Shown in pieces: positions 1 through 64,000 of a DNA stretch of 64,000 nt (positions within the stretch are counted from its first letter, which is position 1; each line of letters starts with the position of its first letter). Under the pieces are notes generated by a model that did not search any database, was not told the DNA's origin, and saw nothing but the letters and a program-made list of their open reading frames with translations. The stretch spans positions 1-64,000 of the forward strand of contig JAXGNU010000002.1 of NCBI GenBank assembly GCA_040767805.1. The letters run 5' to 3'. Made by a program: the position numbers and the translations under genes. The stretch is from Thermovirgaceae bacterium (GTDB lineage: Bacteria > Synergistota > Synergistia > Synergistales > Thermovirgaceae).

Positions 1-848
1 CGGGTGAGGCCCATGAAGACCCGGGGGTAATCGAGAGCATAGCCGACCTCACCGTTAACGCCGATAACATCGCCCGCGGGTACCTCATCATAGCCGCGGC
101 CAAGAAGCTCGGCGCGACGGACTTCGTCCACATTTCCTTCCCCCGCCACATGAGCTACGAACTGCTCTCCCGTCGCCGCAACATCATGGAAGAGGCCTGC
201 AAGGACCTGGGAATAAAATTCCACTTCGAGACAGCTCCTGACCCGACGAGCGACGTCGGTGTCGCCGGGGCCCAGCAGTTTGTCCTGGAAAAGGTCCCGG
301 CCTGGCTTGAAAAATACGGCGACAAGACCGCCTTCTTCTGCACGAATGACGCCCATACCGAGCCCCTGCTGAAGAGGATCGCCGAGGGCGGCGGCTTCTT
401 CATCGAAGCGGACCTTCCCTCCCCCCTCATGGGCTATCCCGGCGCCCTGGGCGTTGAACTGGCCGATGTGAAGGGTGACTTCCCCGCCATCCTCAAGAAG
501 GTCGAACAGGCCGTCATCGACCACGGCGGATCGGGCCGCATGGGCACCTGGGCGTATTCCTACGGCTACACCAACTCGGTCGCCCTGGCCGAATTCGGCC
601 ACAAGATGGTGACCGCCGGCATCGACGCCAAGAACTTCGCCCGCAATTTCAAACCCCAGGATCTCTTCGATGTCTACTCCAAGGCCACCCCGGGAGCTGA
701 GTGGAACGGGAACTACTACACTGATATCCAGACGGGGGTAGTTAAAAAGAACCACGTCCTCCTTTACCAGGATACTTACATTTTCGGCAAGGGTTACCTG
801 GATATGACCAGCGTCCAGGTGCCGGAGAAATACCTGACCTTCAAATAA
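1..848 (+). CDS. DUF3798-family extracytoplasmic solute-binding protein of ABC transporter (5' partial)
   Basis: Frame is open from the window edge (GEAHEDPGVIES...HISFPRHMSYELLSRRR...), so the ORF-track start at 150 is internal; FFCTNDAHTEPL and PSPLMGYPGALG motifs; lies upstream of ABC ATPase and permeases. Confidence 0.8.
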   Translation, partial: GEAHEDPGVIESIADLTVNADNIARGYLIIAAAKKLGATDFVHISFPRHMSYELLSRRRNIMEEACKDLGIKFHFETAPDPTSDVGVAGAQQFVLEKVPAWLEKYGDKTAFFCTNDAHTEPLLKRIAEGGGFFIEADLPSPLMGYPGALGVELADVKGDFPAILKKVEQAVIDHGGSGRMGTWAYSYGYTNSVALAEFGHKMVTAGIDAKNFARNFKPQDLFDVYSKATPGAEWNGNYYTDIQTGVVKKNHVLLYQDTYIFGKGYLDMTSVQVPEKYLTFK

Positions 849-862
849 AAGCCCTTTGCTTA

Positions 863-893
863 GGGGGAGGGGGATTCCCCCTCCCCTTTTTTT
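863..893 (+). terminator. Intrinsic terminator/stabilising hairpin after binding-protein gene
   Basis: GGGGAGGGGG-ATT-CCCCCTCCCC followed by T7. Confidence 0.8.
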
Positions 894-998
894 GCCCGGT
901 TCCCTTCTTTCGCCGGCGGCTTCTTCTTTCTCAAGCCCTTGGGCTTCGGTTACTATATCGATTATGAAAACGCACTACCTGCTAGAGAGGTGAAATGC

Positions 999-2603
999 AT
1001 GGCCTTGGAGCCCCTTTTGAATGTCAGGGGAATCAGCAAGTCCTTCAACCACAACAAAGTCTTGAAAAATGTATCCTTCAGCCTGGAAAAGGGAAAGATA
1101 CTGGGGTTGGTGGGAGAGAACGGCGCAGGAAAATCGACCTTGATGAATATTCTCTTCGGCATGACGGTGATCCACGAGACCGGAGGGTACGAGGGCACCA
1201 TCTCGATAGAAGGGAAAAAGGTAAGGTTCGCCAGCCCCTTCGACGCCCTGGAAGCCGGGATAGGCATGGTGCACCAGGAATTCTCTCTCATCCCCGGTTT
1301 CACGGTGACCGAGAATATCGTCCTCAACAGGGAATCGACAAAATACAACTTCCTCGTCGAGGCTTACGGCGACCGCATGAAAACCCTCGACAGGGAAGAC
1401 ATGGACCGCAGGAGCCGTGAAGCGATCGGCAAGTTGAAGGTGGGCCTGGACCCGGCCCTTGCCGTTTCGGAACTCCCCGTGGGTTACAAGCAGTTTACCG
1501 AGATAGCCCGCGAGATCGATAAGGAGAACACCAAGATACTCGTCCTCGACGAACCTACGGCGACGCTTACCGAATCGGAGGCTGAGATCCTCCTCGATAC
1601 GATGAAGCGCCTAGCCGCCCTCGGGATTTCCATCATTTTCATCTCCCACAGGCTCCAGGAGATCATGGATGTCTGCGACAAGATCATCGTCCTCAGGGAT
1701 GGTGAGGTGGTCGATGATACCACCCCGGGTGAGACGAACATCATGTCCATAGCCACGTCGATGGTCGGGAGGGACATCACCACCGCCTTTGCGGGAAAGG
1801 GCACCAGGGGCCGTAACCTGGGGGAGGTCATCCTCCGGGTGGAGCACCTCTGGGTGGATATGCCCGGGGAAACGGTGAGGGATGTCTCTTTCCAGGTCAG
1901 GGAGCGTGAGATCTTCGGGATAGGGGGCCTCGCCGGCCAGGGAAAACTAGGGATAACGAACGGGATAATGGGGATGTTCCCAGCCGGAGGCTCCGTCTTT
2001 TTCCGGGAGGAACCGATCCGGCTCAACGACCCCACGAGTCCCCTTGAGGCGGGGATATCCGCCGTTTATGAGGACCGGCGGGGAGTGGGCCTTTTGATGG
2101 AAGAACCCATTTCATGGAATATTATCTTCACGGCGCTTCAGATGCAGGAACGGTTCCTCAAGCCGATCCTCGGTGGCCTCGTCAGGATCAGGGACGAATC
2201 GGAAATAACCAGGAGCGCCAGGAATTACATCGATATGCTCAATATAAAATGCCTCAGCGAGAATCAACGCGTCCAGGACCTCTCCGGCGGCAATCAGCAG
2301 AAAGTATGCCTTGCCAAGGCTTTCGAGACAAAACCAAGACTCCTGTTCGTATCGGAGCCGACGAGGGGCATAGATGTCGGCGCCAAAAGAATGGTCCTGG
2401 AAGCACTGAGAAAATACAATGAAGAATACGGAACGACGATCGTGATGGTCTCTTCCGAACTGGAAGAACTGCGCTCCATCTGTGACCGGATAGCGATAAT
2501 CGATTCAGGGCGCATAGCGGGCACGCTCCCAGCTTCGGCTCCCTCGAGGGATTTCGGCGTCCTGATGCTTGGGATAGATGGAAGGGAAAAGAAGGTGGTC
2601 TGA
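999..2603 (+). CDS. Sugar-type (CUT2) ABC transporter ATP-binding protein with two NBDs
   Basis: GENGAGKST Walker A, LDEPT, second-half LSGGNQQKV and EPTRGIDVG; ATG at 999 preceded by GAGGTG. Confidence 0.92.
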   Translation: MALEPLLNVRGISKSFNHNKVLKNVSFSLEKGKILGLVGENGAGKSTLMNILFGMTVIHETGGYEGTISIEGKKVRFASPFDALEAGIGMVHQEFSLIPGFTVTENIVLNRESTKYNFLVEAYGDRMKTLDREDMDRRSREAIGKLKVGLDPALAVSELPVGYKQFTEIAREIDKENTKILVLDEPTATLTESEAEILLDTMKRLAALGISIIFISHRLQEIMDVCDKIIVLRDGEVVDDTTPGETNIMSIATSMVGRDITTAFAGKGTRGRNLGEVILRVEHLWVDMPGETVRDVSFQVREREIFGIGGLAGQGKLGITNGIMGMFPAGGSVFFREEPIRLNDPTSPLEAGISAVYEDRRGVGLLMEEPISWNIIFTALQMQERFLKPILGGLVRIRDESEITRSARNYIDMLNIKCLSENQRVQDLSGGNQQKVCLAKAFETKPRLLFVSEPTRGIDVGAKRMVLEALRKYNEEYGTTIVMVSSELEELRSICDRIAIIDSGRIAGTLPASAPSRDFGVLMLGIDGREKKVV

Positions 2604-2605
2604 CA

Positions 2606-3649
2606 GTGGGCGGGATAAGGAAATTCATCGAAAATGCGGGCTGGCCGAGGATAATCATCGGCCTCTTCCTGTTCTCCCTTTTCATCATCGCCCCCTTCGT
2701 CAGGGTCCGGATCGACGCGTCGGTGAGCGACACCCTCGTCAGGTTCGGCATGAACGGTGTGATGGTACTGGCAATGGTACCGATGATCGTATCGGGGTGC
2801 GGGCTGAACTTCGGCCTCCCCCTCGGTATAATCGCCGGCCTGCTCGGGGCGGTCACCAGCATAGAGATAGGGATCCCCGGAATACCGGGAGTACTGATCG
2901 CAATGGCGATATCCTTGCCGATAGCCGTCGTCCTGGGGTGGGGTTACGGCCTCCTCCTGAACAGGGTAAAGGGCAGCGAGATGATGATCGCGACCTACGT
3001 GGGCTTCTCTTCCGTGGCCTTCATGTGCATCATGTGGCTCGTGCTCCCCTACAAAAGCTCCAACATGGTCTGGGGCTACGCCGGCAAGGGCCTCCGAACG
3101 ACGATCGCCGTGGAGGGGTTCTGGCACCAGGCCATCAGCGACATCGGGTCTTTCAGCATCGGACAATTTTTTTACGTTCCCACGGGAATGTTCCTCTTCT
3201 TCGCCCTCCTCTGCGGGTTCATGTGGGTTTTCATGAGGACCAGGACCGGCACGGCCATGACCACCGTGGGGTCAAACCCCGAATACGCCAGGGCTTCCGG
3301 GGTCAACATCGACAGGATGAGGACCTTGTCGGTGATATTATCGACCGTCCTGGGCGCGATAGGGATCATTGTCTACCAGCAGAGCTTCGGTTTCGTTCAG
3401 CTTTACATGGGTCCTTTCTACATGGCCTTCCCGGCGGTGTCGGCGATACTTATCGGCGGGGCCTCGGTCCACAGGGCCAGCATCCTGAACGTGATAATTG
3501 GGACATTCCTTTTCCAGGGGATCCTGACGATGACCCCCTCGGTGATAAACAGCATGATCCAGACGGACATGTCGGAGGTCATCAGGATAATCGTATCTAA
3601 CGGGATGATCCTCTACGCGCTGACACGAACCGTGAAGGTGAAACCATGA
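2606..3649 (+). CDS. ABC transporter permease (CUT2/BPD_transp_2 type)
   Basis: Multiple hydrophobic segments; G.NPEYARASG and ILIGGAS motifs; operon context. Confidence 0.88.
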   Translation: MGGIRKFIENAGWPRIIIGLFLFSLFIIAPFVRVRIDASVSDTLVRFGMNGVMVLAMVPMIVSGCGLNFGLPLGIIAGLLGAVTSIEIGIPGIPGVLIAMAISLPIAVVLGWGYGLLLNRVKGSEMMIATYVGFSSVAFMCIMWLVLPYKSSNMVWGYAGKGLRTTIAVEGFWHQAISDIGSFSIGQFFYVPTGMFLFFALLCGFMWVFMRTRTGTAMTTVGSNPEYARASGVNIDRMRTLSVILSTVLGAIGIIVYQQSFGFVQLYMGPFYMAFPAVSAILIGGASVHRASILNVIIGTFLFQGILTMTPSVINSMIQTDMSEVIRIIVSNGMILYALTRTVKVKP

Positions 3650-4746
3650 ACAAAAAAGCCGATCTCCTTAAGCATTACCTCATCCAGAATGCAGTACCCA
3701 TCCTGTTTATCGCCGTAAGCGCCTTCGCGATCCCGATATCGCAGTTTTCCGGGACCTACCTGGTCCAGGAAATGCTGGTACGCCTTTCCAGGAACTCCTT
3801 CCTCGTACTCTCGCTACTCATCCCTATCATGGCGGGCATGGGCCTGAACTTCGGCATGGTCCTCGGCGCGATGGCAGGCCAGATAGGCCTGATATTCATG
3901 AGCGACTGGAGCGTTGTAGGTGTCCCGGGGGTCATCCTGGCGGCCATCATTTCCACCCCCCTCGCGATCGCCCTGGGTTGGCTGTGCGGAACCATCCTCA
4001 ACCTCGCGAAGGGCCGCGAAATGGTCACTTCCTTCATCCTCGGGTTTTTCATGAACGGAGTGTACCAGCTGGTCGTCCTTTACGGTTTCGGCAGCGTCGT
4101 TCCGATGACTAACCCCGCCATGGTGCTCTCAAGAGGTTTCGGCATAAGGAATGTGACCAACCTGGAGGGCATCAGGAAGTGCCTCGACAACCTCATGCCC
4201 TTGAACATCCTCGGGATAGACATTCCCCTGGCTACGTTCCTCATCATTGGGCTTTTCTGCCTCTTCGTCCTTTGGTTCCGGGGAACGAAACTGGGGCAGG
4301 ACATGAGGGCCGTAGGCCAGGACATGAAGGTGGCGGGGGACGCCGGTATACCCGTCGAGCGCACGCGGCTGATAGCGATAATCATCTCCACCGTCCTCGC
4401 CTGCTACGGCCAGATCATTTTCCTCCAGAACATCGGCACGATGAACACCTATAACAGCCACGAACAGGCGGGGATGTTCGCCATCGCCTCTCTTCTAGTG
4501 GGCGGCGCAAGCGTGTCCAGGGCGTCGATCTTCAACGTGTTCCTTGGCGTGGTCCTTTTCCACCTGATGTTCGTCGTCTCCCCCATGGCCGGCAAGTACC
4601 TGATCGGCGAGGCCCAGCTCGGGGAGTATTTCAGGGTTTTCGTGTCCTACGGGATCATTTCCCTGGCCCTGGTACTTCACGCCTGGCGCCGGCAGAAGGA
4701 CCGCGAGCGCGCCCGCCGCAGCCTTCGCGGCGCCGCCGGGGAATAG
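3646..4746 (+). CDS. ABC transporter permease (CUT2/BPD_transp_2 type)
   Basis: Hydrophobic paralog of the preceding permease (GLNFG, RAVGQD...AG, LVGGAS); ATGA overlap. Confidence 0.88.
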   Translation: MNKKADLLKHYLIQNAVPILFIAVSAFAIPISQFSGTYLVQEMLVRLSRNSFLVLSLLIPIMAGMGLNFGMVLGAMAGQIGLIFMSDWSVVGVPGVILAAIISTPLAIALGWLCGTILNLAKGREMVTSFILGFFMNGVYQLVVLYGFGSVVPMTNPAMVLSRGFGIRNVTNLEGIRKCLDNLMPLNILGIDIPLATFLIIGLFCLFVLWFRGTKLGQDMRAVGQDMKVAGDAGIPVERTRLIAIIISTVLACYGQIIFLQNIGTMNTYNSHEQAGMFAIASLLVGGASVSRASIFNVFLGVVLFHLMFVVSPMAGKYLIGEAQLGEYFRVFVSYGIISLALVLHAWRRQKDRERARRSLRGAAGE

Positions 4747-4758
4747 GAGAACGAAGCC

Positions 4759-5148
4759 ATGAAGCCAAGACAGATCCTCGTGAACCTGGCCATCATAGCA
4801 ATGATGGCGTTCGTTGCCTTCATCAGTTACATGAACGGGAAGACGAGCATGATCTACGTGGAGAACCTTCCCTTTGAAACGGGGGCCGCGGCCTACCCGG
4901 CCTTCGAGGCCGCGATGGTCGGCGTGGGAGGCGGCCCACCGCCTCTTTTCCTCGAGGAGGGTGATCGCGACGTCCTCACGATCGTGGGCCGGACCCATGT
5001 CCTCCTGATCGAGGAACTCGACAGCAACGACAATGTGGTCAACACCTACAGGGTCACTTTTAAAAACAGCGAATTGAAGGGTAAGGTCGTCAACATCGTC
5101 CCCCTCTCCCACGGGAAACTGCCGGGTTGGAGCTACCCCTTGGACTGA
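4759..5148 (+). CDS. Small membrane-anchored protein associated with the DUF3798 transporter (DUF6672-like)
   Basis: N-terminal TM helix, AGGAG RBS, operonic with the transporter; family name from recall only. Confidence 0.6.
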   Translation: MKPRQILVNLAIIAMMAFVAFISYMNGKTSMIYVENLPFETGAAAYPAFEAAMVGVGGGPPPLFLEEGDRDVLTIVGRTHVLLIEELDSNDNVVNTYRVTFKNSELKGKVVNIVPLSHGKLPGWSYPLD

Positions 5149-5181
5149 CCGGGCGGGCGGGGAGCGCAAAGGAGACCCGAT

Positions 5182-6570
5182 ATGGGATACGATACCCTGC
5201 TTGAAAAGTACAGGCCTCTATTGATCTCGAACCTCCAGGACATGGTCCGCATCAGGAGCGTGGGGTCCACGCCCCTGGAAGGGAAGCCCTTCGGGGAGGG
5301 CGTACACCAGGCCCTTAACCTGGCCCTTGAGACGGCCTCAGACCTCGGTTTCCGGGCGGTGAACCGCGACGGAATGATCGGTTACGCCGAGTACGGCTCG
5401 GGGAAGGAGATGGTGGCCGTCCTCGGCCACCTCGACGTGGTACCCGAAGGCAAGGGCTGGACCTACCCTCCCTTCGGCGCGGAGATCCACGACGGAAAGA
5501 TGTACGGTCGCGGGACCACCGATGACAAGGGGCCGACCGTGGCCGCCCTCTGGGCCCTGAAGATCCTCTCCGACGAGGGGCACCGGCTGTCCAGGAGGAT
5601 AAGGATCATCTTCGGCACCAACGAGGAAAGCGGCTTCCGGGGCATCAAGTGGTACGCCGCCAACGAGGAAGCCCCCGTAGCGGGCTTCACCCCCGACATA
5701 CCGGAGGGGATCGTTCATGCCGAGAAGGGCGGCCTCCATATCCGGATCGATGTACCTGTCGGCGTCAACGACGCGACCCGGCTGGTCTCCTTCCGGGCGG
5801 GGGAGGCCGTAAATATTGTCCCCGACCGGTGCGAGGCCGTTTTTGCCGGGGACCCGCGGGCCCTCGATGACTGGGCGAAGGTCCTCCGCGGCGCTGTCGG
5901 GGCCATGCCTCAGGGCGGTGAGGTGCTTTTCGAAAAGGGGGCCCTTACCGTAAGGGCTTTCGGCAAGGCGGCCCACGCGAGCCTCCCCGAAAAGGGCGAG
6001 AACGCCATTGCGGCTCTCTGCCGGCTGATCGATTCCACCCCTCCTCTCGGCGGGCCTTTCGAGGCCTTCAAGGTCTTATCGGGGCTGCTGGAAGACCCGA
6101 GGTTCGGTTCCAGCCTGGGGATAGCCATGAGCGATGACGTCTCCGGCCCGCTGACGTGCAACCCCGGTCTGGCTTCTTTTTCAAAGGATGTCCTCTCGGT
6201 GTCCCTCGATATCAGGCATTCGGTGACGATCAAGGGCGACCTGGTGGCTGAAAGACTGAAGGAACGGCTGGCCCCGCTCGGCCTCGTCCCCGTGGAGACC
6301 TCGAGGTACAGCCCCCTCTTCGTCCCTAAGGATTCACCCCTGATCAGGGACCTCAGTGAGGCTTTTTTCGAGGCTACGGGGAAGCACCCGGAAGTGATGG
6401 CTATCGGCGGTGGGACCTATGCCAAGGCCCTCCCGAACGTGGTGGCCTTCTCCCCTTTCCCCGCGGGCCTTATGGACCTGGCCCACCAAGCCGATGAACA
6501 CATCGGGATCGAGGACCTTTTGTCCTCCGTCCTGGTGCTCAAGATCGCCATGCTCAAGCTGGCGAGGTGA
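5182..6570 (+). CDS. pepV: M20 family dipeptidase, PepV-like
   Basis: GHLDVVP, GRGTTDDKG, NEESG, GGGTYAK and HQADE motifs. Confidence 0.85.
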   Translation: MGYDTLLEKYRPLLISNLQDMVRIRSVGSTPLEGKPFGEGVHQALNLALETASDLGFRAVNRDGMIGYAEYGSGKEMVAVLGHLDVVPEGKGWTYPPFGAEIHDGKMYGRGTTDDKGPTVAALWALKILSDEGHRLSRRIRIIFGTNEESGFRGIKWYAANEEAPVAGFTPDIPEGIVHAEKGGLHIRIDVPVGVNDATRLVSFRAGEAVNIVPDRCEAVFAGDPRALDDWAKVLRGAVGAMPQGGEVLFEKGALTVRAFGKAAHASLPEKGENAIAALCRLIDSTPPLGGPFEAFKVLSGLLEDPRFGSSLGIAMSDDVSGPLTCNPGLASFSKDVLSVSLDIRHSVTIKGDLVAERLKERLAPLGLVPVETSRYSPLFVPKDSPLIRDLSEAFFEATGKHPEVMAIGGGTYAKALPNVVAFSPFPAGLMDLAHQADEHIGIEDLLSSVLVLKIAMLKLAR

Positions 6571-6590
6571 GGTCCCGCTCACCCGCCGTC

Positions 6591-7127
6591 TCAGGCCGGT
6601 TTGAACCGGTTCCTGTGGATCTTCCGGAAGGACAGGCCTTCTTTAGGGGTGGGGCGTTTCTCCTCGGAGGGATGGCCCACGGCGATGACGCACAGCACCC
6701 TGAGATCGTTGGGGATGCCTAAAAGACCCCTGACATAATCCTCGGCCGTCTCGCCGGGGGCGTGCTCCCTGTTTCGGACCTGGGACCAGCACGACCCGAG
6801 GCCCAGGCCTACGGCGGCAAGTTGGGCTATGATCGCCGCCAGGGACGAGTCCTCGACCCAGGTGTCGGTGACCTTATCATTTCCCAGGACGACAATGCCC
6901 AGGGACGCGCCCCCGAGGAAGGCCGAATTGCTCCCCCTGGTGGCGGCAAGCCTGTTCAGTAGTTCCCGGTCGTCGACGAAAACGAACTCCCAAGACCTGG
7001 TGTCTCTCCCCGTGGGACTCCGGAGTACGGCCTCCTCCAGGGCAGCCACCTGTTCGTCCGAAAGGGGACGGTCCTGGTACCGCCTGATACTTCTTCGTTC
7101 TCTCAACAGCTCCATCAGGTCCTTCAT
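6591..7127 (-). CDS. Nitroreductase family flavoprotein
   Basis: RRSIRRY, W.F.FV, GLGSCW and AVGHP motifs; ATG at 7127 after AAGGAG. Confidence 0.88.
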   Translation of the reverse strand: MKDLMELLRERRSIRRYQDRPLSDEQVAALEEAVLRSPTGRDTRSWEFVFVDDRELLNRLAATRGSNSAFLGGASLGIVVLGNDKVTDTWVEDSSLAAIIAQLAAVGLGLGSCWSQVRNREHAPGETAEDYVRGLLGIPNDLRVLCVIAVGHPSEEKRPTPKEGLSFRKIHRNRFKPA

Positions 7128-7171
7128 TTCCACCACTCCTTTTGAAAGAGTCCCCGCCTGCCGGGGAAATG

Positions 7172-7197
7172 GAAAAGGGGCGGCTTCCGCCACCCCT
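7172..7197 (-). terminator. Probable intrinsic terminator of candidate sRNA/leader
   Basis: Minus strand AGGGGTGGC-GGAA-GCCGCCCCT-TTT; the G.U pair works only on the minus strand; U-tract is short. Confidence 0.6.
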
Positions 7198-7388
7198 ATA
7201 TTACCTTGGTCGGGTTTTCCGGCGCAGAGACACTTCAAGCAACCACTCCCTGTTCCGTCAAAAACCGTTCCTCGTTACTGGAGCATTACACTTCCAATCT
7301 GGACCGTGATACTTCTGCCGTTGCTCCTTCACTTCCCAAACCGCTTTTCAAGCCGGAAAACCCGACTTCGGGGGCACTTCTCCCCGAT
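7172..7388 (-). ncRNA. Candidate novel small RNA (or long regulatory leader of the nitroreductase gene), ~215 nt
   Basis: Promoter at 7395-7423; 5' hairpin at 7368-7387; perfect 15-bp inverted repeat 7209-7223/7352-7366; six GAAGT motifs; terminator-like hairpin at 7172-7197; no credible ORF. Confidence 0.6.
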
Positions 7389-7394
7389 AACAGG

Positions 7395-7423
7395 ATAATA
7401 CAACAACCCCGAAAGAAAATCAA
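7395..7423 (-). promoter_or_regulatory. Sigma70-type promoter
   Basis: TTGATT-17 nt-TATTAT on the minus strand, A at predicted +1 (7388). Confidence 0.7.
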
Positions 7424-7524
7424 GGGGCAGGAGATACAGGATCGCTTTCGCCTGAGGGAAGGGTGAAAAGAGTGAAACCCCGCCGACAGGAGGTCCTGAA
7501 GGCCAGGACCCTTGCCGCTCCAAT

Positions 7525-7551
7525 AAAAAAATGCGGTCCCAGACCGCATTT
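7525..7551 (-). terminator. Intrinsic terminator ending the 16S-tRNA transcript
   Basis: Minus strand AAATGCGGTC-TGG-GACCGCATTT-TTTT about 20 nt after the tRNA-Ala CCA; a second ATGCGGTCC copy at 7556-7564. Confidence 0.8.
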
Positions 7552-7573
7552 AGGAGGACCGCATATTTATTTT

Positions 7574-7648
7574 TGGTGGAGATGATCGGATTCGAACCGA
7601 CGACTTCCTGCGTGCAAGGCAGGCGCTCTCCCACTGAGCTACATCCCC
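7574..7648 (-). tRNA. tRNA-Ala (TGC)
   Basis: GGGGATGTAGCTCAGTGGGAGAGCGCCTGCCTTGCACGCAGG...GGTTCGAATCC...TCCACCA cloverleaf with encoded CCA. Confidence 0.97.
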
Positions 7649-7656
7649 GATCAGAC

Positions 7657-7733
7657 TGGTGGGCCGAGGAGGATTCGAACCTCCGACCTCACGGTTATCA
7701 GCCGTGTGCTCTAGCCACCTGAGCTATCGGCCC
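7657..7733 (-). tRNA. tRNA-Ile (GAT)
   Basis: GGGCCGATAGCTCAGGTGGCTAGAGCACACGGCTGATAACCGTG...GGTTCGAATCC...CCCACCA. Confidence 0.97.
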
Positions 7734-7781
7734 AAAAAAAGAAACAGCGTACATGAACAGGCGGACAATATGCATAGTGCT

Positions 7782-9393
<1,612 letters not shown>

Positions 9394-9419
9394 TATCCTA
9401 ACTGGGTCCCACTCTATTC

Positions 9420-9468
9420 TGTACGCTGTATTCTTTTTTCAAGGTACTGTCGCCCTTTATGGGCGACG
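9420..9468 (-). promoter_or_regulatory. rRNA leader: boxB-like hairpin, boxA-like motif and 16S processing-stem arm
   Basis: GTCGCCC-ATAAA-GGGCGAC hairpin, then GTACCTTGAAAA; 9420-9439 is complementary to the trailer at 7735-7753. Confidence 0.7.
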
Positions 9469-9474
9469 GCGAAA

Positions 9475-9503
9475 AATATACCATGCATCGGGAGTTAGTG
9501 CAA
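9475..9503 (-). promoter_or_regulatory. rRNA promoter
   Basis: TTGCAC-17 nt-TATATT with extended -10 TG. Confidence 0.75.
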
Positions 9504-9600
9504 GCGTTTAAAAACCGGTCCTTCGTAAAATGCCCTTTTTTTGGTATTCTTCTATGGTCCATCGTTCCCTTGGGCGTTAACGGTTAAACCAGGAGGCGGC

Positions 9601-11985
9601 ATGAAGAACAGCATCTTCAATATTTTCAAGAAGCAACAGCCTAGAAAGACCAGGAAGAATGATAGAACCTCCCGGGGGACCGGCAGGAAGCCCGCACCCA
9701 GGAAGTCCGGTTTTCTAGGCAAGCTGGTCTTGACCCTTGCCTTCTTTGTGATATTCCTTTTCGCCGCGGCTTCTGTCGTAGGTGTCCTGCTCATAAGGGA
9801 AGCCGCCTCGACCCTCCCCTCCCTGGAGGAAATGGCCAATTATGAACCGGACCTGTCCACCATCGTCTACGACCGGAACGAAAAGGTCATCACCAGGCTT
9901 TTTCATGAGAACAGGACCTGGGTACCCCTTTCCCAAATCCCCTTGGTGATGCAGGAGGCATCCATCGCGGCCGAGGACAGCGCCTTTTACAGCCACAGGG
10001 GGCTCGACTTCGCCGGGATCATCAGGGCCTTCTGGGTTAACTTCAGGAGCGGTAAAACCGTCCAGGGCGCCAGCACTATAACCCAGCAACTTGCCTGGAA
10101 CCTCTTCCTCACCAAGGAGAAGACCCTCCAGAGAAAGATCAGGGAAGCCATCTTGTCGGTCCGGCTGGAGAAGATCTACTCCAAGGAGCAGATCCTCGAA
10201 ATGTACCTCAACATGATCTACTTCGGCCATGGGGCATGGGGGATCCATTCCGCCTCGCTGCTTTACTTCAACAAGGAACCCTCGGAACTGGACCTATCCG
10301 AGGCGGCCCTTCTCGCGGGGATCGTCAAGGGTCCCGAGTACTACACCCCCTTGCGGCACCCCGAAAGGGCATCGGAGAGGCAGGCCTACGTCCTGGGCAG
10401 GATGGTCCACGAGGGAATGATAACGCCGGAACAGGCCCAGGCGGCCAGGAGGATCGAACTGGATTTCCAGACCCTCAAAAAACCGGCCATCATGTTCGAC
10501 GTGGCACCCTACTTCATCGCCCACATCCTTTTTGAGCAACTCCTTCCTACCTACGGCAGTGACATGGTCTACCGGGGGGGGCTCAGGGTCCACACAACCC
10601 TTGACCTGGACGTGCAGCACGTGGCCGAGGAGTCCATCAAGGGGTTGAAGAGCGAGGGGGCCATCGTGGCCATCGACCCCGGCACGGGCGAGATCCTCGC
10701 CATGGTCGGCGGTAAGGATTTCGAGCAGTCCAAGTTCAACCGTGCGACCCAGGCCTTTCGCCAGCCCGGTTCGTCCTTCAAACCCTTCGTATACACGGCC
10801 GCTCTCATGAGGGGGCTGCGACCGGTGGACCATGTCCTCGACGCACCGGTATCCTACGACAACGGGATAAACGAACGGGGAGAGCGGGATATCTGGGAAC
10901 CGGGCAACTACACTAAAGAGTACAAGGGTGAGGTGACGCTGCTCCAGGCCCTGGTACATTCCTATAATACCTCGGCTGTCAGGGTGGCTCACATCACGGG
11001 CATACCGAATATCATCGACCTGGCGCGCCGGTTCGGCTTCATATCGCCCCACATCCCCAACGATCTCTCGGTGGCCCTAGGTTCCGCCAATGTCACCCCC
11101 CTGGAGATGGCAGCGGCTTACAGTGTCTTCGCCAACGGGGGTTCGAGGGTCCAACCCTACTCCATAAGGCGGGTGAACACCGCCGCCGGCGAGGTGCTGG
11201 AGCAGTACGGTCCCAACCTCGCTCGGGCCATCCCCGAAGAGATCGCCCTTTCGATGCGTTCCGTCCTGATGGAGGTCGTCCGCTCCGGAACGGGTACCAG
11301 GGCCAAGGTCCAGGGGTACGAAGTCTTCGGCAAGACAGGGACGACCAACGGGTACACCGACGCGTGGTTCGCGGGGGGAGTGCCGGGTCTCGTGGTAGTG
11401 GTATACGCCGGCAACGACGATAACAGGTCCCTGGGCAAAACCGCTACGGGCGGCGTGATCGCGGCCCCGGTCTGGCAGGCTTTTGTCAGCAAGGCTGTGA
11501 AGAACTTGACCCTCAAGGAGACCTTCGAGGTGCCCGAGTGGGCGATGGTCGATGCCGTGACCATATGCAAGGATTCCGGGTTCCTTTCGGCGGAGGGTTG
11601 TCCTTCGACGGTCATCCTCCTTCCTTCCGGTGAAGCTCCCCTTTCAACCTGTCCCCTTCATGGAGGTTCATGGATAATGGCTGAATCCGATGCAAACGAG
11701 CCCAGGATGCTGCTCTCGCCCAGAGATGAGGAGGTCCTCGGCATACCGGCCCAAATAGCCAGGCTCTACAGTATCTCTGTTTCGGACATGACGGCCGCTG
11801 CCGTTCTTCCCGTGGAGGAATCACCCTCTTACGTGAGGCCGCCGGCGCCTTCCTTCGCACCGCCCCCGGCCCCGGCCGGCCCCATGAGGCCGATCTCGGT
11901 CCCGTCTAGACCGAGGGAGAGAACCCCAGAGGAGATAGAGGACAGGTTCCAAGAATTGCTCAAGCAGTACGGCATCTCCGATTAA
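9601..11985 (+). CDS. Class A penicillin-binding protein (PBP1A family)
   Basis: N-terminal TM; transglycosylase motifs ED..FY.H.G, GASTITQQ, RKIRE; transpeptidase motifs SSFK, SYN, KTG; ATG at 9601 after AGGAGG. Confidence 0.93.
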   Translation: MKNSIFNIFKKQQPRKTRKNDRTSRGTGRKPAPRKSGFLGKLVLTLAFFVIFLFAAASVVGVLLIREAASTLPSLEEMANYEPDLSTIVYDRNEKVITRLFHENRTWVPLSQIPLVMQEASIAAEDSAFYSHRGLDFAGIIRAFWVNFRSGKTVQGASTITQQLAWNLFLTKEKTLQRKIREAILSVRLEKIYSKEQILEMYLNMIYFGHGAWGIHSASLLYFNKEPSELDLSEAALLAGIVKGPEYYTPLRHPERASERQAYVLGRMVHEGMITPEQAQAARRIELDFQTLKKPAIMFDVAPYFIAHILFEQLLPTYGSDMVYRGGLRVHTTLDLDVQHVAEESIKGLKSEGAIVAIDPGTGEILAMVGGKDFEQSKFNRATQAFRQPGSSFKPFVYTAALMRGLRPVDHVLDAPVSYDNGINERGERDIWEPGNYTKEYKGEVTLLQALVHSYNTSAVRVAHITGIPNIIDLARRFGFISPHIPNDLSVALGSANVTPLEMAAAYSVFANGGSRVQPYSIRRVNTAAGEVLEQYGPNLARAIPEEIALSMRSVLMEVVRSGTGTRAKVQGYEVFGKTGTTNGYTDAWFAGGVPGLVVVVYAGNDDNRSLGKTATGGVIAAPVWQAFVSKAVKNLTLKETFEVPEWAMVDAVTICKDSGFLSAEGCPSTVILLPSGEAPLSTCPLHGGSWIMAESDANEPRMLLSPRDEEVLGIPAQIARLYSISVSDMTAAAVLPVEESPSYVRPPAPSFAPPPAPAGPMRPISVPSRPRERTPEEIEDRFQELLKQYGISD

Positions 11986-12000
11986 GATACACCGGGGATC

Positions 12001-13029
12001 TTACGGCCAGGGGCTGGGGAGGATCGTCCTCTCGAAGAACGCCAGGGCGTACCTGTCGGTCATGCCTGAAACGTGGTCAAGCGCGGCAAGGGCGGCGTCA
12101 CCACAGCGATAGTTCTCGGGTGGGTTGTCCAGGAAATGGCCGAAAAGCGAGGATAGTACGTGGGTCACCCTGGGTTCCTCGCGGAGAACCCTCTCCGAAG
12201 CGTAGACCCTGTCGTAAAGGAAAGAACGGAGTACTTCGACGACCTCCAGGAGTTCGTCGCCCATACGCACCCCGCCGCAGCCGCTGTTGGAGACGACGCT
12301 TTCGACCATCCTGCCTATCCTCTCGCCGTGGGTCACCCCGAGCTTGGATGTGACCGATAGCGGTATATCCTCGTTTTTGACGATGCCCGCCCTCAATGCG
12401 TCGTCCAGGTCGTGGTTCAGGTAGGCAATGGAGTCGGAGATCCGGACGACCCTTGCTTCGTTGGTCAGGACCGGTTCCCCGCCGGGAAACCCCTTCCGCA
12501 CATCCACCTGCCCCTTGGAGTGTTTCAGGATGCCGTCGCGGACCTCCATCGACAGGTTCAACCCCCGGCCGTCCTTTTCGAGGCAATCGACCACCCTCAG
12601 GCTCTGCCTGGCATGGGAGAACCCGCCGAGCCCGTTTTCCCTCGCGACCCTGTCCAGGACCTTTTCACCCATGTGTCCGAAGGGCGTATGCCCAAGATCA
12701 TGCCCGAGGGCGATGGCATCGGTCAGGTCCTCGTTGAGGGCCAGGACCCTGGCAATGGTCCTGGCCACCTGGCAGACCTCCAGGGTATGGGTGAGCCTCG
12801 TCCTGTAGTGATCCCCCTCGGGGAGGAGCAGCACCTGGGTCTTGTGTTTCAGCCTCCTGAAGGCTTTTGAGTGGATTATCCTGTCCCGGTCCTGCTGGTA
12901 AATGGTCCTCAAGGGACAAAGGGGCTCTTTCCTCATCCTTCCCCGGCTCTGGTCGCTGAAAGCCGCGCGGGGGTCGAGAATGGCCCTCTCGATCCTTTCC
13001 CACCGGATCCTGGGTGTTTCCCTTGACAT
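12001..13029 (-). CDS. dgt: Deoxyguanosinetriphosphate triphosphohydrolase (HD family)
   Basis: RRLKHKTQV, RTRLTHTLEV, HDLGHTPFGH and SGMTD motifs; ATG at 13029 after AAGGAGG. Confidence 0.92.
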   Translation of the reverse strand: MSRETPRIRWERIERAILDPRAAFSDQSRGRMRKEPLCPLRTIYQQDRDRIIHSKAFRRLKHKTQVLLLPEGDHYRTRLTHTLEVCQVARTIARVLALNEDLTDAIALGHDLGHTPFGHMGEKVLDRVARENGLGGFSHARQSLRVVDCLEKDGRGLNLSMEVRDGILKHSKGQVDVRKGFPGGEPVLTNEARVVRISDSIAYLNHDLDDALRAGIVKNEDIPLSVTSKLGVTHGERIGRMVESVVSNSGCGGVRMGDELLEVVEVLRSFLYDRVYASERVLREEPRVTHVLSSLFGHFLDNPPENYRCGDAALAALDHVSGMTDRYALAFFERTILPSPWP

Positions 13030-13047
13030 GATGCCTCCTTCGTAAAC

Positions 13048-13074
13048 GGGGCCGCCCCTCGGAGAGGCGGCCCC
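13048..13074 (-). terminator. GC-rich hairpin after ppdK (weak terminator/stabiliser)
   Basis: GGGGCCGCC...GGCGGCCCC with a short T tail. Confidence 0.45.
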
Positions 13075-13111
13075 ACGGTCTCCAAAGCCTTGTCCACTCA
13101 AGGCCCGAAGC

Positions 13112-15781
13112 TCAATCCAGGAGGCCCAACTGCGAATGGGCGGCGGAAAGCCTCGCCACGGGTATCCGGAAGGGGGAACAGCTGACGTAGTCCAGGCCCA
13201 GTTGGTGACAGAAGGCGATGCTCTTGGGGTCCCCGCCGTGTTCGCCGCATATCCCTATCTGGATCCGGGGGCGTTTGTTCCTCCCTTCCGTTGCCGCGAT
13301 GGACATGAGCCTGCCGACCCCTTCGCGGTCCAGTTCATGGAAGGGGTTATCGGGAAGGACGCCGTCGTTGACGTACTGGGCCAGGAATTTGCCCTCCGCG
13401 TCGTCCCTGGAATAGCCGAAGGTGGTCTGGGTGAGGTCGTTGGTCCCGAAGCTGAAGAACTCGGCGAATTCGGCTATATCCCCCGCGACGAGGGCCGCCC
13501 TGGGGACCTCGATCATGGTCCCGACCAGGTAGTGGAGGTCTTCAAGCCCGAGCCGCGCTATGATGCCTCCCGCGATGTCATTCACCATCGACAGCAGCCT
13601 CTTCATCTCTTCCCGGGTCCCCACGAGGGGCATCATGATATCGGGCCTGACGTCCACACCCTCTTTTTTCAGTTCGCAGGCCGCCTCGATGATCGCGGCG
13701 ATCTGCATCTCGTAGATCTCGGGGTAGACAAGCCCCAGGCGGCACCCCCTGAAACCGAGCATGGGGTTGTTCTCCTGGAGCGACAGGACCCTGGCCAGGA
13801 CCGCTTCCGCGTGCACCAGGTCCTCCGGTGAGGCTTCGCTGTCAGCCTTAATGGAGGATATGGTCTCCCTGAGCTCGTGTTCCTTCGGAAGGAACTCGTG
13901 CAGGGGCGGGTCGAGCAGCCTTATGGTAACCGGGAGCCCCTCCATGGCCCGGAAGATCCCCCGGAAATCCTCCTTCTGCATTTCCTTGAGGTCCTCGAGC
14001 GCCTTTACCCTGGACTGCCTATCCTTGGCGAGGATCATCTCATGCATCACGGGGAGCCTCCCCGTGGCCATGAACATGTGTTCCGTCCTGCAAAGGCCTA
14101 TACCCCTGGCCCCGAAGGACCTCGCCCTCTGCGCGTCGGCGGGGGTATCGGCGTTCGCCCAGACTTCCAGGGCCGACACGGAATCGGCTATATCCAGCAG
14201 TTCCCTGAAATCGTCGGTGAAGGAGGGCTGTACAAGGGGCACTTCGCCGAAGATCACGTGGCCCTTTGACCCGTCGATGGTGAGGGTCTCTCCCTTATTG
14301 AGTGATCGGCCTCCGACGATCATAACACCCTTAACGGCGTCGATGGCCACCGATTCACACCCGGAAACGCAGGGTTTCCCAAGCCCCCGGGCGACGACGG
14401 CGGCGTGGCTCGTCATACCTCCCCTGCTGGTCAGGACTCCCTGGGCGGCGTAAAGCCCGTGGATATCGTCAGGGGTCGTCTCCGGCCTCACGAGGATGAC
14501 CGGTTGCCCCGACTGGGCCGCCTTCTCGGCTTCGTCGGCATCGAAAACGGCTATGCCCACCGCCGCTCCCGGTGACGCCGGCAGCCCCTTGGCGGCGACA
14601 TCGAAGGTGGCCTCGGGGTCGATCTGCTTGTGGAGGAGCTGTTCGACCTGGTCCGGGGTCACCCTGGACACGGCTGTGGCGGCATCGATGAGCCCTTCGG
14701 CATGCATGTCCACGGCAGTCCTCACAGCGGCCTTGGCGGTGCGCTTGGCGCTCCGGGTCTGAAGCATGTAAAGCTTGCCCCGTTCGACGGTGAACTCGAT
14801 ATCCTGGACATCCTTGTAGTGCTTCTCCAGCAGCTCCGCGATCCGGTGGAGTTCCCTGTCGGCCCCGGGCAGCCGTGACCCGAACTCGTCGATTGGGTTC
14901 GGTGTCCTTATGCCGGCCACGACATCCTCTCCCTGGGCGTTCACGAGGAACTCGCCGTACAGTTTTTTCTCCCCCGTTGAGGGGTTCCTCGTGAAGCAAA
15001 CACCCGTTCCGCAGTCATCCCCCAGGTTGCCGAAGACCATGGCCATTATGTTTACGGCCGTGCCCAGGTCGTCGGGGATTCTGTTGATCCTCCTGTAGGT
15101 GATGGCCCTGGGGTTCTTCCAACTGAGAAAGACCGCCTCGACGGATCTCTTCAGTTGAACCCACGGGGCTTCGGGAAAGGGAGCGCCCGTCTCATGCTCC
15201 ACTATCTTGAGGTACCTTGAAATAACGCCCTTCCAGGCTGATGGGGGGACTTGGAAATCGTAGGTGACTCCGAGGTCCTTCTTGACCTGGTGAAGGACAT
15301 TCTCAAAGACAGATCCTTCCAGGCCCAGGACCACGTTGGAGAACATCTGGATGAACCTCCTGTAGCTGTCAAGGGCGAACCTCTCATCGCCCGACTCCGC
15401 GGCGAGGGCCTTGACGGAGTCGGCGTTGAGGCCTAGGTTCAGTATAGTGTCCATCATGCCCGGCATGGAGACTGCCGCCCCGGAACGGACAGAGACGAGG
15501 AGCGGGTCGGCGGTTCCGCCGAAGGTCTTGCCCGTCTCCTTTTCGAGATCGGTCATGGCAACCCGGATCTCACCCCACACTTCGTCCAGGAATTGACTCC
15601 CTTTTTCAAGGTAACCGAGACAGGCCTCGGTCGAAATGGTGAATCCCGGTGGAACGGGGAGCCCGATCTTAAGCATCTCCGCAAGGTTGGCCCCCTTGCC
15701 GCCCAGGAGCGATCTCTTTTCGGCGCCGCCCTCGGTGAAATGAAAAACGTATCTTTTTCTTTCATCCCCGGTTTTCGTCAT
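13112..15781 (-). CDS. ppdK: Pyruvate, phosphate dikinase
   Basis: LGGKGANLAEM, GGMTSHAAVVARG phospho-His motif, GIGLCRTEHMF, FSFGTNDLTQ, ICGEHGG. Confidence 0.97.
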   Translation of the reverse strand: MTKTGDERKRYVFHFTEGGAEKRSLLGGKGANLAEMLKIGLPVPPGFTISTEACLGYLEKGSQFLDEVWGEIRVAMTDLEKETGKTFGGTADPLLVSVRSGAAVSMPGMMDTILNLGLNADSVKALAAESGDERFALDSYRRFIQMFSNVVLGLEGSVFENVLHQVKKDLGVTYDFQVPPSAWKGVISRYLKIVEHETGAPFPEAPWVQLKRSVEAVFLSWKNPRAITYRRINRIPDDLGTAVNIMAMVFGNLGDDCGTGVCFTRNPSTGEKKLYGEFLVNAQGEDVVAGIRTPNPIDEFGSRLPGADRELHRIAELLEKHYKDVQDIEFTVERGKLYMLQTRSAKRTAKAAVRTAVDMHAEGLIDAATAVSRVTPDQVEQLLHKQIDPEATFDVAAKGLPASPGAAVGIAVFDADEAEKAAQSGQPVILVRPETTPDDIHGLYAAQGVLTSRGGMTSHAAVVARGLGKPCVSGCESVAIDAVKGVMIVGGRSLNKGETLTIDGSKGHVIFGEVPLVQPSFTDDFRELLDIADSVSALEVWANADTPADAQRARSFGARGIGLCRTEHMFMATGRLPVMHEMILAKDRQSRVKALEDLKEMQKEDFRGIFRAMEGLPVTIRLLDPPLHEFLPKEHELRETISSIKADSEASPEDLVHAEAVLARVLSLQENNPMLGFRGCRLGLVYPEIYEMQIAAIIEAACELKKEGVDVRPDIMMPLVGTREEMKRLLSMVNDIAGGIIARLGLEDLHYLVGTMIEVPRAALVAGDIAEFAEFFSFGTNDLTQTTFGYSRDDAEGKFLAQYVNDGVLPDNPFHELDREGVGRLMSIAATEGRNKRPRIQIGICGEHGGDPKSIAFCHQLGLDYVSCSPFRIPVARLSAAHSQLGLLD

Positions 15782-15813
15782 GCTTTTCGACCTCCACGGC
15801 GTTTTGGGTTTGA

Positions 15814-16635
15814 TCAGGCTCTCAGGAAATCCAGGATCTCCTGGGCTGTCTCTTCAATGGCCCTGTTGGTGACGTTAAGGACCCGGCAACCGATCTTCCG
15901 CATGATGTTCCTCGCGAACTGGATCTCCTCCTCGACCCTCTCCCATTGGGCATAGTTGGAGATATCCGAATCGAGGCCAAGGAGGCGCAACCTCTCCTTC
16001 CTGATGTCCACGAGTTTCTCGGGTTGGACCGTCAGCCCGAAGATCCTCTCGGGGGAGATCTCGAAGATCTCACCGGGGGGCTCCGTTTCGGGTATGAGGG
16101 GCACATTACCCACCATGAAACCGCGGTGGGCGAGGTACATGCAGAGGGGGGTCTTGCTCGTCCTGGATACCCCCAGGATGACCACGTCCGCCGACAGGAG
16201 GTGTTCGGCGCACCTCCCGTCATCGCACTTGATGGCGAACTCGATGGCCTTCACCCTCCGGAAATACTCCTCATCCATTCTTCTCATCAGGCCGGGGGTC
16301 TCCAGGGGGGCGTGACCGAGGCGAGCCTCGAGCATGTCCAGGATGGGCCCGAGTATATCGATCACATCCGTCCCCTGGTGGTCCGCCTTCTCGACGAACC
16401 AGCGCCTCAGTTCGTGGTCGACCAAGGTGCAGACGATCATGGCCTTTTCGCCTTCGGCTTCTTCGAGGACTTCCAGGGCCCTATCCCGGTTGTTGATGTA
16501 ACGGAACCTTTGAAGGGTAATGGCATCCGTAGCGAACTGGCTCAGCGCCGCTTTCGCGACATGCTCCGCCGTCTCCCCGGTGAAATCGGAGACCACGAAA
16601 ACGGGCATCGGCTGATGGTCATTCTTTCCTTCCAT
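15814..16635 (-). CDS. ppsR: PPDK/PEP synthase regulatory kinase-pyrophosphorylase (DUF299)
   Basis: SD.TGETA, YFRR..AIEFA...DDG, GVSRTSKTP and AIEETA motifs; adjacent to ppdK. Confidence 0.92.
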   Translation of the reverse strand: MEGKNDHQPMPVFVVSDFTGETAEHVAKAALSQFATDAITLQRFRYINNRDRALEVLEEAEGEKAMIVCTLVDHELRRWFVEKADHQGTDVIDILGPILDMLEARLGHAPLETPGLMRRMDEEYFRRVKAIEFAIKCDDGRCAEHLLSADVVILGVSRTSKTPLCMYLAHRGFMVGNVPLIPETEPPGEIFEISPERIFGLTVQPEKLVDIRKERLRLLGLDSDISNYAQWERVEEEIQFARNIMRKIGCRVLNVTNRAIEETAQEILDFLRA

Positions 16636-16675
16636 GGCAAGTCCTCCACGGTCGATCTGAAAACCCCTGCTTTGG

Positions 16676-18742
16676 TCAAGCCTTCAGCAGCCCCAGGTCC
16701 CCGGACGTCTTGAACAACCCGTCGCATCTTTCCAGGAGGGCTATCCTATTGTTCCTGATACGCTCATCGTTGTCCATCACGAGCACCTTGTCGAAAAAGG
16801 CGGATATGTAGGGCTCCAGTTTGGAAAGGGCCAGGGTCAGGCCGTTCCAGTCCCACGCCCTCACGGCCTCGTCTACCTGGGGGGCTAGCAGTACAACGGC
16901 CTCGTAGAGTTCCCTCTCAGCGGCCTCGGTGAGAAGGGCCGCATCCAGGGCATTCGGGGACCTATCGGTTTTCTGGAGGATATTCCTGACCCTGACCGCC
17001 GACGTGACTAGGCCGGCGAACCAGTCGGTCCCCTGGACCTCCTGGAAGGCCTCCAGCAGTTTCAAGGCCTGGTTGGGTCTCGATCCCGTCACCGAGACGG
17101 CCAGCGTGGTCAGTTCGTGAGAGAAGCCCCTCTCGCGGAGTTGGTTGTGGAGCCTCTGCAGGATGAACCCTGAAGCGGCTTCCTGCTGGTCCTTTGATAG
17201 GCCGCGCGACAGGGAGGAGGCTTCAACCAACGACGCGATATTGACATCGAGGTCCATACCCCAGAGGATCTCGTTGAGCGTCCGGGAGGCCCTTCGGATT
17301 CCGTACTGGTCCTGGGATCCCGTTGGCTGGAGTCCCGCCTTGAACCCACCGATGATCGTGTCGATCCTGTCGCAGATCCCCAGGATGGCGCCGATGATAT
17401 CCGAGGGTACACGGTCACCGGAGGACGACGGCAGGTACTGCTCCAAGAGCGCCAGGGCCACCCTTGGGTTTTCCCCGTCCCTGGCTGCGTACTCCCGGCC
17501 CATAACGCCCCTTAGTTCGGGGAATTCGTAGACCATGTCGGTGACGCTGTCTGCCTTCGCGAGAAAGGCGGCGCGGTCGACCATTTTCACCTCCTCCGAT
17601 GAAAGGTCCATCATCCGGCAGAGAACACCACAAAGCTCCCGTACTTGGGATACCTTTTCGTAGACCGTTCCCAGTTTATCGTGGTGAACGATTTTCTTGA
17701 GGGAGTCCACCCTTGCAGAAAGGGGTACCTTCTGATCCTCTTCCCAGAAGAAGGAAGCGTCGGAGAGCCTTGCCCTTAGAACCCTCTCGTTCCCCTCCCT
17801 CACGACGGACATGTTGGCGGCCCGATTGTTGCTGACGCCGATGAAGCAGGGCTTCAAGTTCCCACTGTCATCCCTTACCGGAAAATACCGTTGGTGGTTT
17901 TTCATCGTGGTGATGAGGACCTCCTCGGGTATCTGGAGAAAGGATCGGTCGAAGGAGCCGTAGAACGGTACGGGGTATTCGACGAGAAAGAGGTTCTCCT
18001 CGACGAGATCGCCGTCGAGGACCGCCTTGCCGCCCACCTCTTTCTCGATCGAGGCGATGCCGGCGAGCATTTTTTCACGCCTCTTTTGCGGGTCGGCGAT
18101 GACGAAGTTGTCATGCAACTTCTCGAGATACTCCCCTACCTGTGAAACCTCTATCTTCCGGACGCCCATGAAGCGGTGTCCCCTGGTGAAACGGCCGGAG
18201 GTAACCAGGCCGAAGTCCACCTTCAGCAGTTCATCTCCATAAAGGGTCAGAAGCCATCGCACGGGCCTGGCGAAACGATGAAAGGTCCGGTCCCAGTACA
18301 TGCTCTTGGGGAAGGACAATCTTTGTATCACTCTTCCAAGGACGGCCGGAAGGATGGCCGACGAAGGCCGCCCCTCCTCCCTTTTGACGGCCACGGCGAA
18401 TTCCTGGCCGCCGAAGTCCCTTTTTTCAAGGCAGTCCACATCGACGCCCTTGCTCTTGGCGAAACCCCGGGCTGCCTTGGTGGGGTTGCCGCTGGGGTCG
18501 AAGGCGGATGCCCAGGCGGGTCCCTTGAATTCCTCGCTCTTGTCCTGCTGCTTCTCCTCCAGGGACCGGGTGATCAGCACGATCCTCCGGGGTGTCCCTA
18601 AAACCTGTGTGTTCTCGAAGACGAGCCTTTCCGAGCGCAATTCCTCCTCGGCGATGGCCGCCAACTCCGAAAGAGCCGGCGGGATGAACCTGGAGGGGAT
18701 CTCCTCCGTCCCTATCTCAAGAAGCAGGTCTCTAGCGCCCAT
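16676..18742 (-). CDS. glyS: Glycine-tRNA ligase beta subunit
   Basis: LLLEIGTEEIP, TPRR, F.RPVRW, HQRYF, EFPEL.G.MG, FFDKVLVM. Confidence 0.96.
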   Translation of the reverse strand: MGARDLLLEIGTEEIPSRFIPPALSELAAIAEEELRSERLVFENTQVLGTPRRIVLITRSLEEKQQDKSEEFKGPAWASAFDPSGNPTKAARGFAKSKGVDVDCLEKRDFGGQEFAVAVKREEGRPSSAILPAVLGRVIQRLSFPKSMYWDRTFHRFARPVRWLLTLYGDELLKVDFGLVTSGRFTRGHRFMGVRKIEVSQVGEYLEKLHDNFVIADPQKRREKMLAGIASIEKEVGGKAVLDGDLVEENLFLVEYPVPFYGSFDRSFLQIPEEVLITTMKNHQRYFPVRDDSGNLKPCFIGVSNNRAANMSVVREGNERVLRARLSDASFFWEEDQKVPLSARVDSLKKIVHHDKLGTVYEKVSQVRELCGVLCRMMDLSSEEVKMVDRAAFLAKADSVTDMVYEFPELRGVMGREYAARDGENPRVALALLEQYLPSSSGDRVPSDIIGAILGICDRIDTIIGGFKAGLQPTGSQDQYGIRRASRTLNEILWGMDLDVNIASLVEASSLSRGLSKDQQEAASGFILQRLHNQLRERGFSHELTTLAVSVTGSRPNQALKLLEAFQEVQGTDWFAGLVTSAVRVRNILQKTDRSPNALDAALLTEAAERELYEAVVLLAPQVDEAVRAWDWNGLTLALSKLEPYISAFFDKVLVMDNDERIRNNRIALLERCDGLFKTSGDLGLLKA

Positions 18743-18746
18743 CGTT

Positions 18747-19637
18747 CTACCTCTCGATCATGTCGTCGAATTTTCCCATCAAGGGGAAACCCATTGCCTG
18801 TCTCTGCCTGACGTAGGACTGGCAGCAGGAGCCCGCCAGGGCACGGACCCTGGAAATGAACCCCGTCCGCTCCGTGGCGCTTATGGCGTTCCTCGCGTCG
18901 AGGAGGTTGAAAACATGGGAGCATTTCAGAACGTAATCGTAGGAGGGCAGCACCAGCCCCCTGGAGAGGGCGCTTTTCGCCTCGGCCTCGTACAGGGAGA
19001 AGAGCCGAAAAAGCATCTCCGCATCGGAAACCTCGAAATTATAGGTGGAGTGCTCAACTTCTCCCTGGTGATGAATATCCCCGTAGGTGATCTTCCCCAC
19101 CCATTCGAGGTCGAAGACGTTGTCTACCTTCTGTACGTACATGGCTATCCGTTCTAACCCGTAGGTGATCTCCGCCGCTACGGGGTCCATGTCCATGCCG
19201 CCCACCTGTTGGAAGTAGGTGAACTGGGTGATCTCCATCCCATCGAGCCATACCTCCCAGCCCAGACCCCAGGCCCCGATGGTGGGTGATTCCCAGTCGT
19301 CCTCGACGAAACGGATATCATGGTCGGCCGGTTCTATCCCCAAGGCCCTGAGGCTCTCAAGGTAGGTCTCCTGAATCTCCTCCGGCGCGGGTTTGATTAT
19401 TACCTGGAATTGGTAGTAGTGCTGGAGCCTGTTCGGGTTCTGCCCGTACCTCCCATCGGCCGGACGCCTTGACGGTTCCATGTAGGCGACCCTCCAGGGT
19501 TCGGGGCCGAGCGCTCGCAGCGTCGTGGCCGGGTTCATGGTGCCGGCCCCGACCTCGATATCGTAGGGTTGCTGGATCACGCATCCCTGTTCAGCCCAAA
19601 ACTTTTGAAGGCGCATCATAATCTCCTGCAGGTTCAC
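18747..19637 (-). CDS. glyQ: Glycine-tRNA ligase alpha subunit
   Basis: [41 protein letters not shown]. Confidence 0.97.
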
Positions 19638-19664
19638 CCCGGTATTCCCCCCTCTGGTTCGATG

Positions 19665-20405
19665 TTACACCCTGTCCGACAAGGTCCTCACCAGCATCCT
19701 CGCGCAGGATTCAGCTTTCCCGGGATCGATCCCGGGAAGGCCCTCCATCGCCAATACTTTTTCGTGGCCCAACACCGAAACCGCGAAGAGTTCGCCCCGG
19801 TCCTGGCCGCTGAGCCTTAACCCCTGCCTGCCGCCGGAGCACCGGGCGCAGAAAAACGATCCTTCGCTGAAAAGGGCCTCCCCGAGCGGTGTGCCGCATC
19901 CCTGGCAGCGCTCGAGATCGGGGGCGAGGCCCCAACTCCTTAACCATCGCCAGTAGAAACGCCAGCCCGCCAGGTCTTCCCTGAGGCGGCCCGATTCCAG
20001 GATGCACAGGGACCAGTAGAAAATAGGCAAAAGGTCATCGGAGGCATGCCCTGGAAGCGTATATTTTACCAAGGACGCGGCCCACTCGGCGGCCCTCCTT
20101 ATGCGGGAGGGGTATTTCCTCAGGGGCAAAAAATCCTTCCGGACGTCCACCTCTCTCAGGTACCACCGGTTAGGTCCCCGGTAAATGTGGAAAGTACCCC
20201 AGACCAGGGGATCGGTGGCTCCCCCGAACCTCACCTTTCCCCTGGCGGCGCCGGGAGCGATCAGCCAGAGCGGACCTTCGCCCCTGAGAAGGACGTATAT
20301 GCTCCGGTCGCCCTCGTTGGAGTCCTTCCTTCGAAGGACGACCCCCTGCTTCCGGAGCAGGCCCTGGCCGGGTTTGTCCTCCCGGAAGGCGTCCCCTCTA
20401 GGTAT
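19665..20405 (-). CDS. recO: DNA repair protein RecO (start uncertain)
   Basis: GVVLR...EGDR N-terminal OB fold, CxxC...CxxC zinc finger, era-recO-glyQ synteny; no ATG/GTG/TTG close to the expected start. Confidence 0.8.
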   Translation of the reverse strand: MPRGDAFREDKPGQGLLRKQGVVLRRKDSNEGDRSIYVLLRGEGPLWLIAPGAARGKVRFGGATDPLVWGTFHIYRGPNRWYLREVDVRKDFLPLRKYPSRIRRAAEWAASLVKYTLPGHASDDLLPIFYWSLCILESGRLREDLAGWRFYWRWLRSWGLAPDLERCQGCGTPLGEALFSEGSFFCARCSGGRQGLRLSGQDRGELFAVSVLGHEKVLAMEGLPGIDPGKAESCARMLVRTLSDRV

Positions 20406-21324
20406 AGCCCATTCTCCGGAGCTCCCTTTCGGAGTTCCTCCACCCCGGCTTGACCTTGACCCAAAGGTCCAGGTAAACATCGTACCCGAAAACCTCCTCC
20501 AATTCCCTTCGCGCGAGTCCACCGATGTCCTTCAGTTTCGCGCCGCCCTTACCGATGAGGATGGCCTTCTGGCCCGGCTTCTCGACGAAAAGGGTCGCTC
20601 GTACCAGGAGGTTCCTCCTTTCGGGGTACTCGTCGGGGGACCTGAATTCTTCCACGACTACCGCGACGCTATGGGGTACCTCCTGCTCGGTGCGCTCAAG
20701 TACTTTCTCCCTGATAACCTCGGCCGCCAGGAATCGTTCGGTGCAGTCCACCAGCCTGTCGTCGTCGAAGATGGGGGGACCCGGGGGCAAAAGGTCGAAA
20801 AGGGTCTCCACCAGGAGATCCAGGTTGCGCCCCTCAAGGGCCGACACGGCTAGGACATGGGCGAACCCCCTCCTCCGGGTGAAGCATTCCCAGCCGTAGG
20901 GGCTGTGGTCGCGGTCATGGGCGTCAATCTTGTTCACGACGAGGACGACGGGCACGCGAATCCTTTCCAGCAGGTCCAGGATGATCCCGTCGGCCTTGCC
21001 CACCCTGCTGTCACCGGCCTCCACCATGAAACATACGACATCGGCCGCCTCAAGGGAAGCCGCCGCCTGCCTTTCCAGGAAACGTCCCAGCCTGTGAAGG
21101 GGCCTGTGGAGCCCCGGGGTATCGACGAAGACGATCTGTCCCCGCGGGTCGTTGAGCACCGCCCTGACGCTGTTCCTGGTGGTTTGGGGCTTGTCCGATA
21201 CTATGGCGGCCTTGCCGCCCACCAGGGCGTTGACCAGCGTCGATTTCCCCACGTTGGGCCTGCCCACTACCGCCACGAAACCGGACCGGAACGCTGGGCC
21301 TCCCCTCATTCGCCGCCCTTTCAC
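20398..21324 (-). CDS. era: GTPase Era
   Basis: GRPNVGKST, KPQTTR, DTPG, NKID; KH domain ILIGKGG..LK. Confidence 0.96.
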   Translation of the reverse strand: MKGRRMRGGPAFRSGFVAVVGRPNVGKSTLVNALVGGKAAIVSDKPQTTRNSVRAVLNDPRGQIVFVDTPGLHRPLHRLGRFLERQAAASLEAADVVCFMVEAGDSRVGKADGIILDLLERIRVPVVLVVNKIDAHDRDHSPYGWECFTRRRGFAHVLAVSALEGRNLDLLVETLFDLLPPGPPIFDDDRLVDCTERFLAAEVIREKVLERTEQEVPHSVAVVVEEFRSPDEYPERRNLLVRATLFVEKPGQKAILIGKGGAKLKDIGGLARRELEEVFGYDVYLDLWVKVKPGWRNSERELRRMGYT

Positions 21325-21737
21325 AGCCTGAAGGGCCTGGGGAAAAGGTACTCCAGCGAGAGGACTTCAAACCCGCCGGCCCCGTCCTCGAGGATGATGG
21401 CCATGGCGGGGTTGAACTCCGCCAGGACCTGGCGGCAGGCGCCGCAGGGAGGGCAAGGGACGCCCTCGGGCCCCGCGATGGCCATGGCCACGGGGTCTCT
21501 CCTCCCGGAAGCCACCATCAGGGTAATGGCATTTCTCTCGGCGCAGACCGAAAGCCCGTAACTGGCGTTCTCCAGGTTCCCAGCCAGGAAGACTTCCCCG
21601 GAACCGGAGAGCACGGCGGCTCCCACGGTGAACCCCGAGTAGGGGGCGTAGGCCTTCTCCCGCGCGCCCCTCGCCTGCTCCATGAGAGCCTCGAGTTCTT
21701 CCTTCTTAAGAGGGCCTCTCCCTGTGGAATCCTTCAT
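21321..21737 (-). CDS. cdd: Cytidine deaminase
   Basis: AYAPYS, CAER and PCGACRQ motifs. Confidence 0.95.
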   Translation of the reverse strand: MKDSTGRGPLKKEELEALMEQARGAREKAYAPYSGFTVGAAVLSGSGEVFLAGNLENASYGLSVCAERNAITLMVASGRRDPVAMAIAGPEGVPCPPCGACRQVLAEFNPAMAIILEDGAGGFEVLSLEYLFPRPFRL

Positions 21738-23023
21738 TCCGATACCTCCCCGATCCTGTAAAGGTCATCCAGGGGGGTCATCTTGACCAGCTTGATCCGG
21801 TGGTCCTCCACCTCCAGGACCTGGAACTCCCAGTGGCCGTAAGTGAGCCTTTGTCCCTTGTCGGGAAAGCGCCCGGCTAGGGAGAGGACCAGCCCCCCGA
21901 CGCTGTCCATGTCACTGGATTCGAAGGGGTATCCCACGGCTTCACTGAGGTCTTCCAGCCCCATCTGGCCCCTGACGAGGTAGCTGCCGTCGGGTTCTTT
22001 CTGAATAAGGGCGCTTTCATCGTCGTATTCATCCTGTATCTCCCCGACGATCTCCTCGATGAGATCCTCCAGGGTGACCAGGCCGGCGGTCCCGCCGTAT
22101 TCATCGATGACGATGGCCATGTGGACCCTTCGGCCCCTCATCACTTCGAAAAGGTCGGCCAGCCTCATCGTTTCGGGTACGAAAAGGGCCTCCCTCGCGA
22201 GGGAAGAGACCTTGATCGACGGGTCGCCCGACGTGAAAGCCCCTATCAGGTCCTTCACGTAAAGTATGCCCAGGATATGGTCGGGGCTCTTCCCGTAAAC
22301 CGGGAGCCTCGAATGCCCGCACTCCCTGAAAACCGGGAGGGATTCGCTTATATCGGTGTCACCGGGCACCGCCACCATGTCCGTCCTGGGTATCATGATC
22401 TCGTAGACCCTGGTCTCCTCGAAGGAGATGACGCCGTGGATCATCCTGCGCTCCTCCTCTTCGAAGACCCCGGAGGCCTCCCCTATGTTGACCATCTGCT
22501 CGATCTCCTCCCTGGTAACGAAGGGGTGCTGGGAGGAGAGGTCCACCTTCAGCAGGGACCCGAAGAACTTGACGATTCCCACGGTGACCCAGACGAGGGG
22601 CGAAAAGATCATGTTTATGAACCGGAGGAGGGGCAGGGCACCGGAGACGATCCCGTCGGGTTTCAGTATGGCGACGCTCTTGGGGAGTATCTCACCGAAG
22701 ATCACTATCACCACCGTCGTGAAGGCCACGGCCAGAAGGAGCCCCTTCGCCCCGATCAGCGATAACGCCACCTGGGTAGCCACGGCGCTGGCGGCTATGT
22801 TGACGAGGTTGTTCCCTATAAGAATGACCGTCAGGGCCCGGGGCATGTCCGAGATTAGCCAGTCAATACCCTTTCTTCTCTTGGGGTTATTTTCCTGGAT
22901 CGCCAGTAGTTTGCCTCGGCCTATGGAGGTGATCGCCGTCTCGCTGCTGCTGAAAAAAGCCGAGAAGAGTAGAAGAACGGCCAGGATCAGGATACTTCGG
23001 ATGATCTCTTCCTGCACCTGCAA
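21734..23023 (-). CDS. CNNM/HlyC-CorC family membrane protein (DUF21-CBS-CorC)
   Basis: FFSSSETA, GNNLVN, GEILPK, IDEYGGTAGLVTLED. Confidence 0.9.
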   Translation of the reverse strand: MQVQEEIIRSILILAVLLLFSAFFSSSETAITSIGRGKLLAIQENNPKRRKGIDWLISDMPRALTVILIGNNLVNIAASAVATQVALSLIGAKGLLLAVAFTTVVIVIFGEILPKSVAILKPDGIVSGALPLLRFINMIFSPLVWVTVGIVKFFGSLLKVDLSSQHPFVTREEIEQMVNIGEASGVFEEEERRMIHGVISFEETRVYEIMIPRTDMVAVPGDTDISESLPVFRECGHSRLPVYGKSPDHILGILYVKDLIGAFTSGDPSIKVSSLAREALFVPETMRLADLFEVMRGRRVHMAIVIDEYGGTAGLVTLEDLIEEIVGEIQDEYDDESALIQKEPDGSYLVRGQMGLEDLSEAVGYPFESSDMDSVGGLVLSLAGRFPDKGQRLTYGHWEFQVLEVEDHRIKLVKMTPLDDLYRIGEVSE

Positions 23024-23038
23024 CTCAATCCTTTCTTG

Positions 23039-23566
23039 TTATGCCCCAGGGCCCGCCCCTTCCTCCGGGGGGGTGAGGCAACGTTCCACTCGTTCCAGGA
23101 AGTGCCCCTGGATATCCCACATTTCGCGCCTTCCTTCCTCCGTCTCGTGGTCCCAACCCAAAAGGTGCAGCAGTCCATGGACCAGGACGAGGGCCAATTC
23201 CCTCACCGGCGGGTGACCCGCCTCCAGGGCGTTCTCTAGCACCCGCGGGAGGCAGACCATTATATCCCCCAGCAAGCATTCGGGGAGGGAGGTTGGGCAG
23301 CAAAACCCCCCGCTGGAGGCATGGATCGGGAAGGACAGGACGTCCGTGGGGTGCCCTTCTCCCATGAAGCGACGGTTGAGCTCGCTCATCTCGCCTTCGT
23401 CGATAAAATGCACCGAGAGGAAAAGATCCCCCGAGGAGTTCCACTCCGGGCAAAGGAACCGGAAGACCTCCTCCGCGACGGGCCCTAACGCTCCGGGTAT
23501 CCCGTCAAGGACCTCGACCGGCACCAGGCCTTGGGTCTCGCCGGTCACCTCCGTGATGACCCTCAT
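23039..23566 (-). CDS. ybeY: rRNA maturation endoribonuclease YbeY
   Basis: TDVLSF and HGLLHLLGWDH motifs. Confidence 0.92.
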   Translation of the reverse strand: MRVITEVTGETQGLVPVEVLDGIPGALGPVAEEVFRFLCPEWNSSGDLFLSVHFIDEGEMSELNRRFMGEGHPTDVLSFPIHASSGGFCCPTSLPECLLGDIMVCLPRVLENALEAGHPPVRELALVLVHGLLHLLGWDHETEEGRREMWDIQGHFLERVERCLTPPEEGAGPGA

Positions 23567-25629
23567 GACACGGCGGCCTCCCGAGGCGCATTCCCCGTCT
23601 TTTCCAGCGGGGTGACCTTTCTGGTGTGATACATGTGCTTGAGGGTCTCGATGAAGGCGGCCTTTATCCCCGTGAGGTCCTGGAATGTGAGGGGTACATC
23701 GGACAGCTGGGATTCAGCCACCTTAGTGTCTATGACCTCCTTCGTCATTTCTTCCAGTTCGCGGCTGTCGGTAATGGCCGGGGCGGCCGCCCTGACGGCG
23801 GCCTCGACCGAATCGGCGAGCATGAGGACCGCCGATTCCAGGCTGGAGGGGCGGCCTCCGGGGTAGCAGAATTGCTCCATGGGCAGGTCAGGATCGGCGC
23901 CCAGGGCCTTCTTGAAAAAATAATGAAGACAGGTGGTCCCATGGTGTTCACCTATGAAGGTCCTGATCTTTTTCGGGACACCGAACTGGCGGGCCGTCTC
24001 AAGCCCGTCCCGCACATGGGATATTATTATGAGCGCCGAGAGTGAAGGTGCCAGTTCGTCGTGGGGATTGTGACCCGTCTGCTGGTTCTCGACGAAGAAC
24101 TGGGGCCTCCTGAGCTTCCCGACGTCATGAAAGTACGCCCCCGCCTTGACCAGGAGGGGGTCCATCTTCAGCTTCTCCGCTGCGGCTTCAGCGAGCGTTC
24201 CGACCATCAGTGAGTGGTGATAGGTTCCGGGGGCTTCCAGCTGGAGCCTTTTCAGCAGCGGGTGTGAAGGGTGCGTCAGGGCCACGAGGCGGACGGGCGT
24301 GAGGATGTCGAAAAACCTCTCCCATAAGGGGAGAGAAGCCAGGGTCACCAGGGTCCAGGCCAGGGCCGAGGCCGAAAGGGATAGGAGGACCGAGCCTCCG
24401 GAGGGAAGGTAAAGACCCCAGCCGATGAAGAAACCCCCGAGGGCGAGGGAAATCCCCAGGAGGGCCATCTTGCGAAGAAGGTCCAAGCGGCCCGTGATCT
24501 TCCTGAGAAGAAGGTAAGCCAGGCTGGCCGTTAAGCCCGAAGTGAACACCGAAAGCATCAATCCCGCCGATGAACTGCCCGAAGTGATCACCGACCCGAC
24601 GATCCCCCCCCATAGGACGAGGTGGAACGCAAAGGAGCCCGGGAGGGCCAGGAAAGCCCAGCCGGCCAGTGTGATGACCCCCAGCCCGTTCCCCCCGAGC
24701 AGGGACGACAGGGACATGGCCACCCACCCGGCGATGAGGATCGTGACCATGAACGCCCATTCCCGGGCGTCGAAATGATACTCCCGGCGCCTAGAGAACC
24801 AACCCATCCAGGAAACCCAGGAAAGGACCCCCGTCACGATGAAGGCCAGGGTCTTCCAGGGGAAGAAGGCCTCGGGGTACCCCTGCGCCCGAAGAACGAG
24901 GGCGACCTCGGGCGAGATCACCTCGCCCTCCCTGACGATGATGTCCCCCACCGACAACACCCTTTCGACGGGTTCGACCTCGGAAGCCGCGAGGGATCTC
25001 ACCTCCCGGGTCACTTCGGGGTCCACGACCAGGGCTCTTTCCACGACGTGGTCCAGGATTTGGAAAGCAAGGTTCTGTTCCGGTATGGAAAGGCCCGAAG
25101 TCTCAAGGCTCCTCCACAGGATGTCAGCCGGAAGTTCCGCTCCCCCCGAAAGGGAATCCTGGTAAGATAGGGCGACCCTCGAAGCGACGCCGATTATCCT
25201 CCGGGCCGAGTCCTCGGGAAGGCTTTCCATTATCCTGGACAGGGAACCGGGAAGAACGGCGGCATAATCCCCCTTTTCCAGGGCGGTGAACTGGCCCCGG
25301 ACCTCTTCGGGGAACTTCCTGTCCTTAACCAGGACGCCCCCGATATCGGACATTCTTTGTTCCCTCAGGGCCCTTGTGGCGCTCTCATCGACTATCCTCA
25401 TGCGGGAATGGGCATAGTAGGTTTTCATGGCAGGGCTGCCCACCCTGAAAGAGCTCTCCCCTTCCTTGAAGTGCCACGCGCCGGCGAGGAGTATTGAAGC
25501 GACGGCAGCCAGCATGACGGCAGCGGCCCAGTGAGGGCGGTATCCCTTGTCGCCGGCCGGGTTGCCTGCGGTGAGTCTTTGTTGTGATGGGGCGGGACCT
25601 TTATCGCTGCTTTTGTTCATGTTTTTCAT
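23563..25629 (-). CDS. 7TM-HD phosphohydrolase (PgpH-like c-di-AMP phosphodiesterase)
   Basis: Extracellular domain plus 7 TM; APGTYHHS, HDVGK, HHGT and MLAD motifs; phoH-(pgpH)-ybeY context. Confidence 0.85.
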   Translation of the reverse strand: MKNMNKSSDKGPAPSQQRLTAGNPAGDKGYRPHWAAAVMLAAVASILLAGAWHFKEGESSFRVGSPAMKTYYAHSRMRIVDESATRALREQRMSDIGGVLVKDRKFPEEVRGQFTALEKGDYAAVLPGSLSRIMESLPEDSARRIIGVASRVALSYQDSLSGGAELPADILWRSLETSGLSIPEQNLAFQILDHVVERALVVDPEVTREVRSLAASEVEPVERVLSVGDIIVREGEVISPEVALVLRAQGYPEAFFPWKTLAFIVTGVLSWVSWMGWFSRRREYHFDAREWAFMVTILIAGWVAMSLSSLLGGNGLGVITLAGWAFLALPGSFAFHLVLWGGIVGSVITSGSSSAGLMLSVFTSGLTASLAYLLLRKITGRLDLLRKMALLGISLALGGFFIGWGLYLPSGGSVLLSLSASALAWTLVTLASLPLWERFFDILTPVRLVALTHPSHPLLKRLQLEAPGTYHHSLMVGTLAEAAAEKLKMDPLLVKAGAYFHDVGKLRRPQFFVENQQTGHNPHDELAPSLSALIIISHVRDGLETARQFGVPKKIRTFIGEHHGTTCLHYFFKKALGADPDLPMEQFCYPGGRPSSLESAVLMLADSVEAAVRAAAPAITDSRELEEMTKEVIDTKVAESQLSDVPLTFQDLTGIKAAFIETLKHMYHTRKVTPLEKTGNAPREAAVS

Positions 25630-26611
25630 AGGCCTGGACGATCCTCTGGACGACTTCGTGGCGGACGACGTCGTTTTTGCCCAGGGACACGAACTCGACC
25701 CCGGGAATCCCCTTCAGAATATTCCTGACGACCTTGAGGCCCGACTTCTTCCCCGATGGCAGGTCGATCTGGGTTATATCGCCGATGACGACCGCCTTCG
25801 ACCCGAAGCCGAGCCTGGTGAGGAACATCTTCATCTGTTCCGGCGTGGTGTTTTGGGCCTCGTCGAGTATTATGAAGCTGTCGTTCAGGGTCCTGCCCCT
25901 CATGTAGGCCAGGGGGGCAATCTCTATGATCTTCTTCTCGACGTACTTCGTGAACCTCTCCGGGGAGAACATTTCGTAAAAGGCATCGTAAAGCGGCCTA
26001 AGGTAGGGCTCCACCTTCTCCCTGAGATCCCCCGGGAGGTAGCCCAGGCTTTCGCCGGCTTCCACGGCGGGGCGGACCAAGACGACCCTGTTGACCTTGC
26101 CTTCCTTGAGGGCGGCCACGGCAAGCCCTACGGCCAGGTACGTCTTGCCTGTCCCGGCAGGGCCTACGGCGAAGAGGACGTCGTTTTTCCGTATGGCATC
26201 GACGTAGCGTTTCTGCCCCTCGGTTTTCGGGCGTACCGGCTTCCCCCTGTGGGTGAGGCATATCACGTCCTCATACAAGGGCATAAGATCAATGACACCC
26301 TGCTCGGCGAAGGCGTTCATGGCGTAGGTGACCTCGGCGGGCCGGAGCGCATGGCCCTTTCGGGCGATCTTCATCAGTTGCCGGAGCAGTTCCGTGACAA
26401 GGTCCACGGCACCGGCGTCGGGCCCATGGACGGTGATGAGGAGGTCCCGGACGACGAGCCTGACGGGATAACGCTCCTCGATGAGCCTCAGGTTCTCGTC
26501 CCTCGGGCCCAGGAGTCGTGAAAAAGTCTCTTCGTCCGCGGCCTCCACGGAACCGGTGTGGCCGTGGTTCGCTCTTTCGGCCGCCGTCGCCTCGCCTCTT
26601 ACGGGTCTCAT
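25601..26611 (-). CDS. phoH: PhoH family ATPase
   Basis: GPAGTGKT, RPAVEAGE.LG.LPGD, MRGRT, DEAQN. Confidence 0.94.
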   Translation of the reverse strand: MRPVRGEATAAERANHGHTGSVEAADEETFSRLLGPRDENLRLIEERYPVRLVVRDLLITVHGPDAGAVDLVTELLRQLMKIARKGHALRPAEVTYAMNAFAEQGVIDLMPLYEDVICLTHRGKPVRPKTEGQKRYVDAIRKNDVLFAVGPAGTGKTYLAVGLAVAALKEGKVNRVVLVRPAVEAGESLGYLPGDLREKVEPYLRPLYDAFYEMFSPERFTKYVEKKIIEIAPLAYMRGRTLNDSFIILDEAQNTTPEQMKMFLTRLGFGSKAVVIGDITQIDLPSGKKSGLKVVRNILKGIPGVEFVSLGKNDVVRHEVVQRIVQAYEKHEQKQR

Positions 26612-26844
26612 TCCGTCCTGACGACCTTTTCTATCTCAGGTATCTCCTTTCTGATGACGGCTTCCACCTGGGAACGCAACGTCTCGGCGGCGAAGGGGCA
26701 GTTGCCGCACGCCCCCTTCAGCCTTACGGTCACGACCCCGCCGTCGGTGTCAAAACTCACGAGTTCGATATCCCCCCCGTGGGACTGGAGAGCCGGTCTG
26801 ACCTGTTCCTCGATGAGCGACTTCACTCTTTCTTCTATTTCCAT
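26608..26844 (-). CDS. NifU C-terminal/Nfu-type Fe-S carrier
   Basis: VRP.LQSHGGD and GACGNCP motifs. Confidence 0.88.
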   Translation of the reverse strand: MEIEERVKSLIEEQVRPALQSHGGDIELVSFDTDGGVVTVRLKGACGNCPFAAETLRSQVEAVIRKEIPEIEKVVRTE

Positions 26845-26886
26845 GAAAAGCACCTCCGATCATCCTGATGCTGACAATGATCCGAT

Positions 26887-28359
26887 CTAAAGCGGGTAAG
26901 CCGCGCCTTCCACCAGGGGCTGAAGGCCCACGTCCCTGAGGTTTTCCCTGGCAAACTTCCTTACAAGGAAATCCTTCGCGACGGCCGGGAAGAGGGCGTA
27001 ACTCAGCGCGTCCTCGGGCTGTGTTATCCAATCCCCCATGGTCTTGTAGACACCAGGCAATTCTGGTTTCAGGACCTCCCCCGGCCGGCAGGTGATCGGC
27101 CTCTCTTCACCGATGACCTTCTTCTGGACCTCCTTGTCCAGCGGTCCGGGGGGCGTTCCGTAGTACCCCAGGAAGTACTGCCTCACTTCCTTGGAAACCA
27201 TCTTCCACCTCTCGCCCATTAGGACGTTCAGCGTTGCCTGGGTGCCGACGAGCTGGCTCGTGGGTGTGACCAGTGGCGGGTAGCCCATCTCCTTGCGGAC
27301 TTTGGGGACCTCCCGGAGCACATCCTGGAGCCTGTGGAGAGAATCCTGCTCCTTGAGCTGGCTCACGAGGTTGGAATACATCCCGCCGGGGATCTGGTAG
27401 ACGAGGACGTTGATGTCAACCCCCTCAAGACCCATGATCAGCTTGCTGTACTTCTCCCGGAGTTCCTTGAAGTACTCCGACACAGGGACCAGCCTCTCGA
27501 GGGCTATGCCGGTCTCGAAGTTCTTCCCCGCGAGGGCCGCCACCATCGTCTCCGTGGCAGGCTGGCTGGTCCCCATCGCGAAGGGCGAGATTGCGCAGTC
27601 CACCACATCGGCCCCGGCCAACACCGAGGCGAAATAAGCCATGGCGGCCATGCCGCTGGTGTAGTGGGAATGGACCTGGACCGGCAGGGACGTCTTCCTT
27701 TTCACCGCCTTCACCAGTTTGTGGGCTTGGACCGGCCCGAGGAGTCCCGCCATGTCCTTGATGCAAATGGAATCGGCGCCCATCCTCTTCATCTTGAGGG
27801 ACATGTCCGCGAAGGCCTCCAGGGTGTGCATGGGGGAGATCGTGTAAGAGAGGCTCATCTGGAGGTGGGCCCCTTCCTTTTTGACCTGGTCGGCGGCGAC
27901 CTCCATGTTCCTGAGGTCATTCAGGGCGTCGAAAACCCTGATTATGTCGAGGCCGTTGCCGACGGCCCTTTTGACGAACTCCCTCGCAACATCGTCGGCG
28001 TAGTGCCGGTAGCCCACAATGTTCTGCCCCCGAAGGAGCATCTGGAGCCTTGTCTTCTGGAACCGCTTTCTCAACGTCCGAAGGCGTTCCCAGGGATCTT
28101 CCTCGAGGAAACGCATGCAGGTATCGAAGGTGGCGCCCCCCCACACTTCAAGGGAGTGGTACCCCACTTCGTCCATCTGTTCCGCCACGGGGATCATGTC
28201 CTCGGTCCGAAGCCTCGTCGCCATTATGGACTGGTGGGCGTCCCTTAGGGCCGTCTCAGTGATACCTATCTTTCTTTTCGGCGCCTCCCCGGTACCCCCT
28301 CTCTCTCGTTTCTCCACCGCGGGGGCGGCCTTCTCCTCTTTCTGTGATTGCGCGCTCAT
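26887..28359 (-). CDS. Pyruvate/oxaloacetate carboxyltransferase (OadA/PycB/transcarboxylase 5S-like), no biotinyl domain
   Basis: RDAHQS, WGGATFD, LRGQN, IKDMAG, HSH, PGGM.SN, GYPPLVTPTSQ. Confidence 0.9.
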   Translation of the reverse strand: MSAQSQKEEKAAPAVEKRERGGTGEAPKRKIGITETALRDAHQSIMATRLRTEDMIPVAEQMDEVGYHSLEVWGGATFDTCMRFLEEDPWERLRTLRKRFQKTRLQMLLRGQNIVGYRHYADDVAREFVKRAVGNGLDIIRVFDALNDLRNMEVAADQVKKEGAHLQMSLSYTISPMHTLEAFADMSLKMKRMGADSICIKDMAGLLGPVQAHKLVKAVKRKTSLPVQVHSHYTSGMAAMAYFASVLAGADVVDCAISPFAMGTSQPATETMVAALAGKNFETGIALERLVPVSEYFKELREKYSKLIMGLEGVDINVLVYQIPGGMYSNLVSQLKEQDSLHRLQDVLREVPKVRKEMGYPPLVTPTSQLVGTQATLNVLMGERWKMVSKEVRQYFLGYYGTPPGPLDKEVQKKVIGEERPITCRPGEVLKPELPGVYKTMGDWITQPEDALSYALFPAVAKDFLVRKFARENLRDVGLQPLVEGAAYPL

Positions 28360-28403
28360 GTCGTCACCTCCGACGAAAAGCCTTTTACGAGCCCTTTCCT
28401 CTC

Positions 28404-29204
28404 TTACTCTCCCTTGGCGTCGACCCAGAGAGCCTCCAGTTCATCAAGGGTATAGTCCGACCAGGGCCTTCCGCTGCGTTCAACCCTTTCTTCCATGAAG
28501 CGAAGCCGGGATTCAAATTTCCTGTTCGCCCTCTGGAGGCTGAACTCTGCTTCTATCTTAAAATGCCTGGATAGGTTGACTAGCGCAAAGAAAATATCGC
28601 CGATCTCCTCCTCGATGTGTTCCCTGTCCCGGGAGTCGATGGCTTCGTTGAGTTCTTCCATCTCCTCGCGGATCTTGTCGACAATGGGTCCGATATCCCC
28701 CTCTTCCCAATCAAAACCCACCTTGGCCGCCCTTTCCTGTATTTGCCTGGATTTGACCAGCGCCGGGAGGCTGGGGGGTATCCCCGCGAAGAGGGAGGAA
28801 TCCTCGCGCTTGATCCTTCTTTCGCCCTGCTTAATTAGGTCCCAGTTCCTGCTGACGGCGGAACCAGCCTCGACTCTCTGACCGCCGAAAACATGGGGGT
28901 GCCTCCTCACCAGTTTTTCATTGAGGCACCTTATGGAGTCGGCCAGGTCGAAAAGGCCCTTCTCCATGCATATCTGGGCGACAAAAACCACCTGGAGGAG
29001 CAGGTCGCCGCTTTCCTCGCAAATGGCGCCGGGGTCATCCTTTTCTATGGAGTCCACCAGTTCATAGGCTTCTTCGAGTATAAAGGGCCTCAGGCTCTCC
29101 AGGGTCTGTTCCCTGTCCCAGGGGCAGCCGCCGGGCTCCCGGAGCCTTTCCATTATTGAAAGCAACCCATCAATCTCTTCGTGAACCCTCGATGCCCTGA
29201 CCAT
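28404..29204 (-). CDS. mazG: Nucleoside triphosphate pyrophosphohydrolase MazG
   Basis: GCPWDREQT, EEAYE, GDLLLQ, RRHPHVF, EE.GD. Confidence 0.94.
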   Translation of the reverse strand: MVRASRVHEEIDGLLSIMERLREPGGCPWDREQTLESLRPFILEEAYELVDSIEKDDPGAICEESGDLLLQVVFVAQICMEKGLFDLADSIRCLNEKLVRRHPHVFGGQRVEAGSAVSRNWDLIKQGERRIKREDSSLFAGIPPSLPALVKSRQIQERAAKVGFDWEEGDIGPIVDKIREEMEELNEAIDSRDREHIEEEIGDIFFALVNLSRHFKIEAEFSLQRANRKFESRLRFMEERVERSGRPWSDYTLDELEALWVDAKGE

Positions 29205-32200
29205 TATCCCTCTCCCAGAGCTTCACCTTGACGGGAAGCTTCGAGCATTTCGGCGAGTTCCATCATCCCCCTGTACCCCCCGGGCCCTGTGAGGATGCCG
29301 CTCGACGCCGGCAACCACCCCGCTTTACCCGAAGCGAGTTCCCGGAGTTTTGGGGGGTCTCCCCCGGCCCGGGTCTCCTCCAGGGCGCAATGAACGTATT
29401 GTAACCCATTGCGGCGCCCCGTGGACCGGACCTTCGCCGAGGCCAACATGAACTCCACCGATCGGGGTATTGGGCCGAAGCGCTCCCTGATCTCCTTCTC
29501 CAGTTCGAGCACCTCCCCGACGCCCTCGACCCGCAGAAGCCTCCTGAAGAGGGCTATCCTGACGCTGGACTGGGGTACGTAACTGCTGGGGAGGATGACG
29601 GGGATCCGGATCTCCATCCTAACCCCCTGGACTGGTTCCCCGCCGGACTCGGAGGCGACCTCCTCCTCCAGCATCTTGAAGTAGGCATTGAAACCCACCC
29701 TGTCAATATGCCCATGTTGGCGGGTCCCTATCAGCTGACCGCCGCCGCGGATCTCCATGTCCCTTTTCGCGAGGGCGAAACCGCCCCCCCGGTCGCTCAG
29801 GCCGGCGATCGCCTCGAGGCGTTCAAGGGCTTCATAGGGCATGACCCTGTCGGGAGGGTAAAAGAAAAAGGCAAAGGCCTGTTCTTCCCTTCTTCCCACC
29901 CTGCCCCTCAGTTGGTACATCTGGGCCAGGCCGAGGTCCTGGGCGTTGTCCACGATGAGGGTGTTGGCACCGGGCAGGTCGAGGCCGCTCTCAATGATGG
30001 TGGTGCAGACGAGGAGGTCCGTTCCCCTCCTGGTGAACTTGATCATGGCCTCTTCAAGCCTTCTCTCTTCCATTCGACCATGGACGACATCCACCCTGAG
30101 ATCGGGGAAGGCCAACCGCGTCCTGGCGGCGACGTCGTCGATGGTTTCGATCCTGTTGTGGACGAAAAAGACCTGCCCACCCCTGGCCCTCTCCCTCAGG
30201 ACGGCTTCCCTGAACAGGTCGTCCCTCCAGGGCCCCACGAAGGTCATGACGGGCTGCCGCCTGTAGGGGGGCGACGATATCATGGAAATGTGGTTTATCC
30301 CTCCCAGGGCCATGTGGAGCGTCCTCGGTATGGGCGTGGCCGAGATGCTGAGCACGTCGATTGACGGGTCAAGTTTCTTCAGCCGTTCCTTGTGCAGGAC
30401 ACCGAAACGGTGTTCCTCATCGATGACGATCAAGCCGAGCCTCCGAAACTTTAGGTCACCCTGGAGGAGCCTATGGGTCCCAAAGACCACGTCTACGAGC
30501 CCCTTCTCGATATCGCCCTTGATCTCCTCCTGTTTCTTCCGCGGGACAAACCGGGAGAGCACCTCGGCCCTCACCGGGAGGCCCGTTATCCTGGTGGAAA
30601 AGGATTCGAAGTGTTGAAAAGCCAGGAGCGTCGTGGGTACGAGGAAAGCCGTCTGCCGCCCCGCCTCGGCGGCCTTTACGGCCGCCCTAAAAGCGACCTC
30701 GGTCTTCCCGAAGCCCACATCGCCTACGAGAAGCCTGTCCATGGGGAGGTGGTCCTCCATGTCCATCTTGATGGAGCGGATGGCCGACAGCTGGTCGCTG
30801 GTCTCCTCAAAGGGAAAAGCGCTTTCGAACCTCTCCACCAGCTCACCATCGGGGGGCAAGGGTTCCTTCCGGCTCATCTCCCTCGTGGCGTAGAGGGCGA
30901 GGATTTGACGGGCGGCCTCCTTGGCCTTCTCCCTCGCCTTGAGGGAGGCTTTCTTCCACGCGGTGCCTCTGAGGCTGTCCAGTGGGGGCTCTTCCCCGGA
31001 GAAGGCCGGGTAGGGGGTGATCTTGTAAAGCTGCACCAATGGGAGGAGGAGCCTCCTGTTCTCCGCGAAGAGCAGGATCAGGCAGTCCCTGTCCATCCCG
31101 CCGGAAGTCACCCTCTCGATGCCCAAGTTCCTGGCGATGCCGTAGTCCTCGTGGATCACGAAGTCCAGTTCCCCTATCCTCTCTTCCCACTCTCTTGGAG
31201 GGACCCTGGTGACCCTTCCCTCCCGGGAGACGGGCGTCACACCCACCAGGTCGCTGTCGGAGAGGAAAACCTTTTTTTCGCGGCGGTCCACGAAACCCTT
31301 TGAAAGGACGCCTTTTCGGGTGGTGATACCTACTTCGGCAGCCCATTGGATCAGCAGTTCGCTGGAAGAATAAAGGGCTATTTCAAAACCGTCGCCTCGC
31401 CAGCCCCTGATGACCGATTCAGCCGCCTCGAGCCTCCCCTTGAAGGACTGGACCTCCATTACGGGGATCCGTAGGTCCGACCCCTGGACAATCCTGGTGA
31501 CGGAGGTATGGCGGTGACGCGAAAGCCTCTCGAGTTCTTCCTCCCAAGAGATGAGAGGATCCGCCCCCCCTTCATCGGCCATCCGGTTCCATATCCAGCG
31601 GTAGGCCTCCACCGACCGTTCCAGCGCCGGTGGTTCGAAGAGGACGACGCCCGTGTCGGGATGGAGCATTTCATCGAACCTCTTCCCGATACCCCCTGTC
31701 AGCGCGAGGATACGGGTGAGCCCCACGGGTGAACGGCTCCTTTGGCTTTCCGGGTCGAAAAGGTGGATGCTTTCGACCCGGTCATCGAAAAACTCAATCC
31801 TGAGGGGCAAACGGTAGGAAGGGTCGAAGATATCGACGATGCTGCCCCTGCTGACGTACTGCCCTTCCTGCCATACCAGGTCCGATCTCTTGTACCCTGA
31901 CTCGGCCGCCCATTCGAGGAACCGGTCCCTCTCCAGGGAAAGGCCCACGTCGATCTGCACCCCGGCCAAGGGCAGGCTGAGGGGGGCCAGGACCGCCGAG
32001 GGGGTCGCCACGATGCAGCCGCCCAAGGCGTTCCATTTTTCGACGGCGCTGCCTCTTTCGATCCTGGTCGCTTCGCTCCTGAGGTGCTCCTCGGTGAGGG
32101 GAATCTCCGAAAGGATATGGATCTCTTCCCGGGGGAAGAGGACCTTCCAGTCCGATACGAACTCCGATAGCCTGTACTGGTCCGGGACGACGGCGAGCAA

Positions 32201-32338
32201 CGGCCTTCCCGCATCCCTAAGGATCCAGCACCAGGAAGATGTCCCTGCCGGGAGGTGGACCTTCATAGAGGGACGCTGGAACAGGAAACTCCCCGTGGTA
32301 CCTATCTTCAGAGGTCGTCGGCCTTCAAAAGCGGTCAT
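29204..32338 (-). CDS. mfd: Transcription-repair coupling factor
   Basis: RG.IVDIF, CarD/RID region, GDVGFGKTEVA, DEEH, SATPIPRT, QLRGRVGR, TRCF C-terminus. Confidence 0.94.
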   Translation of the reverse strand: MTAFEGRRPLKIGTTGSFLFQRPSMKVHLPAGTSSWCWILRDAGRPLLAVVPDQYRLSEFVSDWKVLFPREEIHILSEIPLTEEHLRSEATRIERGSAVEKWNALGGCIVATPSAVLAPLSLPLAGVQIDVGLSLERDRFLEWAAESGYKRSDLVWQEGQYVSRGSIVDIFDPSYRLPLRIEFFDDRVESIHLFDPESQRSRSPVGLTRILALTGGIGKRFDEMLHPDTGVVLFEPPALERSVEAYRWIWNRMADEGGADPLISWEEELERLSRHRHTSVTRIVQGSDLRIPVMEVQSFKGRLEAAESVIRGWRGDGFEIALYSSSELLIQWAAEVGITTRKGVLSKGFVDRREKKVFLSDSDLVGVTPVSREGRVTRVPPREWEERIGELDFVIHEDYGIARNLGIERVTSGGMDRDCLILLFAENRRLLLPLVQLYKITPYPAFSGEEPPLDSLRGTAWKKASLKAREKAKEAARQILALYATREMSRKEPLPPDGELVERFESAFPFEETSDQLSAIRSIKMDMEDHLPMDRLLVGDVGFGKTEVAFRAAVKAAEAGRQTAFLVPTTLLAFQHFESFSTRITGLPVRAEVLSRFVPRKKQEEIKGDIEKGLVDVVFGTHRLLQGDLKFRRLGLIVIDEEHRFGVLHKERLKKLDPSIDVLSISATPIPRTLHMALGGINHISMISSPPYRRQPVMTFVGPWRDDLFREAVLRERARGGQVFFVHNRIETIDDVAARTRLAFPDLRVDVVHGRMEERRLEEAMIKFTRRGTDLLVCTTIIESGLDLPGANTLIVDNAQDLGLAQMYQLRGRVGRREEQAFAFFFYPPDRVMPYEALERLEAIAGLSDRGGGFALAKRDMEIRGGGQLIGTRQHGHIDRVGFNAYFKMLEEEVASESGGEPVQGVRMEIRIPVILPSSYVPQSSVRIALFRRLLRVEGVGEVLELEKEIRERFGPIPRSVEFMLASAKVRSTGRRNGLQYVHCALEETRAGGDPPKLRELASGKAGWLPASSGILTGPGGYRGMMELAEMLEASRQGEALGEG

Positions 32339-32342
32339 CGTG

Positions 32343-32966
32343 TTAGGTGGGCTGCTCCTTCTTCCCGTAGCCGCCCTTCGAAGCCCCGGGAGCGTCCAGG
32401 GATGGCGAGTTGGCCTCCCTCATGGCCTCATCGGTTCCACGGGTGATCCATATCAACGCTACATCGGCGGCCCGTTCCACCACGGCCGGAAGCTCGGCGA
32501 GTTCTTCGGGTGAAAAGACTTCGGTAACGTATTCCGCCAGGTCCTTTTGCGATCCCGAGGAGTCTATCCCGATGCGCAGCCTGGGGAAGTCAAGGGACCC
32601 CAGGTGGGCTATAACCGAGATCATCCCCTTGTGGCCGCCGGCGGACCCCCTCGCTCTCAGCCGAATCCGCCCGAAGGGGAGCGCCGCGTCATCGTAGACG
32701 ACAAGAAGGTCTTCCAGCCCGATATCAAAGAAGCGGAAGGCCTTAACGACGGCACTCCCGCTCAGGTTCATGTAGGTCAACGGCTTCAGGAGGAGGACTC
32801 TCTCGCCGTCGACGGGGATGGGACCCCAGGCTTGCGAGTCCAGTGTTAAAGAGGACTTCGGGACGCCCAAACGTTGGCGAAGGAGGTCAAGTACATGCCA
32901 GCCGGCGTTATGCCTCGTCCAGGCGTAACGAGCCCCCGGGTTGCCCAGCCCCACAACCAGTTTCAA
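32343..32966 (-). CDS. pth: Peptidyl-tRNA hydrolase
   Basis: GLGNPG..Y..TRHNAG, KPLTYMNLSG, GGH.G. Confidence 0.96.
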   Translation of the reverse strand: MKLVVGLGNPGARYAWTRHNAGWHVLDLLRQRLGVPKSSLTLDSQAWGPIPVDGERVLLLKPLTYMNLSGSAVVKAFRFFDIGLEDLLVVYDDAALPFGRIRLRARGSAGGHKGMISVIAHLGSLDFPRLRIGIDSSGSQKDLAEYVTEVFSPEELAELPAVVERAADVALIWITRGTDEAMREANSPSLDAPGASKGGYGKKEQPT

Positions 32967-32972
32967 AGAGCG

Positions 32973-33632
32973 CTAGACCTCCTCTTCCTTAGCCTTGCCC
33001 TTCGTGACCACTTCTACCTCGGTGGTTTCCTCTTCAACCACTTCCGGCGCGACTTCGACCTCGACGCGAGGCTGTGCGATGGTCACTATCACTTCTTCGG
33101 GAGATAGGGCTAGGACAGCGCTTTCAGGAAACTGGACATCGGCGATACGGATGACCCCGTCCAGCGACAGGCCCGTCACGTCGATCACGATGGAAGCGGG
33201 TATCTCCCTGGGAAGGACTTCCATCTCGACCTCATGAATGAGCTGTTCGAAGACGCCTCCCTGCTTGATGCCCGCGCACTTCTCTCTCCCGGTTATCTCT
33301 ACGGGTACGTTGACCGAAACCTTGTGCCCCTTCTTGAGCTGCAGAAGATCCACGTGAAGGATGCTGCCCGTAAGGGGGTTCCGCTGGAGGTCCCTCATGA
33401 GGCAGAGTTCCTTTTTACCACCGGGAGTCTCCACGTCAAGCCTGGCCGTCTCCCAGCGCCCGGACTGAACGATGGGGGTTATGCTCTGTACCGCCACGTA
33501 AAAGGGAAGCGACCCCGGGTAACCGGGCCCGTAGAGGACACCGGGGATTTTCCCTTCGTTCCTGACTCTCTTGCAGTGCTGTTTGCCTGTTTCTTCCCGT
33601 TTTTCAAGCCTTATCCTGGTGCCTTTGTCCAT
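32973..33632 (-). CDS. rplY: 50S ribosomal protein L25 (Ctc type)
   Basis: R..GKIPGVLYG, HVDL, GIKQGG; prs-rplY-pth synteny. Confidence 0.93.
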   Translation of the reverse strand: MDKGTRIRLEKREETGKQHCKRVRNEGKIPGVLYGPGYPGSLPFYVAVQSITPIVQSGRWETARLDVETPGGKKELCLMRDLQRNPLTGSILHVDLLQLKKGHKVSVNVPVEITGREKCAGIKQGGVFEQLIHEVEMEVLPREIPASIVIDVTGLSLDGVIRIADVQFPESAVLALSPEEVIVTIAQPRVEVEVAPEVVEEETTEVEVVTKGKAKEEEV

Positions 33633-33677
33633 GAAAAACCCTCCTCGTGAAATAGAAGAACAGGAGGCCGTGGCGAT

Positions 33678-34646
33678 CTACCGGAAAAGAATGCTCACGG
33701 AATGATCGGAGTGGATCCTGCTTATGGCCTCCGCGAAAAGCGGCGCTATGGAGAGAACGGTGATCTTGTCGATCTTTTTCTCTTCCTGAAGTGGTATCGT
33801 GTTGGTTAGGACCACCTGGTGAATGGGTGACCTGCTTATCCTATCAATGGCGGGGCCCGAGAGGACACCGTGAGTCGCGCAGGCGTACACCTTTTTGGCA
33901 CCCCTTTCGAGGACCGCTTCGGCCGCCTGCACCATGGTGCCGGCCGTATCTATGATGTCGTCGACGAGCACCGCCGTCTTGCCCGAAACGTCACCGATCA
34001 CCTCCATGACCTCGCTGAAGTTGGCCACCTCGTGGGAGCGGCGCTTATCTACGATCGCAAGGTCGGCGTTCAGGGGAACGGCGAAACGCCTGGCCCTGGT
34101 CACGGCACCGATGTCCGGTGGGATGACCACTAGGCTGTCCTGTTCGAGTTCCTCCTTGAGGGCGTCCCTGAAGTAGGCCGCGAGCAAGGGTATGCCCGTA
34201 AGGTGATCGACGGGGATGTCGAAGAAACCCTGGAGCTGGCCGGCGTGCAGGTCGGCGGCTAGGACGCGGTCGGCACCCGCCTTTTCAATCAGGTTGGCCA
34301 CCAGTTTGGCGGTTATGGGGTCCCTGGCCTTGGATTTACGGTCCTGCCGGGCATAACCGAAGTAGGGGGTGACCACGTTCACCCGGTAGGCGGAAGCCCT
34401 CCTCATGGCGTCGATCATTATCAGGAGTTCCATGAGGTTCTCGTTGACGGGCTCACAGGTGGGCTGGACCACGTAAACGTCGGCACCCCTCACGCTCTCC
34501 TCCACTGAAAGCCCTATCTCACCGTCAGAAAAGCGGAAGATGTTCGCCGTCGCGACCCCGACCCCGAGGTTCTCGCAGATCGACCTGGTAAATTCCGAAT
34601 GGGCGCTGCCCGAAAAAACCTTCAGTTCCCGCAGTTTTGAGGCCAA
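33678..34646 (-). CDS. prs: Ribose-phosphate pyrophosphokinase
   Basis: FSDGE, YARQDRK, DLHA.Q, VDDIIDTAGT; TTG start at 34646 after GGAGGAG. Confidence 0.96.
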   Translation of the reverse strand: MASKLRELKVFSGSAHSEFTRSICENLGVGVATANIFRFSDGEIGLSVEESVRGADVYVVQPTCEPVNENLMELLIMIDAMRRASAYRVNVVTPYFGYARQDRKSKARDPITAKLVANLIEKAGADRVLAADLHAGQLQGFFDIPVDHLTGIPLLAAYFRDALKEELEQDSLVVIPPDIGAVTRARRFAVPLNADLAIVDKRRSHEVANFSEVMEVIGDVSGKTAVLVDDIIDTAGTMVQAAEAVLERGAKKVYACATHGVLSGPAIDRISRSPIHQVVLTNTIPLQEEKKIDKITVLSIAPLFAEAISRIHSDHSVSILFR

Positions 34647-34648
34647 CT

Positions 34649-36058
34649 TTATTCTCCTCCCCCGTCGTTCTTCCTTCTCCTGAGAGCCCACCCCTCGATG
34701 TTCTTCTGTCTCGCTCTCCCGATAGCCAGGCTTTCGGCGGGGACATCCTTCGTGATAACCGACCCGGCCGCGATGTAGCAACCATCGCCCAACGAGACGG
34801 GGGCCACCAGCATGGTGTCGCTGCCTACAAAGCAACCTTCTCCTATGGTGGTGGGGTTCTTCCTTTTCCCGTCAAAGTTGCAGGTCACGGTGCCCGCCCC
34901 TATGTTGCTCCCTTTCCCTACCGTGGCGTCACCGATGTAGGACAGGTGAGGGATCTTGGATCTTTCCCCGATGACGCTTTTTTTGATCTCCACGAACTTG
35001 CCGGCGAAAGCCCCCTCGCCCAGCACCGAACCGTCCCTGACGAAGGTGAAGGGGCCAAGGGTGGAATCGTCCCTGGCGGTACTGTCGCTGATCACCACGT
35101 GCCCCAACAGGTGGACATTCTCGCCCAAAACGCTGTTCCTAACAATAGAGAAACTGCCGAGCCTGGATCGACTCCCTATCTTTGACGCCCCCCATACTTG
35201 CACGAAGGGTTCGACCGTTACATCGTCACCGATGACCACCCCGGGCCCGATCCATACCGACCCGGAATCGACGCACTTAAGCCCATTTCTCATGTGGCGA
35301 TCGAGAATACGCCCCCTCAGGATCCTTGAGACCCTGTCCAGCTGCAGGGGGTCGTTGACGCCTTCCATCTCATCCGGGTCGGGGCAGGTCATCATCCCGA
35401 CCCTTTTCTCACCCTCACAGAGTCCGTGGATGACGTCGGTGAGGTAATACTCCCCCTGGGAGTTCTCCCTGCCGATTCTCTCCAGTTGTTCCAAAAGCGG
35501 CCCTGACCGGAAGACGTAAACCCCGCTATTGACCCTGCAGCACTTCTTTTCGTGCTCGAGGGCGTCCTTCTCTTCTATAATCTTGAAACCCCTGTCCGTG
35601 TCGAGGACGCGCCCGTACCCTGTCGGGTCCGAGGGCTCGAATACCAGGAAGGTACAGTCCTCATCGGCATCGATGTTCCTGGCGTTGAGCCGGGTCAGCG
35701 TCTCTTTGGCTATCAATGGGACATCCCCGGGGATGATGATCACCCGTTCGAACCGCGAGACCCACTCGCGGGCCGTGAAGACGGCATGGCCCGTACCGAG
35801 CTGTTCCCGCTGAACGATCATTTCCGTCCCCGGCCAGGCCTCTTCGAGGTACCCGGAAACGGCCTCGCTCCCGTAGCCCACCACTACCGCCCTGCCGGAG
35901 AAGCCAGGGTCATCGGTCGAGTTCATGGGGTAAAAGAGGAGCGGCTCGCCTAGCAATTCGAGAAGGACCTTGGGAGTATCGCTCTTCATCCGCGTACCCT
36001 TGCCGGCCGCCAGGACCAGGACTCCTGTGCCGGGGACAGCCATGACGATCATCCTCAC
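34649..36058 (-). CDS. glmU: Bifunctional UDP-GlcNAc pyrophosphorylase/glucosamine-1-P acetyltransferase
   Basis: LAAGKGTRMKS, QLGTGHA, EYYLTD, hexapeptide repeats, HLSYIGD. Confidence 0.96.
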   Translation of the reverse strand: MRMIVMAVPGTGVLVLAAGKGTRMKSDTPKVLLELLGEPLLFYPMNSTDDPGFSGRAVVVGYGSEAVSGYLEEAWPGTEMIVQREQLGTGHAVFTAREWVSRFERVIIIPGDVPLIAKETLTRLNARNIDADEDCTFLVFEPSDPTGYGRVLDTDRGFKIIEEKDALEHEKKCCRVNSGVYVFRSGPLLEQLERIGRENSQGEYYLTDVIHGLCEGEKRVGMMTCPDPDEMEGVNDPLQLDRVSRILRGRILDRHMRNGLKCVDSGSVWIGPGVVIGDDVTVEPFVQVWGASKIGSRSRLGSFSIVRNSVLGENVHLLGHVVISDSTARDDSTLGPFTFVRDGSVLGEGAFAGKFVEIKKSVIGERSKIPHLSYIGDATVGKGSNIGAGTVTCNFDGKRKNPTTIGEGCFVGSDTMLVAPVSLGDGCYIAAGSVITKDVPAESLAIGRARQKNIEGWALRRRKNDGGGE

Positions 36059-36140
36059 CCCCTGATCATTATCCTTTTTGAACTGTTCCTTTTTGATTTT
36101 AACACGGCTGGTCCGACTTCAGCCAAAAAGCGCAACAAAG

Positions 36141-36164
36141 CAGGGGAAGCCGAGGCTTCCCCTG
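36141..36164 (-). terminator. Terminator hairpin after tRNA-Gln
   Basis: CAGGGGAAGC-CTCG-GCTTCCCCTG followed by a T-rich tail on the minus strand. Confidence 0.7.
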
Positions 36165-36175
36165 GGCCGGCCAAC

Positions 36176-36250
36176 TGGCTGGGGTGGCTGGATTCGAACC
36201 AGCGATCACGGATCCAAAGTCCGTCGCCTTGCCGACTTGGCTACACCCCA
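36176..36250 (-). tRNA. tRNA-Gln (TTG)
   Basis: TGGGGTGTAGCCAAGTCGGCAAGGCGACGGACTTTGGATCCGT...GGTTCGAATCCAGCCACCCCAGCCA. Confidence 0.96.
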
Positions 36251-36266
36251 GTGATCGAACCTTGCA

Positions 36267-36297
36267 ATTATAGCCTCACCGGTGGTCGGGGTGTCAA
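36267..36297 (-). promoter_or_regulatory. tRNA-Gln promoter
   Basis: Consensus TTGACA and TATAAT, but with a 19-nt spacer. Confidence 0.6.
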
Positions 36298-36375
36298 GGA
36301 TTGTAGTGTCCGGTGTCGCCACCGCCTTGATATGGTAAACTACATGTAGGCTGAGTCAACCCGAAGGACCGGATA

Positions 36376-36855
36376 ATGAAGGGGAGGTCTTGGAGCATGT
36401 GGACCGTCGAGGACGGGATCGAACGTATCAGGAGCAGGGGTTTGAAGATCACATCCCAGAGGGTCGCCATACTCAAACTCCTAAAGGACCGAAAGGACCA
36501 CCCCTCGGCGGAGAAGATCTTCCGCGAGATGAAGGAGACCTACCCCACCATTTCCTTCGCCACCATCTACAGCACCGCCCAGATCCTCCGCGACGCGGGC
36601 CTCCTCCAGATACTCTCCATTGACGATCGCAGGGTTTTCTTCGACCCCGACCCGACCCCCCACGCGCATTTCCTCTGCTCGAAGTGCGGGGCCCTGGAGG
36701 ACATACCCCTGGAAAAGGGGATCCTGAACAGGATCAGGAGATCGGTCCCTCACTACCTCGACGCGGTGCAGGTTTACTGCTACGGCACGTGCCGTGCCTG
36801 TGGCGGACGCGGATCGGCCGATACCAGTCCAAGGAAAATCTCCCGCGCCCACTGA
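36376..36855 (+). CDS. Fur-family transcriptional regulator, PerR-like
   Basis: GLKITSQR, DHPSA, ATIY, FD...HAHFLCSKCG..ED, CRAC; ligand pattern H/D/HxH/D as in PerR. Confidence 0.88.
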   Translation: MKGRSWSMWTVEDGIERIRSRGLKITSQRVAILKLLKDRKDHPSAEKIFREMKETYPTISFATIYSTAQILRDAGLLQILSIDDRRVFFDPDPTPHAHFLCSKCGALEDIPLEKGILNRIRRSVPHYLDAVQVYCYGTCRACGGRGSADTSPRKISRAH

Positions 36856-36858
36856 ACC

Positions 36859-37134
36859 ATGTTCCGCGTCCCCTTGGCACTGACGGCCTTTTTCTTCGTC
36901 TCGTCCATGATCCTGGGGGTGATGGTCTCCAGGAGCGAAAGCCGGGTCCCTCCTTCGGCCTTTTGGGGGTCACTTTTATTATTCCTGCTTTTCTCAACCA
37001 TCACCCTTTTCTTTTGCGCACCCCTCTGGGTAGCCTTGGCTCCCATGGTGCCCGCCGCCATCTTCGCCCTCCTTCACCTTTATCCCAAGAAGACCGGGAG
37101 CGATGACCCTCTCAAGAAACGGGTGAAGCCATGA
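36859..37134 (+). CDS. Hypothetical small membrane protein
   Basis: About three hydrophobic segments; fills the gap between fur and the next gene with ATGA coupling. Confidence 0.5.
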   Translation: MFRVPLALTAFFFVSSMILGVMVSRSESRVPPSAFWGSLLLFLLFSTITLFFCAPLWVALAPMVPAAIFALLHLYPKKTGSDDPLKKRVKP

Positions 37135-38270
37135 GAGGAAGAGCGTCCCGTAAATTGATAATGAAGCTCTTGACGATGATCTTGCCCATCCTCCTGGCCG
37201 CGGGTCTTCCGCCGACCGTTGCCACCTCGGCGGCCCTTCCGCCTTCTCCCGGCGTTTTGGATGGATCCTTCACGATAACCGTCGAACTCATCCCCGGTGG
37301 GGAGATCAGCGCCCAAGGGGAAGACGGCAAAAAAACAGTGCTGGGGAGGGTGAAAGCCCTCCCCACCAATAGCCGATGGCCTAGTTTCACGGCCTCAGCC
37401 TGGGGGAGGGAGCAGAGCGTAGTGGCGAGCGCGGTGAACGCCATCCATATCCTCCTGTCGGTGGAAAAGGGGAAGGGGAGGACCATAAGCCTCTTGCCCG
37501 AAGAGACCATCGCTCCCGCTGCCGGCCCCGGCGCGGCGATCGTGACCGACATCAAGGCGGGGCGCGCGGTTTTCGGGGCCTGGGCCCCGCCGGTCGGCAG
37601 CAGGGTCGTCTTCGAGCGTAGCGACGGCGATCCCCACCTGGTGGAAGATATACCCCGAAAAGGGGATGTCATGAAGATCATGGCCGATCCCCTCCCGTGC
37701 CCCTACTTCGTTGAGTTGGAGAACCGCCCGGGGGGGCGTGTGACGGCATGGTACGGCGACGGGCCGAGGGTGCTCGGAAGGGTGATAAGACCCCTCGGCG
37801 GTACGGGGCGTTTCGACGGGACGATCTTCCAGGATACGGGCAGAATAAGGGCGAACCACCCCGGCGTCATAGATGTCTGCACCTCACCGGAGGGGTTGGT
37901 GGGAGGTTTCCAGATCATCCCGTTGGAGCACGCCTTTTCCCGCGAGATGCTCGGGGCATGGAAGATGACCCAATGGATGATCATCGGCCCCGAGATGGGA
38001 AAGGCCGACCTGAAAGGGTCGGCTCCCCTGTTTTCCGGGGGACTCCTGCCCGGACCGGCCAGGGGTGAGGCGCTGTGGGACCTGTGGTCGAGCTACGGGC
38101 GTAAACCCCTTGTCCTCGCCAGGCTTGGGGGAGGGCCCTGGGGGAAGATGCCGGCTCTTTCCGGCAGGCAGGACCACGCTCTTGAGGGCATCACTCACCT
38201 GAGGATCTACTACCCCTTCACCATGGAACCGCTGCGGGACGGGGCCGACCCGTCCCACCGGCTCCCGTGA
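37131..38270 (+). CDS. Hypothetical exported protein with internal two-fold repeat
   Basis: Signal-peptide-like N-terminus; repeats VEL.PGG.....G...VLGRV..LP and VELENRPGG.....G...VLGRV..PL. Confidence 0.75.
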   Translation: MRGRASRKLIMKLLTMILPILLAAGLPPTVATSAALPPSPGVLDGSFTITVELIPGGEISAQGEDGKKTVLGRVKALPTNSRWPSFTASAWGREQSVVASAVNAIHILLSVEKGKGRTISLLPEETIAPAAGPGAAIVTDIKAGRAVFGAWAPPVGSRVVFERSDGDPHLVEDIPRKGDVMKIMADPLPCPYFVELENRPGGRVTAWYGDGPRVLGRVIRPLGGTGRFDGTIFQDTGRIRANHPGVIDVCTSPEGLVGGFQIIPLEHAFSREMLGAWKMTQWMIIGPEMGKADLKGSAPLFSGGLLPGPARGEALWDLWSSYGRKPLVLARLGGGPWGKMPALSGRQDHALEGITHLRIYYPFTMEPLRDGADPSHRLP

Positions 38271-38276
38271 TGCCTT

Positions 38277-40109
38277 TTACTCTACGGTGACGCTTTTTGC
38301 CAGGTTGCGGGGTTGGTCGATCTCCCTCCCGAGGGTCGACGCTATGTGGAAAGACAGGAGTTGCAGGGGTATCACCGAGAGGAAGGGGGTGAATTCCTCG
38401 TCGGTCCAAGGGATTTCTATGACCGAACCGGCCTGTTCGGGGACAAAAAGGTCACCCTCGGTGCACACCGCTATCAGCGACGCGTTCCTCGCCTTAACCT
38501 CCCGTATGTTCGATAGGGTCTTTTCGTAAAGGCTGTCCCTGGGTATGACCGCCAGGACCGGCACCCCCGGCTCCAGCAGGGCTATGGGGCCGTGCTTCAT
38601 CTCCCCCGCGGCGAGAGCCTCGGCGTGGATGTAGGAAACCTCCTTCAGCTTGAGGGCGCCCTCCTGCGCGACGGGGAAGGATATCCCCCTGCCGATGAAA
38701 AGCATGTTCTTACTCCCTGCGTATTCCCTCGCGATCTCCCTGACCTCGCCCTCTTTCTCCAGGAGGAGTTCCACTTTGTGGGGGATACGGACCAGTTCGT
38801 TGACCAGCCGTTCTTCTTCGTGGAGCGCCAGGCTCCCTCTCATGCTCCCCAGTTGTAGGGCCACCAGGAAAAGGGCCGCCAACTGACCGATGAAGCTCTT
38901 GGTAGCCGCCACGCCTATCTCCGAGCCGGCCTTGAGGAGTAACAGGCTGTGAACCTCCCTGGTCAAAGTGGAACCTCTCACGTTGGTTATGGCCAGGCAG
39001 TGGGCCCCGCCGGCCCTTGCCTTGCGCAGGGCGGCCAGCGTATCCGCCGTTTCGCCGGACTGAGAGACGAAAACGGCCAGCGTCGAGGGGTCGCAAGCGA
39101 CAGGGCGGTACCTGTACTCCGAGGCAATGTCCACCTTGATATCTAGGTCAGTCCATTTTTCCAGGAGCCTTTCGGCCACCAGGGCTGAGTAAAAGGAGGA
39201 CCCGCAGGCGACGATATGGATCTTCTTCCATTTGGATACCATCTCGACGTCCCAGCCCAGTTCTCCGGATATCGTCGTTTTCCCGTCGACGATCCTTCCC
39301 TTCAGGGAACGGCGGAGCACCGTCCCCTGTTCGTGGATCTCCTTGAGCATGTAGTGGGAAAAACCAGACTTCTCTGTCAACGACACATCCCAGTCGACGG
39401 TAACAGAGGGCCTCTCAACGGGACGGCCCTTCTCATCCCAGATCCTGATCCCGCCCGGGGAGATCTCCGCTATATCGCCCTCCTCCGGGTACTGGATCCT
39501 CCTGGTGTAGGGGAGGAAGGCCGGGATGTCCGAAGCGCAGAAAGCCTCCCCCTCGCCCGACCCCAGGACGAGGGGGGAACCCCTCCGGATGGCGTAGATA
39601 GTGTCGGGGCGGCCCTGCTGCATCAGCGCCAGGGCGAAGGTCCCTCTCAGCCTCTTCTGGAGGTATACCAGCGTTTCCAGGATGTCACCCGTCCGGGAGA
39701 AGGACATTGCAACGAGATGGACGATAGCCTCCGTGTCCGTCTCGGAGAGGAAGACCACACCTTCTCTTTTGAGTTCATCCCTGAGTTCTAAAAAATTCTC
39801 GATGATCCCGTTGTGCACCAGGGCGAACCGGCCGCTGCCGTCCTTATGGGGGTGGGCGTTGACCCGGGAGACCCCGCCATGGGTGGCCCAGCGCGTGTGA
39901 CCGATCCCCTGGTGGGAACCCGCGGGGACCTCCTTAAGCATCCTCTCGAGGTCTTCCACCTTGCCGACCTCCTTGATGATGAGGAGGTCTTTGCCTGACC
40001 CAAGGGCAAGGCCCGCCGAGTCATAGCCTCGATACTCAAGCCTCTTGAGCCCGTCGATAAGGACTTCCCGGGCTTCCCGTCCGCCGACATAACCGACAAT
40101 CCCGCACAT
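38277..40109 (-). CDS. glmS: Glutamine-fructose-6-phosphate aminotransferase
   Basis: MCGIVG, EYRGYDSAG, HTRWATHG, SQSGETADT, PRNLAKSVTVE. Confidence 0.98.
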   Translation of the reverse strand: MCGIVGYVGGREAREVLIDGLKRLEYRGYDSAGLALGSGKDLLIIKEVGKVEDLERMLKEVPAGSHQGIGHTRWATHGGVSRVNAHPHKDGSGRFALVHNGIIENFLELRDELKREGVVFLSETDTEAIVHLVAMSFSRTGDILETLVYLQKRLRGTFALALMQQGRPDTIYAIRRGSPLVLGSGEGEAFCASDIPAFLPYTRRIQYPEEGDIAEISPGGIRIWDEKGRPVERPSVTVDWDVSLTEKSGFSHYMLKEIHEQGTVLRRSLKGRIVDGKTTISGELGWDVEMVSKWKKIHIVACGSSFYSALVAERLLEKWTDLDIKVDIASEYRYRPVACDPSTLAVFVSQSGETADTLAALRKARAGGAHCLAITNVRGSTLTREVHSLLLLKAGSEIGVAATKSFIGQLAALFLVALQLGSMRGSLALHEEERLVNELVRIPHKVELLLEKEGEVREIAREYAGSKNMLFIGRGISFPVAQEGALKLKEVSYIHAEALAAGEMKHGPIALLEPGVPVLAVIPRDSLYEKTLSNIREVKARNASLIAVCTEGDLFVPEQAGSVIEIPWTDEEFTPFLSVIPLQLLSFHIASTLGREIDQPRNLAKSVTVE

Positions 40110-40149
40110 TACTTTCTGGGCACCGCCTTTCAGTCACACAAAAAAAAAC

Positions 40150-40295
40150 GGATGCCGCCCCTTTTGTCCCGGCGATCGCTCCCCGGTTTTGTGGCGCGGC
40201 TTCGTGGCCCTTCCGTCGGGGCCACCGGGGCATCCGCCGAATTTTCGATGCTCCCCGGACCTCGTCAACTGGCCTGGCCAGTTCTGGCGCTGGGA
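40150..40295 (-). ncRNA. glmS ribozyme (GlcN6P-activated)
   Basis: Minus strand AGCGCCAGAACT...AGTTGACGAGG...ATCGAAAATTCGGCGGATG...ACAAAA...GCGAT...GACAAAAGGGG directly upstream of glmS; predicted cleavage between 40291 and 40290. Confidence 0.92.
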
Positions 40296-40331
40296 TGACC
40301 GCGCTTTCCCACCCTCACCACCGCCGCCCCA

Positions 40332-41225
40332 TCACCCCCTTCCCAGGATCCCGAGTCGATTGAGTTCATCAAGCACGATGTCCCGCAGATCTTCTCGCGC
40401 CAGGGCCATATCCAGCGTGGCTTTCAGCCAGCTCTCCATGGTCCCGCAATCAAACCTCTCGCCCTCGTACAGGACCCCCCAGAGGGGCTCATCCTTCGCC
40501 AGGATTTTTAAGGCATCGGTGAGCTGTATCTCACCCCCGGCCCCGGTGTGGGAACTCTTCAAGTGACCGAAAACCGTCGGCGAAAGGACGTAGCGGCCCA
40601 TTACCGCGTAACGGCTTGGTTCCCCACCGGGCCTGGGTTTTTCCACAAGATCCTCTATCCTGAAAAGGCCTTTTTCGACCGGTTCACCCCTGATCATCCC
40701 GTACCTGCCGACCTCCTCCAGGGGAACCTCCTCGAGGGCGACCACGGAACCCCCCAACCTCTGGTGAACCAGGAAAAGCTGTTCGAGCACGGGCGGCGAC
40801 CCCGGCGGGCTGATCATTACGTCGTCAGGAAGGATGACCCCGAAAGTCTCTCCCCTGCAGAAGGATTCGCCGCAGAGGACGGCGTGCCCCAACCCGAGGG
40901 GTTCGGATTGCCTCACATAGGCGAAATCGGCCATCTCGCTTATCTCCCTCACGAGCCGGGCGCAGTCGGCCTTGCCCTTTTCGAGGAGCAACTGCTCAAG
41001 CTCGATGGACCTGTCGAAGTGATCCTCAATGGCTCTTTTACCTCTCCCGGTGATGAATACGATCTCTCCGCAGCCCGACCGGACGGCCTCCTCGACGCCG
41101 TACTGGATGAGAGGCTTGTCGACTAGGGGGAGCATCTCCTTGGGTATTTCCTTCGTGGCGGGAAGGAACCTCGTGCCCATTCCCGCCACGGGGAAAAGAC
41201 ATTTTCTGTCCCTGTCCCCCATCAA
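40332..41225 (-). CDS. galU: UTP-glucose-1-phosphate uridylyltransferase
   Basis: PVAG.GTRFLPATK..PKEMLP.VDKP, LGLGHAV, VEKP, GEIQLTDA. Confidence 0.95.
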   Translation of the reverse strand: MMGDRDRKCLFPVAGMGTRFLPATKEIPKEMLPLVDKPLIQYGVEEAVRSGCGEIVFITGRGKRAIEDHFDRSIELEQLLLEKGKADCARLVREISEMADFAYVRQSEPLGLGHAVLCGESFCRGETFGVILPDDVMISPPGSPPVLEQLFLVHQRLGGSVVALEEVPLEEVGRYGMIRGEPVEKGLFRIEDLVEKPRPGGEPSRYAVMGRYVLSPTVFGHLKSSHTGAGGEIQLTDALKILAKDEPLWGVLYEGERFDCGTMESWLKATLDMALAREDLRDIVLDELNRLGILGRG

Positions 41226-42634
41226 GGCAACCCACCTCCCCCAAAGCTGCCGGAAGCGGCGCCCGGGGCGACCTTCGCTATCCTTTCAAAGAGCGCCCCC
41301 GAAACCGCTTCCAGCAAGGCGCCATCCCTGGCCTCAACGAGGACACGCACGAGCGGTTCCGTACCGGAGGGCCTGACCATTACCCTGCCCAGGTCCCCCA
41401 GGTCGAGGGAGGCTTTACTGATGGCCTTCCGAACTTCGGGGTGGTCGAGAAAGGCGTCCTTGTCACGGGCTTGAAAATTCTTTAGTACCTGGGGGTACCT
41501 TCCGAACCGATCGACCAGGGTGTCCGTATCCTCTCCCAGCCGGGCGCATGCCGAGAGGAAAAGAAGGCCGGAACCAAGGCCGTCGCCGGTGGGGAAGAAG
41601 TCGCCGGCGATGATATGGCCCGACTGCTCGCCGCCGAGGTTCGAACCCGACGACCTCATCGCGTCCAGCACGTACCTGTCTCCGACGGGGCAGCGTCTAA
41701 GCGTTATCCCTTCCTGGGAGAGCCTCTCCTCCAGGGCCTTGTTGCTCATTACCGTCGCAACGACACCGTTGCCGAGCTTCCCTTCTGAAAGGAGCCATCT
41801 CCCGAGGACCCAGAGAATGATGTCACCGTCGATGACCCTGCCCCTGGGGTCGACGAAAAGAACCCTGTCGGCATCGCCGTCAAGGGCCATACCCAGGGAA
41901 TAGCCCCCGGAAAGGACCCTGGAGGCTACATTTTCAATGTGGATCACTCCGCAGCCGTCATTGATATTGTACCTGTCAGGCCTGTCGGAGATGAAGACGG
42001 CCTTGTTGAAACACCTCCCGAAGACCAGGGCGGCCGCCTCTGAGGCGGCCCCGTGGGCGCAATCGACCACGATGGAGAGCCCCGGGTCCGCGCCAAGGCA
42101 ACAGGTCCTTACGAGGTTCTCCGCATACTCTCGGAGGATTTCCGGCTTGGGTGAGACGGAACCTATCGACGACCCGGTGGGCCTCCACTCATCGAAAACG
42201 ACATCGGCCAGGTAATCCTCGATCTCCGCCTCGTCATCGTCACCCAACTTTCCGCCATCCTTGCCCAGGAACTTTATTCCGTTGTATTCGAAGGGGTTGT
42301 GGGAGGCGCTCACCACGGCGCCGCCGTCACAGGATAGTCTCTTGACGGCGAAGCTCACGCCGGGGGTCGGGATCACCCCCAGGGAGGCCACCTCGGCCCC
42401 GGCCGAGAGCAAACCCGAGACCAGGGCCATTTCGATCATGGACCCGGAGCGCCTTGTGTCCCTACCGACGGCGATGGTCGGGCGGGATATCCCCCTCTCG
42501 ATGAGAAAAAGAGCGTAAGACCGGCCGAGCCGCAGCGCCATCTCGGGGGTCATGAGGCCCCGGTTGGCCACATCCCTGACACCATCGGTACCGAAGAGGC
42601 AGCGGCTTTTTCCCAAGGGACCCAGCATCGGCAC
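41222..42634 (-). CDS. glmM: Phosphoglucosamine mutase
   Basis: FGTDGVR, SASHNP, DGDADR, GGEQSGH, RPSGTEP; cdaA-cdaR-glmM synteny. Confidence 0.93.
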   Translation of the reverse strand: MPMLGPLGKSRCLFGTDGVRDVANRGLMTPEMALRLGRSYALFLIERGISRPTIAVGRDTRRSGSMIEMALVSGLLSAGAEVASLGVIPTPGVSFAVKRLSCDGGAVVSASHNPFEYNGIKFLGKDGGKLGDDDEAEIEDYLADVVFDEWRPTGSSIGSVSPKPEILREYAENLVRTCCLGADPGLSIVVDCAHGAASEAAALVFGRCFNKAVFISDRPDRYNINDGCGVIHIENVASRVLSGGYSLGMALDGDADRVLFVDPRGRVIDGDIILWVLGRWLLSEGKLGNGVVATVMSNKALEERLSQEGITLRRCPVGDRYVLDAMRSSGSNLGGEQSGHIIAGDFFPTGDGLGSGLLFLSACARLGEDTDTLVDRFGRYPQVLKNFQARDKDAFLDHPEVRKAISKASLDLGDLGRVMVRPSGTEPLVRVLVEARDGALLEAVSGALFERIAKVAPGAASGSFGGGGLP

Positions 42635-42650
42635 ACTCCTTTCCTTGATC

Positions 42651-43862
42651 CTACTCCGTCAACGCGTAGACCGTTACGTTGGGTGGGTCGACCTCGGCCA
42701 AGGTAACCCCCCTGGCATGCAAAGTCACCTTCACGGGTACGGTGATCTTCAGGGAGACCAGGTTGGTCACGTCAACGAAGACGTCCAGGGGACTTCCTTC
42801 GACCTCGGCGGAATCCAACTGCGAAGGCGGGCCCTGAAGGATGACATTCACCTCGGAGGGTTCCACCCTCCAGCCAGGGTATATGCTCCTGCCGGTAAGC
42901 CGGACGGGTATCTTCGCGTAAAGCCTTCTCTCCGTCCTTGGGGCCAGAAGGATCCTCACCCGGACCGACGGCACATCCACGATCTGCGCGTCATCGGTGG
43001 GGTCCGGCGCGGTCACGACCTCGCTAATATCTGAAGCGAGCCCTGTGATGTCGATGGGGGCCAAGTTGACCTGGTCGATCCGTTCTATCGACTCAAAGGG
43101 GCCCTGGATCGTCAGTTCCGGCGGGTCCACCACCACCGCTTCCACCTGGAAGTCATGACCCGGTTCACCCTTCAGTTCAACCCTCACCGGGACGATCTTC
43201 CTGGGAAACTCCTTGATCAACTGCAAGGACACGTCAGCCACGGCCGGTTCAATCATGAAGGGCGACCTCTGGTCGCTGCCGGGATAGGGTATGACCGGCA
43301 GGGAGAGCTCCTTCTCCCGGAGAAGCTGTTCCACGGTGGGAGCCACCCAGACGTTGTCCAGGGAGGCCATCATCTGCTCCGGACCCTTGACGGAGACTTC
43401 CCGTGGCTCAACCCTCTCTTCCTCCAGGTGGTATTCGGGCGGCAGGTCCTCGGGAAGGAGGATCTTGACGGGCAGGGTCCTCGACACCAACCGGGTGAGG
43501 TCGAAATCCACGAAAGGCGGGGAAACCTCGACGAGCCTCAGCCCCGACGAAAGGATGGCCTGGACGGGTCGGCGGTACGACCCCGGCCCTAAACCTTTAA
43601 GGTCCACCTGGGAGGCGATCGTGTCCATCTTCAGAAGGGTATCCTCCCTCGTGCCCGATACCTGGATGTCCACGTCGCGGACCCCGCTGGTCACCGACAT
43701 GTCGGCCGGGACGTTGAGGAACTCCAGTGGCACCGTCACGGTCCTCACGACCTCGGTCCCCCGGTCCGAGGCCAGGTAAAACCAGACCAGGACCGCCACC
43801 AGCACCGACAACACCTTGAGGAAGAGCCGGGAGGTGAGGAGGCGGTCAATCGATCTCATCAT
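42651..43862 (-). CDS. cdaR: CdaR/YbbR-like regulator
   Basis: N-terminal TM followed by repeated P..V.V.GP YbbR domains; follows cdaA. Confidence 0.85.
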   Translation of the reverse strand: MMRSIDRLLTSRLFLKVLSVLVAVLVWFYLASDRGTEVVRTVTVPLEFLNVPADMSVTSGVRDVDIQVSGTREDTLLKMDTIASQVDLKGLGPGSYRRPVQAILSSGLRLVEVSPPFVDFDLTRLVSRTLPVKILLPEDLPPEYHLEEERVEPREVSVKGPEQMMASLDNVWVAPTVEQLLREKELSLPVIPYPGSDQRSPFMIEPAVADVSLQLIKEFPRKIVPVRVELKGEPGHDFQVEAVVVDPPELTIQGPFESIERIDQVNLAPIDITGLASDISEVVTAPDPTDDAQIVDVPSVRVRILLAPRTERRLYAKIPVRLTGRSIYPGWRVEPSEVNVILQGPPSQLDSAEVEGSPLDVFVDVTNLVSLKITVPVKVTLHARGVTLAEVDPPNVTVYALTE

Positions 43863-44691
43863 TATCAGGTCCTCCCCGGGAAAATACCGACCCCAGTCTT
43901 TCCCTGATACCCTCAACGGCCGTCGCGGCGCCGGCGGCCCGGGTGTAGTAGTGCATGAGGAGCCTCCTGATCTGCCCTTCCTTCAATTCCCTCGAAAGAT
44001 GACCGTTGATGGCCAAAGCCACTTCCCCCCGCTCTTCCGACACGACAAGGGCCATGGCGTCGGAGACCTCCGAAACACCAAGGGCCGCCCGATGCCGGGT
44101 ACCGATCCACCTTGATAGGTTGCTGTTCTCCGTGAGGGGCAAGTAGCAGGCCGCTGCGATTATCTTCCGGTTGTCCAGTATCACCGCGCCGTCGTGGAGC
44201 GGGTTCCCGGGCCAGAATATCGATATGATCAGGTCCTGGGATACATCCCCCTCGATCTGGACGGCCGACCGCCAGATGTCCTTCAGACCGGTGTCTTTCT
44301 GAAAGACCAAAATGGCGCCCATCTTCCTGCTCTGGAGAAAAAGGATGGCCCTGGTGATCTCCTCGGTCAACTGGGATGCTCTCTCCTCGGCCTGGCGGCG
44401 TCTCCAGATGCTCCCCCGCCCGAGTTCCTCGAGCATCCTCCTGATCTCGGGCTGGAACACTATGGGAATAGCCAGGATGAAGACCCCCAGAAGCCTTCCG
44501 AGAATCCAGGTCAGAGCCGCCAGTTTCAGGAACCGGGCCGTGGCGTAAAAAAGGCCGATGACGAAAAGGCCCTTTACAAGCTGCATGGCTCGGGTGTCCA
44601 TGAGCAGGAGGAGCAGCCTGTAGACTATAAAGGCTATGACGATGATGTCAATAAAGTCTTGCCAACGGATGAACTCGAGTATTCCGGACAA
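43846..44691 (-). CDS. cdaA: Diadenylate cyclase CdaA
   Basis: 3 TM segments, FQPE.R..LE.LG, PLHDGA and GTRHRAA catalytic motifs. Confidence 0.94.
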   Translation of the reverse strand: MSGILEFIRWQDFIDIIVIAFIVYRLLLLLMDTRAMQLVKGLFVIGLFYATARFLKLAALTWILGRLLGVFILAIPIVFQPEIRRMLEELGRGSIWRRRQAEERASQLTEEITRAILFLQSRKMGAILVFQKDTGLKDIWRSAVQIEGDVSQDLIISIFWPGNPLHDGAVILDNRKIIAAACYLPLTENSNLSRWIGTRHRAALGVSEVSDAMALVVSEERGEVALAINGHLSRELKEGQIRRLLMHYYTRAAGAATAVEGIRERLGSVFSRGGPDNDEID

Positions 44692-44709
44692 GGGATCACT
44701 CCCAAGGGG

Positions 44710-45789
44710 TTATTTCTTTATGATCTTCGTCCTGACATAGGGCGAGGTGGCGGCCGCCAGCATGGCGCCGTAATCGGCAGCGAAGGAAATGGTATCGCCC
44801 AGGTTGAGGGGGCCCTCGAAATCTTCCGCGTCGAGGGTCAAGTGATCACTGGAAGCCCCTATGATCTCAAACCCTCGACCGATGGGCGTCAGCCCCTCGG
44901 GCCTCACGTCCTGCCGTCCCATGGCGACGATGACCCGCCGCCTCGTACCCCTGTCCTGGAAAACCGGGATGTTCCCGAAAGCGTCGGCCCCCGTCTTCCC
45001 TATCGGCATCGAGGGCTTCCTCCTGACCTCCACTACCTCGGCGGTGATCCTTATGGCGTCCCTCTCAAGGTAGGGGATCACCCTGTTCCCCGTGACATCC
45101 GTCCCTAGCAGGATACCCTCCCCCACCCTCAGTTGGTTGACACCTTCGGGCATCGTGCCGTCCTCGACCAGGGACAGGGAGGATGTCGCGCCCCCGGAGA
45201 CCACTTCCAGGGGATGGCCGAGAAGGGTGGAGAGCTCCCCGCCGATCCTGACCAGGAGCGAGAGGTTCGTCGTCGATGGGAGCACCCCCGACAGGCATCC
45301 AAGGTTACTCCCGACCCCCAGGCAACGGGTCCTGCGGGATTGAAGAAGAGCGTCGGCCATCTCTTCCACGCCGTCCGGCCAGATCCCTTCGCGGAGGTCC
45401 CCCAGGTCGACCATGACGATGATGCCTACCTCACTCCCGGCCTCATCACAGGCCCGATCGAGCATCAGCACCGATGCCGGCATGGAGACAAGGCAGCAGT
45501 CGACATTTTCGGCCACATCGGTCATTTCGCCGGGCATGGGTATCCTCAGCAGCATCATGGGGTGCCGAAACCCGAAAAGGCGGAGTTTCCTGATATTGTC
45601 AACGCGGCTGTCGGCAAGCCCCACGCAACCGCCGTCCAGCATGGCCGATGCTACCGCCGGGTGGGCGCTCAAGCCCTTTGTGACCCCCCATACCGATATG
45701 CCCTTTCCCGAGCAGAGGCCGACCACCTTTTCAGCGTTCCTTGTGATCATGGCCGTGTCGACGCTCATCTCCGGGTATCTCGAAGTCAA
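44710..45789 (-). CDS. Alanine/ornithine racemase family PLP enzyme
   Basis: YP...D, GVTK (PLP lysine), LADSR, D.GDLREG, LRVGE, GASSDH. Confidence 0.85.
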   Translation of the reverse strand: MTSRYPEMSVDTAMITRNAEKVVGLCSGKGISVWGVTKGLSAHPAVASAMLDGGCVGLADSRVDNIRKLRLFGFRHPMMLLRIPMPGEMTDVAENVDCCLVSMPASVLMLDRACDEAGSEVGIIVMVDLGDLREGIWPDGVEEMADALLQSRRTRCLGVGSNLGCLSGVLPSTTNLSLLVRIGGELSTLLGHPLEVVSGGATSSLSLVEDGTMPEGVNQLRVGEGILLGTDVTGNRVIPYLERDAIRITAEVVEVRRKPSMPIGKTGADAFGNIPVFQDRGTRRRVIVAMGRQDVRPEGLTPIGRGFEIIGASSDHLTLDAEDFEGPLNLGDTISFAADYGAMLAAATSPYVRTKIIKK

Positions 45790-45835
45790 CAGGATCGCCT
45801 CCCTTTTACGACGATCGTTCCGACTATATTCTCAC

Positions 45836-46678
45836 TCAACGGCCCCTCAGTTTTCTCAGGAGGGCCAGGTTACCGCTGTCTCCGGGAAGGCCCTTGGGGG
45901 TCTCCAGCAAACAGGGAGTGTCTTCCCACCGGGGGTCGGTGACGATGCGCGAGAAAAGTTCGAGCCCTATGAAGCCTTCCCCGAGATGTTGATGCCTGTC
46001 TATGTGGCTACCCATCTCGGCGGTGGAATCGTTCAAATGCCAGCACCCGACGTTTCCCAGGCCGATATGCTTCTCCACCGCCCGGACGAAGCGGTCATAG
46101 GAGGACCGGCCCCGCAGTTCGTACCCGCCGGCGAAAAGGTGGCACGTGTCGAGGCAGACCCCGACACGGGAAGGGTCCCCCACCCTTTCAAGTATCCATG
46201 CCAAGTCCTCTATTGTCGAGCCGACGGAATGGCCCTGGCCGGACATGGTCTCCAGTAGGACCCTCGTCCTCATCCCGGCGGTCCGCTCGAGGGAACGCGC
46301 CAGGCCCTCGGCCGCCCGTTCCCTCCCGTACTCCAGACCCCGCCCAAGGTGAGAACCGGGATGAAGGACCAGGTCCTCGATCCCCAGCGTCTCGCAGCGG
46401 GCGATCTCTTCGGCGAGGGCGGCGATGCTTTTTTCCCGCTTCTCCGTGCCTGAAGCCAGGTTCAGAAGGTAGGAGGCATGGGCCACTACCTTTTTTATTG
46501 AACTACGGCCCCAGGCGGCCATGAACCTTGACGCCACGGACTCCGATACGGGTGGGGCCAGCCATTGAAGCTGGTTCTTGGTGAATATCTGGATGGCCTC
46601 GCAGCCCAGGCTTTCCCCTTTTTCAATAGCCTTCCAGAGCCCCCCGGCGACGGAGACATGGGCGCCTATCAGGGACAT
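45836..46678 (-). CDS. nfo: Endonuclease IV
   Basis: GAHVS.AGG, HASYL.NL, HPGS, LET, CLDTCH, HLNDS, DRH. Confidence 0.95.
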   Translation of the reverse strand: MSLIGAHVSVAGGLWKAIEKGESLGCEAIQIFTKNQLQWLAPPVSESVASRFMAAWGRSSIKKVVAHASYLLNLASGTEKREKSIAALAEEIARCETLGIEDLVLHPGSHLGRGLEYGRERAAEGLARSLERTAGMRTRVLLETMSGQGHSVGSTIEDLAWILERVGDPSRVGVCLDTCHLFAGGYELRGRSSYDRFVRAVEKHIGLGNVGCWHLNDSTAEMGSHIDRHQHLGEGFIGLELFSRIVTDPRWEDTPCLLETPKGLPGDSGNLALLRKLRGR

Positions 46679-47295
46679 CGTGTCCCGCCCTTTGAGTCGC
46701 GAAGTGATCGTGTGAGGTCGAGGATGATCCGGGCCGAAGCACCCCACAGAATAACCCCGTCATCGAGCCGGTAAACAGGAAAGGGGAAGTCTTGCCCCTC
46801 ACCGGCGGAATTCTCTGTCCTCGGCGGTCGTTCCAGCTGCTTTAGGGGAACCTCCAGTACCCTCTTGACCTCGTTCCCGTCGGGTGACAAGTCTCCGGGG
46901 GCCACCCCCGAGGGCAGGTACCCCACCACCGGGAAGATCGTGAAGTCGCTGGAATAGACCCTGACCTCGGGAAGCGCGCCTACGACCTCCACCCTTTCCG
47001 CGGGGATCCCCGTCTCTTCGGTGAATTCCCTCAGGGCGGTCTCGACGGGGCCCCTGTCCGGTTTTTCCCGGGCCCCGCCGGGGAAAGCCACCTGTCCCGG
47101 GTGACGCTTCAGGGAATCGGACCGCTCCACCAAGAGCAGGAAGAGCTCCTCCTCCCTCGGGAAGAGAGGCACCAAGACGGCGCTCATCCTCCCTTGGCTT
47201 TCGGTTATATCCTCCCACCCGATGTCCAGCCGGGGGGAGAGTGTTTTAGAAAGGGCCCGTCGGAGCCATGAGGCCCCTCTCCGCTCAATCACCAT
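46669..47295 (-). CDS. Nudix CoA pyrophosphatase (NudL/PCD1 type); start uncertain
   Basis: R...L..HPGQVAFPGG, Nudix box ALRE..EE.G, LWGASA. Confidence 0.88.
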   Translation of the reverse strand: MVIERRGASWLRRALSKTLSPRLDIGWEDITESQGRMSAVLVPLFPREEELFLLLVERSDSLKRHPGQVAFPGGAREKPDRGPVETALREFTEETGIPAERVEVVGALPEVRVYSSDFTIFPVVGYLPSGVAPGDLSPDGNEVKRVLEVPLKQLERPPRTENSAGEGQDFPFPVYRLDDGVILWGASARIILDLTRSLRDSKGGTRCP

Positions 47296-49054
47296 CGGAA
47301 TGGAGCCGGACCGCGCCTCCGAGCACTACACCGCGCCTCCCATCCACGGTCACCGTCATGCCGTCCTCCAGGACGGCCAGGGCCCCCGTGGCGGAGACGA
47401 TGCAGGGTATCCTGAGCTCGAGGCTGACGATGGCGGCATGGCTCGTGAGGCCGCCCTCTTCGCATATTATGGCCGAGGCCTTTCTCATGGCCGGTATGTA
47501 TTCCTTATCGGTCTGCCTTGTCACCAGTATCGCCCCGTCCTTCATCTTGGCATCGGCCTCGGAGCCTGTCAGGGCCTTCACAACCACCCCGGAGGCATCC
47601 TTCTTCAAGAGGGAGAGCCCCTTCAAGAGGGTCTTGGCCACGGTCAGGACCTGGATCGAGTTCGTGCTCCCCGGGCTGCCTATGGGGTACCCCGCGGTGG
47701 CCACCACCATGTCGCCCTCCTTCAGGAGCGACTCCTTACGGGCGGTCTCCATGGCCGACGTTAGCGCCGTCTCGAGGACCTTCTCCTCGGGGACATGGAG
47801 AGGCTCGACCCCCCAGACCAGGGTCAAGTACCTCAAGGTCTCCCGGTTGGGGGTCGCCCCGATAATGGGGGCCGCGGGCCTGTACTTGCTGACCATCTGG
47901 GCTGTCACGCCGCTTTGGGTGAGTGAAAGGACCGCCTGGGCCTTCATCTGGTCCGATATCATCCCCGCGGCCTTGCTGACAGCGTCGGGGATCCCCGGTA
48001 CGCCCGCCTGGCAGACGAAGGGCTTTCTCCACGGGGATCCCCCTTTTTCAGTGCTGCCGATGATCATGGCCATGGTCTTCACCGCCAACACCGGGTAAGC
48101 CCCGTTGGCCGTCTCACCCGAAAGCATCAGGGCATCGGCACCGTCTAGGACGGCGTTGGCGACATCGCTCGCCTCGGCCCTCGTGGCCCGCACGTTCCTT
48201 ATCATGGAATCCAGCATCTGGGTGGCCACAATGACGGGCTTGCCGTGAGAACGGCACCGGTCGATGATCGCCTTCTGCGTTAGGGGGACATCCTCGAGGG
48301 GGATCTCGACCCCCAGGTCGCCCCTGGCCACCATCATACCGTCCACCACTTCAATGATCTCCTCCAGGTTGTCCACCGCGTCGCGGGTCTCGATCTTGGC
48401 GATCACCCTGAGGTCGCCCCCGATCTCTTCCAAAACCCGGCGCGCGTCCATGACGTCCGAACGGTCGCGGACAAAGGAGAGCGCCAGGAAGTCCATGCCT
48501 TTACCTACGGCCCAGCGGATATCCTCTATGTCTTTGGGGGTGAGGATCGGCAGCGACATTTTAACGCCCGGGACGGAGAGGCCCTTCTTTTCACCCAGTT
48601 CACCGCCCACGTTCACGCGGCAGGCGATATCCTTTCCCTCGACCTTTTCCACGATGAGATGAAGGGTGCCGTCGTCGATAAAAAGATCCTGCCCAGGGCC
48701 GACCTCGCCGGGAAGGCCGGGGTAGCTTATGCCGACCCTGGAGGCGTCCCCCTTCTCAAGGGGTTCAGCGGTCAGTATTATCGTGCTCCCGCTTTTTATC
48801 ATCACCGGGCGGTGCCCCTCGAGGGTCCCGGTCCTGATCTCGGGTCCCTTGGTGTCTATCATGGTGCCGATGGGCCGCCCCAGTTCCTCCTCGATCCTCC
48901 TCACCCTGTCCAGGTGGAACCCGTGGGTTCCGCGGTCACCATGGCTAAAATTCAGGCGGGCCACGTCCATGCCCGCCTGAACCATTTTTTTCAGAACTTC
49001 ACGATCCTCGCAGGCCGGCCCGAGGGTGCAAACGATCTTAGCCCGTTTCCTCAT
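47285..49054 (-). CDS. pyk: Pyruvate kinase with C-terminal PEP-utiliser domain
   Basis: [43 protein letters not shown]. Confidence 0.97.
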
Positions 49055-49298
49055 TCTTCCTCCCGCTTTCGACGATTCCGTGGGCCGTGAGTATGTGGGC
49101 CCTGCCCCTTATTTTCATGGCCGAGGTGAACTCCGTGAACTGGGCGATCCACACCTCGCCGGCATCCAGCTTTTCTGAGTGCGCGAACTTCGTCTCCTGC
49201 CCCCTTGTCATGCCTATCACGGAGACCCCGTTTTCCAGGGCCTTTACCACGACGAAATCAGAAAGCACCGAAGGCTTATCTTCCTTCTCCACGGCCAT
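49038..49298 (-). CDS. mtrB: trp RNA-binding attenuation protein (TRAP) homolog
   Basis: DFVVVKA.E.GV.VIG.TRG.ETKF.HSEKLD.GEV.IAQFTE.TSA.K.RG closely matches TRAP. Confidence 0.92.
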
Positions 49299-49343
49299 GC
49301 TCCTCCCTCCCGGTGCCCCTCTCGAGGGGACGACCCCATTATT

Positions 49344-52300
49344 TTATACCACTTCGACGCTACCGCCCGATAACTCGGAGATCCGGGCGAAAAGATCCGC
49401 CGAGGGTTCGACAAAAACGTCCCTGACCTTCAGGAGGGCCTTAACCCCTTCCAGGGGCACCTCCAGCAGGACGCCGGCCTCACCGGGGTGCCCCTTGAGT
49501 TCCCTGTAGATATCCCTGAGCCTCCCCTTCGATGAGGCTCCGTCATCGAGGACCCTCAGGCGGAGCCACTTCCTGGCGAGACCATGCAGCTCATCGAGGG
49601 CCATGACTTTCTCGGCGATCAGCGACAGGCCGTCCCTGGTCCTGGGCGATCCCTTCACAACGACGGCCTTCCCCTTCTCCGGGGGCACGATCGACGACCA
49701 GGTCCTGGGGAAACAGATAACCTCTACCTTGCCGGAAGAATCCTCCAGCTCCAGGATGCCCATGCGGTCGCCTTTCCTGGTGAACTTCTCCTGGACCCCG
49801 GCCAGTATCCCGGCGACCACCGCGGTGCAGTCTTCGGACCTCCAGAAGGAAAGGTCGGTAATGGAGCAGGTGGTATAGGGCAGCACTTCTTTTTCGTACT
49901 TGTCAAAGGGATGCCCTGAAATATAAAGTCCCGTGGCTTCCTTTTCCATCTCCATCCTCGTGTGGAGGTCATAATCCTCCACTTCTAGGAGGACGGGGCC
50001 CTCCTCCTCGGACAGGTCCTCAAGCCCCAGCAACTGCTGGCTGTGGCAGTCGTCATTCCTCCTCTGGGCCAGTTCGAACATGCCCGGCAGGGATTCCATG
50101 AGTTGCCGCCTATTGGGGGTGATCGAGTCAAAAGCGCCGGCCCTGATCAGGTTCTCCATGACCGCCCTGCCGACGATCCTAGTGTCAACGCGGTTTATGA
50201 AATCCCAGAGGGAAAGGTAGGGCCCCGCCTCGCGCGCTCCGATTATCTGTTCCACCGTCGGCTGTCCCATCTTGGAGACGGCGCCCAGCCCGAAGAGGAT
50301 AACATCCCGGTCGACGCTGAAGTTGGCCTCCGACCGGTTGACATCGGGGGGGAGGACTTTTATTCCGGAATTCCTGACGGTCCTGATATGGTTCGCGAGC
50401 ACGTCCAGTTTCGAGTGGATATGGCTCGAAAGGAAGGACGCGTAGAACTCGCAGGGGTAATGGGCCTTAAGGTAGGCCGTCTGGTAGGTGATCATCGCGT
50501 AGGCCGCGCTGTGGGACTTGTTGAAGCCGTACCCGGCGAACTCCTGGATTATGTTGAAGATGTGCTCCGCGTCAGAGGCCTTGACGCCGTTACCCGCGCA
50601 TCCTTCCACGAACTGCTTCCGCTGGGTCTCCATGACGTCGGCCTGCTTTTTACCCATGGCCCTCCTGAGCAGGTCGGCCTCCCCGAGGGTGTAACCCGCA
50701 AGGGTCGCCGCGCACTGCATGACCTGCTCCTGGTACAGGAACATGCCGTGGGTCTCCCTGAGGATCTCCTTCAGGTTGTCATGAAGCCAGGATATCTCCC
50801 TCCGGCCGTGCTTGCAGTCGATGTACTGCTCGACCATACCGCTTCCCAGGGGGCCGGGACGATAGAGGGCGAGAGCGGCGATGAGGTCCTCGAAGCAGTC
50901 GGGGCGCACCTGCCTGAGCAGCTGCCTCATGCCCGATGATTCCAGTTGGAAAATGCCCAGGGTGTCGGCACGCCAGAGCAGGTCGAAGGCGGCCCTGTCG
51001 TCGGGTGGGATGGAATAAAGGTCCGGCGCCTCCTTACCGTTCCGCCGGATGTTCGAGAGAGCCTCCTCGATCATCGAAAGCGTCCGGAGTCCCAGGAAAT
51101 CCATCTTCACTAGGCCCAGGCTCTCCAGGGGTTCCATAGAGTACTGGGTCACGATCTGCTCTTCCCCTATCCTCCGGATGGGGACCACGTCCGTCAGCGG
51201 CTCCGGTGTTATCACGATGCCCGCTGCGTGTTGTGAGCAGTGCCGGGCCAACCCCTCGATCTTCGACGCGTAGTCCAACAGCAAGTTCACGGAAGGGTCC
51301 TCCTTCCTGGCCTGCTTCAGGTCGGGGGACTGCTGAAGGGCATCTTCGATGGAGGCGGCCCCCGAAGGCACCAACTTGGCGATCCTGTCAACATCGGGAT
51401 ACCTCATGTCCAGCGCTCTTCCCACGTCGCGTATGGCCGCCCTGCTCTTCATCCGGTCAAAGGTAATTATCTGCGCTACGTGGGAGCGCCCGTACTTTTC
51501 CACGATGATCTCGAGGACCCGATCCCTGCCCCGGTCGGATATATCGGTGTCGATGTCAGGCATGCTTATCCTTTCAGGATTGAGGAACCTCTCAAAGAGC
51601 AAGCCGTACCTTAGAGGATCGATCTCGGTGATCCTCAGGGAATAGGCGACCAGTGACCCGGCCGCGGAACCCCTGCCGGGACCCACGGGGATGCCTTCCT
51701 CCTTGGCGGTGTTGATTATGTCGGACACGATGAGGAAGTAACCGGCGAACCCCATCTGGTTTATGACCTGGAGTTCGTAGTCGAGCCTCTGGCTGTATCC
51801 AACGGGCACAACCTCACCACTGAAACGGGCCTGTAGCCCCTCGCGGGCCCTTATGCTGAGTTCCTCCTCGAGGCTGGACCCCTTCCGGACCTCGAACCTG
51901 GGCAACCGGTAAGAGCTGAAGGAAAAACCCACGTTGCAGCGCTCGGCGATAGTGACCGTGTTCTGGAGCGCCTGGGGGACATCGTTGCCGAAGAGGGACC
52001 ACATCTCCTCCGGGGAGCGGAGGTAGAAGTCGTCGGCGCCGAAGCGTAACCGGCTGGGGGCGTTCACCGTGGCGTTCGTCTGGACGCAGAGCAGAACGTC
52101 ATGCCAGGAGGCGTCCCCCGCCTCCAGGTAATGAGCGTCGTTGGTGGCAACCAGTGGGATGCCGGTCTGGGAGGACATCCTGATCAGCGCCCTGTTCGCG
52201 ACGGCTTGCTCAGGGATCCCGTTGTGCATTATCTCGAGGAAGAAGTTGCCCTCGCCGAAGATATCGCGGTAGAGCATGGCCCTCTGTAGCGCTTCCTCCT

Positions 52301-52751
52301 CGGACCCCTCGAGGATGAGGCTCGGTATCTCGCCGGCGAGACAGGCCGAACTGGCGATAAGACCCTTGGAATAACGGGAGAGTAGATCGTGATCGACCCT
52401 GGGGCGGTAGTAAAAACCATCGGTGTTCGCAAGGGAGACCAGTTTGACGAGGTTCTGGTACCCTTCCTGGTCCTCCGCGAGAACGATGAGATGGTAGGAC
52501 CTCCCCATGCGTTCCTTGAGGGTATGTCCCCTGGGGTCAACGTAGAGTTCACAACCGATGATGGGTTTGACCCCCTCCTTGCGGCAGGCCTCGTAGAATT
52601 CGACCGCGCCGTAGAGGACGCCATGATCGGTGAGGGCCACGGCGGGGCTTCCCCAGAGGGCGGCCCTTCCGGCGAGGTCCCCGCAGCGGATCGCGCCGTC
52701 GAGGAGGCTGTATTCGCTATGCACGTGAAGATGGACGAAAGGTTTTCCCAC
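49344..52751 (-). CDS. dnaE: DNA polymerase III alpha subunit
   Basis: HLHVHSEYSLLDG PHP domain, GPGRGSAAGS, MPDIDTD, YGFNKSH; no intein. Confidence 0.97.
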   Translation of the reverse strand: MGKPFVHLHVHSEYSLLDGAIRCGDLAGRAALWGSPAVALTDHGVLYGAVEFYEACRKEGVKPIIGCELYVDPRGHTLKERMGRSYHLIVLAEDQEGYQNLVKLVSLANTDGFYYRPRVDHDLLSRYSKGLIASSACLAGEIPSLILEGSEEEALQRAMLYRDIFGEGNFFLEIMHNGIPEQAVANRALIRMSSQTGIPLVATNDAHYLEAGDASWHDVLLCVQTNATVNAPSRLRFGADDFYLRSPEEMWSLFGNDVPQALQNTVTIAERCNVGFSFSSYRLPRFEVRKGSSLEEELSIRAREGLQARFSGEVVPVGYSQRLDYELQVINQMGFAGYFLIVSDIINTAKEEGIPVGPGRGSAAGSLVAYSLRITEIDPLRYGLLFERFLNPERISMPDIDTDISDRGRDRVLEIIVEKYGRSHVAQIITFDRMKSRAAIRDVGRALDMRYPDVDRIAKLVPSGAASIEDALQQSPDLKQARKEDPSVNLLLDYASKIEGLARHCSQHAAGIVITPEPLTDVVPIRRIGEEQIVTQYSMEPLESLGLVKMDFLGLRTLSMIEEALSNIRRNGKEAPDLYSIPPDDRAAFDLLWRADTLGIFQLESSGMRQLLRQVRPDCFEDLIAALALYRPGPLGSGMVEQYIDCKHGRREISWLHDNLKEILRETHGMFLYQEQVMQCAATLAGYTLGEADLLRRAMGKKQADVMETQRKQFVEGCAGNGVKASDAEHIFNIIQEFAGYGFNKSHSAAYAMITYQTAYLKAHYPCEFYASFLSSHIHSKLDVLANHIRTVRNSGIKVLPPDVNRSEANFSVDRDVILFGLGAVSKMGQPTVEQIIGAREAGPYLSLWDFINRVDTRIVGRAVMENLIRAGAFDSITPNRRQLMESLPGMFELAQRRNDDCHSQQLLGLEDLSEEEGPVLLEVEDYDLHTRMEMEKEATGLYISGHPFDKYEKEVLPYTTCSITDLSFWRSEDCTAVVAGILAGVQEKFTRKGDRMGILELEDSSGKVEVICFPRTWSSIVPPEKGKAVVVKGSPRTRDGLSLIAEKVMALDELHGLARKWLRLRVLDDGASSKGRLRDIYRELKGHPGEAGVLLEVPLEGVKALLKVRDVFVEPSADLFARISELSGGSVEVV

Positions 52752-54511
52752 TATTCGGCCGCCCCTCCTTCGGGTTCTTCCGATCCTTCGGCGGTTTCGT
52801 CCTTGAGGACGTATAACTCGGCGTTGAAGGTTTTCTGTATCTCCATGAGGCGATCCTGTCTTTTTTCTCCCACCTTGCCCCCGCGCCGGTCGCCATCGGG
52901 ACCGCGGGAGGGGAACTCGGCAGGGGTCACCCGAAAGACCGGGAAAGGTGAAGGCACGGCCTCGGCGGGATCAGCGGGCAAGGGATCGATCCCGCCTTGG
53001 GAATCCCCATCCACCCGGACCGACCTCTCACCGCAGGCCAGTTCCATCGGCGCTCCCGAGAATCTATCGAGCCTTATCGAGTCCAGGTACGCCAGGTTCC
53101 TGGGGGAGGTGGCCAGTTCAAAGGAGAAGCGCTGCTCCTCGGGGAAGGTCACTACCAGCGAATCCCCGTCCTTTACGGAGGTCGTGGAGGCGCAGGCGCA
53201 ATAGAGGGGAAGGTTATCGGCGGCCATCGCCGCGACGCAATCCCCCCAATCTCCCGCGCCCGTGGAGGTGATCGGGGACGGAATATCCCCGGGGGTTTCG
53301 ACCTTCACCGGGGGATGGGGTTCTTCGTCCTTTTTCATCACCCCTGGCCCTGCCGCCTTCTTCGCGGGGGACTCCCCCTCGGGCAGGGGCTCCTCCTTTT
53401 TCCGCTCAATACGTCCACTTTTTGACCCAGGCGCAAGGAAGAGCCCGAGGAGCATGCCCAGGACAACCTCCCCCTTGAGACCGTACCGTGCCCTGGGGAG
53501 GGTGGCCGAGCAGAAATCAAGGGCCTTCCAGAGGTCGGGCTCTCTCCAGTGACCAGCTTCGCCCAGGATGAAGGACCTCTCCTCCTCGTTAAGGGGCAGC
53601 GAGTCGATCCCCTCTTCCTTCCACAAGACCGCGACGAGAATATCCCTGAAAAGCAGGAACAGGCCCTCCAGGAGGCGTTCAGCCGTCAGCCCGCGCTGGA
53701 AAAGCTCCGAGAAACCCCTGAACGCCTCGGGGGACCCATCCCTAAGGGCGGGGAGGAGTCTCTCCAGGTCGCTCCTTCCGCCCCCCCCGAGGATGCCCCT
53801 GATCTCCTCGAGCGAGACCGACGGGAGGCCCGTGGTCACCCCCTGCTCCAGCAAGGAAAGGGCGTCCCTCAGCGAACCGTCGGACTCCCTGGCTATCTCC
53901 CATAGGGCTTTCTCTTCGATATTCACCCCTTCCAAGGCCGACACCTTCCTGATGGTCTCCACGATGGCGGGAAGGGGGATACGGTGAAAAGGTATGTGCT
54001 GGCACCGGGACCGTATCGTTGCCGGGACCTTGTGCGGTTCCGTCGTGGCGAGGATGAAGACCACCGTCCTGGGAGGTTCTTCCAGGGTCTTCAGTAGCGC
54101 GTTGAAGGCCGGTTCGGTGAGCATGTGCACTTCATCGATAATGTAGACCTTGAACCTTCCGGAAAAGGGCGAAAGGGAGATATGCTCCTTGAGTTCCCTT
54201 ATCTCGTCAATGCCCCTGTTCGAGGCCCCGTCGATCTCAATGACGTCCAGGTTGTCCCCCGACGCGATGGAAACGCAACTGGGGCATTGCCCGCAGGGCT
54301 CTCCTTTTTCGTCGCGGTCGGGGCAATTCACGGCCTTGGCGACTATCCTGGCGAGGGTGGTCTTGCCGCTTCCCCTTGGGCCGGAAAAAAGATAGGCGTG
54401 GCTGTTTTTACCGCTCGCTATTTCCCTGCGAAGAAGGTTGACCGCCGCTTCCTGGGCCACGACTTCCGAAAAAAACCCCGGCCTGTGCCGGCGGTAAAGG
54501 GAAAGATACAT
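52751..54511 (-). CDS. dnaX: DNA polymerase III subunit gamma/tau
   Basis: LYR..RP, GPRG.GKTT, CxxC zinc module, DEVHML, SRC. Confidence 0.96.
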   Translation of the reverse strand: MYLSLYRRHRPGFFSEVVAQEAAVNLLRREIASGKNSHAYLFSGPRGSGKTTLARIVAKAVNCPDRDEKGEPCGQCPSCVSIASGDNLDVIEIDGASNRGIDEIRELKEHISLSPFSGRFKVYIIDEVHMLTEPAFNALLKTLEEPPRTVVFILATTEPHKVPATIRSRCQHIPFHRIPLPAIVETIRKVSALEGVNIEEKALWEIARESDGSLRDALSLLEQGVTTGLPSVSLEEIRGILGGGGRSDLERLLPALRDGSPEAFRGFSELFQRGLTAERLLEGLFLLFRDILVAVLWKEEGIDSLPLNEEERSFILGEAGHWREPDLWKALDFCSATLPRARYGLKGEVVLGMLLGLFLAPGSKSGRIERKKEEPLPEGESPAKKAAGPGVMKKDEEPHPPVKVETPGDIPSPITSTGAGDWGDCVAAMAADNLPLYCACASTTSVKDGDSLVVTFPEEQRFSFELATSPRNLAYLDSIRLDRFSGAPMELACGERSVRVDGDSQGGIDPLPADPAEAVPSPFPVFRVTPAEFPSRGPDGDRRGGKVGEKRQDRLMEIQKTFNAELYVLKDETAEGSEEPEGGAAE

Positions 54512-54550
54512 CTTATCGCCTCCTGTGAAAGGGGCTCTCCTTGGGTTCGT

Positions 54551-55642
54551 CTACCTGTTGTAATCGGCCACAGGATGGATCATCCTGGCCCTGTTGAGCG
54601 ACATCAGGATGTTCTCCCTGAATTCCTCCAGCGAGGGCATACCGGGGAGGAGGTCCTTTTCGTAGGCGATCACCCCGAGGCCCACCCTGAGTGCTTTCTT
54701 GCCGCGGGTCTCCTGGATGGAGATATCGTAGGGCGAGGTTTCCATCTGCAGGTATTTGTCCAGCGATACAGCGACCTTGTTCATCAGTTCAGAGGCTCCC
54801 TCGGCCTTTGGCGCCCGCCATACCGGCTCCCCATCGATGCTGAGCAGGAGGGAGCCGCCCTCCTCGCGCGTCTGCACCCTCAAAAGACGAAGGGCCTTCT
54901 TCCTCTCCAGGGGCCACCCCTTTTCCCTGATGATGTTCCCTAGGCTCCTCACCCTATCCTTGGTCTTGGGGTGGTCAGCGTATATACCGGGGTCGACATA
55001 GGGCCTCTTCATCTCTTCCTCCTGCAACCTCTCCATCACCGTCACGGCCCCGGCCGGCTCGTATCCTGACTGTGACAGGATATTCAGTCCCTCTGAATCG
55101 GCTTCTCTCTCGAGGTCCTTGCTGTAGGAGTTCATGATCGCCACCTGGGCGAGGTTGGCCAGGATCGGCGCCGCGCCGGAACCCCCCGTGGCGATGATCA
55201 CCGCTAGGGCCCCGAGGGTCAGACGCTGGTTTCTTGACGATTGGATCATCCCGTGTTTCCTGTCGGTGTGGACCAGTTCATGGGCCAGGATCGAGGCTAC
55301 CTCATCGTCGCTGCGGCAGAACTCCAGCATCCCCGTGGTCATGTATATCCTACCGCCGGGGAGGGCAAAGGCATTCGGCCTTCTTTCCTCCACGAGACGG
55401 ACCTCGAAGGGTAGGTCCCGCTCGGTGAAGGGGGTCAGCCTTGAAAGGATCATGGCTACCCTTGCCACCCGGACGGGGTCTGTCACACAGCCCCATTGCT
55501 TTTCAACCTGCTCGGAGACCTTATCGGCCAGTTTGATCTCCCTGTCCAGTTCCTCCGTGCCGGCTACGCAAGGGTATGAAGAGAACAGGATAAAAAGGGA
55601 GAGCGCGAGGAGGTACCCGATGGCGGTTAACCGTTTCCGCAT
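54551..55642 (-). CDS. M48 family metalloprotease, exported
   Basis: Signal peptide; NAFALPGG, HELVH, E.EAD and HP...R motifs. Confidence 0.9.
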   Translation of the reverse strand: MRKRLTAIGYLLALSLFILFSSYPCVAGTEELDREIKLADKVSEQVEKQWGCVTDPVRVARVAMILSRLTPFTERDLPFEVRLVEERRPNAFALPGGRIYMTTGMLEFCRSDDEVASILAHELVHTDRKHGMIQSSRNQRLTLGALAVIIATGGSGAAPILANLAQVAIMNSYSKDLEREADSEGLNILSQSGYEPAGAVTVMERLQEEEMKRPYVDPGIYADHPKTKDRVRSLGNIIREKGWPLERKKALRLLRVQTREEGGSLLLSIDGEPVWRAPKAEGASELMNKVAVSLDKYLQMETSPYDISIQETRGKKALRVGLGVIAYEKDLLPGMPSLEEFRENILMSLNRARMIHPVADYNR

Positions 55643-55759
55643 AGGCCTTCCTTCCCGGGTCTTTGATGGGATCCTTTGCCTGCTATTTTAAGGCAAAGAA
55701 CCCGATGCGGGAATGGCGGCTCCTCCCCCGGGGAAGTGCTCCGGCCGTGGGCGGCGTCA

Positions 55760-56245
55760 TCATGTCCCGAGGCCGCGTACGAGACCTAGGGTCATCTCCC
55801 TGATGATCGCCGCTACCTCCCTGTAGCGGGGCAGGCCGGACCCGAAGGGGTCAGGCACCTCCAAGGCATCGCCCCGGCAGAAGGGGAGCGAGGCCTCCCC
55901 CAGGAGGCGGATCGTCGCACCCTCGCCCAGAGGCAGCCTCTTCATGCGGTCCACGTGTTCCCTGGTCATCCCCAGGGCCAGGGACCCACCCGGCGGGGTC
56001 CAGGACTCCGCTCGCCTCGAGCGATGCCCCGAGATGTCTATACCGTGTTCGAGCATCACCCTGACCGCGAATTCGGTGGCGGGCAGCCCCTCGATAGCCG
56101 CGACTCCCAGGGATGAGGTTTTCCATCGGTCGTCCAGCCCGCGGAGCTTGAGGAAATGCCTCGCGAACCCTTCGGCCATCGGGCTCCTGCAGGTGTTGCC
56201 CGAGCAGACGAACACTACCTCCCTCAATGGGTCCCGGCTGTCCAT
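55760..56245 (-). CDS. Low-molecular-weight protein phosphatase, YwlE-like (phospho-arginine type)
   Basis: CSGNTCRS P-loop and DPFG. Confidence 0.88.
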   Translation of the reverse strand: MDSRDPLREVVFVCSGNTCRSPMAEGFARHFLKLRGLDDRWKTSSLGVAAIEGLPATEFAVRVMLEHGIDISGHRSRRAESWTPPGGSLALGMTREHVDRMKRLPLGEGATIRLLGEASLPFCRGDALEVPDPFGSGLPRYREVAAIIREMTLGLVRGLGT

Positions 56246-56249
56246 GGGG

Positions 56250-57182
56250 TCAATCGAGTTTCTCGACCTGGACCTGGGTCGCGAGCTGATCTATCTCCGA
56301 TCGGCCGCGGAAGCCCTTTTCGACGCGGAGGGAATTCTCCCATGCGCAGGCCGTGGAAAAGCGTATGGTATCCTCGGCGCTCATCCTTTCCTCCCGGGCG
56401 ATCATGAAACCCGCGACCAGGGCGTCATCGGAGGCGAACAGCGAAGCCAGGCCCTTCCGCTCGTACTCCGCGAGGTAGATCCCCTCGGGGGAGAAGAAGA
56501 CGGCGCCGTAGTTCCTGTAGGACGCGACGGCCCATTCGACCCCGTAATCGTGGACCCGGGAGACCACCTCGATGAGGTTGTCCAGGGATGTGAGCGAAAT
56601 GCCGGCCACCCAGGCCATAAAGCGGTGGTCCACCCTAGCGAAAGTCGGCCCGGCCTCAATGGCGGCCAGAAGTGGCGGTCCCGCCGCGTCGAGCAGGGTG
56701 GGGATCCCCTTGGACTTGGCCCTCTCGACCAGGTCCCTGTAAATATCCTGGGGGACCCCCGGCGGGAGGGAGCCCCCGATCATCACGAACCGGGCCCTGA
56801 CGAGCATCCTGTCGTAGTTTGAGAGGAACCTGCCGAGGGCCTCCTCGGGGATGTAGGGGCCGCTTTCCGCTACGCCGGTTTCGATGTGCCCCACCTCATC
56901 GACGATGTAGACGTTCGAACGGGTCTCACCGGGGACATGGATAAAGTTGGTGGTTATGTGGAGCCTCCTGAGGGCGTCCCTGATGTACTCGCCGTTGAAC
57001 CCCGCCAGGAAACCCATCGCCACCGAGGGGTAATCTACCTGGGATAGCATGTAGGAGACGTTGATGCCCTTGCCGCCCGGTGACCTGTTGACCTGGCCGG
57101 CCCGGAACCACTTTCCCGGCCGGAACTCCGGGACGAGGCACTCTTCGTCCACGGCCGGGTTCAGCGTAACGGTCACTATCAT
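56250..57182 (-). CDS. 1-phosphofructokinase/PfkB family protein with degenerate ATP-binding motifs
   Basis: TVTLNPAVD, GGKGINVS, TRSN, GSLPPG; GAGD replaced by ASDD and KPN..E by RVDHRF. Confidence 0.8.
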   Translation of the reverse strand: MIVTVTLNPAVDEECLVPEFRPGKWFRAGQVNRSPGGKGINVSYMLSQVDYPSVAMGFLAGFNGEYIRDALRRLHITTNFIHVPGETRSNVYIVDEVGHIETGVAESGPYIPEEALGRFLSNYDRMLVRARFVMIGGSLPPGVPQDIYRDLVERAKSKGIPTLLDAAGPPLLAAIEAGPTFARVDHRFMAWVAGISLTSLDNLIEVVSRVHDYGVEWAVASYRNYGAVFFSPEGIYLAEYERKGLASLFASDDALVAGFMIAREERMSAEDTIRFSTACAWENSLRVEKGFRGRSEIDQLATQVQVEKLD

Positions 57183-57240
57183 GGTTCGCACCTCCCCCGA
57201 GGATCGCGAAGGCAATTACCGCCCCGAGAGGCTGGGGCTT

Positions 57241-58428
57241 TCACGACAGGAACTCCACCGCCTCTTCCAGGGACCCCACCTGCTTCGACCGTTGGATCCT
57301 TCCCCTCCGGAACTCCACCATGACGGGGAGGTTCGTGATGCCGAGCTTTTCAACCATCCTCTTGTTCTTGTAGCCGTCCAGGAGGACCACCTTTTTAATA
57401 CCGCCGTCGGTGCCCTCCTCGATCTTCGTTGCAAGCCGAGCCTGTACCTCGTCGATGCTGGAGAAGAAGAAGGCCGTGACCTGATCTGGCTCCAGGAGGA
57501 TACCCTGGAGGTGCAGTTGCTCCGATATATAGGAAGAAGCGGCCATGGCGGCCGTCGCGCCGTCTCCGGCGGCCGTTATTACCTGCCTCAGGTACTTGTC
57601 CCTGACGTCGCCGGCGGCGAAGACGCCTTCAACGCTGGTCTCCATCCTCTCGTTGGTCAACACCCAGCCGCCCTTCGAGGATTCGACAAGGCCTTCCATG
57701 AAGGATATATTGGGGTCCATGCCGGTGAAGACGAAGACCCCCGAAACAGGCAGTTCCGATATCTCACCGGTCCTGACGTTCTTAAGGACGAGCTTTTCGA
57801 GCATATCCTCCCCGGCGATCTCCTCAACGACGGAGTTCCACAGGACCTCTATCTTGGGGTTCGTCAGGGCTCTTTCCGTGGCCATCCGGTCGGCCCGGAA
57901 GCTGTCCCTCCGGTGGATGATATACACCTTCGAGGCGAACTGGGTTAGGTACACGGCCTCTTCCACGGCGGTGTTGCCGCCTCCGATGACGGCTATCTCC
58001 TGGTCCTCAAAAAAGGCCCCATCGCAGACCGCGCAGTAGCTGACGCCCCTGCCGGTGAACTCCTTCTCCCCCGGTGCGCCCAGCCTCCTGAAGCTCGCCC
58101 CGGTGGCTATGATGACGGCCTCGGCCTCGATCTCCCCCTTATCGGTATGGATGACCTTTCTCCCGCCGTCGACGGTTATCTTGCTGACCTCCGTTTCCAG
58201 GAACTCGGCCTTGAAGTGTTCGGCGTGCACCCTGAAGCTGTCGGCCAGTTCAGCGCCGCTGGCGTGCAGGACACCGGTCCAGTTCTCGATCTCGCCCGTG
58301 GAGTTTATCTGTCCTCCCGGTATCCCCTTTTCAAGGACGAGGACGTCGAGCCCCGATCTCTTCCCGTAGATGGCGGCCGTGAGCCCTGCCGGTCCCGCTC
58401 CTATGATCACGAGTTCCCTTTTTCCCAT
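57241..58428 (-). CDS. trxB: Thioredoxin reductase with C-terminal thioredoxin-like extension
   Basis: GAGPAG, CAVCDG, GGGNTAVEEA, HRRD.FRA, FAAGD; about 90 extra C-terminal residues. Confidence 0.92.
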   Translation of the reverse strand: MGKRELVIIGAGPAGLTAAIYGKRSGLDVLVLEKGIPGGQINSTGEIENWTGVLHASGAELADSFRVHAEHFKAEFLETEVSKITVDGGRKVIHTDKGEIEAEAVIIATGASFRRLGAPGEKEFTGRGVSYCAVCDGAFFEDQEIAVIGGGNTAVEEAVYLTQFASKVYIIHRRDSFRADRMATERALTNPKIEVLWNSVVEEIAGEDMLEKLVLKNVRTGEISELPVSGVFVFTGMDPNISFMEGLVESSKGGWVLTNERMETSVEGVFAAGDVRDKYLRQVITAAGDGATAAMAASSYISEQLHLQGILLEPDQVTAFFFSSIDEVQARLATKIEEGTDGGIKKVVLLDGYKNKRMVEKLGITNLPVMVEFRRGRIQRSKQVGSLEEAVEFLS

Positions 58429-58483
58429 CGACCATTCCTCCTGAACGTAAGGTTTTATCTCCGTGAAAACTCACCATATTGTA

Positions 58484-59332
58484 TCAGAAGGGCGACCTCT
58501 TCAAAACGACCACCCTGGCGCTTCCCCGTAGGTCACTGACCACGGACAGGACCGTCATCACTCCCCGGGTCATCGAAATCAACTCCTCCGCCTGCTCGCC
58601 GCCTCCCATCTCGAGGACGAGAGTCCCCCCCGGCGCGAGGGCCGCCGTCGCCCACCGTGCCAGGGCCCGGTAATGGTCGAACCCGTCCTCGCCGCCATCG
58701 AGGGCGCAGGGGGGCTCGTAACGGCTTACTTCGGGCATCAGGTCCGGGATCACCCCGGTGGGGATGTAAGGGGGGTTGCTGATGATCATCCCGAAGCCGC
58801 CCGGCGGCATGGGGATCCTTTCAAAGGACGGGCTGTGGCAGAGAAGGCACCTTCCCAGGAGGCCCATTTCCTTGAAGTTCTTCCATGCCCAGGCGATGGC
58901 CCTGGGGCTGTCGTCTACGGCTACGCACCTGCTTTCGGGGTTCTCGAGCAGTATCGAGGCGGCGATGCATCCCGAACCGGTGCCCCAGTCCAGGAAAGTC
59001 CCCTCCCGGAAGTACTTCCTGCTTTCCAGCACGAGCAGTTCCGTCTCGGGGCGGGGGACCAGGCAACCCGGGCCGACCCGAAAAGTTCGGCCCATGAATT
59101 CGCAGACACCGGTTATGTACTGAAGGGGTTCCCTGGCAACCCTCCTTTCCAGGGCTTCCGCCAGGACCGGGAGGAGGCCGTCGGGGAAAAGCCTTTCCGG
59201 GTGGGCCAAGAGGCTGGCCCGCTCCCACCCCGTGATGTGGCGGATCAGGAGGTCGGCCTCGAGCCGGGGGCTCTCGACCCCGGCCTCGGCCAGTCTTGCG
59301 GCGGTTTCTTTTCTTACTTCCCGAAGGTTCAA
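58484..59332 (-). CDS. prmC: Release factor glutamine methyltransferase
   Basis: EPLQYI.G, PRPETE, D.GTGSG, NPPY; follows prfA. Confidence 0.94.
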   Translation of the reverse strand: MNLREVRKETAARLAEAGVESPRLEADLLIRHITGWERASLLAHPERLFPDGLLPVLAEALERRVAREPLQYITGVCEFMGRTFRVGPGCLVPRPETELLVLESRKYFREGTFLDWGTGSGCIAASILLENPESRCVAVDDSPRAIAWAWKNFKEMGLLGRCLLCHSPSFERIPMPPGGFGMIISNPPYIPTGVIPDLMPEVSRYEPPCALDGGEDGFDHYRALARWATAALAPGGTLVLEMGGGEQAEELISMTRGVMTVLSVVSDLRGSARVVVLKRSPF

Positions 59333-59335
59333 GGC

Positions 59336-60415
59336 TCAGCCTTCCATGGATCTCAACTTCTCCGCCTGGTCTGCCATGACCAGGGCGCTTATCATTTCCT
59401 GGAGGTCCCCTTCGAGCATGCTGTCCAGCCGGTGAAGGGTCAGGCCGATGCGATGGTCGGTCACCCGATTCTGGGGGAAGTTGTAGGTGCGAATCCTCTC
59501 GGACCTTTCACCCGTCCCGACCTGCCCCTTCCGTTCGGCGGCCATCTTCTCCTGCTGTTGCCTGAGTTCGAGGTCGTAAAGCTTGGCCCTCAAGAAATTC
59601 ATGGCCCTGATGCGGTTCTTGATCTGCGACCTTTCGTCCTGGCACGTAACGACAAGGCCGGTGGGAAGGTGGGTTATCCTGACGGCGGAGTCGGTCATGT
59701 TCACGTGCTGTCCCCCCGCCCCGCTGGCCCGATAGGTGTCGATCTTGAGGTCTTCCTGCCTGACCTCGACGTCGACGTCCTCGGCCTCGGGAAGCACCGC
59801 CACCGTCGCGGTGGAAGTATGGATCCTCCCGCTCGATTCGGTCACGGGGACCCTCTGGACCCTGTGGACGCCGCTTTCGAATTTGAGCTGGCTGTAAGCT
59901 CCTTGGCCGTCGATCCTGAAGACGACCTCCTTGTAACCGCCGATACCGGTCTCGTTGGTGTTCAGGACCTCGATGCCCCACCCGTTGTTCTCGGCGAAGA
60001 GGGAGTACATCCGGAAAAGATTCCCCGCGAAAAGGGCGGCCTCTTCGCCCCCGGCTCCAGCCCTTATCTCCACGATGACGCTTTTGTCATCGTTGGGGTC
60101 CTTAGGCAATAGGAGGACTTGAAGCCGCGACTCCAGTTCCTCCATTTTCGGCTCGAGTTCGCGCGTCTCTTCCCGGGCCAGTTCACTGAGTTCGGGGTCC
60201 CCGGAATGGGTGAGTTCCCTGGCTTCTTCCAGCCTGGTCCGGGTATCCTTGTATTCCCTGTAGACCTCCACTATGTCAATGATCTCGGAGCGTTTTTTCC
60301 CGAGCCGCTGGAGCTCTCCCGGGTTCGAAGCTGCCGAGGGCTCGGACATCCTGCGTTCGATCTCCTCGAGGGATCTTTCGAGTTCGTCCAGCTTCCCATC
60401 CATATTCATCATCAA
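59336..60415 (-). CDS. prfA: Peptide chain release factor 1
   Basis: [13 protein letters not shown] specificity motif, [11 protein letters not shown]. Confidence 0.97.
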
Positions 60416-61350
60416 TTTTCACCTTCCATGGGGCGCCTCGGGACATCCTCCCCCTCGAGGGCGAGGTCCAGCGCCGCCAAAGCCACTTCAATCTGCCCCA
60501 GGTCCGGCTCCCTCGTGGTCAGGTACTGCAGCCAGAGCGCCGGGGCCATCAGGACCCTCCCCAGGGTGCCGCTCTTCGAGCACCACCGGATCACCTCGTA
60601 GGAAACGCCTATCACTACGGGCAGGAGCAACAGCCTCGAGGTGACACGCCACAGTAAGGTCCCCCGTCCGGCCGCGGCGAAGACCAGGACGCTCACGGCG
60701 ACCACCACCAGGAGAAAGGAGGTGCCGCAACGGGAGTGTATCCTGGAAAACCGGGACACCTGTTCCTTCTCGAGCGGGGCTCCCGACTCCCAGGCGTTTA
60801 TGGTCTTGTGTTCCGCCCCGTGGTAGGCGAACACCCTGGCGATATCCTTCCAAAGCCCTATGATGGCGATGTAGGCCACGAAGAGCGCGGCCCTGGCCGC
60901 CCCTTCCATGATGTTCCCCCAAAAAGGGCTCATACTCAGGTACTTGACCCCCAGGTCGGAGGCCCAGACGGGGAGCAATATGAAGAGCCCCACTACCCCG
61001 AGCAGGGCCACGGCGAAGGTGGCGATCAGCTCGAGGGAGCCTATCTTCTCGTCCTCGCCCAACGCTACCTGGGCCGAAAGGGAAATGGCCCTGAAACCGG
61101 TGACGAGCATCTCGGCCATCGTCGCAAAACCGCGGAGGACCGGGAGGTTCCAGGGGAAGGGGGAGTTCCAGGGCAGGGATTCCCATTTCTTCTTCCAGAT
61201 GTCCCCTCCGGGGGCTCTCACGGCCAGGGCCCAGCTGCCGGGCCCCCTCATGAGAACACCCTCGATGACAGCCTGGCCCCCGACGGGTATCTCCCTGGCC
61301 GAAAGAAGATAGGCCAGGACGAGGGAAAGGGAATGAAGGGCTTTTAGCAT
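60412..61350 (-). CDS. DUF1385 membrane protein
   Basis: [22 protein letters not shown] and LQYLTTREP motifs; upstream of prfA. Confidence 0.88.
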
Positions 61351-62039
61351 CCGGAGAGGACCTCTTCCATGCTTGAAAAGGGTCTCCCGCAGGGTCTGCT
61401 CTCAAAGCAGCGACCCTTGGTAAGGCAATCGGGGCCCGCCAGCGAAAAAAGCACGGGCGCCTTCTCCCTTGCCAGGATCAGCATCCTGCGGGCGAGATCC
61501 CGGATCTCCCACTGGGACCTGCGGCAGAGGCGCACCGAGAAGAAATGATGCAGTTCGCGGGCGTTCATCGTCACAACCATCTTCGTGGCCCAACCATGGG
61601 GGAGGATATACCGGGCGTCCTCGGCGGGTATACCGGAGCCGATCATCTTCCCGTAAGCGTCGTGGGCCTCAGCGGCGACCCTCGTGAAAAGGGCCAGGGC
61701 CTCCCGGTTGGAGGACAGGGACGGAGGGGTTATCACTTCCGGTTCTTCCATGGTAACGTAACGCTGGCTCTGCTGGGAATAGCTGGCCATCCTGTGCCTG
61801 ACCAGCTGGTGGGAACAGACCCTGCTGATCCCGTCGATGGCGAAAGTGAAGGACGCGTGCTCGAAGGGGGAGAGGTGCCCCGAGGACCTCAGGTGGCCGA
61901 TAAATCGGGATACATCCTCTTCCCTGAAGCCTTCGGCAATCTCCACGGCGGAGGCGTCGCTGTAGCATAGCCTCGCGGCGGCGGCTACGGTCCTGTCGGG
62001 TTCGGGGGTGTTCGCCAACAGCAGGACACCGATCGGCAT
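61344..62039 (-). CDS. thyX: FAD-dependent thymidylate synthase
   Basis: H.SPFEH, RHRMASYSQQSQR, N.REL.HF, QWEIR. Confidence 0.95.
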   Translation of the reverse strand: MPIGVLLLANTPEPDRTVAAAARLCYSDASAVEIAEGFREEDVSRFIGHLRSSGHLSPFEHASFTFAIDGISRVCSHQLVRHRMASYSQQSQRYVTMEEPEVITPPSLSSNREALALFTRVAAEAHDAYGKMIGSGIPAEDARYILPHGWATKMVVTMNARELHHFFSVRLCRRSQWEIRDLARRMLILAREKAPVLFSLAGPDCLTKGRCFESRPCGRPFSSMEEVLSGC

Positions 62040-62063
62040 GGATTCACCTCTTACGTGCGGCTG

Positions 62064-62312
62064 TCAGTCCTTCTTCTCTTCTTCCTCGACCTCCGGGATC
62101 TTTCCAAAGCGGGTACCAGCGTACTTCCTCTGGAACTTTTCTACCCTGCCGGCCTCGGACACCCTGGTACCCCGTTTACCCGTAAATACCGGGTGGCAGG
62201 CGGAACAGACGGCTACCTTTATCTCCTCGACCGTGGAACCGGTAACGAAGGAGTTCCCGCAGGCGCAGGTCACCTTGCATTCACCGTACTTCGGGTGGAT
62301 ATCCTTTTTCAC
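62064..62312 (-). CDS. rpmE: 50S ribosomal protein L31 (Zn-binding type)
   Basis: [29 protein letters not shown] start after GGAGG. Confidence 0.95.
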
Positions 62313-62359
62313 TGAGCGCACCTCCAAGGGAAAACTTTCTTTTCTTGCCACAAGGAAGG

Positions 62360-62388
62360 AATGTAACACAGGGCTCCGGAAAATACAA
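62360..62388 (-). promoter_or_regulatory. Promoter for the rpmE operon
   Basis: TTGTAT-17 nt-TACATT with extended TG. Confidence 0.55.
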
Positions 62389-62407
62389 TAAGGACGGTCT
62401 TCGATGG

Positions 62408-62956
62408 TCAGATATGCATTACCCCCAGCCCGCACCGCTCATGGTGGGCGACGGCATGGTAGGCCGAATCGCCGACAACCGCTACCGCGATCCAGTGCCT
62501 GTTCCGGACGATGCCGATCTTCATGCCAATGCTCGTCTCCAGCATACCAACCGAGATGAACCCGTTCATGGCCTCAAAGGCGGCATGCATCAGGGCGTGC
62601 ATCTCGTTGGAATTTTTCCGGACTATCTCACCGTTCAGGGCGGCCCCGACGACGGCCCTGGTGATCTTCTGGGGGAGATCCCCGGCCAGGCCGCCGACCT
62701 CGGTCGCCACGGCCTTCCAGCCGAACCCGGCGATCTGTTCCTTGAGGACCCTCTCCTCTTCCGGCCCCGTGGTGGAAGCGAGGATGAGGGCGGACCGGCC
62801 TATCTGGCTGTCGTCGGTGAGGGTGACGGTCACCGACAGTTCCATTACCTTCCGCCCGGGGGCTGTTTCGTCACCGTGAGTGCTCAGGGGCGCCCGGTCG
62901 GGTGCCTCTTCCTGTTCGGTTACGTTTTTCCTTGTCGAACCCCAAAAGTCCCGCAT
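62408..62956 (-). CDS. hutP: HutP family RNA-binding antiterminator (start 62956 or 62845)
   Basis: IGR.A..LA, AA....[17 protein letters not shown]...WIAVA..G......HER.GLG..HI. Confidence 0.85.
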
Positions 62957-63114
62957 TATCGTTAAAACCCTTCCTCCCCTACCGCGTGGGGGCCAGAGGC
63001 CCGACACTCGGGCTCGTCGAAGTTGTTCATTGTAAGTATATACTAATAGGGTCCGAGCGAGTAATATGGATCATCATGGGCCGATCACGGCCGAAGAGAC
63101 CTGCGGGGGTGAAC

Positions 63115-63143
63115 TTGAACCCTTCTTGCTTTTTGTTTAAAAT
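63115..63143 (+). promoter_or_regulatory. Promoter for the TAXI gene
   Basis: TTGAAC-17 nt-TAAAAT. Confidence 0.65.
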
Positions 63144-63267
63144 TGAGGCCGCATTGAATCGCCCTATGAGCAGTCCTCCAGGGAGGTGATTTCAAGATCC
63201 AGCCTTGCGGGACCTGTCAAAGGTACGGAACTCGATACCTGATCACAAAAGAGGAGGCGATCGTTCC

Positions 63268-64000
63268 ATGAAAAAGATCTTCGCGCTAGCGCTGGTTATG
63301 GTTATGGCCCTGGCGGCGGGAGCTTCGGCCCAGACCTTCCTCTCCCTTGCCACGGGAGGCACAGGCGGGACCTATTATCCCATCGGCGGCGGCATGGCCG
63401 ACGTGATCAGCAAGGCCCTCCCGGACGTCCAGATGACCGCCGAGACGGGCAACGCGTCCCAGGCCAACCTTAACCTGATCGGCACCCACCAGATCGAGAT
63501 GGCCATGGTCCAGAACGACGTCGCTGCCTTCGCCTACGAGGGCAAGTTCATGTTCCAGACGCCCTACAAGAACGTCCGCGCCATTGCTTCCCTCTATCCG
63601 GAGACAGTCCAGGCCATCGCCATGAAGAAGTCAGGTGTGACATCCATCCGTGACCTGCCCGGTAAGAGAGTCTCCGTCGGGGCGCCCGGTTCCGGTGTCC
63701 AGGTCGACGTCTCCCTCATTTTCAAAACACTGGGCTACAAGTACTCCGATGTCAACGCCGACTTCCTCGATTTCAACCTGACCACCGAGAGGATGAAGGA
63801 CGGGCAGCTGGATGTCGGCTTTGTCGTCGCCGGTTACCCCACGGCTTCGATAATGGACCTTGCCACCCTGCATGACATGACCCTCATCGAGTTTGACGAC
63901 GCCATGATCGAAGAGCTTCATGCCCAGTACCCCTTCTTCGTCAAGGACGTCGTCCCAGCCGGCACCTACAGGGGAGTCGACAAGGACGTCCAGACCGTGG
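63268..64000 (+). CDS. TAXI-family TRAP transporter solute-binding protein (3' partial; absent from the ORF track)
   Basis: GAGGAGG RBS; MKKIFALALV signal peptide; ATGGTGGTYYPIG, S..N, QND, LYPE, GAPGSG. Confidence 0.92.
   Translation, partial: MKKIFALALVMVMALAAGASAQTFLSLATGGTGGTYYPIGGGMADVISKALPDVQMTAETGNASQANLNLIGTHQIEMAMVQNDVAAFAYEGKFMFQTPYKNVRAIASLYPETVQAIAMKKSGVTSIRDLPGKRVSVGAPGSGVQVDVSLIFKTLGYKYSDVNADFLDFNLTTERMKDGQLDVGFVVAGYPTASIMDLATLHDMTLIEFDDAMIEELHAQYPFFVKDVVPAGTYRGVDKDVQTV

Follow-up and report, generated by a model that had tools for sequence, protein, structure and literature searches.

Introduction

What is made from a ~215-nt unit of Thermovirgaceae DNA that has a promoter, a long inverted repeat and a terminator-like hairpin, and does its product act on its own or only on the gene behind it? 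The unit lies on the minus strand of the window (the whole stretch of 64,000 nucleotides analysed here), upstream of a nitroreductase-family gene of 178 aa (6591..7127, minus strand) that was identified from the list of open reading frames and a protein family search. An earlier note, made from the letters of the DNA, had listed five features of the unit and read it as a sponge for a protein. On re-reading the sequence, all five features were present at their coordinates on the minus strand, and the interpretation as a whole was borne out in part.

Synergistota are common amino-acid fermenters of anaerobic digesters and oil reservoirs. To our knowledge, their RNA-based regulation is almost unexplored. 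No description of this Thermovirgaceae small RNA turned up in the literature. Stav et al. 2019 (PMC6429828) screened intergenic regions of Thermovirga lienii, the SLH motif being the only one named in the part of the paper available to us; its supplementary tables could list related regions.

Results

A conserved small RNA gene

The unit, which spans ~7388 to ~7172 on the minus strand, is a real small RNA gene of ~215 nt, undescribed before. It has what is expected of an independent small RNA gene, that is, a conserved promoter, a conserved structure, an intrinsic terminator and a transcript present among RNA-library contigs. A promoter scan and an alignment of homologues located a sigma-70-type promoter, TTGATT-17-TATTAT (7395..7423, minus strand), exactly where one had been proposed. 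This is the sole sigma-70-like site between 6900 and 7800, where shuffled sequences gave a mean of 0.3, and its letters in the -35 (CCCTTG) and -10 (TGTAnnAT) regions are invariant in 10/10 aligned homologues. Transcription probably starts near 7388, as judged from the sequence.

Three helices follow. The 5'-terminal hairpin (7368..7387, minus strand), which was read directly, folded and aligned, has a stem UCGGGG/CCCCGA of 5-6 bp and a loop, AGAAGUGC, that displays GAAGU; both stem and loop are as first described. In the alignment of 15 sequences its six pairs are formed in 97.8% of the cells, and one pair has changes on both sides. The closing helix, P1, was found as a self-complementary match and in the alignment. 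Its 5' strand is GUCGGGUUUUCCGGC (7352..7366, minus strand) and its 3' strand GCCGGAAAACCCGAC (7209..7223, minus strand), and together they form the perfect 15-bp inverted repeat that had been claimed, around a 128-nt interior that is indeed C-poor (15% C). All 15 pairs are formed in 100% of the cells in the 15 sequences; nine are invariant, three changed on one side and three compensatory. The covariation score of P1 was reached by 0/500 shuffles, and sliding the partner strands out of register lowered the pairing to 37-64%.

The third helix belongs to an intrinsic terminator (7170..7197, minus strand), detected by a terminator scan and in the alignment, which lies 13 nt from P1 without overlapping it. 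Its hairpin (7197..7176) has 9 bp, of which 7 are G-C pairs, and a GGAA loop, and is followed by UUUUCC as a short U tract. Eight of its pairs can be followed in the alignment, where they are 100% formed with three compensatory pairs, confirming the hairpin previously called terminator-like. Covariation, with three compensatory pairs each, therefore supports both P1 and the terminator.

The failure of the first reading to recognise a known RNA also proved justified. Rfam gave nothing at the gathering thresholds across the whole window, and searches of the locus at E <= 10 and of seven relatives' loci at E <= 1 returned only sub-threshold matches to PrrB/RsmZ, ylbH and PhrS and similar matches at chance level. 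At ~215 nt, the small RNA offers a compact target in which conserved and variable parts are clearly set apart.

The gene is confined to five genera of one family

The 15 distinct sequences we collected, metagenome contigs included, represent five genera that all belong to a single Synergistales family (Thermovirgaceae by record title). Strong model matches (54.8-224 bits) occur in 10 of the 19 family genomes, all in genera g1-g5, and across these five genera the stem, promoter and terminator are conserved. Complete genomes are among those of the genera that yielded no copy. The window's assembly (1.65 Mb) contains one full copy, all other matches being <=26 nt, which makes the unit single copy. 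Relatives likewise have one copy per genome with conserved synteny, the exception being G008, with two copies in the same gene neighbourhood; since one of them is identical to that of G002, a mixed bin is suggested. With one full copy in the assembly and conserved synteny, a mobile repeat (MITE) was rejected.

Possible diverged copies in g6 and g7 were rejected as well: the weak matches there (14-27 bits) are terminator-like, and the four that were inspected have neither P1 nor the conserved block described below, while a 180-nt match in G015 corresponds to the 3' end of a coding gene and its terminator. The neighbouring M20 dipeptidase gene gave no match at E <= 1e-30 in five g6/g7 genomes, which makes synteny unusable in these genera. 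Outside the family there were three weak matches, by score alone (26.8-29.5 bits, in G057, G112 and G148).

The small RNA is present in RNA libraries

Metatranscriptome contigs covering the interior had word depths of 10,637 and 669.5, and those on the adjacent gene 13.3 and 8.64. Contig word depth is a poor measure of transcript level, and within that limit the small RNA appears, in two metatranscriptomes, to rank among its carriers' most abundant transcripts. The transcript foreseen by the first reading is present in RNA libraries, as contigs that do not map its exact ends. One set of contigs (X1) has none on 7076-7211 and another (X4) none on 7178-7211 or above 7381; such holes prove nothing. 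For 20 further runs the word shares were 0.38-0.77, and these are set aside as evidence.

The interior is rich in GGAA-type motifs and varies in repeat number

In the alignment, the 5' part of the interior (7259..7351, minus strand) is fast-evolving and purine-rich, has GGAA and GAAGU motifs, with GAAGU at 7331, 7311 and 7290, and is the site of tandem arrays in other lineages. Six GAAGU repeats had been counted in the unit, and a motif search placed GAAGT at exactly those six positions. As the whole window has 134 copies of GAAGT on both strands, ~0.16 would be expected in a 149-nt span of one strand, and the four interior copies have a z of 7.9 when the interior is shuffled by mononucleotide. 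Because the choice of this cluster was post hoc, correcting for every 5-mer and every possible stretch leaves it suggestive, not overwhelming. ACGG, also pointed out before, was read four times in the unit.

The local excess of GAAGU therefore stands, but the repeats are not a conserved set or functional unit: GAAGU is enriched in only 3/7 lineage representatives, the interior lacks it in 2, and the only copies that recur across lineages are the one in the 5' hairpin loop and the one after the invariant block. The most widely common motif is GGAA(G/A). GGAA is enriched over shuffles in 6/7 representatives (z 2.1-6.5; the exception is G001, z 0.3), and modestly so except in the two lineages with tandem repeats. 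In 14/14 members, folding predicts that nucleotides of the motifs are unpaired more often than those in the remainder of the interior, partly an effect of base composition for such purine-rich motifs.

The two repeat-bearing lineages have microsatellites in the interior, (AGGAAAC)x6-14 and (ACCGGAAGA)x15. The longest AGGAAAC array comprises 14.0 units at 100% identity and the ACCGGAAGA array 15.4 units. Near-identical strains carry 6, 8 or 14 copies of the 7-nt repeat, and two loci with 1 mismatch in 2,421 nt are yet 6 repeat units apart, as if the number of binding sites were free to vary, which is expected of a decoy.

A proposed decoy for a protein other than CsrA

Our best reading, to which we give a probability of about 0.4, is that the RNA is a Csr-like protein decoy whose partner is not CsrA. 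The interior, largely unpaired, C-poor and purine-rich, would offer several GGAA(G/A) or GAAGU motifs, some of them in hairpin loops (the 5' hairpin and a candidate hairpin, P2). P1 and the terminator hairpin would enclose and follow this interior, the 15-bp helix being predicted to be very stable. As an abundant RNA it could then titrate an RNA-binding protein specific for GGAA-type motifs, much as the Csr/Rsm RNAs titrate CsrA, and the same promoter and terminator may also meter transcription into the nitroreductase gene, which starts 29-45 nt downstream. Small RNAs sequester CsrA, whose binding sites are GGA motifs, according to the part of PMC4894983 consulted.

The resemblance to CsrB/RsmZ-type small RNAs (Rfam clan CL00106) lies in apparent abundance, an intrinsic terminator, repeated G-G-A motifs in loops or single strands and a motif copy number that differs between relatives. 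Several exposed GGA motifs, as in a Csr/Rsm RNA, also seem to be on offer here, going by the enrichment in 6/7 representatives, the predictions for 14/14 members and the arrays of 14 and 15 units. The idea of a sponge-like layout with a motif not of the classical Csr type is supported.

The differences are equally clear. CsrA (PF02599) was found in 0/11 genomes of g1-g5 (completeness 80-96%), whereas the same search was positive in 61/121 genomes from the order as a whole, as well as in 3 controls; the small RNA is present in exactly those genera of the family where CsrA was not found. A search of the window's genome (80.6% complete) yielded neither Hfq nor RRM_1. The best Rfam matches of the small RNA, to PrrB_RsmZ, are far under the gathering score of 44 (11.1 bits for the window, 25.1 for G002 and 23.6 for G008b and m089) and rest largely on the terminator; the CsrB score is 12.1 against a gathering score of 71. 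Finally, we know of no Csr RNA with a clamp helix, an invariant Shine-Dalgarno-like block or microsatellites, whereas here there are a 15-bp clamp helix, such a block and true microsatellites. A decoy, if that is what the RNA is, would imply that a global post-transcriptional regulator has gone unrecognised, and expansion of a binding motif as a microsatellite would be a simple route by which decoy capacity evolves.

A possible leader of the nitroreductase gene

The RNA may instead serve chiefly in cis, as a 5' leader. RNA polymerase starting at the shared promoter would usually stop at the terminator, a signal (a protein on the interior, a ligand, temperature or redox state) would raise read-through into the nitroreductase gene, and the abundant short RNA would be a by-product. 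We consider this unlikely but a serious contender, and the attenuator that the earlier note had mentioned as an alternative gained weight here. The nitroreductase gene follows the RNA in 10 of the 13 loci with downstream DNA. Its start codon lies 29-45 nt past the last aligned base of the RNA (43 nt past the last base in the window), with no conserved promoter in the gap, and no promoter of its own was detected for the gene in the window. In g6 and g7, the nitroreductase orthologues (55-60% aa identity) have an ordinary promoter immediately in front and lack the RNA, suggesting that the element was inserted into, or grew from, the nitroreductase 5' UTR, a position that suits a role in cis just as well as one in trans. 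Read-through would also be consistent with RNA-library contigs from two runs that span the terminator without a break, connecting the coding region with 7250 and 7278, DNA carry-over being possible and a single transcript not proven by them.

Against a switching leader, no convincing antiterminator was found: in 5/5 members folded, omitting the 5' strand of P1 did not displace the terminator from the minimum-energy structure, and by eye there are only weak alternative pairings to the terminator. P1, with 15 G-C-rich and nearly invariant base pairs, is unlike a switching helix, and the terminator is 13 nt away from it. No Rfam riboswitch or leader matched. In one lineage, three loci keep the promoter, P1, the block and the terminator and lack the nitroreductase gene; these are near-identical strains (95-98% nt), so the gene may have been lost recently, and that they retain the RNA argues only weakly for a function of its own.

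Riboswitch-derived small RNAs are examples of terminated 5' leaders with a second role in trans. The locus is similar to these in having a promoter, a structured RNA, a terminator and a gene within 29-45 nt, and a short product that accumulates, as seen in the RNA-library contigs. Unlike them, it has no known aptamer and no antiterminator fold, and its RNA persists without the gene. If the RNA is a leader, nitroreductases, a widespread family of flavoenzymes, would have a new class of attenuator.

A conserved block that resembles a translation initiation region

The 3' part of the interior contains a block, ACGGAACAGGGAGUGGUUGCUUGAAGUG (7231..7258, minus strand), that is conserved in the alignment of members. 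Within it, GGGAGUGGUUG (7240-7250) is identical in 14/15 members and is the best-conserved internal element. It is followed by UUG or CUG, and looks like a Shine-Dalgarno site with its spacer. The likeness to translation initiation regions is generic. That the block specifically mimics the initiation region of the nitroreductase gene was rejected because 219 of the 6,962 Shine-Dalgarno-bearing candidate starts in the genome score equally well, so that its likeness to that region is not special. A small ORF behind the block was also rejected, the frames varying from lineage to lineage; in the window the frame is fused in phase to the nitroreductase ORF (ORF 6591..7238), an arrangement that G001 does not conserve. 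The block may take part in the candidate hairpin P2 (7225..7252, minus strand), in which CAGGGA (7252-7247) would pair with UCUCUG (7230-7225) and the loop would display GAAGU (7232-7236). In a fixed register, 77.4% of the cells are paired, with one compensatory pair, and the register shifts between lineages. The decoy model leaves this single block, the best-conserved element, unexplained.

In a third account, which we think distinctly unlikely, the RNA is a base-pairing or ribosome-mimicking regulator, the interior a mere spacer, and its activity resides in GGGAGUGGUUG, which would pair with targets rich in pyrimidines or with the 16S 3' end, or serve as a decoy initiation site. Its strength is the conservation of this element and its resemblance to an initiation region, which could pair with the adjacent CUCU tract in candidate P2 like a helix between Shine-Dalgarno and anti-Shine-Dalgarno sequences; this is offset by the many starts that score as well, by the lack of a conserved reading frame behind the block and by a predicted accessibility of only 0.25-0.56.

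Less likely readings: repeat-tuned titration, insertion, and the HutP and TRAP proteins

Returning to the decoy, a bolder version of it is a long shot: the RNA would be a new class of decoy in a lineage lacking CsrA, in which a slippage-prone microsatellite sets the number of binding sites, strains tune or phase-vary titration, and the same unit meters the nitroreductase gene. A hexamer like HutP would be one candidate for the oligomeric, repeat-reading regulator; the 7-nt array matches its XAG-N4 spacing.

It is hard to credit that the unit is a domesticated or decaying MITE-like insertion in the nitroreductase 5' UTR, with no function beyond termination. Perfect 15-bp inverted repeats around ~130 nt, the absence of the element upstream of the same gene in sister genera and a fast-evolving interior with slippage-prone repeats would all suit an insertion. 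It is, however, a single-copy element, with one copy per relative genome apart from the two of the suspected mixed bin, and it has been kept in five genera with compensatory changes in P1, an invariant block and a conserved promoter; the high word depth in RNA libraries does not suit a decaying insertion either.

Harder still to credit is a special case of the decoy in which the partner is HutP or TRAP, the two oligomeric triplet readers encoded in the window, which had been put forward as speculative partners. Both genes are real: HutP (62411-62845) matches its Pfam family at 6e-39, and TRAP (49041-49298) scores 126.1 bits against NCBI's cut-off of 117 for MtrB. Both proteins also occur in g6 and g7, genera without the RNA, and a urocanase gene lies ~19 kb from hutP, so that HutP need not be an orphan. 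TRAP sites have ~9-11 (G/U)AG triplets with 2-3-nt spacers. A strict regular expression found no TRAP array in the window's genome and a chain search none scoring >=6.5, the best there reaching 5. The TRAP target in that genome is thus not accounted for, which leaves some room for this RNA, but a (G/U)AG chain of at least three with 2-3-nt spacers was found in 0/15 members, which speaks against TRAP.

HutP reads XAG triplets, and its site consists of two clusters of three XAG motifs ~7 nt apart with a 12-17-nt linker; in-line cleavage sites are spaced 7 nt (U498, U505, U512), with three motifs per face, according to the part of PMC2425495 consulted. Like the HutP-hut terminator and TRAP-trp leader systems, the RNA has repeated purine triplets on single-stranded RNA near a terminator, and the (CAG-GAAA) array (x6-14) of one lineage has exactly the 7-nt period of the HutP motifs (PMC2425495, in the same part). 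The array of 9-nt units does not fit. Period-7 AG chains in the window RNA reach at most 2 units (p = 0.74 when compared with shuffles), those in 12/15 members are no longer than chance (n = 2), and chains of 7-14 are restricted to three loci of that one lineage, which counts against HutP as a general partner. Unlike the HutP and TRAP targets, the window RNA and 12/15 members have no periodic triplet array, and the motif region is clear of the terminator. A purine-rich leader upstream of hutP with GUCGGG...CCCGAC was rejected as a candidate, being coding: it is an N-terminal extension conserved in the family.

Finally, a divergent 6S (RF00013) or other housekeeping RNA, suggested by the ~200-nt length and long closing stem, can practically be dismissed, as the interior is hypervariable, carries microsatellites and has no conserved central bubble, the RNA occurs in only five genera, canonical 6S (58.7 bits, on another contig) and SRP RNA (59.8 bits) are encoded elsewhere in the genome, and at the locus 6S (searched in 7050-7600), SRP, RNase P and full tmRNA gave no match at E <= 10, the lone tmRNA match being the 3' end of the neighbouring tRNA-Ala.

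A single-copy RNA gene and its distribution

An RNA unit of about 215 nt lies on the minus strand (~7388 to ~7172), between the terminator of the 16S-tRNA-Ile-tRNA-Ala unit and a nitroreductase-family gene. The five features that the earlier note had described were all found in the window sequence, on the minus strand: a promoter (TTGATT-17-TATTAT, 7423..7395), which is the sole promoter-like site within 6900-7800; a 5' hairpin (7387-7368) with AGAAGUGC in its loop; a perfect 15-bp inverted repeat (7352-7366/7209-7223), the closing helix P1, which encloses 128 nt; six copies of GAAGT, at the positions given in that note; and a terminator (7197..7176) made of a 9-bp hairpin with a GGAA loop, followed by UUUUCC. 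GAAGT occurs 134 times in the window on both strands, a count from which about 0.16 copies are expected in a 149-nt span of one strand, and the four copies enclosed by the P1 helix give z = 7.9 against the shuffled interior. The fold of the whole unit is only mildly more stable than its shuffles (z = -2.5).

The 1.65-Mb assembly contains the 271-nt query in full only once, the remaining matches being of 26 nt or less. For this unit, Rfam on the window gave nothing at the gathering threshold and only chance-level matches at E ≤ 10, and our literature searches turned up no prior description. The unit is a gene, neither a repeat nor a known RNA.

BLAST against 40 related genomes identified homologues in eight at E ≤ 5e-7, one genome having two places. 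A covariance model built from eight sequences scored strongly (54.8-224 bits) in 10 of the 19 Thermovirgaceae genomes, namely every genome of genera g1, g2, g3 and g5 and one of the two of g4; the second g4 genome has only a fragment, and its gene is at a contig end. Nothing convincing was seen in the eight genomes of the sister genera g6 and g7, and 132 further genomes, covering the rest of the order, yielded just three weak matches (26.8-29.5 bits). Scanning all species genomes with the pattern of an invariant block of the RNA returned 15 loci, eight of them model-matching records of Thermovirgaceae or Synergistales and seven unrelated chance matches; metagenome contigs added 19 loci, 14 with a strong model match. 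Once duplicates were removed, 15 distinct sequences remained, in six lineages: A (the window, G004, L085, L080 and G001), B (G005 and G011), C (G002, G003 and L096), D (G008b, L083 and L089), E (G007) and F (G006). The RNA is a new sRNA family of narrow distribution.

Genome G008 has two copies of the locus (L013 and L028/L048) with the same flanking genes, one of them letter-identical to that of G002 across the 285 nt aligned, and this bin probably mixes two organisms.

Covariation in the flanking helices

The letters of the promoter -35 and -10 are conserved in 10 of 10. All 15 pairs of P1 are kept (100% of cells paired): nine are invariant, three show one-sided changes and three are compensatory, for example a U-A versus C-G pair split 8 to 7. 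The terminator (eight pairs, 100% paired) has three compensatory pairs, and the 5' hairpin (six pairs, 97.8% of cells paired) has one. None of 500 shuffles reached the observed covariation score, and pairing fell to 37-64% when the 3' partners were shifted by 1-3 columns.

A predicted exposed GGAA platform and the apparent abundance of the RNA

GGAA is enriched in six of the seven lineage representatives (z 2.1-6.5), the exception being G001 (one copy, z 0.3). GAAGU is enriched in lineages A (four copies), B (four) and C (two) and absent from the interior in D and F. The six GAAGU repeats proposed earlier hold for the window, but only the copies in the 5'-hairpin loop and after the block recur widely; the common motif is GGAA(G/A), and it is able to expand. 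Lineage D carries AGGAAAC in 6, 8 or 14 copies (an array of 14.0 copies at 100% identity) and lineage E carries ACCGGAAGA 15.4 times; the window itself is free of tandem repeats. Two lineage-D loci with a single mismatch over 2,421 nt are nevertheless six repeat units apart, indicating that the array changes by slippage far more quickly than point substitutions accumulate. Fold predictions leave the motif nucleotides more unpaired than other interior positions in 14 of 14 members, partly an effect of base composition.

Parts of the 1-kb stretch around the RNA are present in seventeen RNA-library (metatranscriptome) runs, four of which were aligned to it, as contigs rather than reads. Contig depth cannot rank genes, with which proviso the RNA-interior contig of run X1 (146 nt, 7235-7355) has a word depth of 10,637 and the nitroreductase-gene contig one of 13.3, the X4 values being 669.5 (7237-7370) and 8.64. 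The RNA is transcribed, and judging from these contigs it is probably very abundant; its ends are left unsettled by them. Contigs of several runs end at 7235-7237 and 7355-7380. Past 7237 the X4 contig continues with 255 letters unlike the window, and the X1 end at 7235-7237 is joined to letters that we take to be Illumina adapter. Both sets of ends could come from processing, priming bias or chimeric assembly; the recurring end at 7235-7237 could be due to processing or to preferential priming in the loop of a candidate hairpin, P2 (7225-7252).

In our tentative reading, to which we give a probability of roughly 40%, the RNA is a decoy for an RNA-binding protein. Its exposed, motif-rich, expandable platform is bounded by a clamp helix and a terminator, and its 5' end is protected; together with the apparent abundance, this design comes closest to the protein-titrating Csr/Rsm RNAs. 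The sponge layout suggested in the earlier note, like that of CsrB/CrcZ, survives to that extent. Two of three membership tests speak against the class itself, since CsrA is missing and the model scores do not reach threshold, so by analogy the RNA probably works like Csr/Rsm RNAs without being one. Within the order, CsrA was detected in 61 of 121 genomes, 2/2 of g6 among them, in 1/6 of g7 and in none of the 11 from g1-g5; this loosely complementary distribution of CsrA and the RNA could reflect chance or shared ancestry. Neither Hfq nor RRM proteins were found in the window's genome.

The nitroreductase gene downstream

A leader or attenuator of the nitroreductase gene is possible, if on the unlikely side. 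Of the 13 loci having downstream DNA, 10 have the gene behind the RNA, with its start 29-45 nt past the last aligned base of the RNA and no conserved promoter in between. Its g6/g7 orthologues (55-60% identity) lack the RNA and carry an ordinary promoter immediately upstream. By this comparison the RNA occupies the former 5' UTR of the gene, which must then rely on read-through or an undetected promoter. Variant-strain contigs of X5 and X7 extend from the coding region over the terminator without a gap, as far as 7250 and 7278, and one of X1 stretches from position 7327 in the interior into the tRNA, as far as 7600, such bridging being no proof of one transcript. Our search for an antiterminator found no convincing one. 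In lineage D the nitroreductase gene is missing in three of three loci, and 32 nt separate the end of the RNA from the stop codon of a convergent dipeptidase gene; promoter, P1, block and terminator are intact despite this absence, a deletion that is perhaps recent, since the three loci are from near-identical strains. The decoy and leader readings are compatible, not mutually exclusive, and a small share of the probability is given to none of the readings considered here.

A small hairpin (CCCCG-GCAGG-CGGGG, 7152-7166, minus strand) sits between the RNA terminator and the nitroreductase ribosome-binding site, and lineages A and C have other small hairpins at the equivalent position; it might modulate translation. 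One g7 genome has the orthologous nitroreductase gene tandemly duplicated (L142, G010:C1:2155430-2156476).

The invariant block

The block GGGAGUGGUUG (7240-7250), in the 3' part of the interior, is identical in 14 of 15 members and stands in the context ACGGAAYAGGGAGUGGUUGCYUG. It is Shine-Dalgarno-like, and regulation acting through it would be an unlikely alternative. It can pair, as P2, with a CUCU-type tract just before the 3' strand of P1, displaying GGAAG(U) in the loop. In a fixed register 77.4% of P2 cells pair, with one compensatory pair, and P2 is a candidate only, because its register shifts between lineages. The 5' part of the interior is unalignable between lineages and its minimum-energy folds differ. 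Given the compensatory changes in P1, an inert domesticated insertion appears very unlikely.

HutP, TRAP and housekeeping RNAs

HutP and TRAP, put forward earlier as speculative partners, are both encoded in all seven genera, and we consider either highly improbable in this role. The TRAP (MtrB) gene (49041-49298, minus strand), located between the pyruvate kinase and dnaE genes, scores 126.1 bits against the NCBI MtrB equivalog cut-off of 117 and is present in 19 of 19 family genomes; TRAP-type arrays are absent from every member of the RNA family, and no canonical (G/U)AG array was found in the window's 80.6%-complete genome, the best chain being 5. The HutP homologue (62411-62845) is real, with an N-terminal extension of about 50 aa conserved in the family (region 62064-63007, minus strand). 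The genes after it are rpmE and thyX rather than hut genes. The homologue scores 49 bits, well under the NCBI HutP equivalog cut-off of 155, and its contig also carries a urocanase gene at a distance of about 19 kb. HutP is described in PMC2425495 as reading XAG motifs at 7-nt spacing, and a 7-nt period exists only in the array of lineage D.

A divergent 6S or other housekeeping RNA has a negligible probability, canonical 6S RNA (58.7 bits) and SRP RNA (59.8 bits) both being on other contigs of this genome. A glmS ribozyme (88.2 bits, 40144-40302, minus strand) precedes the glmS gene, the expected arrangement. The rRNA genes are not linked: a strong terminator (7551..7529) closes the 16S-tRNA-Ile-tRNA-Ala unit (7574-9393, minus strand), no 23S gene follows it, and the sole 23S match of the genome, inside another contig (C4:42415-45601), is 3,187 nt long where the model has 2,925 positions and may therefore hold an insertion.
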